Assembly: GCA_963782915.1 (NCBI GenBank)
Contig: CAWALK010000022.1
Span: forward strand, 265,098-329,097
DNA: 64,000 nucleotides
Source of the DNA: an uncultured archaeon
GTDB taxonomy: Archaea; Thermoproteota; Bathyarchaeia; Bathyarchaeales; Bathycorpusculaceae
Direction of reading: 5' to 3'
In this document: positions 1 to 64,000 of the stretch, one piece after another
Layout: each line of letters starts with the position of its first letter
How positions within the stretch are numbered: position 1 is the first letter of the stretch
Translations under genes and position numbers: made by a program
The notes under the pieces: model-generated
Told to the model about the DNA's origin: nothing
What the model saw: the letters and a program-made list of their open reading frames with translations, nothing else
The model's database searches: none

Positions 1-328
1 AGCCACCACACTACTCGAAGTCGCAGCCGTCAACGAACTCCAAGTCACCAAACTCAACCCCCAACAAGCCATCCTACTCGGCTACCACCCCGGGCTCCAA
101 AAGAAAGCTATCATCACCTACACCACCAGCCACGGCCTAAAAGTCTGGTACTGGCACGACAACCCAGAAGAAATCACCGACACAGCATTCCTGAACCAAA
201 CAAGGCAATACCTGATTGACATCGCCAAAGAAAGAGGAATAGAAATCGAAGGCTGGGAAAAAATCCATCCAGCAAAACTGGCGCATATGGTTTTTAGCAA
301 GTTAATCCCGGAGTTAACCAACCAATGA
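1..328 (+). CDS. C-terminal part of a putative archaeal HTH transcriptional regulator (5' end outside window)
   Basis: Open frame from nt 2, not in the ORF track: ATTLLEVAAVNELQVTKLNPQQAILLGYHPGLQKKAIITYTTSHGLKVWYWHD...AKERGIEI...PAKLAHMVFSKLIPELTNQ*. TGA 326-328 overlaps the next ATG (ATGA). Resembles, from memory, the regulator that precedes DUF1673 arrays in Methanosarcina. Confidence 0.6.
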   Translation, partial: ATTLLEVAAVNELQVTKLNPQQAILLGYHPGLQKKAIITYTTSHGLKVWYWHDNPEEITDTAFLNQTRQYLIDIAKERGIEIEGWEKIHPAKLAHMVFSKLIPELTNQ

Positions 329-1052
329 ACACCAAAAGAAGTCTACAGAATCGAATCAGAGGATGGTATCCGCAAGAACCCGCATTAAGCATTATAAAAA
401 ACGCCAGTTCAAAGATGAAAAGAAGAATGACAACTGGGCCCTATGCCCATACTTGGTACCGGGAGCTTTAATGATTTTTGCAGCCCTATTATCAGCAAAC
501 TTTGGACTAACCCTTGTATCCGTGTATGTACAAGGATTTCCTGCAGGAGACACCGTTTTTTACTCAGGTCTCTACATTGGAATCTTGAGCGTAAGCGGGT
601 TTATTTTAGGATTAATCTGCGGAGGTCTCCTGTTAGCGGGAAAGCGCATACACATAGCGGTAACAGGCATAGCTATAATATTCTGTTTTGGGCTTGCGAC
701 GATCATTTTACCAACATTGGAGGGCTTAGGATGGACGAGCGGTTTAATTGTGGCTTCGCCAATGATTGCCTTTCCTGTTATATCGTTAATCCAAGTAGGA
801 TTAAATTCTAAGAAGCTCAAAGCATATAACGCCATTCAGGAACCTAAGCTAACAATCGAAGTGGAATCGCCAATCAATCGAAGACCGGTGGCCGCTGGAT
901 TAGGCGCTGCTGGTTGCGGATTCATCTTAGTAGGATTACTAGTATATTTTATGGCACCCATATTCCCCGGAATGATAAATTCAATTCTGATTGTCACAGG
1001 GGTTTGCTTACTTGTGGTAGCGTACCTCGAAAAGAGAACATACAAACACTGA
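325..1052 (+). CDS. Multi-TM membrane protein with N-terminal RGWYPQEP motif (one frameshift, ~390-440)
   Basis: ATG 325 gives MNTKRSLQNRIRGWYPQEPALS. The hydrophobic body continues in the frame of ORF 363..1052 (~6 TM). Confidence 0.7.
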
Positions 1053-1064
1053 GGCATATAACCG

Positions 1065-1328
1065 ATGAGAAGAACAGAGCCACCGTGTATAGAGACAAAA
1101 GCTAAATTGGACAAGAAAATGCGCAAAGCAGGCATGGCTGCGAATTCAGTGTTATACTTGGGGTTTGGGGGCGTCTACTTTTTGGTAGCTCAACCTGCCT
1201 ATCACTATGACGTGAGCTTGGAAGTGACTACTTTGACTTTAACCAGCTTTGTGGTAACGTTAGCTGCCGTTAATTTTGCGATTTATAGACACTACAAACA
1301 GCGAATACTGACTAAAGGGAGGATTTAG
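1065..1328 (+). CDS. Small 2-TM membrane protein (array member lacking the RGW motif)
   Basis: 87 aa ORF with two hydrophobic stretches, tightly packed in the operon. Confidence 0.6.
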   Translation: MRRTEPPCIETKAKLDKKMRKAGMAANSVLYLGFGGVYFLVAQPAYHYDVSLEVTTLTLTSFVVTLAAVNFAIYRHYKQRILTKGRI

Positions 1329-1330
1329 AG

Positions 1331-1879
1331 ATGGGGTTAAAGCAGCGTTCAAAAGAATTCTTCAGGGGCTGGTTTCCACAAGAACCGATGTTACCAAGAG
1401 GCTTCACTTCAAACTCATCAAACCTTGAGGGCAATACTCTGCCCACCGAAAAAGAGTTCATGTCTCTTCGATTGCAACACAAAAAAATCTACATTCCCGT
1501 TGCCGCCTTCTTCCTGTCAAGCATGATGCTTTGTCTTTATTTGCTGATTAACCGATTAATCGACGAAGAATTAGCATTCGCAGGTCTGATGACAATTCTA
1601 ATTGGGCTGCTTTACAATGGCCTTGCATTGGACGTTTACATAAAGAGAAAAACGGCTCTGCGCGCTACGATTGACAAGATGGTCTTGCCCGTCATCACCA
1701 GCGCAACTCTAGCTATCGCCGGTCTTTGGATTTTAGCCAGTGCAAATCTAGTAAGCTTCAAGGATCTTGCTTTCCCGATTTTAATCATTGGTTTTTCAGT
1801 TTACGCATATCATTTTATCGTTGATTCTTCGGCTAAATCGAAGATACGTCAGCAAAAGCGAGCGGAGTTACGATTATGA
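1331..1879 (+). CDS. 4-TM membrane protein with N-terminal RGWFPQEP motif
   Basis: MGLKQRSKEFFRGWFPQEP; hydrophobic segments; ATGA overlap with the next gene. Confidence 0.8.
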   Translation: MGLKQRSKEFFRGWFPQEPMLPRGFTSNSSNLEGNTLPTEKEFMSLRLQHKKIYIPVAAFFLSSMMLCLYLLINRLIDEELAFAGLMTILIGLLYNGLALDVYIKRKTALRATIDKMVLPVITSATLAIAGLWILASANLVSFKDLAFPILIIGFSVYAYHFIVDSSAKSKIRQQKRAELRL

Positions 1880-2973
1880 ATGAAAAGAAAAACCTGTGGT
1901 CGCACCTCAGAGGCTGGTTCCCTCAAGAACCAGTTCTAAAAGTTCCTCAGATTCATTTCCTCATAAAACAGTCCAGTAAACCGTGGAATCTGAGCAAAAA
2001 CATCAGTAGTTTCTTTTATGGACAATTATTGCTTGGTTCATTCATCATAAACTTGTTCATGGTTAGTTCAACAAACGAATTTCTTGCCCTTATCTTGTCC
2101 TGCTTCATAGTTGCATTCATTGGGATAACTGTTTACAATTTACGAAAATACCACGGATTACAAGATTTACTCAGCGGCGGTTTGTTTGCAGCGTCTATTG
2201 GAGTAGTAATTGTCAGTGCCTTCCTTTTTTCGCTTAAGACCTTAAGCGCAACGAACAGTATAATATTAGTAATTTTCAGTATGGCTGTTTTTACAATATT
2301 ATATGCTCTGGTACAAAGTGCTGGGAAGATAGGAATACGCCTTCCCCATAAGGCAATGGTTTTTTCTCTTGCTTTAATCGGCATTATCGCTCTCGTGCCA
2401 TCATTATCTGTAGCTTATCATGACGAAGACAAAACCGAAGTAACCCATCAACAAAATATTTTCAGCGAATATTTCAATCTAAGTAGACAACTTCCCGATG
2501 AAGTCGTCAACATCAACTTGACCACCGCTGACAAAATTGAGATTGACATGACCAAACAGCATGGCGCAAACGTAGACTCTTATGCCAGCATTGTTTTTAC
2601 GGTTAGTGACCGGAATCTAAGTTCCAGCGCAAAAATCTATTTTTCTTCAAACACCATCGACAGCTGGTTTACTCAAACTTGGACTCCACCCCAAAACGGA
2701 ACTTACGTGTTCACCCTTCATTTTAATCATATAGCCTCAAATTACGTTTGGGTAGGTGTAACTAGGGTTTGGTCAACGATTGAAATGAGACCATCGGTGG
2801 TTGCAAGGCCTCTGCTTGCCCAGTTCATGGCACCCACATTGATTCTTGCAGCTGCTTTACTCGCCGCTAGTGTCGCAATTCCAATCCGAAGCCTCAAAGG
2901 ACCAAACTTCAGAGGGGCAATTAAGCAGAAATGGAAGGAGACATGGTTGCAATGGAAAAAAAGCTATTTCTAA
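1876..2973 (+). CDS. Multi-TM membrane protein with extracellular beta-rich domain and N-terminal RGWFPQEP motif
   Basis: MNEKKNLWSHLRGWFPQEP; ~5 TM, then a soluble domain (WTPPQNGTYVFTL) and a C-terminal TM. Confidence 0.8.
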   Translation: MNEKKNLWSHLRGWFPQEPVLKVPQIHFLIKQSSKPWNLSKNISSFFYGQLLLGSFIINLFMVSSTNEFLALILSCFIVAFIGITVYNLRKYHGLQDLLSGGLFAASIGVVIVSAFLFSLKTLSATNSIILVIFSMAVFTILYALVQSAGKIGIRLPHKAMVFSLALIGIIALVPSLSVAYHDEDKTEVTHQQNIFSEYFNLSRQLPDEVVNINLTTADKIEIDMTKQHGANVDSYASIVFTVSDRNLSSSAKIYFSSNTIDSWFTQTWTPPQNGTYVFTLHFNHIASNYVWVGVTRVWSTIEMRPSVVARPLLAQFMAPTLILAAALLAASVAIPIRSLKGPNFRGAIKQKWKETWLQWKKSYF

Positions 2974-3317
2974 GGGCCATCATTAGAGGTTGGCTTCCAA
3001 AGGATCAATCTTTCCAAAACATAGCCTGTGAAACCAAGAAGCCAACAAAGATTAACCAAAGCCCAAAAAATAACGAAAACGAAGACAGACCCATGACGAA
3101 GGGACAGATAAGAGCATTAACAGTACTGGGCATAGCGAACATAATTATGCTTATCAGTTACTCAAGCTATCTTGTCATCTACCTGATTACGCCCAGCCTT
3201 TGGAGCTCTACGCTCGGTTTCAGCTTGTGGGTTTTTATTGTGTTCTCACTGCTTTTCGTTAACTTTTTGCTGTACATGAACTACAAGAGGCAGACAAGAA
3301 TGGCGGAGGGTGTGTAA
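2952..3317 (+). CDS. 2-TM membrane protein with N-terminal RGWLPKDQ motif
   Basis: ATG 2952 gives MEKKLFLRAIIRGWLPKDQ, which places the motif at residue 12 as in the neighbours. Confidence 0.75.
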   Translation: MEKKLFLRAIIRGWLPKDQSFQNIACETKKPTKINQSPKNNENEDRPMTKGQIRALTVLGIANIIMLISYSSYLVIYLITPSLWSSTLGFSLWVFIVFSLLFVNFLLYMNYKRQTRMAEGV

Positions 3318-3319
3318 GA

Positions 3320-3622
3320 TTGGATTTGGATCGCTTGCAGAATCGTCTCAGAGGCTGGCTTCCCAAAGAGCCAACGCTCCAAGTCCATCAAACACGGATA
3401 GACCAAGAGAATTCGCTTATGGTTCGATGGATGGCAAGAGCCATTGTTGTGGGGGCCGTTGCAAGCGGATTGCTGGGAGTTTTCGGGGCAGAGGCAGGTT
3501 TAGACCGCGGAGTCGGCGGATATGCTTGGTCCACGTTAGTGATAGTAATTGCTCCAGTTGCAGTGGCGGTTGCCGCTGTTTTTGGCAAACGAAAAATGAA
3601 GCAGCAAAAGCGGACTTGGTAA
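3320..3622 (+). CDS. 2-TM membrane protein with N-terminal RGWLPKEP motif
   Basis: TTG start after GGAGG; MDLDRLQNRLRGWLPKEP. Confidence 0.75.
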   Translation: MDLDRLQNRLRGWLPKEPTLQVHQTRIDQENSLMVRWMARAIVVGAVASGLLGVFGAEAGLDRGVGGYAWSTLVIVIAPVAVAVAAVFGKRKMKQQKRTW

Positions 3623-3631
3623 TGTCTGAAG

Positions 3632-5845
3632 TTATTGCTTAATTGTTATTTCGAATTTTGCGCCCTTATTGGGTAAGCCGTTTTCTTGTATTGACCAACC
3701 GTAAACTTCAACCATTTTTTTGATAAGACGCAAACCTAAACCTGAACCGTTGCCTGTAGTGAAGCCTTCTGTGAAAAGCTTCGGCTTATTAACCTCCGAT
3801 ATGCCAACGCCGTTGTCCTCATAGAACAGTTTTACGCCGCCGTCTTCAAGTTTGGCGAAATGCACTTTTATCTGGGTTACTTTTACGCCATGCTTCAACG
3901 AATTATCTAAGAGGTTATAGAAGAGTTGTCTTAGCAGCGAATCAGCCATCACCGATAAGCCCCCGAATTCATTAACGATTTCTACTCCAACCAGATTTGG
4001 CATCAGAGAAACTGCCTCGTTGAAGCATTCCTCAACATTAACTTGCGTTAACTGTTCAGCACCGATTTTCTCGTATAATCGGCTAAATTCAAGCAGCTTA
4101 TCCGATGAATTAACGGCTGCGTTGATTGAATCAAGATACTTCGCCAATTCGGAGTCGTTGGCAACGCGTTTTTTTAGCAAGTAAACATTAGCGCTTATGA
4201 TTGAGAGCTTATTTTTTACGTCATGGCGGGTTAAGCCACCGACGACGCGGAGTTTTTCATTCATTGTTCGTATTTTTCGGCTGCTTTCTTTGAGTTCCTC
4301 TTGAGCTCTCTTGTGTTGGCTTGTATCGCGTATTATCATGCTTACACTTGAGTTACCGTTGGGTTCCGTGAAGCGGGTGGATGTTAGGTCTCCTTCGAAT
4401 TCGGATCCGTCTTTGCGCCTAAAGGTTAACTCGGCTTTGGCTTGACCTGTTGTCTCACGTTCCCTAATAGCAGATTTGGCTCGGTCGTCAAGAACCATTA
4501 TGCCATCGCGGCCAACTTGGGTAAGTTCTTGTTCATTCCAGCCGAACATGCGACAAGCCGTGGGGTTAGCAGAAACAATTTGGCCAGATGGCTTCATGAG
4601 CACAACAGCGTCGTAGCTGTTGTCGTAGAGGGCTCGGAAATGCTCTTCACTGCGCCTAAGTGCTTCTTCAGCCCTCTTACGCTTCGTTATGTCACGTTCC
4701 ATAGAGAGGAACCAAATGTCCGAGCCAATCTTCACAGCCTTTACAGAAGCCTCAACATCAATGGTTGAACCGTCTTTTCGCCGTTGTGTTGTTTCAAAGG
4801 AATACTTGTTTTTTAGTTTAAGATTTTGAACTAGGCGTTCAGTTTTTGGCATGTCTGCTGAATCATCGATAAAAGAGATTGGTTTACCGATTAACTCATC
4901 TTTTGTGTAACCGAGAGCACGGAGGGCTGCAGAGTTGGCGTCGTGAATGATTGGAAGCTTACCGAAGGGAATCTCCATCAGCAGTATGTAGTCGGCGGCT
5001 TGCTCAAACAGTGCCCGGTATCGTTCTTCGCTAATCCGCAAAGCTTCCTGAATGAGTTTACGCTCGCTTATGTCTCGTTCAATAGCAATTGCCCAGATTT
5101 CCGACCCAAAATTTATGGCTTTAATGTGCACTTCAACGTTAAACAATGAGCCATCCTTTCGTTTATGAAAGGTTTCGAAGTGGACTGATTTGCCCTGTTT
5201 AACGTCACAAGCGATTTGGTTTATTTTTTGCTCATCAAAATAGCCGTCGACATATGTTATTGGTTTCCCGAATAGTTCATCCATTGAGTAGCCATGAACA
5301 TTCAAGGCTGCTGTGTTTGCATCCCGTATTATAGGCGGACCATCAGTGGGATACTCTAACACTAAAATATAATCTGCAGCCTGATCCATCAACGCCCGAT
5401 AATGCTTCTCACGCTCTTCTAAGGCATGTTTGGTTCTACGTTCATCTGTAACCATTTTTATGCCATGAACAAGTTCGCCGAAAACAGTTTCGGTCGAGCC
5501 ATGCTTGTTATAGTATCCGTCGGCTCCTAGATTTAGAGCGGTTATCGCGACCTCTTCTCGGCCCTTGCCAGTGAATAACATAAAGGCAACATCGTTTTTT
5601 TGGCTACGCAACTCTTTGAGAAATTGCAAGCCATCCTTCTGGGGCAATTCGTAATCACATACGATTACATCGTAGGGTTTTGTTTTGATTTTCTCTGAGG
5701 CTTCTTCGGCGTTCAATGCGCAATCGACTTCAAAGTCGCCGCTGATTTTTATTATCTGTTTTGAGATCAGCAAAAAGTCAGAGTCATCGTCAACAAACAA
5801 AATACGAATCGGGGTTGGCGAAGAAAAGGTCTTGGTATTATTCAT
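3632..5845 (-). CDS. Hybrid sensor histidine kinase (REC-PAS x3-HisKA-HATPase)
   Basis: ILFVDDD...VCDYELP receiver; three PAS/PAC repeats (RKDGS...ERDI); RHDVKNKL H-box; NLLDNSLKHG, DNGVG and GSGLGL boxes. Confidence 0.93.
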   Translation of the reverse strand: MNNTKTFSSPTPIRILFVDDDSDFLLISKQIIKISGDFEVDCALNAEEASEKIKTKPYDVIVCDYELPQKDGLQFLKELRSQKNDVAFMLFTGKGREEVAITALNLGADGYYNKHGSTETVFGELVHGIKMVTDERRTKHALEEREKHYRALMDQAADYILVLEYPTDGPPIIRDANTAALNVHGYSMDELFGKPITYVDGYFDEQKINQIACDVKQGKSVHFETFHKRKDGSLFNVEVHIKAINFGSEIWAIAIERDISERKLIQEALRISEERYRALFEQAADYILLMEIPFGKLPIIHDANSAALRALGYTKDELIGKPISFIDDSADMPKTERLVQNLKLKNKYSFETTQRRKDGSTIDVEASVKAVKIGSDIWFLSMERDITKRKRAEEALRRSEEHFRALYDNSYDAVVLMKPSGQIVSANPTACRMFGWNEQELTQVGRDGIMVLDDRAKSAIRERETTGQAKAELTFRRKDGSEFEGDLTSTRFTEPNGNSSVSMIIRDTSQHKRAQEELKESSRKIRTMNEKLRVVGGLTRHDVKNKLSIISANVYLLKKRVANDSELAKYLDSINAAVNSSDKLLEFSRLYEKIGAEQLTQVNVEECFNEAVSLMPNLVGVEIVNEFGGLSVMADSLLRQLFYNLLDNSLKHGVKVTQIKVHFAKLEDGGVKLFYEDNGVGISEVNKPKLFTEGFTTGNGSGLGLRLIKKMVEVYGWSIQENGLPNKGAKFEITIKQ

Positions 5846-5857
5846 CGGTTATTACTA

Positions 5858-6172
5858 TTACCTACCTTGTAATGGGACCAAGTTGACCCCATGATTGATT
5901 TCTTCTGCTGAAACCCGTGCACCCTCAGAGAGGTACCTAAAGACACGAATTCCTCGGGAGGTATTTTTGTATACTATGCCATTGCTGACACTTCTTGGTT
6001 GTACCAGACGTTGCTGTTCTAAGAATTTCATTGCAGCTGACAGAATTGGTCTATCGATTTTTGTTATGCCCTGAATCGCTTTGATATTGAGCGATTGTGC
6101 TTCCCCTAGAGTCTTGAGTACTTCGACATAAAGCTCTAATCTGGATTGTTTTTGGTTGCTCAAGTCTTTCAC
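5858..6172 (-). CDS. Archaeal winged-helix DNA-binding protein
   Basis: SRLELYVEVLKTL...LEQQRLV...YKNTSRG pattern. Confidence 0.7.
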   Translation of the reverse strand: MKDLSNQKQSRLELYVEVLKTLGEAQSLNIKAIQGITKIDRPILSAAMKFLEQQRLVQPRSVSNGIVYKNTSRGIRVFRYLSEGARVSAEEINHGVNLVPLQGR

Positions 6173-6468
6173 AGACTCTCGTATGGCTGTTGTACAATTA
6201 AATGATTATGTGTGTGTGCCTCTCCACTTACAGGCAAGCGATGAATCAAAAGCTAAGCGGCCCCCAAAATTAGGTTGCAACAGCAAGCAATCACTCATAT
6301 GTTTACCATACCAAAAAGTTCCCCCGCTTTTAGAGGTTTCTTACCAAAAAGCTAGCCGTTAGAGAGTAGCCTCAACGTTTTTTTGCCATAAAAATTGGCA
6401 TAATATAGAACGACACAACAGAATTGGGACTAAACATTTCACCGATCAATCCGTCTGGCTTCGTTCAT

Positions 6469-7737
6469 CTACAGCTTTAGTGCTTCGCCCTCTTGCCAAA
6501 GACTCTCAAAAGCCCTACGCAATATACCCACATGCATCTGATCATTAGTCCACAGGAAACGAGCATTCATTTTTCCAGATTTAGTTTCGCCCCAAAGCGC
6601 TTCTTTTCGGTCAACCACAAGCAGCTTGAACGGAGTCTTATCCACACACTTTAGATCAACGCTGCAGTTGGCTTTGGATGATAATAAGCGAAGGCGTCTT
6701 AGAAAATCAGTGTAATCCGTTGAATCCACATCCGCTAAATCGCCTTTGTTTATGATGGTGCGAATTTCCATTTGCCCCTCAGTCGGGTCTTCCTTTGATT
6801 TTGCAATAAGGATTTTTTCTAACTCATCCGTGGAAGCAGTGAACATCAGGGAGTTGCGTGTTTTCTTAATCATCTGGGCAATGCGTTTTTCAACATTATC
6901 CTGACGAGCTAATGCTTCTATGGTGTTCTCTTCATAGACGCCAAAAGAAGTATTCGATAATCGAGAGATAAGATCATCTTTTTTCAGCTTGAGTGCGTCT
7001 ATCTCTCGTTTCATTATGTCTGTTTTCACTTTTTCCAGGAGTTCAACAGAAGTTAATGGATCGGTTGCCATGAATCTTCGAGGCGCATCCAGTTTGCTGG
7101 TAACGATTCCAGTTTCTTCTAATTCGGGTAGGATGCGGTAGACTTCTTCTCGTCGAATTTTAGATAGTGAAGCAATCTCTGAAGCAGTTGCTGCTCCCAA
7201 GACGTTTAGTGCTATGTAGATTCGGGCTTTGGTTTTGTTGAGGCCGAAACTGGCGAATATTGTTGCGATTTCATCGGCGAATTTGTTGTATTCGTTTAAT
7301 TGGACTTTGCTGATTCTTAGTTTGACCCATTGGTCGAGGTTTTTTTCTGTGCGTGTTTTTTTGTCGCGTTCTTGAAGTCGGTCTTTAATGTTTTTGAGCA
7401 GTATGGTGAAGTCGACTGGTTTTGTGAAGAATGCGTTGGCGCCTGTGTTGAGTGCTTTTATGGCGTTTTCTGTGGAGGCTTGACCTGACACCATGATTTT
7501 TACGGATGTTGGGTCGCTTTTTTGTAGTTCAGCGAGCAATTCGGTGCCTTCCATGTCGGGTAGGCGTATGTCGATGAGGAATACATCGAAGTAGGCTGTT
7601 TTTGCTTTTGCTAGGGCTTCTTGGGCGGTGGCGGCTGTGTCAGTTATGTATCCTTCAAGTTGCAAGATTTTTGAGAAAACCCGCAGTATATCGGTGTCAT
7701 CGTCTATTATGAGTATTCGGTATGATCGTTGGGTCAT
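6469..7737 (-). CDS. Response regulator fused to a TrmB-family transcription factor
   Basis: N-terminal REC (ILIIDDD, IDIRLPDMEG, FTKP); TrmB wHTH (FGLNKTKARIYIAL...IRREEVYRILPELEETG); C-terminal effector domain (LVVDRKEAL, WTND). Start taken at MTQRSY. Confidence 0.85.
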   Translation of the reverse strand: MTQRSYRILIIDDDTDILRVFSKILQLEGYITDTAATAQEALAKAKTAYFDVFLIDIRLPDMEGTELLAELQKSDPTSVKIMVSGQASTENAIKALNTGANAFFTKPVDFTILLKNIKDRLQERDKKTRTEKNLDQWVKLRISKVQLNEYNKFADEIATIFASFGLNKTKARIYIALNVLGAATASEIASLSKIRREEVYRILPELEETGIVTSKLDAPRRFMATDPLTSVELLEKVKTDIMKREIDALKLKKDDLISRLSNTSFGVYEENTIEALARQDNVEKRIAQMIKKTRNSLMFTASTDELEKILIAKSKEDPTEGQMEIRTIINKGDLADVDSTDYTDFLRRLRLLSSKANCSVDLKCVDKTPFKLLVVDRKEALWGETKSGKMNARFLWTNDQMHVGILRRAFESLWQEGEALKL

Positions 7738-8105
7738 AGATACTAATCCTTGAAGCCTTGCAGCCATGCCATGGGTTACAGACAGGAGAGCAGTAGCACG
7801 TCTTTCGCCTTAAGATACATATAATACTTGTTGTCAAAAATTAACCATAGAAGCAGGAAAATCAACGTAAAAACAGGCATGATTGAGCTAAATGACTAGT
7901 TTTTGGTGCTGAGGTTTGGATTTGGAGTCTTATGAACAGGTGGGGCTCTTTTGTTGTTCTTGTTTGTTTTTTCTATAGCAGATAATGGCGGGAGCGCCTA
8001 TACTCTTCTTCCTGTGACCTTGGCGTGGCGGCTGCTTTTCAGTTTCTGCGTTTTGTGACGATTGCACGCTGGTTGTGCAGACTTCCTCAACCAGAACGGC
8101 TACTT

Positions 8106-8468
8106 CTATTGATTATCCTCGATTTCCATAGCTTCCCGAATTAACTCGACCTCACGCACAGTCAAAGGCTTGTTGGTAGCCCTCAAGACCAAACGTTCCT
8201 GCCAGCCGCAGTCGGGACACTCATAACTCGGTGGCAGCATTCCCAAATGGCCCCACATGTCTCCGCCCGTACTTTTTGCCCGCCTCACTTTTGGGCTTTT
8301 GCATTTGGGGCAAACCTGAATGTCTAAGCGAACGCCCTGCTTCTCAAGTTCTTCCAGTGCCTGCGTTACTTCAACGGCGTTTTGAACCGCAGTTTCTTCC
8401 TGCACCTGCTCCAAAGCCGTAAGCTGCTGTTTTTTTCGTTTTTTCTTCTGAACCTGCGTTTCAGCCAT
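8106..8468 (-). CDS. Small zinc-ribbon protein
   Basis: CPKC...CPDC pairs. Confidence 0.7.
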   Translation of the reverse strand: MAETQVQKKKRKKQQLTALEQVQEETAVQNAVEVTQALEELEKQGVRLDIQVCPKCKSPKVRRAKSTGGDMWGHLGMLPPSYECPDCGWQERLVLRATNKPLTVREVELIREAMEIEDNQ

Positions 8469-8602
8469 ATCATATTCGCCTTTATTAGGCATGAATAGGC
8501 TGTAAGCTAAAGAAAGGGTTTCTGGTACAAGACTTTACTTTTAGTACAGTGGTTTACAGAATATGATAAATAGCGGGACAGGGAACGTTTGCATGATACA
8601 GT

Positions 8603-9250
8603 TTGAACCAGAAAGTCGCTTTAGCCGTTGTTCTCACTGCGCTGACGCTCAGCGTATGTTTTATTGCGGCAGCCTCGGCGTCCGATAGGCCGTACTTTTT
8701 CAGCGACATCCAACATATCGGCAGCTTGCAAGAACTGTCAGCATCAATCCCTATCGTCGTCGGCACAACCCTGCATAGCAATCCCCTTGACCAACCGACA
8801 AGACATGAAATATACAGCTACATCAAAGATAATCCAGGCGTACATTTCAGAGGTATATGTGATGGGCTGGGCTTATCGGTGGGTGTAGTACAGTACCACC
8901 TTAACGTGCTTGAGCATGCAGGCCTAATCAACACAGTTACGGATGGGCAAAACAAGAGATATTTGGAGCACAGCGCCTTCACAAAAACCGATGTCCAGCT
9001 AACTGTGCTGATGAGGCATAACACCACCGCCAAAATTCTGGTAATTTTAGCTCAAAACGGGTCAGCCCTGCATAGAGACATAGCATGCTGTTTGGGTATT
9101 TCGTCTCAGGCATTAACTTGGCAGATGAATCAACTCAAAAACGAAGGAATAGTCAGCGCTGAAAAAGCCGGCGTAAACGTTAGGTACAGCTTGATTGATG
9201 CAGAAGTAGGTAAACTAATCGTTGACTTAAACCATCAATTCAAAAATTGA
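8603..9250 (+). CDS. Double winged-HTH regulator (COG3398-like) with N-terminal hydrophobic segment
   Basis: TRHEIYSYIKDNPGVHFRGICDGLGLSVGVVQYHL and a second HTH (ISSQALTWQMNQL). Confidence 0.8.
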   Translation: MNQKVALAVVLTALTLSVCFIAAASASDRPYFFSDIQHIGSLQELSASIPIVVGTTLHSNPLDQPTRHEIYSYIKDNPGVHFRGICDGLGLSVGVVQYHLNVLEHAGLINTVTDGQNKRYLEHSAFTKTDVQLTVLMRHNTTAKILVILAQNGSALHRDIACCLGISSQALTWQMNQLKNEGIVSAEKAGVNVRYSLIDAEVGKLIVDLNHQFKN

Positions 9251-9255
9251 TTTTT

Positions 9256-9300
9256 GCTACCGCGGTAAGATTTGAACCCACATACCCATGCGGGATAAGC
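9256..9300 (-). repeat. Degenerate copy of the tRNA-Leu 3' half (att-like remnant)
   Basis: 9269-9299 GATTTGAACCCACATACCCATGCGGGATAAG vs 9924-9954 GATTTGAACCCACGAACCCCTGCGGGATAGG: 27/31 identical, same orientation. Confidence 0.7.
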
Positions 9301-9394
9301 TCACCACTTATTTTATAGACCATTGAGGTCCGCTTAGTCGTTATTATCCATTTAGTTGCAGTAAAGAGAAAGCTTAAGAATTTCCTAAACCATA

Positions 9395-9607
9395 ATGCAA
9401 GATATGCTTAGTTATAGGGTAATAATAGAGAAAGACGAAGACGGCGTCTTTGTCGGCAGGGTTCCAGATTTACCTGGTTGTGCTACCGAGGGAAAAACAC
9501 GAGAGGAGCTTATGAAAAATGTTAAGGAAGCAATCCAGGCATATCTTGAAGCTCTAAAGCAGCATGGCGATCCAGTGCCGATTGAAACGGTGCAAGTCAG
9601 TGTCTAA
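9395..9607 (+). CDS. hicB: HicB-family antitoxin
   Basis: YRVIIEKDEDGVFVGRVPDLPGCATEGKTREELMKNVKEAIQAYL. Confidence 0.9.
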   Translation: MQDMLSYRVIIEKDEDGVFVGRVPDLPGCATEGKTREELMKNVKEAIQAYLEALKQHGDPVPIETVQVSV

Positions 9608-9856
9608 ATTAGCATCTGTCGATTATGATAAGGCAATTAAGGTTCTTCTAAAGATTGGTTATGCTGTTACCCATCAGAAAGGCAGTCATGTAGTTATGCG
9701 GCTCGTGGATAGTCAGAAGTATATTTCTTTGTTTGGCTGTAGAAAAAACGAGACTATGGTGGTTATTCCAGCACATAAGCCACTTGGAAAGGTATGCTTC
9801 GCACTATTATCAAAGAAATTGATCTTTCAGTTGAGGAATTCAACAAGCTTCTTTGA
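9600..9856 (+). CDS. hicA: HicA-family mRNA interferase toxin (1-nt frameshift at ~9790)
   Basis: GTG 9600 gives MSKLASV...GYAVTHQKGSHVVM...VVIPAHKPLGK, then GMLRTIIKEIDLSVEEFNKLL* in the adjacent frame. Confidence 0.85.
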
Positions 9857-9908
9857 GCACTCCGACTGATTATTCACTTGATGTTAATTTTTTTAAAAAG
9901 TAGTGTAA

Positions 9909-9996
9909 TGGTGCGGAGGGTGGGATTTGAACCCACGAACCCCTGCGGGATAGGAGCCTCAGTCCTACGCCTTTGGCCATGCTGGGCGACCTCCGC
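9909..9996 (-). tRNA. tRNA-Leu(GAG), CCA encoded, no intron
   Basis: GCGGAGG acceptor stem; TAGGA-CTGAGGC-TCCTA anticodon arm; long variable arm; GTTCAAATC T-loop; ends CCTCCGC-A-CCA. Confidence 0.96.
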
Positions 9997-10095
9997 TCAA
10001 ATACAACCACTTTGAGGCTTAGCGGAGATATAGAAACATTTAGCCCATTTAAAGGCTTTACCGTTGAAAAATGCGCTGTTGAGGCAGAGCTAACA

Positions 10096-10690
10096 TCAAG
10101 TCCTCGTTTTTGACAGCAAAAAGTACCCGAATTCAGCAAGCAAGTTGGGCAGGAGCTTAACTTGGCGATTGTCGGTTTTATAGAAAGTCCGTTCGATGGT
10201 TATGCCCTTGTTTTTGCAGTAGTCACGGAAGTCGTTTAGGCTTAGGAAGTGCAGGTTTGGTGTATCATACCATTGATAATGGCAGTGAGGGCGTAACGGG
10301 AACTCGTCCTTTGAAGAATATGCTTGCCCGCGCTTTGTAGTGTGCAAAGTTGGGGATGCCAACGATTACTTTTTTGCCCACGCGCAATGCTTCTTGTAGG
10401 GCGAAGTCTGGTTTTTTGACTTGCTGAAGCGTTTGGTTGAGGATTACGTAGTCGAATGAGTTGTCTGCGTACTCGGAGAGGCCAGTGTCGATGTCTTGTT
10501 GGTAGACGTTTAAGCCTTCGGCGACACAACGGATTATAGCATGCTCGTTTAATTCTATGCCTTGCGCATGTACTTGCTTGGTTTTGGTTAGGTATGCTAA
10601 GAGTTCGCCGTCGCCGCAGCCGAGGTCCAACACTGATACGCCTGGGGGAATCCAGTCTGCTAAGGTTTTGTAATCAACTTTGTTTGCCAT
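10096..10690 (-). CDS. metW: Methionine biosynthesis protein MetW (frameshifted)
   Basis: VLDLGCGDGELL, FDYVILNQTLQ, IPNFAHY, then YQWYDTPNLHFLSL in a second frame. Confidence 0.9.
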
Positions 10691-10692
10691 TG

Positions 10693-11793
10693 TTATGTGC
10701 TTCCGTTGCTGTTGTTGACGCCTTTGAGAAAGCTGCTGATGAGCCGCCCCTCCTGTTCTGTTTCCACTAGGAAAGAGTCATGTCCATAGGTGGCATTGAT
10801 TTCGCAGTAGCTTGCATCGACGCCCTGAGAGTTTGCAGGCTTTTACGATTTCCTGGGATTGGTAGGTGGGGTAGAGCCAATCTGACTTGAAGGCGATGAC
10901 TAGCACTTTTGCGTGTAAGCCCCTGAAGATGTCTGCCGAGGCTGTGCCCGTTTAAGATGTTGAAGTAGTCTATGGCTTTGGTTATGTAGAGGTAGCTGTT
11001 TGCGTCAAATCGTCTGACAAAGCTGTCGCCTCTATTGTGGAGGTATCCTTCGACTTCGAAGTCAGCGCCAAACTTGAATGGTGCCTTGTCAGAGCGGAAT
11101 TTTCGCCCGAACTTTTCAGCCATCGAAGCGTCACTCATGTATGTTATGTGTCCTATCATCCGTGCTATGGCTAAGCCTTTGGCGGGGATGCTTTTGCCAT
11201 AGTAGTTGCCGCCCTGCCAGTCGGTGTCTGCCATGATTGCTTGGCGTGCCGACTTCGTTGAAAGCGATTTGCTGTGGATTATGCTGCAGAGCGGTAGCGA
11301 TGGGAACTGCTGAGCGGATTCGTTTTGGATATTGAGTCATCCATTGCAGAACTTGCATGCCGCCCATGGAGCCGCCGATGACGGATAGAAGCTGCTGGAT
11401 GCCTAAGTGGTCGATTAGGTGGCGTTGGGCTTTGACCATGTCGCCGATTGTGATTAAGGGGAAATCGGTTCCGTATGGTTTGCCCGTTTTTGGGTTGGTT
11501 GATGATGGTCCTGTGGAGCCGCGGCAGCCGCCGACGACGTTGCTGCATATGACGTAGTACTTGTCGGTGTCGATGCCTTTGCCGCTGCCGATTAGGTTGC
11601 TCCACCAGCCGCCTTCGCCAGCGACATGTGCGTCGCCGCTAAATGCGTGCAGAATTAGGATTGCGTTGGATTTGTCGCTGTTTAGTTTGCCGTAGGTTTC
11701 ATAGGCAAGCGTAACTGGGCCGAGTTTTTCGCCTGACTCGAGCGTTAACTCGTCGAAGGTGAACTGTTGGGTTTGTTGGGTTGTTATTAGCGT
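10693..11793 (-). CDS. metX: Homoserine O-acetyltransferase (several frameshifts; no canonical start codon)
   Basis: [42 protein letters not shown] nucleophile elbow, [32 protein letters not shown]. Confidence 0.9.
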
Positions 11794-11823
11794 TGTTTCC
11801 TCCTACAAAAAGAAAAAAGTTTG

Positions 11824-13263
<1,440 letters not shown>

Positions 13264-13303
13264 TCAGAAGAAAGAAAGTTAGAATAGCGACTTGGAACTC
13301 AAG

Positions 13304-14353
13304 TTAGTGCGTATGGTTTTCCATTTTATAGATTTGCTCAGGCTTTGAAATAGTAATTTTTGTGCCTGGAGCAACAGGTCCAGTAACCCAAACGTTCCCA
13401 CCGATAACAGAGTTGTCGCCAACTACAGTTTCTGCACCCAGCAAAGTAGCGCCTGAATAGATAACGACGTTGTTGCCGACGGTTGGGTGGCGTTTGCGCC
13501 CTTTTATGATGTTGCCTTTCTCGTCCTTGGGAAAACTCAACGCGCCCAATGTGACGCCTTGGTAGAGTTTGACGTTGTCGCCGATTTCGGCTGTTTCGCC
13601 GATGACGACGCCTGTGCCGTGGTCGATGAAGAAGTTTTTGCCGATTTTTGCGCCCGGATGAATATCTATGCCTGTCAATGAATGCATGTGTTCACTCATG
13701 ATGCGTGGAATCAACGGCACGCCGCTTAAGTAGAGTTCGTGGGCTATGCGGTAAGTGGTAATCGCTAGGACACAGGGGTAACTAAGAATAACTTCGTCAT
13801 TACTGACGGCCGCTGGGTCGCCGCTGTATGCAGCTTGGATGTCTCCGCTGAGTTTTGAGCGGATTTCAGGCAGTTTATCAAGGAGGTCACGTGACACAAC
13901 GTGCGCCCGTTTTTGGCAGAGGTCCTGTGGGCATTCGCTGATTTTTCTGCAAATATATTTCAGGCTCTTTTCAGTTTCATCTGTGAGCCGAGTGTAAACT
14001 GAGGTAATTTTGAGTCCTAAATGATACTTGATGTTGGCTTTGGTGACTTCTGAATCACCTAAGTAGCCGGGGAAAAGAATACTGAACAGGTCTTCGAGGA
14101 CTTCGATGACGACTTTTTTGGATGGGAGGTCGCGTCCTTCAAGATGGTCCATGCCGCCGAATTTTTCGTAGCTAACCATTATGTCGTCTACGAGTGCTGG
14201 GACACCTTTTAGCACCCAGTCTTGCTCTACAGTTTGGTTGTTACGCATAAGTGTGTCTAGCATGCGGTCTGGGTTCCAGCAGTCAATGTCCTTGTTTTTT
14301 TCTAGGCATTCTTTGCAGTCTTTTGGTCGAGGCTGAGTGGGGTTTATCGTCAT
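13304..14353 (-). CDS. cysE: Serine O-acetyltransferase (long EpsC type)
   Basis: [41 protein letters not shown]. Confidence 0.95.
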
Positions 14354-14426
14354 GTCTTTTCCCTTTCCCTCTGTATTGTCGAGGGGGAAATATAAGAGAA
14401 GCGTCTTTCAAAAGGAAAAAAGGGTT

Positions 14427-15371
14427 TTAGATGGTTGGTGGTGGAGTTGGCTCCTGGAATAGTGGTGTGCTTAGGTAGCGTTCGCCTGTGTCTGGTAGGA
14501 TGACAACGATTAGTTTACCCTTGTTTTCGGGGCGTTTTGCAACTTCAATTGCTGCCCACGCTGCTGCTCCCGCGGAGATACCGACCAGTAAGCCTTCCTT
14601 TTGCGCAAGTGCTCGAGCCGTTTTTAATGCATCATCGTCTGTTACTTGTACGATTTCATCAACCAAGTTTAATTGCAGCACATCGGGTTTGAAGCCTGCG
14701 CCTATGCCCTGGATTTTGTGTGGACCTTTCTTTCCGCCGCTCAGTACTGGTGACCCTGCTGGTTCGACAGCTATTGCTTTGAACGAGGGTTTTTTTGGTT
14801 TGATGGCTTCTGCGACGCCTGTTATGGTTCCGCCTGTGCCGACACCTGCAACTACGAAGTCCACTTTGCCGTCTGTGTCTTCCCAGATTTCGGGACCTGT
14901 GGTTTCTCGGTGGACTTTGGGGTTGGCGAGGTTTTTGAATTGTTGGGGCATGAAGCTGTTGGGTGTGGCGGCGATGAGTTCTTCTGCTTTTTTGATGGCT
15001 CCGCCCATGCCGTCTGGTCCGGGTGTGAGGACGAGTTGTGCGCCGTATGCTTTGAGGAGGTTGCGGCGTTCGATGCTCATGGTTTCGGGCATGGTTAGGA
15101 TGAGTTTGTAGCCTTTGACGGCTGCGACCATGGCGAGTCCGATGCCTGTGTTGCCGGATGTGGGTTCGATGAGTGTTGCGCCGGGTTTTATTATGCCTTG
15201 TTTTTCGGCTTCATCTATCATGGCTTGGCATATGCGGTCTTTGACGCTTCCGCCGGGGTTTTTGGATTCGAGTTTAGCTACGACGGTGGCGTTTGTGCCT
15301 TCGGTTAGTTTGTTTAGTTGGATGAGTGGTGTTTTTCCGATTGTTTCTAACACGTTTTTGTTTATTTTCAT
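14427..15371 (-). CDS. cysK: Cysteine synthase A
   Basis: [47 protein letters not shown]. Confidence 0.97.
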
Positions 15372-15385
15372 GTCACTACACTTTC

Positions 15386-15400
15386 TATAACACTGTTATA
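15386..15400. promoter_or_regulatory. Candidate operator A upstream of cysK (TATAAC-ACT-GTTATA)
   Basis: Perfect 6-3-6 palindrome ~15 nt upstream of the ATG and downstream of a BRE/TATA-like element (minus strand GAAAAGGTTTTTAAG, 15415-15429). Confidence 0.7.
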
Positions 15401-15530
15401 AGTTTTAGGTGTTGCTTAAAAACCTTTTCGGCAACCTAAGAAGCCCCAAAGAAAAACATATTCTCTGGCGGCAAACAAAGACCACCAAAACATAAACGCA
15501 ATAGAAAGAACCAATACTTAAAAAATACCC

Positions 15531-16086
15531 TCAAAGCATCCTAAGCAAGTCAGCCTTCGTAATAATACCAATGACCACGCCTTTCTTGGAAACCAAAACA
15601 GCCGAATAAGTCTGCAACAAGCTGGTAATCAACGACAAGGGGCGCATCATCGTTTATCTGCGGGAAAGCTTCCTCCATAATTCTCTCTGTGGGTTGCTTA
15701 GAAATTTCATCTAAATCTTGCCCCGCTAAAATTTGGCGTAGAATTGCTTTTTCTGAAATGCTGCCCACGGATTGTTTTCCGTCAAAAACGGGTATTTGCG
15801 AGTAGCCGTGTTCCTTCATGACTGTGACGGCTTCGGAGATTGGCTGGCTTCTTTGTACGCTTACGACTTCGGTGTGGAGGATTTTTTCTGTTTGGACTTT
15901 GGTTTTGAATTCTAAGCGTTCGAGCACGTCGAAGATTGTTCTTACTTTGGTGTATGATGAGTCGATGGTTCCAGCTTCGAGTTTGGCGATGAGGGATTGG
16001 CTTACGCCTGCGGCTTTGGCTAATTCGGATTGTTTTAAGCCTAGTTGGCGTCTGCGTTTGCCTATGTCTTCTAGTGTGGGGAACAT
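15531..16086 (-). CDS. XRE-type HTH plus tandem CBS domain regulator (COG3620-like; frameshift ~15640)
   Basis: RRQLGLKQSELAKAAGVSQSLIAKLEAG; CBS motif YSQIPV...GSISE; corrected end SLLQTYSAVLV...GIITKADLLRML*. Confidence 0.88.
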
Positions 16087-16101
16087 GGATTTTAATTGAT
16101 A

Positions 16102-16132
16102 CTTAACACTGTTATATATTCTTTTTGGAATA
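16102..16132. promoter_or_regulatory. Adjacent operator A (CTTAAC-ACT-GTTATA) and operator B (TATTC-TTTTTG-GAATA) at the HTH-CBS promoter
   Basis: 13 nt identical to the cysK site; B is identical (inverted) to the metY site. Confidence 0.65.
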
Positions 16133-16204
16133 AGCCTTTTGCCTCAGAAGAGAACAACCCACAGAATACGAGGAAAAGTTTGTCCGATTGAAATGACTTA
16201 TAAG

Positions 16205-16219
16205 TATAAGTGCGTTATA
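16205..16219. promoter_or_regulatory. Candidate operator A upstream of the divergent HTH gene (TATAAG-TGC-GTTATA)
   Basis: One mismatch to consensus; ~15 nt upstream of ATG 16234. Confidence 0.5.
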
Positions 16220-16233
16220 ATGGAACGATACTC

Positions 16234-16590
16234 ATGGACCCACAATGCGAAATAATCGGCAAATACGTCCTACCCATATTCAGCTCAATGCTAGCCAAAG
16301 AACTCGTCCAGAAATACAAGCTTTCACAGACAGAAGCAGCAAAAAAACTGGGCACCACCCAAGCCGCAGTCAGCCAATACCTCAGTTCTAAACGTGCCTA
16401 CAAAGGCGTTGAACACGTGGAGGAGTATCTTCCAAAAATTCAAGCGATGGCAGAGGAAACCGCAAGAAAAGTAATCAACAAAGAAATCAGCACAGGAGAC
16501 ATCACACCGGATTTCTGTAGCCTTTGCGCAACCTTCTGCAAAAAAGCAACACCAGCACCTGAATCTTCTAAGCCTGAATATTACATTTAA
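16234..16590 (+). CDS. HTH transcriptional regulator (COG2522-like)
   Basis: PQCEIIGKYVLP...LSQTEAAKKLGTTQAAVSQYLSSKRA; C-terminal CSLC. Confidence 0.8.
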   Translation: MDPQCEIIGKYVLPIFSSMLAKELVQKYKLSQTEAAKKLGTTQAAVSQYLSSKRAYKGVEHVEEYLPKIQAMAEETARKVINKEISTGDITPDFCSLCATFCKKATPAPESSKPEYYI

Positions 16591-16658
16591 GCTCTCTTTG
16601 GATTCAGCATCGAGTTTCTAGCAGAAACCCTAATATGATTTTTTAAGTTAATCGATGC

Positions 16659-17465
16659 TTAATGGTTCTGTAGCCAATTCTTTATGGTAGCGATGAATTG
16701 TTCCCGTTTGGCAGCATCGCATTTGCGGCGGGGCGGTACAGGGCTTAAATCGTCATAGAACCAGTGGCCAGCATCACCGAAAAACTCCAGCTTCTTATCC
16801 TTGGCTGCAAGTTTGGCATAGAGTTGTTTAGCTCCTGCCGGTTGCACTGTAACGTCTGCTTCTCCCTGCAAAATCAACGTTGGCACCTCAACATGGCAAG
16901 CGTTAGAGAGAGCGGTGTCAATTAGCTGGTGTTGTATGTTTGAGAGGTAGCTTTCTGTGAGCGCCCACGTTTCGAGGGGGTCGCTTTGCATTATTTTAAT
17001 TTCTTCTTGGTCCCTGTTTTGATCCGTGTAGATGTTGCTTATGGCACAAGCTACGGCTGGGGCAGCAAGTACCAAACCGCCAACATTGGTCGGGTGATTG
17101 GCTGCATACCAGACGCTGTAGATGCCGCCTAAGCTGTGGCCAAGCATAAACAACTTTTTCCCTTTGTGGCTATTGCGCAGATGCACTACAAAATCATCTA
17201 TGTCTTGCAAATGTCGCTGAAAATCACTCACAAAACCCTTCTGCGAACCTGCCTCCGAAGATTCGCCAAACCCCCTCAAATCCAACGCGTACACTTCACT
17301 GCCATTAGCTGCCAACTTAGGAGCTATGTTTCTGAACCACCCTGAGTAGTCGCCTAAGCCATGAATGCAAACAACCAATCGTTTTGGTGCAGTGGCTTTC
17401 CAGTAGCGGTAGGCTAAGTAGAAGCCGTCGGTGGCTTGGAATCTTTGGGTTGAATTATTGCTCAA
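16659..17465 (-). CDS. Alpha/beta hydrolase (lysophospholipase-like)
   Basis: IHGLGD, DLRGFGES, GHSLGG, QGEAD, AGH. Confidence 0.9.
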   Translation of the reverse strand: MSNNSTQRFQATDGFYLAYRYWKATAPKRLVVCIHGLGDYSGWFRNIAPKLAANGSEVYALDLRGFGESSEAGSQKGFVSDFQRHLQDIDDFVVHLRNSHKGKKLFMLGHSLGGIYSVWYAANHPTNVGGLVLAAPAVACAISNIYTDQNRDQEEIKIMQSDPLETWALTESYLSNIQHQLIDTALSNACHVEVPTLILQGEADVTVQPAGAKQLYAKLAAKDKKLEFFGDAGHWFYDDLSPVPPRRKCDAAKREQFIATIKNWLQNH

Positions 17466-18040
17466 CTCGTGTTGGCACCAGTATGGTTAGGCAGTTTTAG
17501 CTGTTGGATTTCTTGGTAGATTTCATTCCAGTTGTACACTCGTTTGGTTAAGTTTTTGACGTTAAAGGATTGGTTATAGGGGTGATCATAAACCAGAACT
17601 TTGTTGACTTTTTGGGTCCACTCTAAGGCGTCCTCCAGTGAATCCTCAACTATTACATCCAGTTTTGAGATGTTAGCTTGATACTTTTTGCCGATATTTA
17701 AAAGGTGTAGTTCATTGTAGGGGACGCCTTTGTTTTTGAGCCAACCCTGGGTGATCTCTCTAAGGTAGCTCCATCTGCCGGTCAACAGAAAGATACTGTG
17801 ACCTTCTCTGCTGAGTCGTTCCAGTGTCTCTTTAGCGCCAGTGTAGAGTGGCAAGTCTTGCTTGAGGATTTCTGTAATAAGTGCTGTTTCTTCTGCACGA
17901 GTTATTCCTAGTACGATGTTTAGGTCAAAGCAGTAAATATCCTTCTCTGTTAGAGTCACGCCATAGTTTGTTTTGATTGTGTTGATTAGGGGACCTGCAA
18001 AGTTGGCGATTACCCCGTCTATGTCGAAGCCTAAATTCAT
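17462..18040 (-). CDS. HAD-family 5'(3')-deoxyribonucleotidase-like protein
   Basis: DIDGVIA, LTGR, IVEDS, HPYN. Confidence 0.85.
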   Translation of the reverse strand: MNLGFDIDGVIANFAGPLINTIKTNYGVTLTEKDIYCFDLNIVLGITRAEETALITEILKQDLPLYTGAKETLERLSREGHSIFLLTGRWSYLREITQGWLKNKGVPYNELHLLNIGKKYQANISKLDVIVEDSLEDALEWTQKVNKVLVYDHPYNQSFNVKNLTKRVYNWNEIYQEIQQLKLPNHTGANTS

Positions 18041-18221
18041 CGATGTTTCTTCCTGAATAATACAATGAGTTTGAGCCTTTGGGTTATATGGCTTCTTGAA
18101 AAAATTATTCCAAAACAGGTTTTCCCGTTAAAGCCATAGCGATATCGATTTCTTTAGAAATAACTAAAAAATTAAGAAAAATGAATAAGCACTCAACCCC
18201 GAAGGGTCAAGCTGCCACACG

Positions 18222-18666
18222 CTAAAGCAAACGGAAGTTTTCTTTAACCGTCGTCAACACTACATGGGTGTTAGTCCGTTCAATGTAGGGCAACGCAAGC
18301 ATCTTCTTAGTGAAAGCGCCAAGGTCTTCTCGGCTCTTGAATTTAGCAATGATGACGGCATCGGTTAAGCCAGTGACGTCGTATACTCCGCAGACGTTTG
18401 GGATTTTAGCGATTTCATTCTCTGTCTCAACTAGCCTGCCTTTTGGAAACGGTGATTTCGGTGACAACCGTTAGTTGATAACCTAATTTTTCGTGGTCAA
18501 GTATGACTGAGTAACCCTTGATTAAGCCTTCATCTTCCATCTTTTTGATTCTGGACAAGACGGTGCCGACTGAAACGCCGACGTTTTTGGCGATTTGGCG
18601 ACTGGAAAACCTTGCGTCTTCTAGGAGGCCTTGGAGGATTTTAACATCTGTTTCGTTTAATTCCAT
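18222..18666 (-). CDS. Lrp/AsnC family regulator (frameshifted)
   Basis: DVKILQGLLEDARFSSRQIAK...GLIKGY plus YDVTGLTDAVII...RTNTHVVL. Confidence 0.9.
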
Positions 18667-18884
18667 ATGATCATTTCCTGCACGTTCTTTCAATTAAACC
18701 CTATTTTATGGAACACGCTTTTGATATTCAGACGATTAAGTTTATAAAAGTTTAGTTTCTCACTCGCCAAGACACCCAGCCTATTTAGGTTGATAAACCT
18801 TGGAGGACAGCTTGGCTTTAATTATAAAAAGTGAGAGTAATCTTAAATTAACCCCGAAACCCCAATAGTCCTGAGCCAACCACT

Positions 18885-20435
18885 ATGCCAGCTAAATACG
18901 ACACCATACTCGTCCTAGATTTCGGCGGACAATACTGCCACCTAATCGGTAGAAGAATCAGAGAACACGGTGTCTTCTCAGAAATCGTGCCCCACGACAT
19001 CTCACCCGAAGAAGTCAAGGCACTCAACGAAAAATTCAACGTTAAAGGCTTAATATTATCAGGTGGACCCTCAAGCGTTTATGAACCAAACGCGCCTAAA
19101 CTCCACCCACGAATTCTAGAAGTAGATTTACCAATCTTAGGCTTATGTTATGGCCACCAGCTTTTAGCCCAAATAGTTAACGGCAAAGTTGAACCTGCAA
19201 CCTGCAAAGAATATGGCATAGCCCAAGTCAACATCGACAAGCCCGTGGGCATCCTCGAAGGCTTGAGCATGAAAGAGCAGGTTTGGATGAGCCACGGCGA
19301 CACCGTCATGGCACCCCCACCAGAATTCGAATCCTTAGCACACACCGACAACTGCCCAGTCGCAGCTTTCCGCCACAAAACCAAACCCATCTACGGCCTG
19401 CAATGGCATCCAGAAGTCATCCACACCGAAAACGGCATGCGCATGCTACAAAACTTTATTTTCCAAGTCTGCAAAGCCCAAGCTAACTGGCAAATGGAAG
19501 ACCTCATCGGCAAAATGGTAAAGAACTCCAAGATGAAACAGGCGATGCCAGAGCCATCATCGGCTTAAGCGGCGGCATAGACTCGAGTGTCGCCACAGCA
19601 TTGGCTGCTAAGGCGCTTGGAGAAAAATTAACCGCAGTCTACGTTGACCATGGTTTTATGAGGGAAGGAGAAACCGAAGCCATCCGTAAAACCTTCGAAA
19701 AATTCGACATCAATTTCGTAGTCGCTGACGCCCAAGAACGCTTCATGAATAAATTAAGAGGCACAACAGAACCAGAGACTAAACGCAAGATAATGGGTGA
19801 AGAATTCATCCGAGTCTTCGAAGAAATCGCCGCCAAATCAGGCGCAGAATACCTAATCCAGGGCACAATCTACCCAGATAGAATCGAATCGGGCTTCCGC
19901 AAAAACAGCGACAAAATCAAATGCCACCACAACGTCGCTGGCTTACCAGAGAAAATAAAGTTCAAAAAAATCCTCGAACCACTCCGTGACCTCTATAAAG
20001 ATGAAGTGAGAAAAGTCGCGCGCATGCTTGACCTTCCCAAAGAGCTCGTTAACCGTCAACCATTCCCGGGACCCGGCTTAGCGGTACGCATCATCGGACC
20101 CCTAACTGATGAGAAAGTTGCCATCGCAAAGAAATCCGACCTAATCGTACAGAGAAGAAATCGAACGCTGCGACTTCGCCGAGAGCCTATGGCAGTACTT
20201 CTCAGTAGTAACCGACACCAAAGCTACGGGCGTGAAAGGTGATGCACGGGCATATGGTTACGTGGTTGCTGTGCGTGCAATGGAGAGCCGAGAAGCTATG
20301 ACAGCCAGCTTCGCCAAGATACCTTACTCGGTACTGGAGAAGATTTCCACTCGGATTACCAATGAGATTCCGCAGGTTACCCGCGTAGTATATGATGTTA
20401 CGCATAAGCCTCCTGCAACTATCGAGTGGGAATAA
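18885..20435 (+). CDS. guaA: GMP synthase, single chain (two frameshifts)
   Basis: [57 protein letters not shown]. Confidence 0.95.
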
Positions 20436-20567
20436 CTCAATTTTCCTTCTATTTTAATTAGAAAACATCGCTGCTGTTAAGCAACCCCAAAGCAGCAGAG
20501 CACGCTTTATCCATACTATTTTATATAAAAAACAACAGTTACAGTACTCCATACTCAAGGTGACAAT

Positions 20568-21623
20568 GTGAAAGCGTTGATATTAGCAGGCGGCTTTGCC
20601 ACAAGACTCCGACCCCTAAGCTGTGCGCGCCCAAAAACACTTTTCCCAATAGTCAACAAACCCCTACTCCAATGGGTGTTTGAGCGATTGGCACAGGACG
20701 GCGTAGACGAAGCCATACTCGCAGTCAACGCTTTAACACAATTCTACATCCGCCAGTATAAGCCATCGAAATGTGGCTTACGAGTCAGATTCTCCATTGA
20801 CCCGCCAAAAAAGCCTCTTGGAACCGGCGGTCCTGTGAAGAAGGCGGAGAAACTCATCGGCCGCGATGAACCATTCATCGTTTTAAACGGCGACATATTC
20901 GCAGACATAGACTACAAGAAACTGCTGGAGACTCACAAAAGAAATAACGCGCTTGTCACAATGGCGCTTTGCAGCGTAGAAGACCCCTGCAGCTTCGGTG
21001 TAGTGGAAATCCACGGCGACAACATCAAGCGGTTTGTTGAGAAGCCAGCTAAAGGGCAGGCGCCAAGCAACCTCATCAACGCCGGCGCATATGTTTTCAG
21101 CCCCGAAATCTTCGATTATATTCCCGAGGGCAGAGCAGTCTCTATTGAACGGGAAGTTTTCCCACAAATCGTTGAAGCAAACAGGATGGTCGGCTGCTGC
21201 ATCAACGGCTTATGGATGGACATAGGAAAACCCCAGGAATACTTGCAGGCAAACAAAACAGTACTGGACCATATCAACGGCACCTTAGAGAAGCCTAAAC
21301 CTGACGGTTTTAAAGTAAACTATCCGGTTGCAGTAGATCACGGCGTTTCAATCGGCGAAAAATCAGTCATCGGCCCCTACGCAATCATAGGTAAAAACGC
21401 GAAAATAGGCAAAAACGTCACCATCATTGACTCCGTTATCTTCCCGGACGTAGAAATCGCAGACGGGGCCATCATAAATGGTGCAGTAGTAGGCGAAGGA
21501 GTACATGTAGGCAAAAACGTCACATTGGAAAAAGGCTGCATAGTCGGTGACCAATCAAAAATCAAAGACAACGTACATCTGCACGATGGCTCAGCCGTGT
21601 GTCCGGCAAAGGAGATTTCTTGA
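20568..21623 (+). CDS. NDP-sugar pyrophosphorylase (mannose-1-P guanylyltransferase-like)
   Basis: ILAGGFATRLRPL, LNGDI, FVEKP, WMDIG, and a hexapeptide-repeat C-terminus. Confidence 0.9.
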   Translation: MKALILAGGFATRLRPLSCARPKTLFPIVNKPLLQWVFERLAQDGVDEAILAVNALTQFYIRQYKPSKCGLRVRFSIDPPKKPLGTGGPVKKAEKLIGRDEPFIVLNGDIFADIDYKKLLETHKRNNALVTMALCSVEDPCSFGVVEIHGDNIKRFVEKPAKGQAPSNLINAGAYVFSPEIFDYIPEGRAVSIEREVFPQIVEANRMVGCCINGLWMDIGKPQEYLQANKTVLDHINGTLEKPKPDGFKVNYPVAVDHGVSIGEKSVIGPYAIIGKNAKIGKNVTIIDSVIFPDVEIADGAIINGAVVGEGVHVGKNVTLEKGCIVGDQSKIKDNVHLHDGSAVCPAKEIS

Positions 21624-21683
21624 AAACTTTTTAAAACCGAACCTCGCTGTTAAATGGTACGAACAGTTACGAGTTGAAATCGT

Positions 21684-23058
21684 ATGAGTACAACTACTAA
21701 ACTTTTTGGAACAAACGGTATCCGCGGCCTAGTAAACATTGAATTGACGCCTGAAATGGCAATTAAAATGGGTGCATCGATTGGAACTTTTTTCGGAAAA
21801 GACAAAAACATACTCATTGGGTACGATGCACGAACCAGCGGTCCAATGTTCACTAAAGCTGTTATTTCTGGTTTGATGGCGGCTGGATGCAACGTATACG
21901 CAGCCGGTATGGCTTCTACTCCGGCTATTCAATTCGCTACTAAAAATCACAAATTCGCCGGCGGAGTAATCATATCTGCTTCACACAATCCACCGGAATA
22001 TAATGGTATCAAAGTTATCTGGAGCGACGGCATCGAAACCTCACATGAACAAGAGGTTGAAATCGAGAGCATTTACTTCGAAAACAAAATCGTTTATGCC
22101 CCATGGGATAAACTCGGAGCCAAACATGATTTGCCCGGAATAAACGATGAATACAAAGACGCAATGAAAAAGCATGTTGACGTAGCAAAAATCGCTGCCA
22201 AACACTTCCACGTCGTAGTAGATGCAGCTAACAGTGTCGGAGGAATAGCCCTACCACCACTTCTAAGGGAACTGGGCTGCAAATGCACAACCATAAACGC
22301 CAACATCGACGGCACCTTCCCCGGCAGACTCCCCGAACCCCGACCTGAAAGCCTCGGTGACTTATCTGCAACCGTTAAAGCAATCGGCGCAGACATGGGC
22401 GTCGCCTTCGACGGAGACGCAGACCGCTCAATTTTCTGTGACGGAAACGGCACCATCTACTGGGGAGACAAAACCTTCGCCGTAGTCATAAAACAGTACC
22501 TAATCAAGAATCCGGGCGCAAAAATCGTAACACCCGTAAGCTCCTCCACCCTAATCAAAGACACCGTGGAAGCTTTCAAGGGCGAATTAATCTGGACCAA
22601 AGTCGGCAGCGTAACAGTTTCACAAACAATGAAGGCGGAAAACGCCAATTTAGGAGGAGAAGAAAACGGCGGCATCTTCTATCGCCCACACCAAGCCGTA
22701 CGCGACGGAGCAATGACAACCGCGCTGCTACTCAACATTATGGCGGATACTGGAAAATCATTGGCTGAACTCGTCGCTGAACAGCCTCAATACTTTATTG
22801 AGAAAGGCAAAATCGAGTGCCCTAACAACAAAAAAGAGCCGCTGCTAGCAGAAAATCTATGAAGAAGTCAAAAACGAAAACGTCAGCACGATTGACGGGG
22901 TCAAAATCTGGTTCAAAGACGCCAGCGCTATCCTCATTCGACCAAGCGGTACTGAACCTGTCTTTAGGCTTTATGCTGAGGCAAAAGACCAAGGGAAAGC
23001 ATTAAAGCTAGTAAAAGACTACACTTCAAAACTTGAACAACTGCTAGCAACCATATAG
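21684..23058 (+). CDS. Phosphoglucosamine mutase / phosphohexomutase (frameshift ~22850)
   Basis: LFGTNGIRG, SASHNP, DGDADR, GGEENG; tail IDGVK...RPSGTEP in the next frame. Confidence 0.92.
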
Positions 23059-23085
23059 ACAAGTTCAAGCCTGAGGAACTACCCC

Positions 23086-24414
23086 TTGCCCCCAGTTTTA
23101 CACCTAACACCCATAGAGGTGGATACCGACGAGAAACGCTCAAAAATCAGCGTTGCCGTCGTCGGATGTGGGCACAAAGGAATCTTTTATGCCAACGCCT
23201 TTGCAGACGCAGGCTACAGAGTAATCTGCACGGATGCTGATGCTAGCGTTGTTAAGAAAATAGCAAAAGGGAAAACTGGGTTTGTAAACCCTGAAGCTGA
23301 AGCCAAACTAAAAAGCCACATAGCATCCGAAAAAATTGATGTTACAAGCGAACGCAAAAAAGCTGTTTCTCAAAGCGACATAATAGTCATAGCCATCACC
23401 GCCAAGGTGGATGAGCAGAAAAAGAACGATTACACAGGCGTAATCAGCACCAGTAAACAGGTTGGGGCAGCCATGCATCAAGGTACGCTTGTGATTTACG
23501 GTGGCATCGCAGGTTTAGGCTTCACTGAGGGAACAATGAAGGAGCTGCTGGAGAATACTTCTGGGTTTAAAGCTGGAATCGATTTCGGTTTAGCATACAG
23601 CCCCATCCTAAACGCCACTGTTTCGCTTGGGGATTTGGAGCTTAAGGTTGCAGCAACTGACCAAACCAGCCTCGAAGCCGCAGCCACCATCCTTAGAACC
23701 CTAACAAGTAACGTACGGGAAGTCAGCGACCTAAAAACCGCAGAAACAGCCGCACTATTCACAGTTGCCAAACAGGACGCAGCAACCGCATTAACCAACG
23801 AATTAGCAGTGTTCTGTGAAACAGCAAAAATCGACTACTTCAAAGTCCTCGACACCCTCAACCTAAACAACCCAAGTTTCCGCCCAACCATCGCCGAAGA
23901 AGAAAACAAAAATGAAGCCTACCTCCTACTCGAAGCAGCCGAAAACTTAAACGTTAAACTTAAAGTTGCAGCATTATCCAGACAAATCAACGAGGACATG
24001 GTTAAGCACGCTGTGAATTTGACGCAGGAAGGGCTGCGAAACTGTGGCAAAAGTTTGCGGCGGGTGAAAGTAGCTGTTTTAGGTCCAGTAACTCCAGCTT
24101 CAGATGCGAGCGCTTTTGTAGCGTTGCTTGAGCAGAAAGGCGCCAAAGTAGCGCTCTATGATCCAACCTCAAAGAAGGAAACACTGGATTCAGATGCAGT
24201 TAGATCAAATCTTAATGAGGCTGTGGAAGGCGCTGACTGCATCGTTGTGTTATCAACTAAGGAACAGTTTAATCATTTGAACTTAAAGAAGCTCAAAGCA
24301 TTGACAAAGAATCCTGCGGTTATTGTGGATTTAGTTGGCAAATTTGAGCCTGCGCAGGTGGAAACAGAAGGATTCATATATTCTGGATTGGGAAGAGGAA
24401 CTGACCAGAAATGA
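23086..24414 (+). CDS. Nucleotide-sugar dehydrogenase homologue (WecC/WbpA-like) lacking catalytic motifs
   Basis: GCGHKG Rossmann motif; LENTSGFKAGIDFGLAYSP; family C-terminal domain. No GGxC motif. Confidence 0.8.
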   Translation: MPPVLHLTPIEVDTDEKRSKISVAVVGCGHKGIFYANAFADAGYRVICTDADASVVKKIAKGKTGFVNPEAEAKLKSHIASEKIDVTSERKKAVSQSDIIVIAITAKVDEQKKNDYTGVISTSKQVGAAMHQGTLVIYGGIAGLGFTEGTMKELLENTSGFKAGIDFGLAYSPILNATVSLGDLELKVAATDQTSLEAAATILRTLTSNVREVSDLKTAETAALFTVAKQDAATALTNELAVFCETAKIDYFKVLDTLNLNNPSFRPTIAEEENKNEAYLLLEAAENLNVKLKVAALSRQINEDMVKHAVNLTQEGLRNCGKSLRRVKVAVLGPVTPASDASAFVALLEQKGAKVALYDPTSKKETLDSDAVRSNLNEAVEGADCIVVLSTKEQFNHLNLKKLKALTKNPAVIVDLVGKFEPAQVETEGFIYSGLGRGTDQK

Positions 24415-25363
24415 CTAAACTTGGCGTTGCAGTTATCGGAACGGGGCAGTGGGGTAAAAACCACGCCAGAGTCTACAAAGAATTACCTTCGACTGAACTT
24501 GTGGCAGTATGTGACGTTAATGCTGAGCGAGCAAAAGCGATGGCACAGCAGTATGGTGTCAAAGCCTACTCAGACAGCACCGAGATGCTCAAAGACAAAG
24601 ACATCCAAGCCGTAAACGTCTGCACATGGTCCACGATTCTTAGCTCAGGAAGCTATGAAGGTACTAAACGCAGGCAAACATGTGCTTGTCGAGAAACCCA
24701 TGGCAACCAACCCCGAACAGGCACGACAACTTGTTAAAACCGCCGAAGAAAACGGTCTTCACTTAACCGTTGGCTTCCTCATGCGTTTCATCCCCGGATT
24801 GCAACATATCCGCCAATCAGTTGAGAACAAAAAAATCGGCGAACTCGTCTGCGTCACCGCAAAACGCGTCTCCCAATGGCCCGAACGCATAGGCGACGTC
24901 GGAGTCGTCAAAGACACCGCAATACACGACATAGACGTCATGCGCTATCATATCCAAACAAGACCCAGTCTCTGTCTACGCTAAAATGGGCAGCAAAAGA
25001 ATACAGAAATTCGAAGACTACGCCCACATAATGCTCACCTACGAAAACGGCGAATCCGCATTCATCGAAACCAACTGGCTAACACCCTACAAAACCCGCA
25101 CACTCATCGCCACAGGCACTGAAGCCATAATGCGCCTAGACTACAACACACAAGACTTCTGGATAGAAGAAAAAACCCAAAGCATCCAACCACGGCTGCC
25201 ATTCCAAGAACCCCTAAAAGCCGAGCTTCAACACTTCGTCGACTGCATCGTAGAGAAAAAGAAGCCCATAGTAACAGGTGAAGACGGCGTCAAAGCCTTA
25301 GAAGTAGCCACTGCAGCAATGGAGTCCTCTGCCAAAAACACAGCGGTACAATTAAAAAGATAA
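24411..25363 (+). CDS. Gfo/Idh/MocA oxidoreductase (UDP-sugar 3-dehydrogenase-like; two frameshifts)
   Basis: GTGQWGKNHAR, GKHVLVEKP, VGFLMRF, DTAIHDID, EPLKAEL. Confidence 0.88.
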
Positions 25364-25374
25364 AAAGAAAATAT

Positions 25375-25644
25375 TTATTTTAGGTTGAATGGTTTGCCTT
25401 CAGAAACAGTTTTTTCTGGGGCTTTTTCCTTCCATTTCTTCAAGAACGGCAAATCGTCTGCTTCTTTGCGAAGTTCGTCTGGGAGCATTTCTGGGATTTC
25501 TTCGCGGATTGGGTACCAGCGGTTGCATTTTGGGCAGACAATTATGCCTTCGACGATTTCGTCTTTTTCTTCGAAGACGGTGAGTTCAAGCGGATGATAC
25601 TTGTCGATTGGGCAAGCGAGGATGTCCATTAGTTTGCGTTTCAT
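25375..25644 (-). CDS. Trm112-family methyltransferase activator
   Basis: MKRKLMDILACP...CPKCNRWYPIREEIPEMLP. Confidence 0.9.
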   Translation of the reverse strand: MKRKLMDILACPIDKYHPLELTVFEEKDEIVEGIIVCPKCNRWYPIREEIPEMLPDELRKEADDLPFLKKWKEKAPEKTVSEGKPFNLK

Positions 25645-25681
25645 GTGAATTCAACAAAGAGATAGGTAAGGGTTTGTGTTA

Positions 25682-26545
25682 TTAAGATTTGCTGGATATA
25701 GCGGCTACTTGGATATCTAGTACTGTTTGGTACCAGTTTGGTCCTGTGCTGCGGATTATGCGGGAACACGCAAACATGTAGGGGACGCCTAAGCTGTCGA
25801 GTTTCTCAGCGACTTTCCGCTCTGTTTTTTCCGTGGGATCCTCCTTGCCGGGGGCATGTTGGAAATCGTAGTAGTGTATCCATCCACCCGTTTTTTTAAG
25901 CGCTGAGACTGCGGCGGGGAGGTATTCAAGCGCTTTTTCTGGGAGAAGCATCAACACGCGGTCAGCGACTCCCTGTAGCTTTGTTTGGGCTATGTCTTGT
26001 GAATCTCCAAGCAGTGGCTCAACCCTACCGAAGACGCGGTTTACCCGAATGTTTTCTTGCATGAATTGATAGGCGGTTGGGTTAATGTCGATTGAGTAAA
26101 CTTTGGTTTCAGGTACGGTTTTGGCTATGATTATGCTAAAGCAGCCGACGCCCGCGAACATGTTAACGACTGTTTCATGGGGCGAGACTTGGCTGGCTAT
26201 GCGTAGACGTTCATGTTTGAGTCTTGGTGAAAAATAGCATTTCTCTATGTCCACTGAGAAGATGCAGCCGGCTTCTTTGTATTTAGTGACGGTTCTGTTT
26301 TCGCCCGCGAGCAACGTTAATTCTCGGGTGCGGTGGTCGCCTTTTATTGGGCTTGTTTGAGAAAACACTGTTTTTACGCCCTTATGAACCGCCATAATTT
26401 GCCTTGCAACCGCTTGTGCATCTGAGGCGTTGTTGGGGGCTTTGATGATGGCTATGTCGCCCACTACGTCAAATGAGCTGTAAACTTTGCTTAAGCCTTC
26501 TGGTGATAGTGCGTTTGTAAGCTTTTCTTTAAGGCGGACTCTCAA
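25682..26545 (-). CDS. Trm5/Taw2-family SAM-dependent tRNA methyltransferase
   Basis: FDVVGDIAI, YFSPRL, NMFAGVG, DINP. Confidence 0.85.
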   Translation of the reverse strand: MRVRLKEKLTNALSPEGLSKVYSSFDVVGDIAIIKAPNNASDAQAVARQIMAVHKGVKTVFSQTSPIKGDHRTRELTLLAGENRTVTKYKEAGCIFSVDIEKCYFSPRLKHERLRIASQVSPHETVVNMFAGVGCFSIIIAKTVPETKVYSIDINPTAYQFMQENIRVNRVFGRVEPLLGDSQDIAQTKLQGVADRVLMLLPEKALEYLPAAVSALKKTGGWIHYYDFQHAPGKEDPTEKTERKVAEKLDSLGVPYMFACSRIIRSTGPNWYQTVLDIQVAAISSKS

Positions 26546-26623
26546 CTGTATATCCTCATTGTGCGATAGTATTGGAAATGTTTAAAAGTAAAATGCTTTT
26601 CTTTGTAGGACAGGCGTTTCCAT

Positions 26624-26785
26624 ATGGAAAAATCTGGAATTGTTTACGAATGCATGAGATGCGGTTCAAGAGTACCAACTGAAGAATTAGAGTTAAGAGG
26701 CGGAGAAACCAAATGCATCATCTGCGGATACAGGATTCTCAAGAAAGTTAAGCCGCCAGTTGTTAAACGGGTTCAATCAAAATAA
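26624..26785 (+). CDS. rpoP: DNA-directed RNA polymerase subunit Rpo12 (P)
   Basis: Not in the ORF track: MEKSGIVYECMRCGSRVPTEELELRGGETKCIICGYRILKKVKPPVVKRVQSK*. Confidence 0.92.
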   Translation: MEKSGIVYECMRCGSRVPTEELELRGGETKCIICGYRILKKVKPPVVKRVQSK

Positions 26786-26796
26786 GATTGGGATAA

Positions 26797-26822
26797 CTCG
26801 TGCATTTGCACGAGCACTTTTG
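26797..26822. terminator. Hairpin plus T-tract between convergent genes
   Basis: CTCGTGC-ATTT-GCACGAG followed by CACTTTT. Confidence 0.45.
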
Positions 26823-26841
26823 TTTCTAAAAATTTTTGTTT

Positions 26842-27156
26842 TTAGTAGAAGTCTTGGTCTCCAAGTTTCCTTAGCGCTTTTCCCTTCAGCTTAACGGCAG
26901 AGTTGTCTTCTTTATCTTTGAAGAAATCGTCGTCTAAATCATGTTCAGCGGTTTGACGTTTAACGGTTTCACCGCAGATTGCGCCAGGCAACATACGCCG
27001 CTTAAAGCACATGGAATATGTGCATTTTGCTACGCTGCATGGTTCTTCTCCATCTCTGCACCAAACTGAGTCGCGCCTAAATACGGCTGAGTTTTTGCCG
27101 CATTTAAAAGATTGACATGTTGGAGAACAAGGTTTTGTTTGAGCCAACAGATACAC
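26842..27156 (-). CDS. Small Cys-rich hypothetical protein
   Basis: Eight Cys in ~60 aa; SD-like GAGGTG. Confidence 0.6.
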   Translation of the reverse strand: MYLLAQTKPCSPTCQSFKCGKNSAVFRRDSVWCRDGEEPCSVAKCTYSMCFKRRMLPGAICGETVKRQTAEHDLDDDFFKDKEDNSAVKLKGKALRKLGDQDFY

Positions 27157-27250
27157 CTCAATGATAAAATTTTTGATGGTTTGTGTGTTTCTTGTTTTTC
27201 TTATTGTTCTTTAGATACAATATAAACTTTTTTCCAATTAAGAGGAGAAA

Positions 27251-29365
27251 TTAGGTTGCAGATGGGGTAGCTGGTTTAGTTTTTCGTCGTCGGTAGACTT
27301 CTACTGCTACAAAGAGAACGGCAATGACCAGTATTATGATGATGGTTATGAGTGTGCTTGCCTGTGTTAGCATTCCGCCGATTGAGACGTATTTGTCTAG
27401 TTTTATCTGTACGGTGGTGGGTTCGTTGACGTTTACTGTTATGGCTTGTGAGGCGTCCTGTGTGCCTTGGGCTTGGGCGATGATTTGCATGTTTCCGCCG
27501 ATGATGTTGTCAAATGTTGCGATTCCGTTGCCTTGCGTGGCTGCTGTGGCTTTTGCTGCTCCGTTGAGGGTTACGTTAGCGTTTGGTATGGGTGAACCGA
27601 AGAAGTCAACGACTGAAACGGTTAGTTGGATGCCGTAGAGTGTGCATTGGATTTGTTGTTGGTTGTCGTTGAAGACTTGTAGGCTTGTTTCGTTGACTAA
27701 TGAGTTGTCTTTGTAGATTCTGAGGCGGTACATTCCAAAGGTTGCTTGTGTTGTGGCTACTCCGTTGCTGTTGCTTGTGGTTGAGTAGAATAATCCGTTG
27801 GAGAGTTCTACGAGTTCTACGCGGGCGTTCTGTACTGCTTGGTTATCGTGGCCTTTTATGGTTAATGTTACGTTTTTGCTTGGGCAAATAATTGTAGCTT
27901 GTGCTGTTGGTTGATCGGTGTAGCTGTTGAAGGTGTTGTTTGCTCCACTGAAGATTTGCCCATAGAGTGAAGCATCGATAGTGTATGTTGCTCCGGCTAT
28001 GGTGGATGTTAATGTGTAGGTTCCTGATGGGTCGGTTTGTCCTGTGGAGGATCCGCTTTTGGATATGCTGCCGCTTTGGTAGCGGTAAGAGATGGCTAAA
28101 TCAACAAAGGGCATTGGGATGCCATCTTGGGTTTTAACTGTAACTTTTAAATTGTTTAGTTGGCAACGAATTGTAAATGCTCCATCGCCGGTGACTGTTA
28201 TGTTTGTTTGGCCGATGTTAACGTCGTTCCAGTAGGCGACGACACCATGTGGACCTTTTTCAAGGCCAAAGTTCGCTATACCTGCCGAGTTGGTTGTTGC
28301 GTTAGATTCTGTGCCCGTTACTGAATCGGTAACTCGAATATTAATGCCTGAAATAGCTGATCCTGCCAAGTTGGTTGCTTCTATATTTACGCTGTAACCG
28401 ACGACCGTGAAGGTTTGTTGGTCTGGCACTGTTTTTTGGGTGCCGGTTGGAGTGATTTTTACGGTGCAGTCGCCGATTGGGGCGTTAGAGGATACTGTCC
28501 AAGAGGTGGAGATTACACCGTCTGCTGAGGCTGTGGTGGATATTGTATCAAGAGTTTCGCTTGTCTTGACGCTGGTAATTGTTATTGTGGCAGCTTGGTT
28601 TGCTTCATAACCGGCTGCGCGGATGCTTGCTGTTTGTCCTCGGTGATATGTTGTTGAATCGAGGATGTTAGCGCTGAATTGTGTTGAGGCTAAGGTGGAG
28701 TTGAAGGTGACTTTGTATGTGCCAGCAGCTAAGGTGTCGCCTGCTGGGGAAAAGCTGCTGCCTGGAAGAGTAATATCTGTGCTGGCGGTGCCTTTTACGT
28801 TTGGGGTTCCTAAGGCTACGGTTGAGGTATAGCTTGTACCGCTTGGAGAGGTAACTACTATTTTTGCGCCATAAGAGGTGCCCAGTGAACCGCCGGTAAC
28901 TGCGGCAGTTAAGGTAACAGTGTTGCCCTCCTGTACTGTTGATGGAGAAGCAGTGACTGAGTAACCGATGCTAACTGTGAATTGGTCAGATGCGTTAACG
29001 TTGATTTTTGTGTCTCGTAGTATTAGTGCGTAGGTTGCTGCGGGTAGTTCGGGAACGGTAAAGTTTGTATCTACGTAGTATCCGTCTGCGGTTCCGCTTG
29101 CAACCAGGGTTTTACCGATGAATATTTGGTAGGAGCCGTTTGAAGTGTAAATGGTGCCTAGCAAGTTGCAACTTGTTCCCATGGCTCCGCTTTTTGAGTC
29201 TGGGGTAACTTGGAGAATGTTTAGATCCAGACCTTTGACTAGCGGCCCCATAGGTGCTAATACCAATGCAAATGCGACAAAGAATAGAAGGGTTACTGCA
29301 ACAATTTTGTGGTTCAAACGTCTCTGCTCTCCCGAGTTAAGATAGCTTAATAGCTTAATGCTCAT
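27251..29365 (-). CDS. Cell-surface protein with Ig/carboxypeptidase-regulatory-like repeats and a C-terminal membrane anchor
   Basis: Signal peptide, Thr/Ser-rich beta repeats (TNSAGIANF, TDPSGTY), TM followed by RRRK. Confidence 0.85.
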   Translation of the reverse strand: MSIKLLSYLNSGEQRRLNHKIVAVTLLFFVAFALVLAPMGPLVKGLDLNILQVTPDSKSGAMGTSCNLLGTIYTSNGSYQIFIGKTLVASGTADGYYVDTNFTVPELPAATYALILRDTKINVNASDQFTVSIGYSVTASPSTVQEGNTVTLTAAVTGGSLGTSYGAKIVVTSPSGTSYTSTVALGTPNVKGTASTDITLPGSSFSPAGDTLAAGTYKVTFNSTLASTQFSANILDSTTYHRGQTASIRAAGYEANQAATITITSVKTSETLDTISTTASADGVISTSWTVSSNAPIGDCTVKITPTGTQKTVPDQQTFTVVGYSVNIEATNLAGSAISGINIRVTDSVTGTESNATTNSAGIANFGLEKGPHGVVAYWNDVNIGQTNITVTGDGAFTIRCQLNNLKVTVKTQDGIPMPFVDLAISYRYQSGSISKSGSSTGQTDPSGTYTLTSTIAGATYTIDASLYGQIFSGANNTFNSYTDQPTAQATIICPSKNVTLTIKGHDNQAVQNARVELVELSNGLFYSTTSNSNGVATTQATFGMYRLRIYKDNSLVNETSLQVFNDNQQQIQCTLYGIQLTVSVVDFFGSPIPNANVTLNGAAKATAATQGNGIATFDNIIGGNMQIIAQAQGTQDASQAITVNVNEPTTVQIKLDKYVSIGGMLTQASTLITIIIILVIAVLFVAVEVYRRRKTKPATPSAT

Positions 29366-29471
29366 GTGTAGCCCAGTGATGATTTTAAACTTTATCCCAA
29401 AACTGCATTTTGCACAGGGATTTTTAAAAGGCAGTGTTTTCTTAGTCTAACAGAAAATTCGGTGTAGAGTC

Positions 29472-30434
29472 TTGGAAGAAACTGATGCATCTCCGCTCCT
29501 AGCTTCATTAAAAAAGCAAAAATACCACCTAATCGGGGCACATTCAGCGGTGAAAAGATGCAAATGGCTCTACGAATCCATAGTCAACAATAGACCCTGT
29601 TATAAACAGAAATTCTACGGCATACAATCCCACCGATGCATCCAGATGACGCCCTCGCTTTACTATTGCACTCAGCAGTGCCTGTTTTGTTGGCGGGCAC
29701 AAAGCGGCGACATGGAAACCAAATGGGATGAGATGCGAAACCCCAACAAAGACACCCCCGAAGAGATAGTTGAGGGCTGCTTTAAAGCTCAAGCAAAAAT
29801 TATTTCAGGCTACAAAGGCAACGAGAAGACGGATTGGCGCAAATTCCAAGAGGCACAACGACCCAAACAAGTCGCTATAAGCTTGACTGGAGAACCTACA
29901 CTCTATGAGCCACTGGGCGATTTGATTGGGCAATTCCGTCAGAAGGGCTTAACTACTTTTTTGGTTACAAACGGAACTTTGCCCTCGAAGCTTTCCAAAC
30001 TTAGCCATGAACCCAGCCAACTTTATGTTTCTCTTTGCGCACCCAACGAAGAAGTCTACAATAAAGTCTGTCGACCACAGTTCCCCCATGCATGGGCTAA
30101 ACTAAACGAGACATTGGAGACTTTGCAGAGTTTCCGTTGCCCAACCGCAGTACGCATGACGATGGTTAAGGACCATAACATGAACCTAATCAACCAATAC
30201 GCCAAATTAGTTGAGAAAGCAAACCCCACCTACATCGAGATGAAGGCTTACATGCATATTGGCTTCTCGAACCTCCGTTTAGGCTTCGACCAAATGCCGA
30301 TGCATCATGAAGTAAAGGATTTTGCAGCTCAGTTGGCTCAAGCAACGGGGTATAAGGTTATCAATGAGGCACCTGAGAGTCGAGTGGTTTTGCTTAGTAA
30401 GCTTGAGAAGCCCATTCAGTTGGGCAGCAGTTAA
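29472..30434 (+). CDS. taw1: 4-demethylwyosine synthase (radical SAM)
   Basis: HSAVKRCKW, CYKQKFYGIQSHRCIQMTP, CTQQCLFCWR, SLTGEPTLY. Confidence 0.95.
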   Translation: MEETDASPLLASLKKQKYHLIGAHSAVKRCKWLYESIVNNRPCYKQKFYGIQSHRCIQMTPSLYYCTQQCLFCWRAQSGDMETKWDEMRNPNKDTPEEIVEGCFKAQAKIISGYKGNEKTDWRKFQEAQRPKQVAISLTGEPTLYEPLGDLIGQFRQKGLTTFLVTNGTLPSKLSKLSHEPSQLYVSLCAPNEEVYNKVCRPQFPHAWAKLNETLETLQSFRCPTAVRMTMVKDHNMNLINQYAKLVEKANPTYIEMKAYMHIGFSNLRLGFDQMPMHHEVKDFAAQLAQATGYKVINEAPESRVVLLSKLEKPIQLGSS

Positions 30435-30633
30435 CCAAGTCATATTTGGGTCTAATCGAAGCGCTATGCTGAAAATATATGCAGGTAGTTAACGCACACT
30501 TTTTACTGTTAATACAGTTGTAAATCGGTTATAGTCGGTCCGCTCATGTACATACCAAGAGGATTTGGATAAAAATTTAAATAGCCATTTCAAGCCATTA
30601 ATAATTCTAATAATAACCAAGCGGTAACCACAC

Positions 30634-30816
30634 ATGGTAAGCGAAGGAAAAGGAAGACTGTTTCGAAGAAAAGACGGCAAATACCTAGTCTATCTGCCCA
30701 AAGACTTAGCGGAAGACAGCATGTTTCCATTCAAAGGCTCAGACACAATCTTTGTCAAAGTCAGTTTCGCACTTGGCGACAGCAAACTGATGGTTGAAAA
30801 GTGGGCCCAAGAATAG
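30634..30816 (+). CDS. Small AbrB-like hypothetical protein
   Basis: KYLVYLPKDLA...VKVSF...LMVEK pattern. Confidence 0.6.
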   Translation: MVSEGKGRLFRRKDGKYLVYLPKDLAEDSMFPFKGSDTIFVKVSFALGDSKLMVEKWAQE

Positions 30817-30869
30817 GCAAACCATATTTTTAGAAATTAAAATAAACAACCCAAACCAATTCTATTTAG

Positions 30870-31551
30870 TTGGTGCATTTCTTGTCATCCCTAGAAAATG
30901 TTATTTCACAAATCAAAACCGACCTCATGGCTAACAACGAAGTCCGCGAGGAAACCCATGAGAGCATGCGTAAAGCCACAAGCCTCTCCAAACAAGCAAT
31001 ACTGCTAATCCACCAGAAGAGGCTCTCTGATGCTGAGCAGATGGTTGCGAATGCTAAAGAAATTATATCCAGTCTGCAAACAAAAGCGGAAGAGTGCCCC
31101 GCAATCATTTATGGTGGCATGTTTAGCGCCGCTTTGCAAGAATACGCAGAAGCCAATATTCTCTTGATTTTGGTGAAGGAAAACAGGTTTCTTACACCCT
31201 GCCGAAATAAGCGTACCCCCAGTCGATTACGTCTTGGGTTTAGCGGATGTCATTGGCGAATACAGGCGGCTTGCTTTGGATAGCCTGCGGGATGGCGAAG
31301 TTGAAAGGGGCGTGCGGTGCCTTGAAATTATGGATCAAGTCTTCATCCAACTCTTAGCCCTCGACGAAGCTTACATGCTCGTGCCAGGGCTCCGACATAA
31401 ATCTGACATTGCAAGACGCATAATCGAATCTACACGCGGCGACATCACATTGGAAGTTCGACGGAAATCGCTTGAGGATTACCTCAAAAAGTTCACGCCC
31501 CCAGAAGCCGAAGCTAAAGGCGGGCGTAAACGGGCGAAGGCTAAAGAATAG
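30870..31551 (+). CDS. Translin-family protein (frameshift ~31200)
   Basis: ALQEYAEA and YVLGLADVIGEYRR motifs. Confidence 0.88.
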
Positions 31552-32211
31552 TTGCCTAAACTGCCCTCTAATTTTTCAATTAAAAAAGCGCATGACATAC
31601 AAGTTTGCTTATCCAAACGGGTTATTCGTGAGGATAAGCTGCCCAAGCAAATCCGTACGGTCGGCGGAGTAGATGTTTCCTACGTTGGCGACTTGGGTGT
31701 TGGGGCAGTAGTAGTTCTTGATTACGAAACGCTTGAGATTCTTGAGACAACGGTGGCGACGTGTCCAGTTAAGATGCCCTATGTGCCGACGCTACTGTCG
31801 TTTCGGGAGCTCCCGCCTGCCATAGCAGCCATTAAGCAATTGAAAGTGCAGCCTGATGTGTTTTTGGTTGACGCACAGGGCTATGCGCATCCGTATAGGT
31901 GCGGGTTTGCCAGCCATCTGGGATTGGCATTGGGAAAGCCGACGATTGGAGCTGCAAAGAGCAGGTTAATCGGCGAACCCACCGAACGTGATGGCAGGAC
32001 TGTTTTGGTGGATAAGGGTGAAGTAGTCGGTGAAGTAGTGACTACAAAGCAGGGTGCCAAACCAGTCTACGTAAGCATCGGGCACATGGTATCCCTCGAA
32101 ACCGCTGTCCAAATCGTGCGCCACTGCTCAAAAGGCAGAATCCCAGAACCGCTACTTTTAGCACACAACTTAGCAACAAAAACAAAACTGGAACTCCCAG
32201 CACAGGCATAG
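31552..32211 (+). CDS. nfi: Endonuclease V
   Basis: GVDVSY, PYVPTLLSFRE, VDAQGYAHP, GAAKS, VSIGH, PEP. Confidence 0.95.
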   Translation: MPKLPSNFSIKKAHDIQVCLSKRVIREDKLPKQIRTVGGVDVSYVGDLGVGAVVVLDYETLEILETTVATCPVKMPYVPTLLSFRELPPAIAAIKQLKVQPDVFLVDAQGYAHPYRCGFASHLGLALGKPTIGAAKSRLIGEPTERDGRTVLVDKGEVVGEVVTTKQGAKPVYVSIGHMVSLETAVQIVRHCSKGRIPEPLLLAHNLATKTKLELPAQA

Positions 32212-32220
32212 AACCCATGG

Positions 32221-32502
32221 TTAGGCTATGATTGGAGGAAAAGTGTAGGGCAATATTGCGACAAGTGCGATAATAGAAATTATTACTGAGACAAACAGGA
32301 CAAGGATAAAATTCTTGGCTAAACGATACTCTTTATGACCATACAAGTTCTTAACTTCAAATGCGGCAAAAACCAAGACAATGACAAATAAAATCATAGA
32401 CACGAACAGGCTAACAGGACTATAATGTAAAATTCGAGTTAAAGGAATGATTAGGAAAATACTAACGATTGCTGATAGGATTATGCCTGCTTCCTTAAGC
32501 AT
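32221..32502 (-). CDS. Small 3-TM membrane protein
   Basis: Hydrophobic 93 aa ORF. Confidence 0.55.
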   Translation of the reverse strand: MLKEAGIILSAIVSIFLIIPLTRILHYSPVSLFVSMILFVIVLVFAAFEVKNLYGHKEYRLAKNFILVLFVSVIISIIALVAILPYTFPPIIA

Positions 32503-32589
32503 GAATCGATATTTGGAGGTTTAACTATAAAGCTTTTACAGCAAGTTAATATTTCCAGAGACAAATACTAGCGCTTAAGCGTGAGTTGC

Positions 32590-32955
32590 ATGGCAGAGGA
32601 AACTAAACCGACAGAAGAAAAGATGACTGAAGAAATAACCTTTGACTACTTCGAAAAACTCGACCTACGCGTCGGAAAAATAATTGAGGCAGTTGCGGTT
32701 CCTGCATCCAAGAAGCTTCTCCAAATGCAAGTGGACTTCGGTACAGAGAAACGCCAATGCATCGCTGGACTGCAGAAATACTACAAGCCCGAGGAATTGG
32801 TGGGCAAAAAATGCGTTTTCCTCCTTAACCTTCAGCGACGGATGATTGCAGGTTTGGAATCACAGTGCATGGTTATGGCTGCTGAGGACGCGGCAGGTGT
32901 TGTGTCTGTGTTGCAGCCTGAGAAGGATATTGCGGAAGGCAGCAAAATCGGATAA
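32590..32955 (+). CDS. tRNA-binding OB-fold protein (CsaA/MetRS C-terminal-like)
   Basis: FEKLDLRVGKI, KKLLQMQVDFG, ESQCM. Confidence 0.9.
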   Translation: MAEETKPTEEKMTEEITFDYFEKLDLRVGKIIEAVAVPASKKLLQMQVDFGTEKRQCIAGLQKYYKPEELVGKKCVFLLNLQRRMIAGLESQCMVMAAEDAAGVVSVLQPEKDIAEGSKIG

Positions 32956-33532
32956 TATAGACATAATATAAACCGACAACGTTACAATAGGTTTTTACCC
33001 CCTTAACATAGTCAAAGCACTTCAAAATGGCAAGCTTCATACCACTCGTAAATTCGAGAATAAGTCTGTAGCATTTGCAAGCACTCATGTAATAAACGTT
33101 AAATTGATAAAGTATTTAGTGGACAGGGAAATTAGTTTTTGACTGGCCCTAATATTGCAATCGTGATATAACTGCTCTGGAATAGCTGAATTGACTAAAT
33201 TTCTTTAAGTCTTTGAGGGCATAACCTTATTCGCGCAAACTTTTCAGTGTAATAATCATTCAATATTTGTAAATAATCCAATTCATGACCTTATTGTTAT
33301 AGTTTGCGAATACTCGTTAATTTTTTACAGAAGTCCCTCATTGAAGAACTATCGCAAAATTGTTATTTTTCTTAGTAGTGGCAGCATATATCCACGATCA
33401 GGCACGCCGATATCCATGAGCTTCTTATAAGTAAAATTTTCAAGATTGGTGGCAAAAAACCCGTTCATAACGGGAATTTAATGAACATATATCGGAGAGG
33501 TTGATAAACGAGCAATACACACCTTCTGAAAA

Positions 33533-34081
33533 TTGAGAATAATTTTCAAGCTTCTATTTTCGAATCTCGATGGTAGCGAAACCAGCTTCAGCTTCCACTG
33601 TGACGTTAACCCCGCCAACAAAAGCAGCTTAATATTTAACCAGAAAGGGGTGCCTCTTTGCGCAGCCAATCTTACCGTCGGCGACAGTGTACCCACGGAC
33701 GAGACCATCATAGATGAAACCGTAAACAGGCCTTATGCGAGCGGTTTTCGGGAGACTAATCATGCCTTCTGGAACAGTTCAACTGATTGGGGTGACATCT
33801 ACTTTGACGGGGAGACGGGGATGCTTGTTGAGCTCCATCGGACACATCGGTTTGTAGGTAACAGCAGCGAAGAAACTGTGGACAAGACAGACGTCATTAT
33901 AATAACTGGTACTAACCGCTGGCAAGTAACCGCCGTTGAGCAGCAGCCGTTTACACCTCTTTTCATCGCCTTAACCATTGGCATTTTCGCGTTGCTTGTA
34001 TTCATTGTGTTAATCAGCAGGTTTGTTACCAGAAAAACCCGCAATCGCCAACTCGGCAGACAGGCAGCAAATTACAAATAA
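33533..34081 (+). pseudogene. Probably 5'-truncated membrane-anchored hypothetical protein
   Basis: YFDGETGMLVE motif and a C-terminal TM, but no signal peptide; preceded by an AT-rich ORF-less tract. Confidence 0.45.
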
Positions 34082-34121
34082 ATAGACCACCCATACTTTT
34101 TGGTTAAGGCGAAGTAGCGTT

Positions 34122-35664
34122 ATGACTGATGTCGTGTTTGTCTTTGAAGTCCATCAGCCCCACAGGCTAAGACGGAACCTGTTTTGGGAAGGAAAAGTGT
34201 TTAGGCGCCAAACCAAAGAGGAGCTATTCAACTACTATTTTGATAATGAAGTTGACCGCGAAATCTTCAAGCGTGCAGCACGTAAATGCTATTTCCCCTC
34301 AAACCAAATAATCCTTGACGCCATAGACAGGCACAAACATGAGAAAAAACAAGCCAAATTCTCCTTCAGCTTATCAGGTGTCTACATAGAGCAGTGTGAA
34401 ATGTTCGATAAGGACCTGCTTGAAACCTTCCGCCAACTCGCCGCGACAGGACGCGTAGAGTTCCTAGAGCAAACATACTACCACTCAATCGCTGGCCTCT
34501 ACCCAGAAAAAGAAGAATTCATTGCCCAAGTCAAAATGCACAAGCAAATCCTAAAGGACCTACTCGGTTACACCCCAACAATTTTTGAGAACACCGAACT
34601 CCTCTATAACAACACCATCGCCAAAACAGTCGAGAGCATGGGCTACAAGGGCATCTATACTGAAGGCGTCGAAAAAATATTGGGCGAAAAATCCCCCAAC
34701 TTTCTCTACACCCCAAAAGGTGCCAAAAAAATCAAGGTACTCCTGCGCAACTACAAATTAACCGACGACATCGGCTTCCGTTTTTCAGCAAGATGGTGGC
34801 CTGAGTGGCCCTTAACTGCACCCAAATATGCAGGTTGGCTAGCGACAACCAAGGGCGAATGCATCAACATATTTCCCGACTACGAAACTTTCGGGGAACA
34901 TCACTGGCCAGAAACAGGTATCCATAGCTTCCTCCAGCATCTCCCAGATGAGATTCTGAAATTCGATCATTTGCGGATGGTTACACCCTCAGAAGTTGTT
35001 GAAAAACATGCGTCTGAAGGTGAAATCGATGTGCCTGAGGCGAAGGGAACGGTTTCTTGGGCGGATGTTCAAAGAGACCAATCGGGTTGGCTTGGCAACG
35101 TTATGCAGTGGGCATATTATACCACGTTGCGTAGGTTGGAACCGCTGGTTTTGGAGGCTGAAGACAGCGAGTTTTTGCGGTTATGGCGTGATTTCCAAAC
35201 AAGCGATCACCTCTACTACATGTTTACTGCAGGCGGAGGACCTGGCGAAGTTCACTCTTACTTTAGCCCATACGAATCACCTATGGATGCTTTTGTGGCT
35301 GCGCAGACGCTACTTAACGATTTTGAAGCTCGGTTGCGACTTGCGATTTTAACTGCGAATGAGCCCTTCTTATTCCACACCAATGTAGGCAAAGAATACT
35401 TCACAGGCATGATGGCTTGGAGTCTAAAGGGCTTCATAAAAGCGCTCAAAGAGGTTGATTTAGACGCTGTTGAGTTTCATATTGGCAACGGCGATTTTGA
35501 AAGCTGGACAAAATATTCCCTCAAAGACCCCATATTAGCTAGGCAGCATTAGCGCTCTTAAGGAACAGAAAGGCGAGAAACTGCGTCAAGCTCTCATTGA
35601 AGTCACGAAGAAACGGTTCATTACACAGAGCAAGCAGGTGATGGGTGCCACCCAGCTTTCATAA
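34122..35664 (+). CDS. GH57 alpha-amylase-like protein with C-terminal DUF5752-like domain (frameshift near 3' end)
   Basis: FEVHQP, QTYYHS, ENTEL, DYETFGEH, QTSDHLYYM; EFHIGNGDFESW. Confidence 0.92.
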
Positions 35665-35725
35665 TCCTCTCATATGCCTTTATAAACTAAATTGCGGTAC
35701 TCTTTGGTAGTACGGTGCATTTGAT

Positions 35726-35977
35726 ATGAGAGAAGAGCTTCCGTTTCCAGACAAGGTTTTGCAGACGCTTCACAATTTATGTGCCACCGCAGCTGATTTA
35801 GCTAGACGCGGAGAAGAAGTGGCTCGGTTACTGCAGAAGGATCCAAGTGAAATCGAGAGTATACTTGACCGCTACAAGTCTGAAGGATTCGCTGAAAGCT
35901 TCTATGATAACGAAGGCAAGAAACGTTATTATCTCAACGGACGAGGAATAATTAAAGTCTGCTCGCTCTTTACGTAG
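35726..35977 (+). CDS. Small winged-helix protein
   Basis: 83 aa; KKRYYLNGRG wing. Confidence 0.6.
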   Translation: MREELPFPDKVLQTLHNLCATAADLARRGEEVARLLQKDPSEIESILDRYKSEGFAESFYDNEGKKRYYLNGRGIIKVCSLFT

Positions 35978-35984
35978 TGAAAGC

Positions 35985-36614
35985 ATGCGTGCCATCGTTT
36001 TTTCTTGGGAGTATCCGCCTCGGGTGGTAGGACAACTTTCTGGATACGTCAAAGCATTAACGACGGAGCTTGCAAGTAACAAAGTGGATGTTAACGTTGT
36101 TACGTATGATGACCGAGTAACGGGCGAAACAACAGAGCCAAGCGGCGTCAAAACTGTAAGAGTAAACAATCCCGTAAAAACCCACATTGGCGTACTAACT
36201 TGGGTACTCACACTAAATCAGGAAGTAGAGCGTGCTGCAGCCAACATTTACTATAACAGCCATAAAAAAATTGATTTAATAGACGTTTTTGACTGGCACT
36301 TCATTCCAGCGGCAGTTACGCTCAAAAATGGGTTAGGCATCCCTTTTGTTTACTCAGTTGAAAGCTTAGAGGACCATCGGTCTCCAACAGCGAATTCATC
36401 TTACAATATGGCGATTAAAAGCATAGAGTGGCTTGGATTTTACGAAGCACAGATGGCGATCGTAAAATCTGAGTGGATGAAGGATGAAATCGTTAGAATC
36501 TATAAGGTGCCTCCAGAAAAAATCGAGGTTGTTTTAGCAGAATCTGACACCTGGATACAAGATGTCTTAGGGCTCTATGGCAAAGTCGCGGAGGCAAAGA
36601 AGAATGCCCCATAA
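35985..36614 (+). CDS. GT4/glycogen synthase N-terminal domain only
   Basis: SWEYPPRVVG, DVFDWH; ends before the C-terminal Rossmann domain. Confidence 0.8.
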   Translation: MRAIVFSWEYPPRVVGQLSGYVKALTTELASNKVDVNVVTYDDRVTGETTEPSGVKTVRVNNPVKTHIGVLTWVLTLNQEVERAAANIYYNSHKKIDLIDVFDWHFIPAAVTLKNGLGIPFVYSVESLEDHRSPTANSSYNMAIKSIEWLGFYEAQMAIVKSEWMKDEIVRIYKVPPEKIEVVLAESDTWIQDVLGLYGKVAEAKKNAP

Positions 36615-37830
36615 ACTCTCGGTTTTAATGTTGAGTTGGGAGTATCCCCCCCGAGTAATCGGAGGCATATCACCGCATATTTACTTCTTATCCAAATATT
36701 TAGCCCAGCAGAACGTGAAAGTATACGTAGTGACCTGCGATTTTCCAGGGGCACCCGCACACGAAGTCATCGACGGTGTAGAAGTATACCGCATCGATTC
36801 CTACAAGAACCCCTCGCCTGACTTTGCCACTTGGGTTTACCTCATGAACATGAACATGCAAAGAGAAACTGCTGTGTTGATGAAGAAAATCTCCGCTAAA
36901 GTCGACGTAATACATGCCCATGATTGGCTCGTAGCAAACGCGGGCATCGGGTTAAAGCACATCTTTAGAAAACCCCTTCTAGTAACCATGCATTCAACCG
37001 AAATGGGCCGACGCGACGGATTACACACCACCGCGGAAAAGATGATTCATGAAACCGAAGCCTGGCTCACCTACGAAGCTTGGAAAGTCATCTGCTGCAG
37101 CGAATACATGATCTCCCACGTTCGATATGTCTTCGGGTTACCAAACGATAAACTCGTCATGGTACCTAACGGCGTAAACACCCACAGCTACAACGGAGAC
37201 AGCGACCTCGAAACCTTCCGCGCCAAATTTGCGTTACCAGAAGAAAAAATCGTCCTATTCGTCGGCAGACTAGTATACGAAAAAGGCATTCACGTCCTCA
37301 TCAACGCCGTACCCAAAATCCTTGGCAAAGTCAACGCCAAATTCATCATTGTCGGTAGCGGCTACATGAAAGAACAACTCCTAAACATCGTGCGCAGCAT
37401 GGGTTTGGAACATAAGGTGCTCTTCGAAGGCTTCCTCGATGAAGCAACATTGCTTAAGCTGCAGAAATGCGCAGATGTGTCGGTTGTGCCCTCACTGTTT
37501 GAGCCTTTTGGCATTGTGGCGTTGGAGGCTATGGCGGCGAAAAGCCCCGTTGTTGCCTCAGACACTGGCGGCTTATCAGAAATCATCGAGCATGACGTCA
37601 CCGGCGTTAAAGTTTACCCAAACAACCCCGATTCACTGGCATGGGGCATCACCAAAATACTCCAAGATGAAGCATATGCCAAGCAAATCCGAGATAACGC
37701 CTATTTGCGTGTGCTGGAACGCTATGATTGGGAAAAGATTGCCTCAGATACTAAGCATATCTATGAGGGTGTTTTGGGTGAGTACTCGAAGAGTTTCTGG
37801 GCTAAAACAACTGAGCCGGGGAATGGGTAA
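36604..37830 (+). CDS. GT4 glycosyltransferase (glycogen synthase-like)
   Basis: SWEYPPRVIGG, HAHDW, GRLVYEKG, PSLFEPFGIVALEAMA. Confidence 0.93.
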   Translation: MPHKLSVLMLSWEYPPRVIGGISPHIYFLSKYLAQQNVKVYVVTCDFPGAPAHEVIDGVEVYRIDSYKNPSPDFATWVYLMNMNMQRETAVLMKKISAKVDVIHAHDWLVANAGIGLKHIFRKPLLVTMHSTEMGRRDGLHTTAEKMIHETEAWLTYEAWKVICCSEYMISHVRYVFGLPNDKLVMVPNGVNTHSYNGDSDLETFRAKFALPEEKIVLFVGRLVYEKGIHVLINAVPKILGKVNAKFIIVGSGYMKEQLLNIVRSMGLEHKVLFEGFLDEATLLKLQKCADVSVVPSLFEPFGIVALEAMAAKSPVVASDTGGLSEIIEHDVTGVKVYPNNPDSLAWGITKILQDEAYAKQIRDNAYLRVLERYDWEKIASDTKHIYEGVLGEYSKSFWAKTTEPGNG

Positions 37831-38015
37831 GCAACAAAAAGACTATATCCCTCGTTTACTAGTACCAGTAGTTGTCTAACAGGCAAATAAGGACATGCAA
37901 CGCTTTTCCAACGATTAACTTTTTGAAAGTATGCTTGCAATTTTAGCTCTGCTTCTAAGTATCATTAGCCATAGACACAACGTTTTAGGAGAGTAAAATT
38001 ATTTCAAGAAAAAAC

Positions 38016-40577
38016 ATGGTTCTATTTCTAACGATTTTTCTTCTTCTCAGTTCAACATTAATCTATAATTACCAAGCACAAGCATCCATTAGCGAAATAC
38101 AAATCGATTCAGTGCCAAACTTTCCCAGCCAAATGTGCGGCTCCGCATTCATGAACAACGGCACCCTCTTCGCAGGAGACAACGATTACACCCTCTTTAG
38201 AAGCGACGATAACGGCGCAACATTCAGGCAAATCTACCAGTTTCCACTGCAACCAAACCCCAACAGCGCAGTAACAGGCTACGTCTGGACAATTTTTATA
38301 GATTCAACAAACAACCTTTTCATCTCTATTCCCGGCACCAACCGAATGTATCGCAGCGCCAACTGGGGCACCTCCTTTAGACAGGTTCTAGTTACGAATG
38401 GAACCCAAAACGACGGCTTCTACATAGCCATGACTGAAGACTCACAACGCAACCTCTATGCAGCCACCTACAGCAACAGCATCTACCCACAAGGCCCAGC
38501 AGTGCTAAAAAGCACAAACGGCGGCATAAGCTGGTCGATTATACACAGGTTTGCCGCTGTACACCTCCATAACATCAAATTTAACCCCGCAAACGGCTAC
38601 CTATACGTCAACACAGGCGAATGGACCAACGGCTTCAACAACGCTGAATGCGAACGAGTTTTCCGCAGCAAAGACCTCGGCCAAACATGGAACATAGCCG
38701 TAGATCGACCCGAAGAAATGCAAGCGGAAGGCAACACTGTCTATCTTCCAATGCTGTTTAGCGGTAACTGGGTCTACTTGGGCACAGATCAAGCTTTTCA
38801 ACCCAACTGGATAGACCGCTTCTACGACGACGGCTCAAACCAACCCTTCCAAACCCAAGAAGTCTACAGTTTCCCCTCTGACAGCAACTGCCCCGTATTA
38901 TCCGGGGTTTGGCTAAACAGCATAATGCTGTTTGCTAGCACACCTGAATTCTACGATGGCACCACAAGAGTCATTGCATCCGAAGACGGCTTAAACTGGC
39001 AAGTCATAAAGGAAGCTACTCTTCCACAGTCGCTGCATCATACGAACTTTTTAACAGTTAACCCACGAGGCATGGTTTTTGGCTCTGACGGTCCAGGAGA
39101 CAACTTTGTTATCTCCGAAGGTGGCGTGCAGCCTCCTCCAACTCCAACGCCGACACCTACGCCAAGTCCGAGTCCAACGCCTACCGCAACTCCAACCCCG
39201 ACTCCAACACCAACGCCTGGTGGTTTACTATTCCAAGACGGATTTGAAAGCGGCAACTTCAACAATTGGACCGGCACAGGCGGCTCAGGAACACACACCC
39301 AAACCGTTGAAACAGCCAATCCACACCACGGCAGCTACGACGCCAAAATTACAATGGGCAGCAGCGGCGAAGGCTGGGCACAAAAAACCATAACCTCCTC
39401 ACCAGTCGTCTATCTGCAACAATACATCAAATTAGCAAACCTGCCCTCCTCCGGAAATCGCATCTACCTTGGAACTATACAGAGCAGCAACTCAAACAAT
39501 AACGTAGACGTCTTTATCGAGAACTCAGGCGGACAATACTATTGGGGTACCTACTCCTCAATCAACGGCGCTGTCTATCATGACCGCGAATCTTCGCCAA
39601 GTAACCCTCAGGCAGGCGTTTATTATTGTGTTGAAACCTGCCGCGATGTCACAAACAGCCGCAGTAAACTCTGGGTAGACGGTGCACTGAAAGTGGATGT
39701 GTCAAGACCGCATGTTGGAAACGCCAACAACATTTACAGTGGAATCAGCTATACCCCAAACAGCGCTACAGTGTACATTGATTGCGTTAAAGTATCAACG
39801 GCATACATTGAACCTGAAGGCACTGGACCAACTCCAACTCCTACTCCAACGCCAACCCCGACTCCAACGCCGACTCCAACACCACCAACACCGACGCCTA
39901 CAGCAACTCCGACACCAACGCCAACACCCACACCAACCCCCACCCCAAGCCCAACACCGACACCAACACCCGGCAGCTACTTATTCACCGCAGACTTTGA
40001 AAACGGAAGCTTCAGCGAATACTCCACCATAGTCGGCACAGGCACACATACATTTACAGTAGAAACAGCCAACCCCTACCGCGGAAGCTACAACGCCAAA
40101 TTCACTACAAGTGCCTCCTCTGAATGCTGGGCAACTCACTCCATTAGCAGCAGTGCAGTAACCTACAGTCGCCAACTCATAAAACTTGGTAATCTGCCAG
40201 CGGTGGGCGGATTCATCTGTTTAGGCAGCATCCAAAACGGTGACTCCCAAAACACAGTAGATGCCTTCGTCGCCAATCGCAATGGTCAATACTATTGGGG
40301 TGTCGTTTCAGTCATCAATGGCTTCGCCACTTGGGACATGGAATCATCACCGAGCAACCCACAAGTTGGCACTTACTATACTGTGGAGTTCATGCGAGAC
40401 GTAACCAACCACAAAACTGACCTATGGGTAAACGGCGCTTTAAAACTGGATATTACACGCAATCACATTGGCAACAGTAACGTCATCTGCACAGGCATCA
40501 CATGGACGGATGCGGCTTCAACGGTTTATGTTGACTGCGTTAGAGTTAAGACCTCATACATAGGTATGGAGCCTTAA
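38016..40577 (+). CDS. Secreted modular protein: Asp-box/BNR beta-propeller plus two repeated beta-sandwich domains joined by PT linkers
   Basis: Asp-boxes SDDNGATF, SANWGTSF, STNGGISW, SKDLGQTW; repeats starting LFQDGFESG and LFTADFENG. Confidence 0.85.
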   Translation: MVLFLTIFLLLSSTLIYNYQAQASISEIQIDSVPNFPSQMCGSAFMNNGTLFAGDNDYTLFRSDDNGATFRQIYQFPLQPNPNSAVTGYVWTIFIDSTNNLFISIPGTNRMYRSANWGTSFRQVLVTNGTQNDGFYIAMTEDSQRNLYAATYSNSIYPQGPAVLKSTNGGISWSIIHRFAAVHLHNIKFNPANGYLYVNTGEWTNGFNNAECERVFRSKDLGQTWNIAVDRPEEMQAEGNTVYLPMLFSGNWVYLGTDQAFQPNWIDRFYDDGSNQPFQTQEVYSFPSDSNCPVLSGVWLNSIMLFASTPEFYDGTTRVIASEDGLNWQVIKEATLPQSLHHTNFLTVNPRGMVFGSDGPGDNFVISEGGVQPPPTPTPTPTPSPSPTPTATPTPTPTPTPGGLLFQDGFESGNFNNWTGTGGSGTHTQTVETANPHHGSYDAKITMGSSGEGWAQKTITSSPVVYLQQYIKLANLPSSGNRIYLGTIQSSNSNNNVDVFIENSGGQYYWGTYSSINGAVYHDRESSPSNPQAGVYYCVETCRDVTNSRSKLWVDGALKVDVSRPHVGNANNIYSGISYTPNSATVYIDCVKVSTAYIEPEGTGPTPTPTPTPTPTPTPTPTPPTPTPTATPTPTPTPTPTPTPSPTPTPTPGSYLFTADFENGSFSEYSTIVGTGTHTFTVETANPYRGSYNAKFTTSASSECWATHSISSSAVTYSRQLIKLGNLPAVGGFICLGSIQNGDSQNTVDAFVANRNGQYYWGVVSVINGFATWDMESSPSNPQVGTYYTVEFMRDVTNHKTDLWVNGALKLDITRNHIGNSNVICTGITWTDAASTVYVDCVRVKTSYIGMEP
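39132..39220 (+). repeat. Pro-Thr linker coding repeat
   Basis: (CCN ACN)n. Confidence 0.9.
39826..39972 (+). repeat. Pro-Thr linker coding repeat
   Basis: (CCN ACN)n. Confidence 0.9.
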
Positions 40578-40609
40578 CCCCACTTTTCCCTTTTTGTTTT
40601 TAGTTTTGG

Positions 40610-41989
40610 CTATTTTCCGATTACCCGCATATTCTCAGCTATTACCCATGGAGCAATCATTGAGCCCATCTGCCGCTCGTTACCGCCGACTACAGTGATG
40701 TTTTTGAGTAACTCGAAGATGTTGCCTGCTAACATGACGCCCTTGCAGGGGTGGTCGATTGCGCCGTCTTTGATTTTCCAAGCGGGAGTTGCTACTACAC
40801 TGAATTCTCCGCTCACAGGGTTGCTGCTGTGTGCGCCTTGGAGGTAATAGATGATTAAGCCGTCGCCGACTTCAGATAGCATCTGTTCGCTGGTTTTGTT
40901 TTGGGGTATCACGTGGAAGTTGGTGGTGTCTATGCCGGGTGTTGAGAGGTAACCTGCTCTGGATGCGTTGCCTGTGCTTTCTTTGCCTTCTTTTTTGGCT
41001 GAGTAGTTGTCGTAGAGATAGTTTTTGAGGACTCCTTTTTCTATGACTGGGGTTTTTTGGTGTGGTACGCCTTCGCCGTCGAATACTGCGGTTCGGAGTC
41101 CGGTTGGGAATAAGCCGTCGTCATAGATGGTTAGGTTTTCTGAGGCGACTTGTTCACCGATTTTACCCTTAAAGGGTGACTGATTCCGTTGTACACTGTC
41201 GGCTTTAATTGCGCCCATCAAGGTGTATGCGAAGAGGTCTTGCAGTGCGTACTGGGTGAGAATGACTTTGGTTGTTTTGGTTTCGACCGGTTTTGGTTTA
41301 AGTGCGCTTGCTGCGAGTTTGGCTGCTTCTTTGCCTACCCATGTGGGGTCGAGGCTGTAGGTTCTTGCCGCGTTGAATTCGAAGCAGATGGGTGTAACTT
41401 CGCTGCCTGACTTTGCCAGCGCTGCTATGCTGCATTCTACGATGGTGCCTCTGTCGTATGCGACTATGCCGTTTGAGTTTGCGAGTGCGTTGGCTACGTA
41501 TCCGCTGCCGACTCCGCCCTCGATTGGGAACACACGTTTGTCCACTTCCCCTGCTGCATCCAGCATAGTGGAGGTTACTTTGACCAGGTCCTCGGGGCTG
41601 AGTTCAACGATTTTTTCATCAAAGGTTCCTTCTGTTTGGCTGTAGGGTTTCTTTTGGGGGAGTTCATGCCAGTCCGGGTCAGATTTGCTTGCCCTTGCCG
41701 CACTCAATGCGCGGGTTACGGCGCTATCGATTGCTTTTTTATCGTCTAAAATGTTGGTGTATGCGAAGCCGGTTGCTTTGTTTACAACGACACGGATGCC
41801 CAATCCGCGGTCGATTATGCGGTTAGTCTTGCTGATTTGGCCCAACTCGATTCCGATGTTAGTTGCTTGCCCCTCGTAAGTGTAAGCTTCAGCTTCAGCC
41901 GCACCCAACCGTAGGGCTGCCTTAACCGCCTCTTCTGCTAAATTGATCAGAATGTTTTTTTCAAGCACTGCCACCGACAACCACCTCAC
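40610..41989 (-). CDS. pmbA: TldE/PmbA subunit
   Basis: [28 protein letters not shown]; no HExxxH. Confidence 0.9.
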
Positions 41990-43343
41990 TTAATCGTATG
42001 TGCGGTCCACCGTCACAGATAAACGCTGTCTGACCCTTCCCACAGCGGCCCGGATCAAGAGCGAAGTCTTTGCCCACAGCATCCACCTTATGCAACGTTT
42101 CGAGTGTGTTGCCGCTGATAGAGGCGTTGCGGACTGGAGCGCCGATTTCGCCGTTAACAATCTCATAGCCTTCCTGTATGCCGACTTGGAAGGTGCCGTC
42201 TAAGCTGGCTTGGCCGCCTCGGAAGCTTTTAAAGAAGTAGCCTGTTTTGACACCTTCGAGCAGTTCTTCGAGGGTTTGATCCCTGGGTGCCATGTAGGTG
42301 CATCTCATGCGTATGATTGGTTCGACTCGGAAGTCTTCTGCTCTTGCGTTGCCTGTGGGTTCGGCATTGAATTTTTGTGCTGTATCACGGTTATGCATTA
42401 AGCCTGTGACGACGCCGTCTTTGATGAGGAGGGTTTTGTGGGTTGGGACGCCTTCGTCGTCGTATTTGAATGCGCCAAATGAGCCGGGTAGGGTGCCGTC
42501 GTCGTAGAAGGTGACGAGGTCTGAACCCAGTTTTTTGCCCATGTTGCTGGCTAACAATCCGCCGGAAAGCGCCAAATCCGCTTCTGCCAGATGACCAAAG
42601 GCTTCATGCACAAACACGCCGACCACGTTGGGGCCGAGCACAACTGGGGATTTGCCGCCTTTAGGCGACTTCGCATCCAATTGCTGCACTGCCCGAGTGG
42701 CTACTTTCTTGCCTAACTCTTCAGGGATCTGCTCATCAAATAATTCGTAGCCTGAGGTAGAGCCGATTTCTTCGCGACTAAACGTAAACACACCATTGCT
42801 CTCTGCCGAAGCGGTGATGCGTGCCCAAACATAGAGCTTATCCTGCTCGATACTGGTGCCTTCGCTGTTGACAAAGAAGCTGCTGCCCATCAAATCCATG
42901 TAGTCAACTCCGCAGCTTTTGATGCGGCTGTCAAAGGTGAGGCTGGTTTTGTTGATGGACAGTGCGGTTTTAATTTTATCCTCCATCGTGACGTCGGAGG
43001 GGTTCTTTTTGGGTTTAGCGAACACACGGTCCTCAACGGTTTTCGCTGGAGCCAGCTTTATTGGGGTTTTTAGGCGTGTGCTCGCCAGCTTAGCCATGCG
43101 GCAGGCATCCGTAACTGCTTCCTCTAAAATCTGGGCATCCAAGGAACCCACTGAAGCGAATCCCCATGCGCCATTGACTAAGACGCGGATGGCAACGCCC
43201 GATTCGATGCCCTGTTTGGCAGCTTCAACCCGCTCCTCCTTGAGCGTTAAGCTGGTTTTAGTTAACCGCTGCGCCCTAGCCTCAGCATACTGAGCTCCGA
43301 GGCCGGTGGCGGTGTTGTTGATTTTTGTTAGAAGGTCCTTCAA
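41961..43343 (-). CDS. tldD: TldD metalloprotease
   Basis: [24 protein letters not shown]. Confidence 0.93.
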
Positions 43344-43423
43344 AGTAATCGTCCACTAAAAATTAGGTTTCTTGTGGAACTTAAACAATACGTTAAAAAA
43401 TTGTTGTCGGTGTCTTGGCTGTT

Positions 43424-44714
43424 TTACCAGAAGTCGCTCATGCTCCGCTGTTGCACATGCGCAACCGGCGCTTTCACCTTAACTTTGAGCGGTTCGATGC
43501 CCAATGCGAGTTGTCCATAGACGCCGTCGTAGCCAGGCGTAACTTTAGCCGTGCCATCGCGCACTTTAATGACTGCCTGAGCAATCGCGGGCTCTACTAC
43601 AGATGCCATCGCATCCATTGGTGCCTCGATGAGGACGCTGTATTCGTTGCCGAAACGCTCGATAAGTGCATTGTAGGGTTTCCACACTGCTTGAATAGCA
43701 GGCGAATCGGTTCCCATAACGGCGGCGATGATTTCGGAAAGCGGCAGCAAATGCATAAAGCCGGGTGCATTTTCGCGTTTGTAGTCTGCTGGGCGGTCGG
43801 CTAGTTCTTCGACGCGTTGTTCGACGCCTTTGGTTAGTTTTCGGCGGCATACTGGGCAGTTGTTGCCGAATTTTATGGCTTCCGAGGGTGCCAGAGAGAT
43901 TTTGCAGTTGCGGTGCCCTGTCCAGTGGTATTTGCCATACGCTGGGTCGGTTTCGATGGTGGATTTGAAGCGTTCCGGGTCATTGTCGATTATGGCTGAA
44001 GTCACCTGTTTATAGGTGAAGTCGGGTAGGTCGAAGACGTTGGCTTCTCTGCCTATGCGCCATGGCCAGAAACTATGGCAGTCACTGTTAGACAGCAAGC
44101 GCATATTGGTCGAGTTTGCTTAGTCGCCAATTCATAGCTGGATCCGAAGACAACCCCGTTTCCAAAGCGTGGATATGTTTGGTCATGTCTTGGTAGCAAT
44201 CCTCAACAGCGTCAAAGCCGCTGAAGGCGCCAAAGATGCTGAACCATGGTGTCCAAGCATGCGCTGGAAAAACCATGTTGTCCTCTGATACTGCCATGAC
44301 TTCCTCGACAAGTTGTGGTGCGGTACAGTTGAGGATGGGTCTGCCATCGGAGGCTAAGTTGCCAAAGCGTTTGAGGCGTTCATTAATTTGGTCAGCCTCT
44401 TCAACGCTGGGTGTGAGTATGACGTGGTGGATTTTTTTGGAGTCGCCAGAATAGTCGAAGATTGTGCAGACTTCAGTTTGAAGCATAAACCGCACAGGCG
44501 AATCGCCGCTGACCAGTTTGAGAAGTCCCGTGTCCTGTTCGGCTGTGAGGGTTTCATTGATTTCTTTTAGCCACATAGGATGGGTGAAGTCGCCTGTTCC
44601 CACCAAGTTGAGGCCTTTGATTTTTGCGTATTTCGCGATTTCAACTATGCTCATTTGTTCGCTGGTTGCGCGGCTGTATCGGCCGTGGATATGCAGGTCA
44701 GCTATGACTCTCAA
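43424..44714 (-). CDS. Endonuclease Q-family PHP protein (frameshift ~44095)
   Basis: DLHIHGRYSRATS, GTGDFTHP, PAHAWTPWFS, ETGLSSDP, SNSDCHS, GKYHWTGHRNC, CPVC, GYDGVYG. Confidence 0.92.
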
Positions 44715-44785
44715 TGTTAGGGTTCGCCAAGCCTTAACGTGGCATCAGGGCATTTTAAGGCTTTGCTGACTCAACGCTATGAAGC

Positions 44786-45358
44786 TTAGGCAGGTTTTTG
44801 TTTTAGCTGTAGGGTCCACTGTGCGAGTGCTTCGAGCAGTTGGCGGATAAGCTGTCGAGTTGTTTCGTTGGTTACTTTTCCGTTTTCATCTATGTTGTGG
44901 GCTGCATCTGACATCATGATTTCGGGACGGTTAATGGGGTGCATGTTGAGAAAAACGAATGTTTGCCGCAGATGATATTGTGCTCTTCCACCGCCGAGCT
45001 TGCCTGTTGAGGCGCTCATTATGGCGACGGGTTTGCCTTCGAATGGGTTGCCTTCTTTGGGTCTCGATGCGCAGTCGATGGCGTTTTTGAGTACACCTGA
45101 AATGGAATAATTGTATTCAGGGGATGCGATGAGCAGGGCGTCTGCTTCTCTGATTTTATTTTTGAACTCCGTTACCTTCGAAGATGGGGTAGCTTCGAGG
45201 TCTTGATTGTAGGCTGGAATGCCGTCTAAATCGAAAACTTCTATTGAAATGTTCTGCGGTGCCACTTCAACAGCGCAGCGTACGAGGGCTTTGTTGTAGG
45301 AGCCTCTGCGAAGGCTACCCGCGAAAGCTAAAACCTTAATTTGATCCACAAAAAACAC
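44786..45358 (-). CDS. NADPH-dependent FMN reductase
   Basis: GSLRRGSYN, PEYNYSISGVLKNAID. Confidence 0.93.
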   Translation of the reverse strand: MFFVDQIKVLAFAGSLRRGSYNKALVRCAVEVAPQNISIEVFDLDGIPAYNQDLEATPSSKVTEFKNKIREADALLIASPEYNYSISGVLKNAIDCASRPKEGNPFEGKPVAIMSASTGKLGGGRAQYHLRQTFVFLNMHPINRPEIMMSDAAHNIDENGKVTNETTRQLIRQLLEALAQWTLQLKQKPA

Positions 45359-45459
45359 CAGAGCTATAACTAATTTGAAGCTACATTGCAGATTTAAACC
45401 TGATTGCTTTGCTTTGGCTGCAATATTCTTTTATTGCCGCAGTAAACCTAACTAGTTTT

Positions 45460-45864
45460 ATGCATGAATGGGCGTTAGCTGAAGCAATCTTGGCGTCTGC
45501 AAGGCAAATTGCTGAGCAGGAGCATTTGAGCTCGGTTTCTGAAGTGACGATTAGGGTGGGGGAGCTTCAGCAGGCTGAGCCGCCGATTCTAAGGTTTGCA
45601 CTCAAACAGATGAGTGAAGGCATCTTTAAGAGTGCTAAATTTCGGATTCTTAAGGCTAAATCCACACTCAAATGTCGAGTGTGCGGTACAGTTTGGGATT
45701 ATAACTCTAAAAAGCTCGATAAAGCCACGGCTGAGGCAATTCATTTTGTTCCCGAAGTCGCGCATACTTACATTAAGTGTCCTAAATGTGGCAGCCCTGA
45801 CTTTGAAATCGCCAGCGGACGCGGAGTTTGGCTCGAGGACATAAAAGGAGTTAAAACTGAGTGA
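45460..45864 (+). CDS. hypA: Hydrogenase nickel incorporation protein HypA
   Basis: MHEWALA, CRVC, CPKC...GRG. Confidence 0.93.
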   Translation: MHEWALAEAILASARQIAEQEHLSSVSEVTIRVGELQQAEPPILRFALKQMSEGIFKSAKFRILKAKSTLKCRVCGTVWDYNSKKLDKATAEAIHFVPEVAHTYIKCPKCGSPDFEIASGRGVWLEDIKGVKTE

Positions 45865-46610
45865 TTGATCCCAGAACAAGCATAATTACTGAACGTTTAG
45901 CGCGGATAAGGCGAATAATCGCAGTTTCAAGCGGCAAAGGCGGCGTGGGCAAAAGCATGGTAGCAACCGCATTGGCGCTTTCACTTGCAAAAGAAGGCTG
46001 CAAAGTCGGTCTCTTCGACGTCGATTTTACGGGTCCCTCAACCCACATAATCTTGGGCGTACCCAACTCTGTGCAGCCAACAGAAGACAAGGGCATCGTC
46101 CCAGCCACCTTCGCGGGCTTAGAGTACATGTCACTGGTTTACTTTGTGGGTGATAAGGCTGCGCCTCTGCGTGGAGCAGACGTATCCAACGCCCTCATCG
46201 AGTTGCTCTCTGTTACCCAATGGGGGGAACTGGATTTTCTCATAATTGATATGCCGCCTGGCATCGGCGACGCCGTACTGGACATAGTGCGCCTTGTTAG
46301 CCGAATTGAATTCCTGATTATCACCACACCCTCGCTGTTGGCGTTTGAAGTAGTCAAAAAACAAGTCGAATTACTCTGCGAACTCAAAATGCCCATTGTC
46401 GGCGTAATCGAAAACATGAAAGACGACAACTCAGCCATCATCAAACATGAAACCAAAAGGTTGGGCTTAAAGTATCTGGGAGCAATCGGATACGACGCAA
46501 AAGTCGAATCCTCAATCGGCAACCCAACAAAACTGCTGCAAACAGTCATCGGCGAATCAATGGATCAAATCAAAAAAGCCGCCGTAATAGAAAAGGGCAA
46601 CAGCAAATGA
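45861..46610 (+). CDS. Mrp/NBP35-family P-loop ATPase
   Basis: SGKGGVGKS, DMPPG, IENM. Confidence 0.92.
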   Translation: MIDPRTSIITERLARIRRIIAVSSGKGGVGKSMVATALALSLAKEGCKVGLFDVDFTGPSTHIILGVPNSVQPTEDKGIVPATFAGLEYMSLVYFVGDKAAPLRGADVSNALIELLSVTQWGELDFLIIDMPPGIGDAVLDIVRLVSRIEFLIITTPSLLAFEVVKKQVELLCELKMPIVGVIENMKDDNSAIIKHETKRLGLKYLGAIGYDAKVESSIGNPTKLLQTVIGESMDQIKKAAVIEKGNSK

Positions 46611-47338
46611 ACTGCAAAGCAGTAATCTTCGACTACATCGGCACCCTCGTCAACTGCCGCGGCTACAGTATGGCTGATTCAGAAAACAACCTCTACAACT
46701 CACTCGTTGCTTCTGGCTTCAATGTTGAAAAACGCGGTTTTCTGGACGCCTACAACGTCGCCCACAAGAAGTACCGCATCGTCCGCTATGAGCACTACCA
46801 AGAAGTCACAAACGCGGTTTGGGTCGCAGAAGCCCTCACCAGCCTCGGATACAAAGTGACGCCTCAGGATGAGCGGATTAAGGCTGGGCTTAACGTTTTC
46901 TTCCAAGACTTCATTGACACTTTGGAGTTGCGGGAAGGCGCCAAAGAAATTTTAACAGAAACAGCCCAACAGTACCGCATTGGATTGCTCAGTAACTTCA
47001 CGTTTGGTCCAGTTATCCACGATAGCCTCAGAAAAGTCGACATAAACCGATTCTTTAACGCTATCATCGTGTCAGAGGAGATTGGTTGGCGTAAACCCAG
47101 TCCCGTTATTTTCCAAGATATGCTGCAGCGGCTGCAGGTGACGGCTGACGAGGCGGTTTTTATTGGAGATAGCCCGCTCGAGGATATTAAGGGCGCATTG
47201 GATATGGGGATTCGCACTGTGTTTGTGCCGTCGCAGTTTAACAGCCGAAAGGATTTAGCGGAGAGCAAGTTGGAGCCTGATTACTTGGTTGATGACTTGT
47301 TGATGCTTTCCAGCAGATTAGCCGAAATAATAACGTGA
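46607..47338 (+). CDS. HAD-superfamily hydrolase
   Basis: FDYIGTL, LSN, RKP, IGDSPLEDIKGA. Confidence 0.9.
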   Translation: MNCKAVIFDYIGTLVNCRGYSMADSENNLYNSLVASGFNVEKRGFLDAYNVAHKKYRIVRYEHYQEVTNAVWVAEALTSLGYKVTPQDERIKAGLNVFFQDFIDTLELREGAKEILTETAQQYRIGLLSNFTFGPVIHDSLRKVDINRFFNAIIVSEEIGWRKPSPVIFQDMLQRLQVTADEAVFIGDSPLEDIKGALDMGIRTVFVPSQFNSRKDLAESKLEPDYLVDDLLMLSSRLAEIIT

Positions 47339-47405
47339 TAATCGCTGTTCAGTTTGTAGAACTGCCAAAACCATTTAAGCAGATTGTGTCTTATGGGTTT
47401 TATAG

Positions 47406-47966
47406 GTGAATTATATTTCAAACGATACACAGGTACGGTTTGGGCACAAACAGCTTGCTGCGGTCTTAGTTACTGCTATAGTTGTTATCTTAATTGTGTC
47501 ATTGTCGTTTAGTGGCTTGTTTGCTGCAATCCCAAATCAGTCCCCCGAGTCTACTCCAACCCCAACACCCACCACAACCATAACGCCTCTGTCGCCTACT
47601 CCGACGGCAACCCCAGTCCCGACCCAAACAGCAACACCAAACCCAACCCGAATGCCAGTCCCAATAGATTTCACTTGCGGAGCATTTTCAGTAACTGTGG
47701 GAGTGGACTTGAATGATGGAATGGATAATGCGGAAGCAATCGCCGTTGCCACCGCTATCTTCGATCATGAGTTGCCCAATGCAGCGCATGAAGTCAAATC
47801 GGCACAGGCAACTAGTAATGAAGTTTGGCAGGTAGGTTTCAACTGGGAGCTTAGTTCGTCGGCGACTCTGCCAAATGGAACAGCCGTTGAACTAAAACTT
47901 GGGCACGTCTTTGATGTAACTATATATGCGCAAAATAGAACGGTAACATACACTCGTTGCATGTAA
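47406..47966 (+). CDS. Membrane-anchored hypothetical protein with PT linker
   Basis: N-terminal TM followed by PTPTPT. Confidence 0.7.
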   Translation: MNYISNDTQVRFGHKQLAAVLVTAIVVILIVSLSFSGLFAAIPNQSPESTPTPTPTTTITPLSPTPTATPVPTQTATPNPTRMPVPIDFTCGAFSVTVGVDLNDGMDNAEAIAVATAIFDHELPNAAHEVKSAQATSNEVWQVGFNWELSSSATLPNGTAVELKLGHVFDVTIYAQNRTVTYTRCM

Positions 47967-47994
47967 GCGCTCTTTGATTAGCAGCTTCTGCTTC

Positions 47995-48240
47995 TATGCT
48001 GCTTCATATAAGGGGAGGGGGGTCAGTGCAGAGCAACAAACTCACGCTACAGTTTTCAGAACTGGGTACTCGGGGCAGTTGCCTAGTAGCCAAAGATGCC
48101 TGCCAGCAGTCGCATAAAAAAATCGTTTACCAACCAACAAACGCCCACTTCAACCTTGTTTTTGTCTGCACTTGTTGAGCCTATAAATAAGGGAGGGGGT
48201 AGAGAGAAAAACGCAACAGAGCACTAACCCCCAATCGCTG
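47995..48240. repeat. Intergenic fold-back element, copy A (MITE- or ncRNA-like)
   Basis: Colinear blocks shared with 54376-54640: AAGGGGAGGGGGGTC, CCAAAGATGCC, AACGCCCACTTC, GTTGAGCCTATAAATA. Confidence 0.75.
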
Positions 48241-48315
48241 AAAAAGCTGTCTTTGACGACAAAACTTAATTATTAATTGCAATGTATGAGAAGCCATTAA
48301 CAGGTGAAACTGTAA

Positions 48316-48969
48316 GTGAATGCTATTATCTTTGGAGCGCCAGGTGCGGGAAAAGGCACGTATTCCACGCGTATGCAAAAGCAACTTGGCGTTGACGTCA
48401 TTGCCATGGGAGATATCTTCCGTGAATCCGTAAAACAAAACAGTGAACTGGGCAAAAAAGTCAAAAGCTACGTCGAAAAAGGCGCATTAGTCCCAGACGA
48501 AGTCGTTGTCGAAGTCCTCAAAGACCGCCTAAGCAAAGTTCCAAAAGACAAAGGCTTCCTCCTAGACGGTTTCCCACGCACCATCGCCCAAGCAGACACA
48601 CTTGAGAAAATCACCAAAATCGACGTTATCTTAATGCTAGACGTCCCAGACCAGATCATCATCCAACGCCTCACCTCAAGACGACTCTGCAAAAACTGCG
48701 GCACAGTCTACAACATCCGATTCCTAAAACCCAAAGTCGAAGGCAAATGCGACAAATGCGGTGGAGAACTCTACCAACGCGCAGACGACAACGAAGAAGT
48801 CATCAAAAACCGCCTCAACGTCTACAAAACACAAACTGAACCAGTCGTTGCTTACTACAAGAAAAAGAACATACCCTTCATCGTAAACGTAACCACATCC
48901 ATCGATCAACAACCAGAACCGATGGTTGAACACATGATGGCTGAGTTAAAGAAACTAAAACTCGCCTAA
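48316..48969 (+). CDS. adk: Adenylate kinase (bacterial type, Zn-lid)
   Basis: GAPGAGKGT, LDGFPRT, CKNC...CDKC, QRADD. Confidence 0.96.
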   Translation: MNAIIFGAPGAGKGTYSTRMQKQLGVDVIAMGDIFRESVKQNSELGKKVKSYVEKGALVPDEVVVEVLKDRLSKVPKDKGFLLDGFPRTIAQADTLEKITKIDVILMLDVPDQIIIQRLTSRRLCKNCGTVYNIRFLKPKVEGKCDKCGGELYQRADDNEEVIKNRLNVYKTQTEPVVAYYKKKNIPFIVNVTTSIDQQPEPMVEHMMAELKKLKLA

Positions 48970-49008
48970 ACCAGAAAAAAGAAAATTTCTTTTCTTTTAT
49001 CTTTTTTG

Positions 49009-49478
49009 TTAAATATCGAGGATGAATTCGAGAGTTACACTTTCAGGTTCACGGATAACAACCATCAAATGGTAAGTTATCGCTTTCACCCCGACTTTCT
49101 GCGGATGCTTTTTTGGGATCAAATTTTTCACCCCAAATCTTCGCTTCAAACTTGAAAGATTCAGGGGTTTCTCGGAAATTCTCGATTAAGAATTTGCTGT
49201 AGAGCATGCCTTGTGTTTCAGATTTTACCAGTAACGCTTCGAGCCAATTGTAGAGTAAGGCGTATTGGTCTTCGGCTTCAACCTCAAATGATTCCTCAAC
49301 TGTTTGGGCGACTTTGCTGGTGTCAGTCATAGTCTCAAACATCGCTAAGGCAGCGTTTTCGTAGGCATCCCACATTTTTTGACCGAATGCCCTTACATAG
49401 ACGTCTGCGGTGTGTTCTAGAAACTCGAATTTTCCAGCGAATTTATCAGGCTTCTGCGGCTTTGCTGTGTTTGCTCAT
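49009..49478 (-). CDS. Archease (frameshifted)
   Basis: FEFLEHTADV...ENAALAMF...VKAITYH...FILDI*. Confidence 0.9.
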
Positions 49479-49553
49479 GCTTACTCACTTAATCAATGAA
49501 TAGGAGAAGGGTGGAATAAAAAACAGTTTCCCCCAAAAGACAACAAAAAAGGG

Positions 49554-49955
49554 TTAAGGCGCTTCAAGCGCTATGTATGCTTCGATTACTGACTCGACTA
49601 GCGCTGTACAAGCTTTTTTGTTTGCCTTAAGCTCTTTGCACAGGACACATCCATGTTGCTGCTCGAATTGGCGGTAAAGTTTTTGCGTATACTTGTTGGC
49701 TTGGGCACGTTTTTTGGGGTCAGCATCGTTTGAACCATATTCTATACCGACTGCCATGACACCTCCGATTAGGGCGCCGCAGACTGAACCGCATCCGCCC
49801 ATGCCGCTGCCGAATCCAGCCGCGATTTTTGGAATAACCTCATTTTTGCTGTCTGGGCTAATGTGCTCAGCGAGTGCTAAGAGTACGCTTTGTGCACAGT
49901 TGTAGCCGCCTTTGAAGTTGGCGAGGGCTTTTTGGCTGAGCAACTCAGTGGACAT
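49554..49955 (-). CDS. C-GCAxxG-C-C family putative redox protein
   Basis: NCAQS, GSVCGAL, CKEL, C. Confidence 0.9.
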   Translation of the reverse strand: MSTELLSQKALANFKGGYNCAQSVLLALAEHISPDSKNEVIPKIAAGFGSGMGGCGSVCGALIGGVMAVGIEYGSNDADPKKRAQANKYTQKLYRQFEQQHGCVLCKELKANKKACTALVESVIEAYIALEAP

Positions 49956-49967
49956 GGCTGGGTTTCC

Positions 49968-51011
49968 TTAGAAGTGTTTGGTTGCTTTTTGGATGGCTGC
50001 TGCTGCAAGTTTTGCGGAGTTTTCGATGTCTACTAGGTTGAGGATGCCGACTGGGCTGTGGATGTAGCGTGTGGGAATCGAGATGGTTCCGCTTGGGATA
50101 CCCTGGCGTGTTAGGCTGATGCGTGCTGCATCGGTGCTGCCAAGTAAGCCAGATTCGAGTTGGATAGGAATGTTTTCTTCAGCGGCGGTATCCAGTATCC
50201 AACGCATAATTTTTGGATGAGTAATAACCCCTGAATCAGAAACAGTCAATGAAGGTCCCTTGCCCATTTTGACGCTTGTGTCATATTCTCTTACGCCTGG
50301 AACATCACCTGCAATGGTAACATCCAATGCTAATGCAAGGTCTGGGTCAACGCTAAAAGCAGCAGTTCCTGCACCACGCAAACCCACCTCTTCCTGCACA
50401 GTGCCAACCGCGTAAACGGTGCAGTCAACGTCTTTGAGCAGCTTCATGGTTTCAACCATAGCGGCGCATCCAGCGCGGTTATCGAATGCTTTGCCCATCA
50501 CGTTCTCTTTAGATAATTTAGTGTACTGCACGTCAAATGCGATAGCGTCGCCAATTGCTACACCCATATTGACTGCATCTTCTTTGCTTTCGGCGCCAAT
50601 GTCAATGAAGAGGTCGTCGTAAGCCATAATTTTTTTGCGCTCCTCCTCTTTTTGAATATGCGGAGGTTTAGAGCCAACTGTACCTGGATAAGCGTCTTTT
50701 TTAGTGTAGACAACGACTTTTTGTGCGGCTAGGATGCGGTCGTCGATTCCGCCGAGTTTGCTGAATTGGAGAAAACCGTCTTTTGTGATGGTTTTAACCA
50801 TTAAACCCACTTCGTCCATATGAGCTGCTAGCATGATTTTTGGTGCGTTTGGTTTACCTTTTTTGGTGGCTATGATGTTTTCCATTCTGTCAATTTGGAT
50901 TTCGTCTGTGTAGGGTTTTAACATCTCGCCTAAGAGTTCACGGACTTTGTTTTCTCTGCCCGTTACTCCGCAGGCGTTTGAAAGTTTCTCCAGATTCTGG
51001 TTTAGTGACAA
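49968..51011 (-). CDS. M42 (TET) aminopeptidase
   Basis: AHMDEVG, KAFDNRAG, QEEVGLRGA, TRYIHSP. Confidence 0.95.
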   Translation of the reverse strand: MSLNQNLEKLSNACGVTGRENKVRELLGEMLKPYTDEIQIDRMENIIATKKGKPNAPKIMLAAHMDEVGLMVKTITKDGFLQFSKLGGIDDRILAAQKVVVYTKKDAYPGTVGSKPPHIQKEEERKKIMAYDDLFIDIGAESKEDAVNMGVAIGDAIAFDVQYTKLSKENVMGKAFDNRAGCAAMVETMKLLKDVDCTVYAVGTVQEEVGLRGAGTAAFSVDPDLALALDVTIAGDVPGVREYDTSVKMGKGPSLTVSDSGVITHPKIMRWILDTAAEENIPIQLESGLLGSTDAARISLTRQGIPSGTISIPTRYIHSPVGILNLVDIENSAKLAAAAIQKATKHF

Positions 51012-51078
51012 GTATAGTGTGCCTTCTAGTTTTTGTTGGATAGAAGCTTGAGGCAGTTGGTTATTAAACGGTTGCGGT

Positions 51079-51354
51079 TTATGGGTTTTCGGTTGGCGGC
51101 GCTACTGGCGGCGTTTCGGGCGGTTCAGTGTATGGCGTGTAGGGTCTTGTGGGTGGTGCTTGTCGGCGGTTTGTATCCATGTAATCTACAACCAGCAGTA
51201 TGCCTTGTATGATTAGGAATATACCGATTATGTAACCTACAAGCGCGGGGAAAATCAGCAACAGGATACCGAAGATTATGCAAATTATTGCTAGAACTGG
51301 TCGTGAAACTGATATGCCTGCTTTTTTTAATCCTTTATCGAGTACGTCTGCCAA
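51079..51354 (-). CDS. Small membrane protein (DUF3096-like)
   Basis: IFGILLLIFPALVGYIIGIFLIIQG. Confidence 0.7.
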   Translation of the reverse strand: MADVLDKGLKKAGISVSRPVLAIICIIFGILLLIFPALVGYIIGIFLIIQGILLVVDYMDTNRRQAPPTRPYTPYTEPPETPPVAPPTENP

Positions 51355-51493
51355 AAAGGGTTTCTCCTGCTAGGAACTTTTTGGTTCTGGATATTTTAAG
51401 GTTGGTTAGAAGCGGTTGATTCAGAAATACTGCTGAGTAAGGTTAAAAATGAAAAAAGTTGGTTTCCCAAAAAGACGTTTATCGCTTTTTGGT

Positions 51494-52045
51494 TTAGTTT
51501 AGTTGTCTGCCGCAGTTGGGGCAGAAGCGTACGCCTGGTTGCACTTGGGTTCCGCATTGTGGGCATGTGGTTGCCATTGGCTGCTGGTATGCTGCTGGTT
51601 GTGGTGGTGGTCCATAGTATGGTTGCTGTGGTGCATATTGTTTTGGTGCTCCTGCGGGTATTGGTTTGTAGGTTAATGCAAGGATGCCGCCGATGAAGCC
51701 CAGTATTGTGCCTAAAGATATCCGATGATGTGAGAAGATGAGGATGAGTAGACCCCATTTGGCGTGTTCTAGTGGGTTTGCTTTGAGTTTCTTTGCGAAC
51801 ATTAAGACGAGTATTGAGGATATGAGGCCCCATACGCCGATTCCGAAGTAAAGTGCCATTGCTGAGTCGACAGCGCTGCAGTGTAGTCATAGTAATAGCT
51901 GTAAGCAGTTAGAGTCTAATGAGTGAGTGCAAGAAGCGAGTGCGCCAAGTGCGAAAAGTCCAAGTGATATTAGTATGCCGAGTATGCTGCCGATTATTGA
52001 TAGCCAGTATGCTGCTGATGGTTGGTTTTGAACTTGATTTGACAT
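51494..52045 (-). CDS. Membrane protein with C-terminal zinc ribbon (frameshifted)
   Basis: MSNQVQNQPSAAYWLSIIG...GFIGGILAL...CPQCG...CPNCG. Confidence 0.7.
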
Positions 52046-52140
52046 TTTTCTCCCTTAACTCCAGATGACGCTATTGTCTTGCGTAAGATGTATAAAAAAT
52101 TTGTTAGCGCTAACATGCCTGAATAGGGCAATTTGGAGTG

Positions 52141-52609
52141 TTACTGTGGTTTCTTATATGCGCGGGCTTTTTTCTTTATCCAAAACCAAGTAACTATCAG
52201 TGCAACTATTAGAACGACAACAACGAACAGAATTATGCCCACAATAGATGAGACGGGGAACCCAACGAAGTTGCGTTCAGCAACAGCAGTTGCGGATTGT
52301 CCATCAGAATCGAAGGCGACTGCTTTGATGCTATGAGTTCCCTCCGTGAAGTTAGCGGTATCGAAGTTCCAACTGAATGGTGCCGAAGTGTCGTTGACTT
52401 CAAGTTGATTATCTACGTAGAATTCTACGTCGAGTTACGTTTTGGGAGACTTGAGCGGTGATAGTCCATTCTCCGCTGATGTCGTTTCCCATACCGTAAC
52501 CATTGTTTTTATACCAACTTAAACTTAAAGTTGGTGTGGCATAAGCGCTAGCAACTGAACAAGCCATAACTATTAGGAAACAGGTGACTGCTAATCCTTT
52601 AACGTGCAT
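52141..52609 (-). CDS. Secreted Ig-like (Big) domain protein with C-terminal TM (frameshifted)
   Basis: Signal peptide; VEFYVDNQL...APFSWNFDT...GTHSIKAVAFD in the adjacent frame. Confidence 0.7.
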
Positions 52610-52765
52610 CTAATGCTACCTCGTTTTAGAGAAAACAATAATCCAATTATATAAAGGCTGATGGCAGTTGGGGCATAGTTGAGTAATGCAAAGGCTTTGT
52701 TGGCAACAATAATTTTATAAGACCACTACAGGGTTGATGGTGGCTGTATTGGAGTTTCTGGTGTC

Positions 52766-53440
52766 GTGAAAAGCTTCAAACGTATCTTAGTCGTCGGTGA
52801 AGAGAACATCTTTGGGGAATTATCCCAAATCATAGTTATTGCAGCGGAAGCCAACACGATACTATACAACATGCTTAGTGACTGCAAAAACGAGAAATGC
52901 CTCGACACAGGCATGCAGGCTATACGTGTTTTAGAGGATAAATCGGATAAAATCGCATTCAAAGTAAACGAGGACATTACTACAGGTGCGGTTAGCCCCA
53001 ACATACTGGAGCATCTGCTGGAATGTGTCCACGTCGCTGACGACATCGTTGACACTTACTATTATCAGAGCCGCGAAATGAGTCGAATGTATAAAGCTAA
53101 ATTCCCCTACTCCGAAGACATCCAAGACGCCGAATGGATTGCCATCTTCAAGAGCATGCTGGATTTAGCTGAAAAAGCACTTGTTAAAGTGAAGCAGACA
53201 CTGCTGATTTCTGATTTAAGCGAAGTTTTGCAGTTGCGCAAAGAGATTGAGGCGCTTGAGCAACAGGGTGACGAAATTAAAGACAGAGGCTTCGACGTTC
53301 TCTACCATGAAGCTCCACAAATGCATTACCTACAGTTCTACCATTACAGCGAGTTATTGCACAAGTTCGATGACATTTTGGATGGCTGTGAAGACCTCTC
53401 GGATTTGGTACTTTCAGTAATTACTTCGATACTTAAGTGA
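52766..53440 (+). CDS. DUF47/PhoU-like phosphate transport regulator
   Basis: LEDKSDKI, LEQQGDEIK, DGCEDLSD; directly upstream of PiT. Confidence 0.88.
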   Translation: MKSFKRILVVGEENIFGELSQIIVIAAEANTILYNMLSDCKNEKCLDTGMQAIRVLEDKSDKIAFKVNEDITTGAVSPNILEHLLECVHVADDIVDTYYYQSREMSRMYKAKFPYSEDIQDAEWIAIFKSMLDLAEKALVKVKQTLLISDLSEVLQLRKEIEALEQQGDEIKDRGFDVLYHEAPQMHYLQFYHYSELLHKFDDILDGCEDLSDLVLSVITSILK

Positions 53441-53447
53441 GTCAAAG

Positions 53448-54359
53448 TTGATTTTCGAAGTTTTATTGGTTGTTTTGGTTTTCTTGGCTGTGGCTTTGGT
53501 TGCGGGCAACAACCTTTCAGCCTGCGTTGGACCAGCCGTCGGCGCAAGAATTCTCACCAAACGCACTGGCGCATTTCTCGGAGCCGCAGGTTTTGCTACT
53601 GGGTTGCTTGTGCAAGGTTGGGGCATGGCTACCTCCATAAACAATCTTATGCCAAACGCTTCAATGGGACTTCAAGCCGAAGTGTTGGCGGTGGCTATTG
53701 CCATCTTTTTTGTTGCTCTCTTAGCAAGGGTTCCCATGTCTTTGAGTATGTCGCTTGTGGGGTTGCTTGCAGGTGTCTCACTTGCCAACGGTTTAACCTC
53801 GCAGGTGCCATACATGACTGAGGTAGTCGCTATGTGGTTTATAGCGCCCGCTGTAGCGGCGGTTGTCGCGTTTTATCTTATCCGATTCATCAATAGCCGT
53901 AAAGCTAAAAATATCTGGGGCAGAATCCGCTTCTACAAAGCCCTACTTATCATACTGGCATTTACGACTGCATATGGTTTAGGCGCCAACACATTGGGTT
54001 TGATTGTAGCGACAGGCGGTTTCAGTTATGCAACAGTAGCTGCGGCGGTAGTAGCGATTTTTGTTGGCTCATTCTTTTTGGGTGCAGGCGCGATTAGGCG
54101 GGTGGGCGAAGAATTCTACCTCATGCGCTACTCAAACGCTACAGTCGCGTTGGCTGCCTCCACGATTCTGGTTATAGCGGCTTCTTTTCTAAATATTCCA
54201 TTATCGAATACGCAGACCACTACAGCAGCAGTCTTCGGCGCAGGCATGTCCTACAAATCAAAATTCCTATCCCTAAAACCCTACCTGACCATTGTCGTTA
54301 GCTGGGTAGTGGCGCCGCTGCTAAGCTTCACCATAGGCTACTTCCTGATAAGCGCATAG
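53448..54359 (+). CDS. Inorganic phosphate transporter (PiT family)
   Basis: GNN, GAN, IPLSNTQ, SWVVAP. Confidence 0.85.
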   Translation: MIFEVLLVVLVFLAVALVAGNNLSACVGPAVGARILTKRTGAFLGAAGFATGLLVQGWGMATSINNLMPNASMGLQAEVLAVAIAIFFVALLARVPMSLSMSLVGLLAGVSLANGLTSQVPYMTEVVAMWFIAPAVAAVVAFYLIRFINSRKAKNIWGRIRFYKALLIILAFTTAYGLGANTLGLIVATGGFSYATVAAAVVAIFVGSFFLGAGAIRRVGEEFYLMRYSNATVALAASTILVIAASFLNIPLSNTQTTTAAVFGAGMSYKSKFLSLKPYLTIVVSWVVAPLLSFTIGYFLISA

Positions 54360-54375
54360 CACCTATCAAGTCGTG

Positions 54376-54640
54376 CTTGCTTTGCGGTAGGTACCCTCTC
54401 CCTTATTTAAGGGGAGGGGGGTCCGCCGAGAGCAATAAACCTATCCTACACCTAAACCGCTGGACGCTCGGCACAACTGTCTATCAACCAAAGATGCCAG
54501 ATAGCAACCGTATCAAAAAAGCCGCCGACAACCAACTAACGCCCACTTCTGCCTTGTTTTCCTCTGCATCCGTTGAGCCTATAAATAGAGGGGGGTATAG
54601 AGAAAAATCGCAAGTAGACCTAACTGGTCAGTGTTGAGGT
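54376..54640. repeat. Intergenic fold-back element, copy B
   Basis: Homologous to 47995-48240; left end TACCCTCTCCCTTATTTA is an inverted match to the right end. Confidence 0.75.
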
Positions 54641-54808
54641 TTTTTCACTGCTTGCAGAATCGGCTGGAATCAGCCTGCGACCCAAACCAGACACCGCGCT
54701 AAAAAGCAACCATTAGCACAACCCATGGGTTGTTGTTGAAACAAGTGGGCTTCTCACAAATTCTGAAATTAAAAAAAGAAAATGATAACCAAAAAATAAA
54801 GGTGAAAA

Positions 54809-55096
54809 TTATTTAGAGCCGACTAATTCTTCAACTTCTTTTTTGCCAGCCTCATTTTCAACAACTTGCTCTTTATCATTCATGAGAAGCAGCGTCTGGA
54901 ACTCGGCAACATGGGTTTTCTCTTCTTTAGCAATATCAAGCAGCACCTTCTTTATGCCTGGATTCTCTGCCAACGCTGCCATCTGCTCATATAGGTTTAT
55001 TGCGTCTAACTCCGCGATGATTCCGACTCTTAGGATTTCATTGTCACTGGTTACTTTAGTTAGTTTTTCGAGTTTGATTGGTATTTGAGCTAACAT
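54809..55096 (-). CDS. Small ferritin-like protein (EncFtn/rubrerythrin-like)
   Basis: AELDAINLYEQ...IAKEEKTHVAEF. Confidence 0.88.
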   Translation of the reverse strand: MLAQIPIKLEKLTKVTSDNEILRVGIIAELDAINLYEQMAALAENPGIKKVLLDIAKEEKTHVAEFQTLLLMNDKEQVVENEAGKKEVEELVGSK

Positions 55097-55159
55097 TTAG
55101 AGGTCTCCCTATCGAATAGCTTGCATTAGAAACATAAACATTGCCGAAATAGCGCTTGG

Positions 55160-55546
55160 TTAGAGCAGGGTGACTTTGACTTCTGAAACCTGCTTATTCG
55201 CCCTCAAAGCCGCAATATACGCCTTCATAACCTGTGCATCGCCTTTAGCGATGATAACTTCGATGCAATAGCCTTCTTCAATGTGTGTATGCAAGAAGGT
55301 TAGTACAACGTTGCTGGCGTGGTGTTGGCTGTCGGTGTTTTGTGCGGTTTTGGCGCCTTTGTGGTAGATTATTGTGATTGTGGCTGCTATGGTTCCTTTG
55401 AGTTCTTCTAGTCTTTTGGCTTCTGAGATGTATGTTCTGAGTGCTTGGCGTACGATTTCGGAGCGGTTTGCGTAGCCTTGTTCTTTTATGTAGTTGTCGA
55501 CTTTTTCCAGGAGGGGTTTTGGTATGGAAAGGCTCACTATGCTCAT
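55160..55546 (-). CDS. nikR: NikR-family ribbon-helix-helix metalloregulator
   Basis: IVSLSIP...GYANRSEIVRQA; QHH...HTH...C metal ligands retained. Confidence 0.85.
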   Translation of the reverse strand: MSIVSLSIPKPLLEKVDNYIKEQGYANRSEIVRQALRTYISEAKRLEELKGTIAATITIIYHKGAKTAQNTDSQHHASNVVLTFLHTHIEEGYCIEVIIAKGDAQVMKAYIAALRANKQVSEVKVTLL

Positions 55547-55587
55547 GGCTGGTCTTATTAAGATTGGTTGTTTAGTCATATAAGGTT

Positions 55588-55616
55588 TTATTAAGAAATA
55601 GGGTAGATTTTAATAA
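55588..55616. promoter_or_regulatory. Candidate NikR operator TTATTAA-N15-TTAATAA
   Basis: Perfect inverted half-sites in the divergent nikR/ZIP promoter; an extra TTATTAAGA at 55555. Confidence 0.55.
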
Positions 55617-55645
55617 CACTGAGCGGTGACTCACACGAACCACCC

Positions 55646-56392
55646 ATGTTAGACTGGATACTCGCCATAAGCAGCGTCATCGCCATCAGCGCAATCTCCC
55701 TAATCGGCATACTCTTCATCTGGGTAACCGAGAAAAAACTCAAAAAAACCTTCACATACCTCGTTAGCTTCGCAGTCGGCGGCTTACTAGGCGACGTATT
55801 CCTCCACCTCATGCCCGAAATAATAGACACCGGCTTCGGAACCACAACCGCACTCATACTCATCGCCGGCATCCTCTCCTCCTTCATGGTAGAACGCTTC
55901 CTACAATGGAGACACTGCCACATCCCAACCTCAGGAGAACACCCCCACTCATTCGCATACATGAACCTCTTCGGCGACAGCATCCACAACCTAATCGACG
56001 GATTAATCGTCGGAGGAAGCTACCTCGCCAGCATACCCTTAGGCATAGCCACCACCATAGCCGTGATTTTCCATGAAATCCCCCAAGAACTCGGCGACTT
56101 CAGCGTTCTCATCTACGGTGGCTTCACAAAAAAGAAAGCACTGGGCTTCAACTTTTTAACAGCATTAACGGCAGTCGTTGGCGCTGTTATAGCGCTTGCT
56201 TTAGGTTCAATGCTTGACGGTTTTGTGCCTCTGCTGGTGCCTTTTGCAGCTGGCAACTTCATCTACATCGCTGGGTCAGATTTGATTCCCGAACTTCGCA
56301 AGGATACTCCTGAACTCAAAAAGTCTGGGTTGCAGTTGGTGTCTTTGGTGTTGGGGATTGTTCCGATGATACTGCTTTTGCTTCTGGAGTAA
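55646..56392 (+). CDS. ZIP-family metal transporter
   Basis: FLHLMPE, HNLIDG, HEIPQELGD, AGNFIYIA. Confidence 0.93.
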   Translation: MLDWILAISSVIAISAISLIGILFIWVTEKKLKKTFTYLVSFAVGGLLGDVFLHLMPEIIDTGFGTTTALILIAGILSSFMVERFLQWRHCHIPTSGEHPHSFAYMNLFGDSIHNLIDGLIVGGSYLASIPLGIATTIAVIFHEIPQELGDFSVLIYGGFTKKKALGFNFLTALTAVVGAVIALALGSMLDGFVPLLVPFAAGNFIYIAGSDLIPELRKDTPELKKSGLQLVSLVLGIVPMILLLLLE

Positions 56393-56465
56393 AGTATACT
56401 CCTCATTTCTGTAAGGAAACGTAAATAAATTTGGCAAACGCATGTTTTTAGTATTTGTGGTTGTT

Positions 56466-57251
56466 ATGAAAATTGCTGTTGCAGGTAAAGGCGGCGTAGG
56501 AAAAACCCTCATAGCAGGCGGATTAGCCCGAGGTTTTGTTGAACGCGGATTAAAAACCATTGGAATTGACGCAGATTCTTCACCCAATTTAGGTTTAACT
56601 TTGGGGTTGACAGCGGAAGAAACCCGCAAAATCGTCCCCATTTCAGATAATCAGCCCTTGGTTGAGTCCAAAACAAGCACCGGTTATTCAGGCGTTTACA
56701 ACCTTAACTTCAGCGTTGACGACATCGTAAAACAGTATTCTGTGCCCACACCGTTGGGTGTAAACCTGATTGTCATGGGAACAGTTCATACCATGGGTGC
56801 AGGCTGCATGTGTGCACCAACCGCTGTCATCCGGGCTTTGCTTAGGCATCTTGTGGTTGAAATAAACGAAGCAGTCGTTATGGATTTAGAGGCAGGCGTG
56901 GAACATATCGGCAGAGGCACCGCGCAACAAGTAGATGCATTGCTCATCGTTGCTGACTCTAACATGAAGTCGCTTGAAATCGCTAAACACATCCATGACA
57001 TGGCAGCAGCTGGCGGCATGAAACAGCTCTATCTTATCGGTAATAGAGTAATGAATGACGCCCAAAAAGAAGCCATAAACACCTTTGCAAAAGAAAACGG
57101 CATTAACGTTCTTGCGTTTGTGCCATGGGACCAAAAAATTATCGAATCCGACATGCTTGGTGTGACGCCGCTGAAGAACAAGGATATTGAAGCGGTCAAA
57201 GCCATCGATGGCATCTGCGAGCTGCTTACTCAAAAAATTCCCAAAAAATAA
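56466..57251 (+). CDS. cooC: CooC-type nickel-insertion ATPase
   Basis: GKGGVGKT, DADSSPNL, GCMC, DLEAGVEHIGRG. Confidence 0.9.
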   Translation: MKIAVAGKGGVGKTLIAGGLARGFVERGLKTIGIDADSSPNLGLTLGLTAEETRKIVPISDNQPLVESKTSTGYSGVYNLNFSVDDIVKQYSVPTPLGVNLIVMGTVHTMGAGCMCAPTAVIRALLRHLVVEINEAVVMDLEAGVEHIGRGTAQQVDALLIVADSNMKSLEIAKHIHDMAAAGGMKQLYLIGNRVMNDAQKEAINTFAKENGINVLAFVPWDQKIIESDMLGVTPLKNKDIEAVKAIDGICELLTQKIPKK

Positions 57252-57284
57252 TTTTCCCTACTTCTATTCTTTAACCAGAACAAA

Positions 57285-58790
57285 TTAGATGTTATATTGT
57301 ACTCCATTTCTTGGAACCGTGACACGTGCATCTATCCTACTTTTGATAGCTGACTCTAAAACTCGCTTGGTCTTAATCGAAGGTCCGTGGACGAGGAAAA
57401 CGTTCTTAGGCTGCCATTTAACCACGAAATCCTCAATCTCTTTCCCTGTTGCGTGCGCGGAGAGCCTGTAATCGCCGATTAAGCAGGATAGTTTGATGGT
57501 TTGCAGAGGTTCATTTGGCTCAACCTTCAGTTGCACGGTTGGTTCTTGCTGTTTTTGGGTTAGTAGCTTTAGGAATTTGCTGCCTGGGCTTTCCTCGTCT
57601 TGGTATCCCACAAACAGTATCGCGGATTCCGTTTCTTTAGCGAGGTAACTGGCGATTTTAGGGCTCCAGCCGCCCGACAGCATCCCAGACGGGGCAATAA
57701 ACAATGCTGGACCATTATCGTAAATCAACGCGTGTTCCACTTCATAGTTTGACGATGGAAACTGTACCAGTCCCTGTGAGCAACCAGCGTACATGCAGCT
57801 ACGGAAGAGTTCACCGAAATTCTTAGCTGCCCAAGCGGTGACATAGACGTTTTTCTGGTCTTCAGTGCACAGGTAAGTTACGTTTCGTGCCATGCCCATG
57901 ATTAGAATTGGGTAAGATTGAAGGGTGTTGGTTTCCTTCATGCTTTTCAGAAGAATGGCTAGGATTTCTTGTGCTCTGCCCAATGCAAATGAGGGTATGA
58001 GGATTCTGCCTCTTTTGGAGAGGATGGCTCGGATTTGGGTTACGAAATCGGTTATTTCTTGTTCTCTTGTGTGTTGAGATTGATTCAAGTCGCCATATGT
58101 GGCTTCTGTTATCATTAAATCAATTTTCTGCTGTTCTTCTGATGGGTCTGGAGCACCATTGACTGTTAAGAAGTCGGTTCGGCTAAAATCGCCCGTATAC
58201 AAAACCCTCGAACCTGCTTTTCCTTCGATTAGGAAACTGGCTGCTCCCGGAATGTGGCCTGCCCTAAGCGCCTTTATGGTTAACCCATCTATTTCGAAGT
58301 CGGTTTGGCCTTCTTCGAAGCTGCAAGTCCTAATCCGCTTAGAATTTAGCACTTCTTGGACTATTTCATCAGCGTTCTTATTGCCGCCAGTTGCTTTTCG
58401 ATAGATTTCGCTTAGTGCATGTGAGTAATAGTTTGGGGAGACTTTCAGTGCATCACGGAGGATTATCTTGGATAGATCGCGTGTGAAGCCAGTCATGAAA
58501 ATCGGTGCATCTTGTACTGCGTAGAAGGCGTGCGGTAGTAAGCCGATGTGGTCAAGGTGGGCGTGGGAAACCAGGATTGCAGATGGTTTGGGCTTGAGTG
58601 TAGTGAGTCTTTCCAATGCGGTTTGCATATGGATTTCTTCAGTGGCGGCTCTTCCATGGCTGGTTGACATGAAACCGGTGTCTAAAACCAGGGTGTCGCC
58701 GTCGATTTGGAGCGTGTGTATGGATGGTTCTATGGCGTTTTTGCCTTCGCATCCGCTGATCGAGTAGAAAGAAATGTTGCCATTCGTCAT
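57285..58790 (-). CDS. Metallo-beta-lactamase/beta-CASP nuclease without KH domains
   Basis: LDTG, SHAHLDH, GHIPGA, YTGDF, EATYG, PSFALGRAQE, SGML, GYQ, SAHA, VHG. Confidence 0.9.
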   Translation of the reverse strand: MTNGNISFYSISGCEGKNAIEPSIHTLQIDGDTLVLDTGFMSTSHGRAATEEIHMQTALERLTTLKPKPSAILVSHAHLDHIGLLPHAFYAVQDAPIFMTGFTRDLSKIILRDALKVSPNYYSHALSEIYRKATGGNKNADEIVQEVLNSKRIRTCSFEEGQTDFEIDGLTIKALRAGHIPGAASFLIEGKAGSRVLYTGDFSRTDFLTVNGAPDPSEEQQKIDLMITEATYGDLNQSQHTREQEITDFVTQIRAILSKRGRILIPSFALGRAQEILAILLKSMKETNTLQSYPILIMGMARNVTYLCTEDQKNVYVTAWAAKNFGELFRSCMYAGCSQGLVQFPSSNYEVEHALIYDNGPALFIAPSGMLSGGWSPKIASYLAKETESAILFVGYQDEESPGSKFLKLLTQKQQEPTVQLKVEPNEPLQTIKLSCLIGDYRLSAHATGKEIEDFVVKWQPKNVFLVHGPSIKTKRVLESAIKSRIDARVTVPRNGVQYNI

Positions 58791-58927
58791 ATGTTGATTC
58801 TGCGGCTTATTCTTATTTGTTGATTCGTGGTTGAATAGTAGCTACAACAAGTTATTTTAATTGGGGGAAAATATGAAAAATCGCTTCAAATAAGGAGTTG
58901 ATAGGAGCTGGTTGAGGGTCGGGCGTT

Positions 58928-58966
58928 TTGTTTATATGTTTTGTTTATACAATTTGTTTATACAAC
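58928..58966 (+). repeat. Three tandem 13-bp repeats (TTGTTTATAY core)
   Basis: Copies at 58928, 58941 and 58954, directly before AGGAGG. Confidence 0.8.
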
Positions 58967-58980
58967 AGGAGGTTTGTGTG

Positions 58981-59331
58981 TTGGCTAAGGTCTTTAAGGG
59001 CGTTAGGTTTGATGCCCAGCTTTACAATGATTTCAAAAGTGTGGCTTCCGCAGGAGGGTGCACTGCAACTGGTGCGTTTGAGCGGTTTATGAGTGTTTGT
59101 GTGGAGGGTGGGGTTCTAGTTTTTCCTGAAAGGAACATTGAGGGTTTTGAGGTTGAGGCCCGAGTGTTAGTTGATTGGTTGCGTAAGGGAAAGCGATTTT
59201 ACCGTGGTAAGAGCGGGGTTGAGGTGAATATTCCTGGGCGGTTGGTTGAGTTGTTGGTTAAGGTTCGTAATTCTGAGTTGAGGGCTGAGATGGAAGATGT
59301 TTTGAAGAGTTCGGTTTCTGAGCAAGGCTAA
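58981..59331 (+). CDS. Hypothetical protein with a possible N-terminal RHH
   Basis: AGGAGG then TTG; KVFKGVRFDAQLYNDFKSVA...TATGAFERFM fits a beta-helix-helix pattern. Confidence 0.6.
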   Translation: MAKVFKGVRFDAQLYNDFKSVASAGGCTATGAFERFMSVCVEGGVLVFPERNIEGFEVEARVLVDWLRKGKRFYRGKSGVEVNIPGRLVELLVKVRNSELRAEMEDVLKSSVSEQG

Positions 59332-59344
59332 GGTTATGCGTTGT

Positions 59345-60816
59345 TTATCTTGGGACGATTACAAGGAATGGTTCTGGTTCTGATTCTTTAGTTGCATAAC
59401 ACGCGAGTGCTAATGCGAACAGTTGGTCGTCATGCCTCCCTTTGGGGTGTCGATATTTCATGTGTATGTGCTCTTGTGCGGTATTAGGTTGGAGGTACTC
59501 GTATTGTTGCTCGTTAATTTGGGCAATCAGTTGCTTGTCCCCTCCTTGTATGCGAAGTTGTTTTTTCTCCATTAATAATTTGAGGTAATTGAGCATGTTC
59601 TCTTTCTCTGTGTCCGTAAAGAAGACGCCTTTAACCTCTGGAATACCTATGTTCCTCGAGTTCATCTACTATGGCGTCGCCTATGCCCGTTTTGTCAACG
59701 TATACTCCGTCAAAGTTGAAGGCCTGGCTGGCTTTGGTTGTGTAAGCGATGACTTCTGGGTAGGGTGTTCCCAGTGGAAACTGGCGTTTATGCACCAGCC
59801 TAACTTCACCATTATCTGTTTGCTGAACCACTGCCAGAACGCTAAAGTCAATTTGTTTGCCTAAATCTAAACCGCCGAAATATCTGCCGCTCAACTGTTG
59901 ATTGTCAATTTGTTCAATGTCTTGGATATACTGGTTTGCTGAAGCAGGATTATCTAATTCAGAATCTATGCATCTTATGATTATATCCATGGGAAAGAAG
60001 GTCTGTGTTGCTTCAACCCATAGTGCTTCAACTTCTCTTTGCCATTCCTCCATAGTCATCATGTCACGCCATTCGGCGAGTTGCGTTGGGCTCACAAGTG
60101 GGCTGGAATTGCTTGGGTAATGGTGTATTGAGTAGCGTTTTGTATCCAAAAAAGCTTTATGAAAAACGTGATCGAACGCCATAGGTGTTCCACTCATAAC
60201 CAAAGATGCGTTCGGTTTTGTGAGCATCATCATGATTTCGCTTGTAATCATATCTGTTGGGATGATGCTTGCTTCATCAAGAAAAACCCAGTCGGGATGA
60301 TACCCCCTGAGCTTATCCGGGGAACAGGGTAATGCGACTAATTTGCTGTTGTAGTGGGGATTTTAGCTTGATTACTGTCCGTGTTGTTCCTGGATGTTGA
60401 AGCATATCGCGCATAAGTGGATTTGACATTATAGTGGAGTAGCAATAGTCAAACATAATCATGCTTTGTCGTTGGGTGCTGCTTATTATGAGGCTTTCAC
60501 AGTTGGCTTTTGTAAATAGAAGCCACAGATTTTTTCGGCTGAAAACTAGGCTTTTTCCCCATCCTCTTCCACACACGGCTACCTGTCGTGAGCTTTGGTC
60601 ACGCAGCAATTTCTGGTGGTCCGGTGCTTTATTAAGCCAGCCGTCTCCGCACATTAGTGTGGCAAAGAACACTGGATCTTGTACAAGTTTGCGTGTTACC
60701 TCAGGATAAGCGCAGAGTTCTTTGAAGGCTTTGGGTCTCATCCTAAGACCCTTATATGCTTGGGCCGCGAATTCTAAGTCGTTAATTACCTTCTCGATGT
60801 AAGTGCTCTCTTCCAT
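59345..60816 (-). CDS. Phage-type terminase large subunit (two frameshifts)
   Basis: Walker A VCGRGWGKS; Walker B LRGYHPDWVFLDEA (intermediate frame); SGTP; nuclease GLDLG, VDKTGIG, HDDQLFALAL. Confidence 0.9.
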
Positions 60817-61121
60817 ACCCTAAAGTCACGCCTAAAACGCCTAGCTATCCTAGGCTCTATCCCTCTCACGTAGTCGCCTAAGTTTTGGTCCTCAAACTGG
60901 GTTTTTTCGCCCTTTTGAGTCAGCATTTTGTTCAAAGTGTTTGCATGAAATGCAAAAACTGTAGCTACCCTTGTCCTCTCAGTTACAGTAAGTTCAGGGT
61001 CTTTCAGCATTCTTTGAAGTTCATTAATCATTTCCCATTCTCTTTTAATCAATCCTTCCAAAGTTGGAGTCTCAGTTAGTGCCGTATCCTCTGAATTTGG
61101 ATTTTTCATATCAATCGCCAA
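60786..61121 (-). CDS. Small helical protein overlapping terL (candidate small terminase)
   Basis: 111 aa with a basic C-terminus, immediately upstream of terL. Confidence 0.6.
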   Translation of the reverse strand: MAIDMKNPNSEDTALTETPTLEGLIKREWEMINELQRMLKDPELTVTERTRVATVFAFHANTLNKMLTQKGEKTQFEDQNLGDYVRGIEPRIARRFRRDFRVWKRALTSRR

Positions 61122-61480
61122 GAGTGTGAACCTGATTCATTATGCTTCAACTTAATGCTATTTTATATAATAAACTATCGTTGAGATGATAATAATGCAC
61201 TTGTGTCATCATTTTACTTATCGATAAGCAGAAGGATTTGCTAAAAAGGTTGAAATCTGACAAGAGTCTTCCTTGAAAATTAATTCATAGCTATGCTTTT
61301 CACTATAACGGTTGTAGGAATAATGCTGGAAGAATTATGCTAGATTGACCGTGAAAAGCAACGGGCTAAATCTAAATAATGTGAGTCGTAGAAACCTGTG
61401 AGTTGGGGATGAGCGGTAGCCATTTCCATAAATAGCAAAAAATATATGAACTCATATTAGAAACTGGTTAAAGCAGGTGC

Positions 61481-62083
61481 TTGGTTATGGGTCCACGATG
61501 GAAAGAATGGAATAAAAGCGATATAATCTATGCAATAATCATCCCAGTAATTGTCGTTTTATTGATTGTTGGAATATCAAAGCTATCTACCCTCTTTGGA
61601 GTTGAGGGCTTTGGAATAGTAATAGGTATAACTATGGAAATAACAGAGCTAGCCCTTATTGTTTCAGTACCATTGATTCTTGGATTAGTCTGGAATAAAT
61701 GGGCAGGAGGTGCCTCAGGCTTTATAATGGGAACCTTCTACGCTCTATACTGGTCAAATGCCTATAACGGAATCACGGGCTCAGGCACAGTTCTTATCGC
61801 ATACATCCTTGGCGCAATGCTAATCGGCTACATGGGCGGAGCATTAAACAAGCGATCAGATGACTTTAAACGCCTTTTAATCTCAGGTATATTAGCTTCA
61901 ACAATCGGCGGCATTGTCATGTTTGGAATTTTCCAGCTCTCAACTGCAAACGTGGTAACCGGAATCGATGGGTTCCTACTGACAGTACTAACTCGTACAT
62001 TGGCGGGAGCGATAATCGCGGTATTAGCCAAAGTATTCTTTTGGTATGACATGGGTGTTCAAAAGCACCCAAATATGCCCTAA
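61481..62083 (+). CDS. Six-TM membrane protein (ECF S-component-like)
   Basis: Gly-rich TM helices (WAGGASGFIMG). Confidence 0.65.
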   Translation: MVMGPRWKEWNKSDIIYAIIIPVIVVLLIVGISKLSTLFGVEGFGIVIGITMEITELALIVSVPLILGLVWNKWAGGASGFIMGTFYALYWSNAYNGITGSGTVLIAYILGAMLIGYMGGALNKRSDDFKRLLISGILASTIGGIVMFGIFQLSTANVVTGIDGFLLTVLTRTLAGAIIAVLAKVFFWYDMGVQKHPNMP

Positions 62084-62092
62084 CACCCTTTT

Positions 62093-62320
62093 TTAGATAA
62101 TAGATTGATGTTGGTTACTTTCTTTGAATAGCCCCGTTTGCGGGTCAGTAAAATATTCGATTATCCATGTTTTAATTTGGTAGGCTGATGCCACCGCCAT
62201 GGGGTCACATGCTTTTGAAGGATTTGTCTCATACATATAACAGTCTTCACACAAAGCTTTTCCAAGGAAATTATAGGTCTCCTGCTGTCTTAGAGGTCCT
62301 TTGCTTTTTTGGCATTCCAT
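62093..62320 (-). CDS. Small Cys-containing protein, possibly 3'-truncated
   Basis: LCEDCYM...ACDPMAV motif. Confidence 0.55.
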   Translation of the reverse strand: MECQKSKGPLRQQETYNFLGKALCEDCYMYETNPSKACDPMAVASAYQIKTWIIEYFTDPQTGLFKESNQHQSII

Positions 62321-62324
62321 TTTA

Positions 62325-62708
62325 TCACCCTTCGTTCAAATGTTTGTAAACGTCTGATTCAAAGGTGTCGACAAGTTTGTTGAGACTCGAAGTTATTTCC
62401 TTTACTCGTTCTTTTGCGTGTTTTTTAATTATGGCAGTGTCTTGCATTGCATAAGAATGGTAATAGCCTCCACCCTTCAAAGTCATTGTCTGTTTGTTTA
62501 CAAGATTTAGGCTAACTAGCTTAGCAAGGCAGCGATGTATAGAGCTACGATCTTTCTGGGCGACTTTCGCCAATTGGTCAAGGGTTGCGCCTTGACTTTT
62601 TGCAACTGCTTGGAGCACTTGAAGGTCAGCCGGTTTAAGGTTGTATAGGCAAGTGAGTAAATCGGTGCAAGATGCCCCTTTTTTTGTAATTTGGTTTATG
62701 CTTTCCAT
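62325..62708 (-). CDS. TrmB-like HTH regulator (COG3355-like)
   Basis: CTDLLTCLYNL...DRSSIHRCLAKL...GGYYHSY. Confidence 0.85.
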   Translation of the reverse strand: MESINQITKKGASCTDLLTCLYNLKPADLQVLQAVAKSQGATLDQLAKVAQKDRSSIHRCLAKLVSLNLVNKQTMTLKGGGYYHSYAMQDTAIIKKHAKERVKEITSSLNKLVDTFESDVYKHLNEG

Positions 62709-62946
62709 GTAAAAGGTTATGCAATTTCTTGCCTATAAATGGTATTGTTTGGTATTGACAATACCACAATATATATTGGTTGGGCTTGCATTTCATTGGA
62801 GTATTCGGAAGTGTGAATGTGGAGAAAAAATTTGAATGCCCTCGAGGCATACCGGAAGAAATGTGTGACCACGCCCCTACCTGCAACGTTTGGAAACTAA
62901 GAGAGGCAGCCAAAAAACAATCCTAAAAGCGCCTGAGGAAACGTCG

Positions 62947-63357
62947 ATGTTTGAGGACAACGAATTACAGCAGATAAGATTAAAAAAAGTTCAATCGATG
63001 TTAGACCAAGCAGGTCATGGAAAGCAGGTAAACAACCACCCGCTTAACATTACTGATGATAACTTCGATAACACACTAAAGGCAAATTCGCTATTGGTCG
63101 TTGATTTCTGGGCTCCTTGGTGTGGGCCTTGCCGAATGGTCGGACCGGTAATTGAGCAACTCGCCGCAGAATATACAGGCAAAGTAGGTTTCGGAAAGAT
63201 GAATGTAGATGAAAACCAAAAAGTGCCCAGCAACTTGGGCATCATGAGTATACCCACAATCGTCGTCTTCCACCACGGCCAAGGAGTAGAGCGAATAGTT
63301 GGCGCTTACCCAAAAACTCACATAGAAGCAACATTCAAACGATATATCGGACAATAA
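62947..63357 (+). CDS. trxA: Thioredoxin
   Basis: DFWAPWCGPC, SIPT. Confidence 0.95.
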   Translation: MFEDNELQQIRLKKVQSMLDQAGHGKQVNNHPLNITDDNFDNTLKANSLLVVDFWAPWCGPCRMVGPVIEQLAAEYTGKVGFGKMNVDENQKVPSNLGIMSIPTIVVFHHGQGVERIVGAYPKTHIEATFKRYIGQ

Positions 63358-63370
63358 TGAAGGCTATGTC

Positions 63371-63867
63371 ATGACAGAACCAAAAAACGGTCGACCAATC
63401 TTCTTCCCCGAAAACCTAGTTCTATTCGGTAACCTTGCACTTTTCCTCTGGATTGTTCTTGACACAGTCGCTTTTCTACTATATGACATAACGGCTGGTA
63501 TCGCGTTTTTTATAGTGACTCTAATCGCAATTTATGGTGTTCTACACTTCATCGGGTGCCTACGTCCATGCTACAATTGCATAAAATGCACGCACGGCAT
63601 GGGACGGTTAGCGGCTTTGTACTTTGGCAGACGCATCTTCAAAGACTACAAATACAGCTACAAACTACCCACAGCAATATTCTTCACTCTGTACATTGGG
63701 GCGTTTCCAGCAACATTCGCGCTCTACTCAGCATCATAGATTTCACGATGATCAAAGCAGCGGTTTTTGTGACTCTCTTAGTGTTTACAATCTATAGTGC
63801 TTTAACATGGCGACCAAGAAAACCAAAAACCCCAAAAGAGACAGACAGCCAAAAGCCCCCTGATTAG
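63371..63867 (+). CDS. 4-TM membrane protein with Cys cluster (frameshift ~63730)
   Basis: CLRPCYNCIKCTHG; the C-terminal TM lies in the adjacent frame. Confidence 0.65.
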
Positions 63868-64000
63868 TATATTGTTGAACTCATGCCGATTGCTTGCTAT
63901 CTTACCGGGGATTTTGCCCGTCGTTGGATTGCTCTGCAATCGGCTTATGCTTTCATCTATTGTTAGAAGGCTGAAGTCATCGGCAGTTTGATTTTTATCT

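Follow-up and report, generated by a model that had tools for sequence, protein, structure and literature searches.

A putative Tfx-like regulator gene and a variable array of N-terminally tagged membrane protein genes form a Bathyarchaeia-specific cassette

The window, i.e. the whole stretch of 64,000 nucleotides analysed here, opens with the 3' two-thirds of a Bathyarchaeia-specific cassette, in which a promoter containing a 20-bp inverted repeat precedes gene A and a variable array of membrane protein genes. All but one of the six membrane genes at 325-3622 begin with the tag pattern M-x10-RGW[FLY]P[QK][ED]. The membrane proteins are putative sensors, and A is predicted to grip their tag. 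The best reading, which we consider probable with moderate confidence, is that A acts as a Tfx-like autoregulator and that a universal tag on the cytoplasmic side captures it at the membrane. If true, this would be an undescribed wiring of many membrane sensors to one gene switch, and no description of such a tag and regulator cassette was found in print. The features are listed below; the window coordinates of the two interface segments of A are a hand count from the numbering of the A copy in locus L026.

2-328, + strand: gene A, 3' part only (last 108 codons and the TGA at 326-328; full-length relatives P0003 and P0004).
140-169, + strand: A codons KVWYWHDNPE, first half of the predicted tag-binding surface (L026 residues 100-109, in the predicted interface).
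266-295, + strand: A codons HPAKLAHMVF, second half of the predicted tag-binding surface (L026 residues 142-145, 147-148 and 151 in the predicted interface).
325-1052, + strand: gene B, frame broken by a 1-nt indel; tag end in frame 1 (325-471), body with about 6 spans in frame 3 (to 1052).
325-381, + strand: tag 1, MNTKRSLQNRIRGWYPQEP (regex and ORF reading).
1065-1328, + strand: gene C, 87 aa, about 2 hydrophobic spans, tag-less; a paralogue of a tagged subfamily that includes F.
1331-1879, + strand: gene D, 182 aa, about 4 hydrophobic spans; tag 2 at 1331-1387, MGLKQRSKEFFRGWFPQEP (relatives P0081 and P0095).
1876-2973, + strand: gene E, 365 aa, about 6 spans; tag 3 at 1876-1932 (ORF, hydropathy, AF2 model).
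2952-3317, + strand: gene F, 121 aa from ATG 2952, about 2 hydrophobic spans; tag 4 at 2952-3008, MEKKLFLRAIIRGWLPKDQ.
3320-3622, + strand: gene G, 100 aa, TTG start, about 2 hydrophobic spans; tag 5 at 3320-3373.

A six-frame regex search of the whole window returned six RGW.P matches. Five of these lie in the array (nt 358, 1364, 1909, 2985 and 3350), exactly where the preliminary description had placed them, and the sixth, at 24715, is an antisense chance hit and not an array member. The motif had been put at residue 11-12: the arginine is residue 12 in the four tagged ORFs starting with ATG (325, 1331, 1876 and 2952) and residue 11 in gene G, the last one, which starts with TTG at 3320 and has one residue fewer ahead of RGW. 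The overlapping or nearly abutting arrangement behind a putative regulator was likewise recovered. The A stop and the B start share ATGA at 325-328, D and E overlap by an ATGA at 1876-1879 and E and F by 22 nt; the remaining gaps are 12 nt (B to C) and 2 nt (C to D and F to G).

The tag, with the consensus MNvKKSLENRIRGW[FL]P[KQ]EPxLP and a length of 19-22 aa, defines a large family without prior annotation. In the profile check proposed earlier, the five window N-termini retrieved 157 cluster representatives at E<=1e-3 from 1.84 billion proteins. Among the best 150 representatives, 146 contain [RKQ]GW[FLYI]P within the first 70 residues, and the arginine is residue 12 in 132. N2, K5, S6, E8, N9 and I11 vary among the five query N-termini, yet they are strongly conserved across the profile hits. 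Tag columns are 80-100 % conserved, compared to a mean column identity of 5 % over the whole-length alignment.

Selection acts on the tag peptide and not on the DNA. In the window, the 5' ends have a mean column identity of 61 % with synonymous differences, as had been noted before, and the same is seen in 91 tags from related loci: the invariant G13, P16, R12 and P19 are each spelled by 4-6 codons, with a third-position information of 0.04-0.6 bits. These observations bear on the possibility that the array came about by ordinary lineage-specific expansion of a single membrane family distantly related to DUF1673, its N-terminus kept by descent and 5'-end gene conversion without a dedicated partner, perhaps serving as polymorphic cassettes for immunity or defence. 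In L007 and L031, a breakpoint of duplication or recombination falls within the tag, which fits this explanation. However, the freedom of the third codon positions shows that the tag is not maintained by gene conversion, the DNA copies of the tag in the window are only 64-73 % identical over 44 nt, and the contrast between conserved tag columns and divergent whole-length sequences also speaks against it. Recombination at the conserved 5' end, which had been suggested as a means of diversifying immunity cassettes, has one clear example as an evolutionary process.

The membrane proteins have basic N-terminal regions of 35-55 aa, followed by approximately two (C, F, G), four (D) or six (B, E) hydrophobic spans according to hydropathy. 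Basic N-termini and even span numbers fit a cytoplasmic tag. Beyond the tag, the proteins had been called unrelated. This is true for most of the 15 body pairs in the window, but C and F are similar (E 2e-4), D and F are marginally so (E 0.02-0.03), and bodies form subfamilies across the family: 142 bodies fall into 35 single-linkage components, of which two have 52 and 42 members. Such clustering fits a lineage-specific expansion, as do the sub-threshold DUF1673 match of P0091 (E 1.2e-4) and the DUF1673 identity of its nearest Atlas clusters (0.94 and 0.93). The Pfam cut-off for DUF1673 was, in turn, reached by none of 146 representatives scanned, and only two matched at E<=1. Neither PADLOC nor PHROGs matches nor a toxin domain were detected, so that the proposed immunity function finds no support. 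As the expansion reading also leaves the invariant A partner and the predicted interface without explanation, we regard a lineage-specific expansion alone as very unlikely.

Two genes of the array deviate from the common layout. Residue 10 of gene C aligns to residue 33 of the tagged P0070 and P0103 (E 2e-10 and 4e-9; 23-residue offset), so by alignment C is a tag-less paralogue of a tagged subfamily of about 105-112 aa that includes F. The array of six membrane genes comprises five tagged genes and one member that lacks the tag. The frameshift reported for the first copy was reproduced: the frame of gene B changes near nt 413-415, whereas P0007, a close relative, reads ...NASSK/YEKKNDNWALCP... 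in a single frame; P0093, P0087 and P0066 are relatives of its body. In the AF2 model of gene E (pLDDT 66; sandwich blocks 70-90), an extracytoplasmic beta-sandwich at residues ~179-312 separates five membrane helices from a sixth helix. Foldseek matched this sandwich to CBM, GOLD and PPC-type sandwiches, and the same module is also fused behind a 4-span module in P0040, P0099, P0104 and L011.

A genome scan with the tag DNA pattern returned 50 stretches. The 6 bacterial ones are close to the approximately 4 calculated chance matches; among the 44 archaeal ones, 43 are titled Bathyarchaeota or Bathyarchaeia and one Nitrososphaeria. The archaeal loci hold 125 tagged ORFs in arrays of 1-9, and the start codon lies exactly 11 codons ahead of the arginine in 101 of the 125. 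As the loci are 8-kb pieces, the values for array length and turnover are approximate or minimum values. The linkage of motif and regulator, suggested as a check, is strict: A was seen in 37 of the 44 archaeal loci, tagged genes are always downstream of A on the same strand, and the first tagged ATG overlaps the A stop as ATGA in 37 of the 38 cassettes that are available with the window included. Exceptions are L030, a lone tagged ORF without A within 8 kb, and L050, where a 592-nt gap replaces the overlap. No further conserved gene besides A was found in the cassette neighbourhood. The variable repertoire proposed earlier is also evident, as array content turns over fast while A stays conserved: A has a mean identity of 73 % over 253 locus pairs, and only 9 % of the tagged genes have a homologue in the other locus of a pair.

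About 160 aa long, A combines an HTH of the GerE/LuxR type with a long helix and an alpha/beta domain that is conserved. Its HTH domain and promoter sit upstream of the window. The window fragment gave 33 hits spanning most of the fragment at 62-86 % identity, and four locus copies of A are cut by the locus end. In the AF2 model of the L026 copy (pLDDT 86), the HTH matches GerE, CviR, VpsT, LiaR and RcsB with a probability of ~1 over 42-61 columns in a Foldseek-type structure comparison. A reached the cut-off of no Pfam or NCBIfam family, with Pfam GerE sub-threshold in 23 of 26 sequences (best E 0.005), and its alpha/beta domain is without a database match. K, V, W, Y, W, H and P of KVWYWHDNPE are invariant in 26 of 26 sequences, as are P143, A144, L146, A147 and F151 in the HPAKLAHMVF segment.

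Directly upstream of A, a TATA-like box and the start codon flank the 20-bp inverted repeat GTAAAyA-N6-TrTTTAC. Of the 33 loci holding the 5' end of A, 31 have the repeat in this form and the remaining two have it with one mismatch. No copy was found within the 64 kb of the window, the promoter of A being outside. An operator for autoregulation is the simpler reading of this conserved palindrome. This bears on a different role for A, in which it is an adaptor or scaffold: a putative dimer bound to two tags would bring the membrane proteins together in mixed assemblies, or would anchor the locus DNA at the membrane while transcription, translation and insertion proceed in a coupled manner. The ATGA overlap of A and the first tagged gene suggests coupled translation, the Tfx-family protein EnfR is a dimer (PMC10570040), and the docking evidence given below would serve this role equally. 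Nevertheless, the oligomeric state of A is an assumption here and the palindrome has the simpler reading, which makes a scaffold decidedly improbable.

The docking of the tag on the C-terminal domain of the regulator, as proposed before, was predicted in silico. The modelled complex of A and tag had ipSAE values of 0.62, 0.75 and 0.75 (median 0.75), compared to 0.01 for the best of three controls (range 0.00-0.01). Of the solved complexes, 58 of 80 attained this mark, as did 2 of 110 mismatched pairs, counts that are only rough because own alignments were used. The runs share at least 66 % of contacts, with a partner pLDDT of at least 49; the partner fold in the complex is uncertain (pLDDT about 50). 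The complex tool itself presents such a result as support for binding, not as proof. The model was built with the A copy of L026, which is 86 % identical to the window fragment, and the first tag of L026, while the window tags entered only as alignment rows. Tag residues 11-18 are predicted to contact A residues 100-109 and 142-151, an interface that takes in the invariant A columns (KVWYWHDNP, HPAKLAH) together with G13, W14 and P16, which are invariant in the tag.

Tag residues 1-10, which equal 11-18 in conservation, lie outside the confident interface, so that part of the tag conservation is unaccounted for. The high conservation of residues 2-10 could point to a biogenesis or turnover signal, i.e. 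membrane targeting, N-terminal processing or degradation, read by host machinery outside the cassette, with A acting only as the transcription factor of the operon and not touching the tag. N-terminal signals typically sit at a fixed distance from Met1, as the tag does in 132 of 146 representatives and in 101 of 125 locus ORFs, and in the AF2 model of gene E, residues 2-14 form a helix followed by a disordered linker. On the other hand, the tag is followed by a hydrophilic linker (median 25 residues) instead of the hydrophobic core of Sec, Tat and pilin-type signals, and gene C and its relatives have the same membrane body with and without the tag. In addition, A is the sole gene invariably linked to the tag, and the predicted complex brings the invariant residues of both partners together, with the controls at 0.00-0.01. 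A biogenesis signal is therefore unlikely, though not negligible.

Under the preferred reading of membrane capture, an A dimer would bind the inverted repeat and thereby control its own operon, and its C-terminal domain would grip tag residues 11-18, so that the membrane proteins could hold A at the membrane and off the operator. The variable transmembrane and extracytoplasmic parts would set when the tag is accessible. Since the operon makes several tags per A, simple titration would never release A from sequestration, unless access to the tag is gated. What we infer is the binding of A to the repeat, its sequestration, the direction in which it regulates and a sensed signal; the result would be a switch with one regulator and many tethers, resembling anti-sigma/sigma or Mlc-PtsG sequestration. 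From the preliminary description, the peptide-level tag, the linkage, the docking as a prediction and the turnover are retained, the ECF comparison is kept as an analogy, and the immunity function is not retained.

Among known systems, DUF1673 (arCOG06827) is a membrane protein expansion in Methanosarcina (PMC4158269; PMC4390880), and 'MGWCP motif, DUF1673' is entered in Table 2 of PMC4158269. The GWCP-type N-terminus ascribed to these arrays earlier is thus borne out in print. Both are archaeal lineage-specific expansions of small multi-span membrane proteins with G-W-x-P near the N-terminus, and DUF1673 has no assigned function either. It occurs in another phylum, however, and the tag described here is longer (19-22 aa) and common to many unrelated bodies. 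In P0091, residue 13 (the G of RGW) falls onto profile position 11, but the ~205-aa, 4-span subfamily that it represents has PF07895 on none of the 74 hits of its profile, and the window proteins had no DUF1673 match at E<=1.

The Tfx family, with EnfR/TON_1525 (PDB 8HNO) and MTH0916, comprises archaeal DNA-binding proteins (PMC10570040). A resembles them in its size of about 140-160 aa and in its layout of an N-terminal sigma-70 region 4/GerE HTH, then a long 'stem' helix and, at the C-terminus, an alpha/beta domain without a known ligand. The pseudo-palindrome bound by the EnfR dimer in a promoter parallels the conserved palindrome in the promoter of A, and the Atlas neighbours of A at 0.86-0.88 are Tfx clusters. 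In contrast, the predicted head of A has four consecutive strands and then helices, whereas that of EnfR is described as beta-alpha-alpha-beta-beta (PMC10570040). Foldseek gave a probability of only 0.41-0.57 and a TM of 0.25-0.35 against 8HNO and 8HNP, TFX_C (PF14601) was matched by none of 26 A sequences at E<=10, and no peptide partner is known for Tfx.

GerE/LuxR-type output proteins typically bind inverted repeats of ~20 bp as dimers. The tetra-helical HTH of A superposes on these output domains (GerE 1FSE/6JQS, CviR, VpsT, LiaR, RcsB) with a probability of ~1 and, for CviR, VpsT and RcsB, an rmsd of 0.5-0.7 A over 42-44 columns. Here, A differs in lacking a receiver or autoinducer domain and in having a C-terminal partner domain without a match, with Pfam GerE only sub-threshold.

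In ECF sigma/membrane anti-sigma and Mlc-PtsG systems, a membrane protein holds a DNA-directed factor. The likeness to ECF pairs drawn earlier is useful as an analogy and does not extend to membership: in both, a soluble DNA-directed factor is encoded beside membrane proteins, whose cytoplasmic N-terminus is here proposed to hold it, and the HTH of A is related to sigma region 4. Sigma factors are not known to be used by archaea, and A was rejected as one, as it has a single GerE/sigma-region-4-like HTH in a Tfx-like layout and no sigma region 2. The domain search detected no anti-sigma domain in the membrane proteins. Moreover, instead of a dedicated 1:1 pair, the cassette would connect one regulator to 1-9+ interchangeable partners via a short tag.

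Positions 1 to 3622 of the window hold, on the forward strand, the 3' end of a gene for a putative DNA-binding regulator, called A here, followed head to tail by six small genes (B to G) for membrane proteins. Five of these begin with a peptide of about 19-22 amino acids that carries the motif RGW[FLY]P, referred to as the tag.

Genes of the array in the window
2-328, forward strand: gene A, 108 codons, its 5' end beyond the window edge
325-471, then in another frame to 1052, forward strand: gene B, with tag, frameshifted
1065-1328, forward strand: gene C, without tag
1331-1879, forward strand: gene D, with tag
1876-2973, forward strand: gene E, with tag
2952-3317, forward strand: gene F, with tag
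3320-3622, forward strand: gene G, with tag, TTG start

Neighbouring genes are joined by an ATGA overlap at A/B and D/E and by a 22-nt overlap at E/F, or separated by 2 nt at C/D and F/G and by 12 nt at B/C. A six-frame regular expression search of all 64 kb returned six RGW.P sites, namely the five already named in the preliminary description and an antisense chance match at 24715. The arginine of the motif is residue 12 in B, D, E and F and residue 11 in G. According to hydropathy, the window proteins have basic and hydrophilic N-terminal stretches of 35-55 residues, approximately two hydrophobic spans in C, F and G, four in D and six in B and E, and basic C-termini, a pattern that fits a cytoplasmic location of both protein ends. 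None of the seven proteins A-G had a match above the cut-off in Pfam or NCBIfam.

The frameshift reported for the first tag copy, in B, lies near 413-415, and the related cluster representative P0007 runs through this region in one frame. A programmed -1 frameshift at A_AAA_AAC (396-402) was considered and rejected, as P0007 stays in frame 1 past this run and switches to body sequence about 12 nt after it. For this reason, the break in B is a 1-nt indel, due either to a pseudogene or to an assembly error. A second candidate of this kind is a GFO/IDH/MocA-type oxidoreductase at 24411-25363 on the forward strand, whose sequence is apparently divided among three successive ORFs that differ in frame:

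24411-24737, forward strand: ORF with the N-terminal domain
24655-24984, forward strand: middle ORF
24986-25363, forward strand: ORF with the C-terminal domain

Together, the two cases suggest either assembly indel errors or several real pseudogenes.

The bodies behind the tags had been described as unrelated. This holds for 13 pairs of window proteins, while the C and F bodies are similar (E 2e-4) and the D-F pair is marginal. Residue 10 of C aligns to residue 33 of the tagged representatives P0070 (E 2e-10) and P0103 (E 4e-9), which are about 105-112 aa long, and C is a paralogue of these and of F that lost its tag. Its N-terminus, MRRTEPP, may retain just the last residues of the former tag.

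A profile built from the five 30-residue N-termini of the window was scored against 1.84 billion cluster representatives (clusters at 50% identity) and matched 157 proteins at E<=1e-3. Among the best 150, 146 have [RKQ]GW[FLYI]P between residues 1 and 70, with R exactly at residue 12 in 132, and the remaining four (P0006, P0008, P0016 and P0074) are repeat proteins or internal matches. The consensus of the aligned matches is M-N-v-K-K-S-L-E-N-R-I-R-G-W-[FL]-P-[KQ]-E-P-x-L-P, in which G, W and P of the motif are invariant in all 141 aligned sequences. These matches resemble one another far more than the five copies in the window do. When residues 1-40 of D were used as the query of a word-indexed search, D itself was the only candidate, an uninformative outcome; the large size of the family emerged with the later profile.

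The 146 tagged representatives range from 39 to 549 aa, and a crude hydropathy count gave no span in nine, 1-4 spans in 115 and 5-10 in 22, with a median linker of 25 residues between the tag and the first span. A Pfam domain above the cut-off was present in only one, P0047, which has a C-terminal zinc ribbon. Once the tag was removed, single-linkage clustering by BLAST placed 142 bodies in 35 components, two of them large (52 and 42 members) and 24 singletons. Bodies of many types, some grouped into subfamilies, therefore share the tag.

The proposal that selection acts on the peptide, based on synonymous codon variation in the motif, was confirmed with 91 different coding sequences of the tag, taken from the window and from related loci. 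G13, P16 and P19, all invariant, are encoded by four codons each, and the invariant R12 by six, drawn from both codon families. The third positions carry 0.04-0.6 bits of information compared to 2.0 bits at positions 1-2. The idea that a nucleic-acid element, RNA or DNA, is conserved in place of a peptide was rejected owing to these free third positions, the lack of an Rfam match in window positions 1-4000 at E<=0.1, and the low identity of 64-73% over 44 nt among the tag DNA copies of the window.

The distribution of the tag was determined by scanning 185,579 species genomes with the pattern R-[hydrophobic]-R-G-W-[FL]-P-[KQ]-E-P, for which about four chance matches are expected by our own arithmetic. 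The scan yielded 50 stretches of 8 kb (L001-L050), of which 43 carry a Bathyarchaeota or Bathyarchaeia title, one carries a Nitrososphaeria title and six are bacterial. No motif match with a start codon at the right distance was present in the six bacterial stretches. The 44 archaeal stretches stem from 37 assemblies, as counted from record names, and contain 125 motif ORFs, 101 of which have a start codon exactly 11 codons before the R. Each stretch has between one and nine tagged ORFs; 14 have one only, and the largest have 7, 8 and 9.

A was detected in 37 of the 44 archaeal stretches by tblastn with the A fragment of the window and the full-length representatives P0003 and P0004. It always lies upstream of the tagged genes on the same strand, and no tagged gene was found upstream of it or on the opposite strand. 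The stop codon of A and the ATG of the first tagged gene form an ATGA overlap in 37 of 38 cassettes including that of the window, the exception being L050 with a 592-nt gap. In five of the seven archaeal stretches without A (L018, L022, L029, L044 and L046), the first visible tagged gene starts less than 400 nt from the edge, so that A could not have shown. The absence of A is ambiguous in L038, and L030 has a lone tagged ORF of 68 aa with no A within 8 kb. The copy of A at L016:2150-2668 on the reverse strand is interrupted by stop codons and shifts of frame, both in its HTH region and in part of its C-domain. A 203-aa tagged gene still lies behind it, and the cassette may be decaying.

That the array is a plain expansion of paralogues, or a set of immunity cassettes, whose tag persists through descent or conversion is very improbable, and both the codon data and the invariant A partner run counter to it. 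An immunity array diversified at a conserved 5' end had been offered as an alternative in the preliminary description. It found no backing in the window: the array proteins gave no match in PADLOC or PHROGs and no toxin domain in Pfam, and the divergence of the tag DNA copies is at odds with the DNA-conserved 5' ends expected of cassette exchange, although one recombination junction in the tag was found at another locus.

No conserved gene was found upstream of A among 42 flanking ORFs scanned. These are varied: one encodes a phage-type terminase, and the others are unknown, as many are, or housekeeping genes, among them those for an arginyl-tRNA synthetase, a histone deacetylase and an M42 peptidase. 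In the window, a hybrid REC-PAS x3-HisKA-HATPase kinase, a small winged-helix protein and a REC-TrmB regulator are encoded at 3632-7767 on the reverse strand, convergent to the array. The kinase (3632-5845) and the REC-TrmB gene (6469-7767) were considered as parts of the system and rejected, since just 2 of the 44 archaeal loci have similar genes nearby. They are thus placed outside the cassette, and their adjacency is probably coincidental. A small ORF at 9564-9869 on the forward strand matches the HicA toxin family with 28.5 bits at a Pfam cut-off of 27 bits.

The regulator itself comprises about 160 aa, with a mean column identity of 65% in an alignment of 26 sequences and the invariant segments K-V-W-Y-W-H..P and P-A.L-A...F. 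The AlphaFold2 model of the L026 copy (pLDDT 86, pTM 0.77) has helices at 13-23 and 28-34, a long helix at 39-63, four strands (67-103) and helices at 114-130 and 143-159. Its HTH shows a strong structural likeness to that of GerE/LuxR proteins: Foldseek matched it to GerE, CviR, VpsT, LiaR and RcsB in the PDB with a probability of about 1 over 42-61 columns. The corresponding Pfam family (PF00196) is matched by 23 of the 26 sequences, all below the 23.5-bit cut-off (best 16.9 bits, E 0.005), and one source labels P0003 a 'DNA-binding CsgD family transcriptional regulator'. The whole model gave no Foldseek match at E<=0.001 and the C-domain none at all, so the latter may be a new peptide-binding fold. 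Two representatives carry parts of A in other contexts and may be assembly chimeras or real fusions: P0005 (525 aa), a fragment of DNA polymerase III alpha, closes with approximately 35 residues that are the C-terminal end of A, and P0002 (243 aa, on a 1.1-kb contig) has the C-domain behind an unrelated, HTH-less N-terminal region.

Upstream of A, a TTAAATA-like box is followed by the inverted repeat GTAAAyA-N6-TrTTTAC in all 23 regions listed, with one mismatch in two of the 23 copies. The repeat ends 2-19 nt before the start codon of A. Two examples are:

L026:3775-3821: promoter-like region with box and repeat, directly upstream of A
L010:800-847: promoter-like region with box and repeat, directly upstream of A

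With a looser regular expression, the repeat adjoins A in 31 of 33 loci that include the 5' end of A, and seven further matches lie elsewhere, six of them with other spacing. The same expression found no repeat in the 64-kb window, where the cassette promoter lies beyond the left edge. A promoter and terminator scan of positions 1-3800, of the sigma-70 type and unsuited to archaea, returned counts at the level of the shuffled control. A GerE-type protein that represses its own operon as a dimer would need a 20-bp palindrome in just such a place, behind the TATA box and ahead of the start codon, and we infer that A binds the inverted repeat of its own promoter.

The interaction of A with the tag was modelled by complex prediction, with full-length A (alignment headed by the L026 copy) and a 30-residue tag (90 rows, including the five of the window) as input. 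The three runs reached ipSAE values of 0.62, 0.75 and 0.75 (median 0.75), compared to 0.01 for the best of three controls. The mark used for ipSAE is reached by 58 of 80 solved complexes and 2 of 110 mismatched pairs, counts that hold only roughly here because own alignments were used. The runs agree in at least 66% of contacts, and the partner pLDDT is at least 49, which leaves the partner's own fold uncertain. On the tag side, the interface comprises residues 11-18 (I-R-G-W-F-P-Q-E), and on the A side residues 64, 90, 100-109, 111, 116, 120, 123, 142-145, 147-148 and 151, with segments corresponding to window nt 140-169 and 266-295. It thereby takes in invariant residues of both partners. 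We know of no similar solved complex, so it seems unlikely that the predictor merely reproduced one. The model favours binding of the tag by A, at the level of a prediction. Tag residues 1-10 are also conserved, for no apparent reason.

The best-supported reading, and probably the correct one, is a self-contained switch. At the palindrome, A would repress or otherwise control its own operon. Its C-domain would be captured by the cytoplasmic tags on the membrane proteins encoded with it, and the variable membrane and outer parts of these proteins would set the timing of capture. Since several tags are made per A, access to the tag must be gated somehow. Alternatively, the tag could be a signal for host machinery with A merely the regulator of the operon, which is rather unlikely, or A could be a scaffold or a coupler of DNA and membrane, which is quite unlikely. 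If docking is true, the switch would be a compact and experimentally tractable signalling module consisting of a 160-aa protein, a 20-bp operator and a 22-aa peptide, in which many interchangeable membrane partners share one short tag and one regulator. It would also provide a testable function for a large set of 'hypothetical' membrane proteins. Tag flavours differ by lineage (MNPKKYLEN... in L007, L020, L030, L031, L041 and L048; MNVKKSLEN... in L003, L016, L021, L024, L028 and L033) and seem to track subgroups of A (ANDLQ/TNQ.FLRQT vs VNDLQ/TDTAFLNQT), which could be co-evolution or merely shared ancestry.

The variable repertoire expected from the window was borne out by comparing 253 locus pairs, in which homologues were defined by E<1e-5 over at least half the length. 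A has a mean identity of 73%, yet only 9% of tagged genes have a homologue in the other locus, a figure that is approximate due to the 8-kb stretches and the ORF filter. Even where A is 80-90% identical, the shared tagged fraction is 24%, likewise approximate, and the shared bodies are about 51% identical. The membrane-protein modules are shuffled. The E-type module (5 spans and a beta-sandwich) is fused behind a 4-span module of about 205 aa in three representatives and one locus:

L011:3443-5044 (with P0040, P0099 and P0104): modular fusion of the tag, a P0091-type, DUF1673-like 4-span module and the E-type module, 489-549 aa

The extracytoplasmic domain of E is predicted as a beta-sandwich (pLDDT 66 for the whole model, 70-90 for the sandwich blocks) with a likeness to carbohydrate-binding, GOLD and PPC domains, which is compatible with ligand binding but not specific to it.

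On one chromosome, OY970176.1, two cassettes (L007:6053-7180 and L031:1169-1811) are 99.7% identical over 593 nt, from the promoter through A to nt 52 of the tag. Past this stretch, the L031 gene follows the second gene of L007 with 90% identity over 103 nt. A junction created by duplication or recombination therefore lies within the tag.

A broader reading, held tentatively, is that of plug-and-play signalling in Bathyarchaeia, in which tag capture, tag spread by recombination and a parallel with DUF1673 are joined. A universal N-terminal docking tag of 19 aa would hold a single Tfx-like repressor at the membrane, and recombination at the tag-coding 5' end could confer this tag on any membrane protein. 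The membrane sensors that feed the one transcriptional switch would thus form a repertoire that changes fast and is particular to each lineage. The spread by recombination draws on the L007/L031 junction, which lies exactly there, with the promoter-A-tag head copied as a unit. In peat, soil and sediment, few uncultured archaea are as abundant as the Bathyarchaeia, and to our knowledge next to nothing has been learned about their means of sensing the environment. As part of the same tentative reading, this architecture would have no described counterpart. The main texts of the openly accessible papers searched yielded no published description of the cassette.

Compared to known systems, the likeness to an ECF sigma/anti-sigma system drawn in the preliminary description does not extend to membership: A has one HTH and no match to sigma-70 region 2, and the window membrane proteins match no anti-sigma family at E<=1. 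With the Tfx family, A shares a sigma-70 region 4/GerE-type HTH, a long helix and a C-terminal alpha/beta head, and its Atlas neighbours at 0.86-0.88 are Tfx clusters. However, none of 26 A sequences matches TFX_C (PF14601) at E<=10, and the Foldseek matches to 8HNO and 8HNP are weak (probability 0.41-0.57, TM 0.25-0.35). The Tfx protein EnfR, as described in PMC10570040, has an HTH, a stem helix and an alpha/beta head ordered beta-alpha-alpha-beta-beta, whereas the head of A is predicted as four strands followed by helices. A is therefore Tfx-like in design and not a demonstrated member.

The DUF1673 family carries an 'MGWCP' motif according to Table 2 of PMC4158269, and it also appears in a list of superclusters in PMC4390880. 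Its G-W-C-P differs from the invariant G-W-[FL]-P of the tag family, in which C is replaced. No window protein matches DUF1673 (PF07895) at E<=1; two of the 146 tagged representatives do, and none reaches the gathering score of 30.4 bits (best P0091, 22.5 bits). The nearest Atlas clusters of P0091 are DUF1673 (0.94 and 0.93), a recognition below the mark of the tool, and a profile search with its subfamily found 74 proteins, none carrying PF07895 and all those named by their source being 'hypothetical' or generically labelled. The distant relationship with DUF1673 is thus a lead and not a result. If the broader reading is true, the DUF1673 expansion in Methanosarcina would follow the same principle in a second phylum, and the tag function may extend to this long-orphan family. 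The membrane capture of a transcription factor is known as such. The logic of a shared tag is unusual, and the proposed binding domain is without a match among solved structures.
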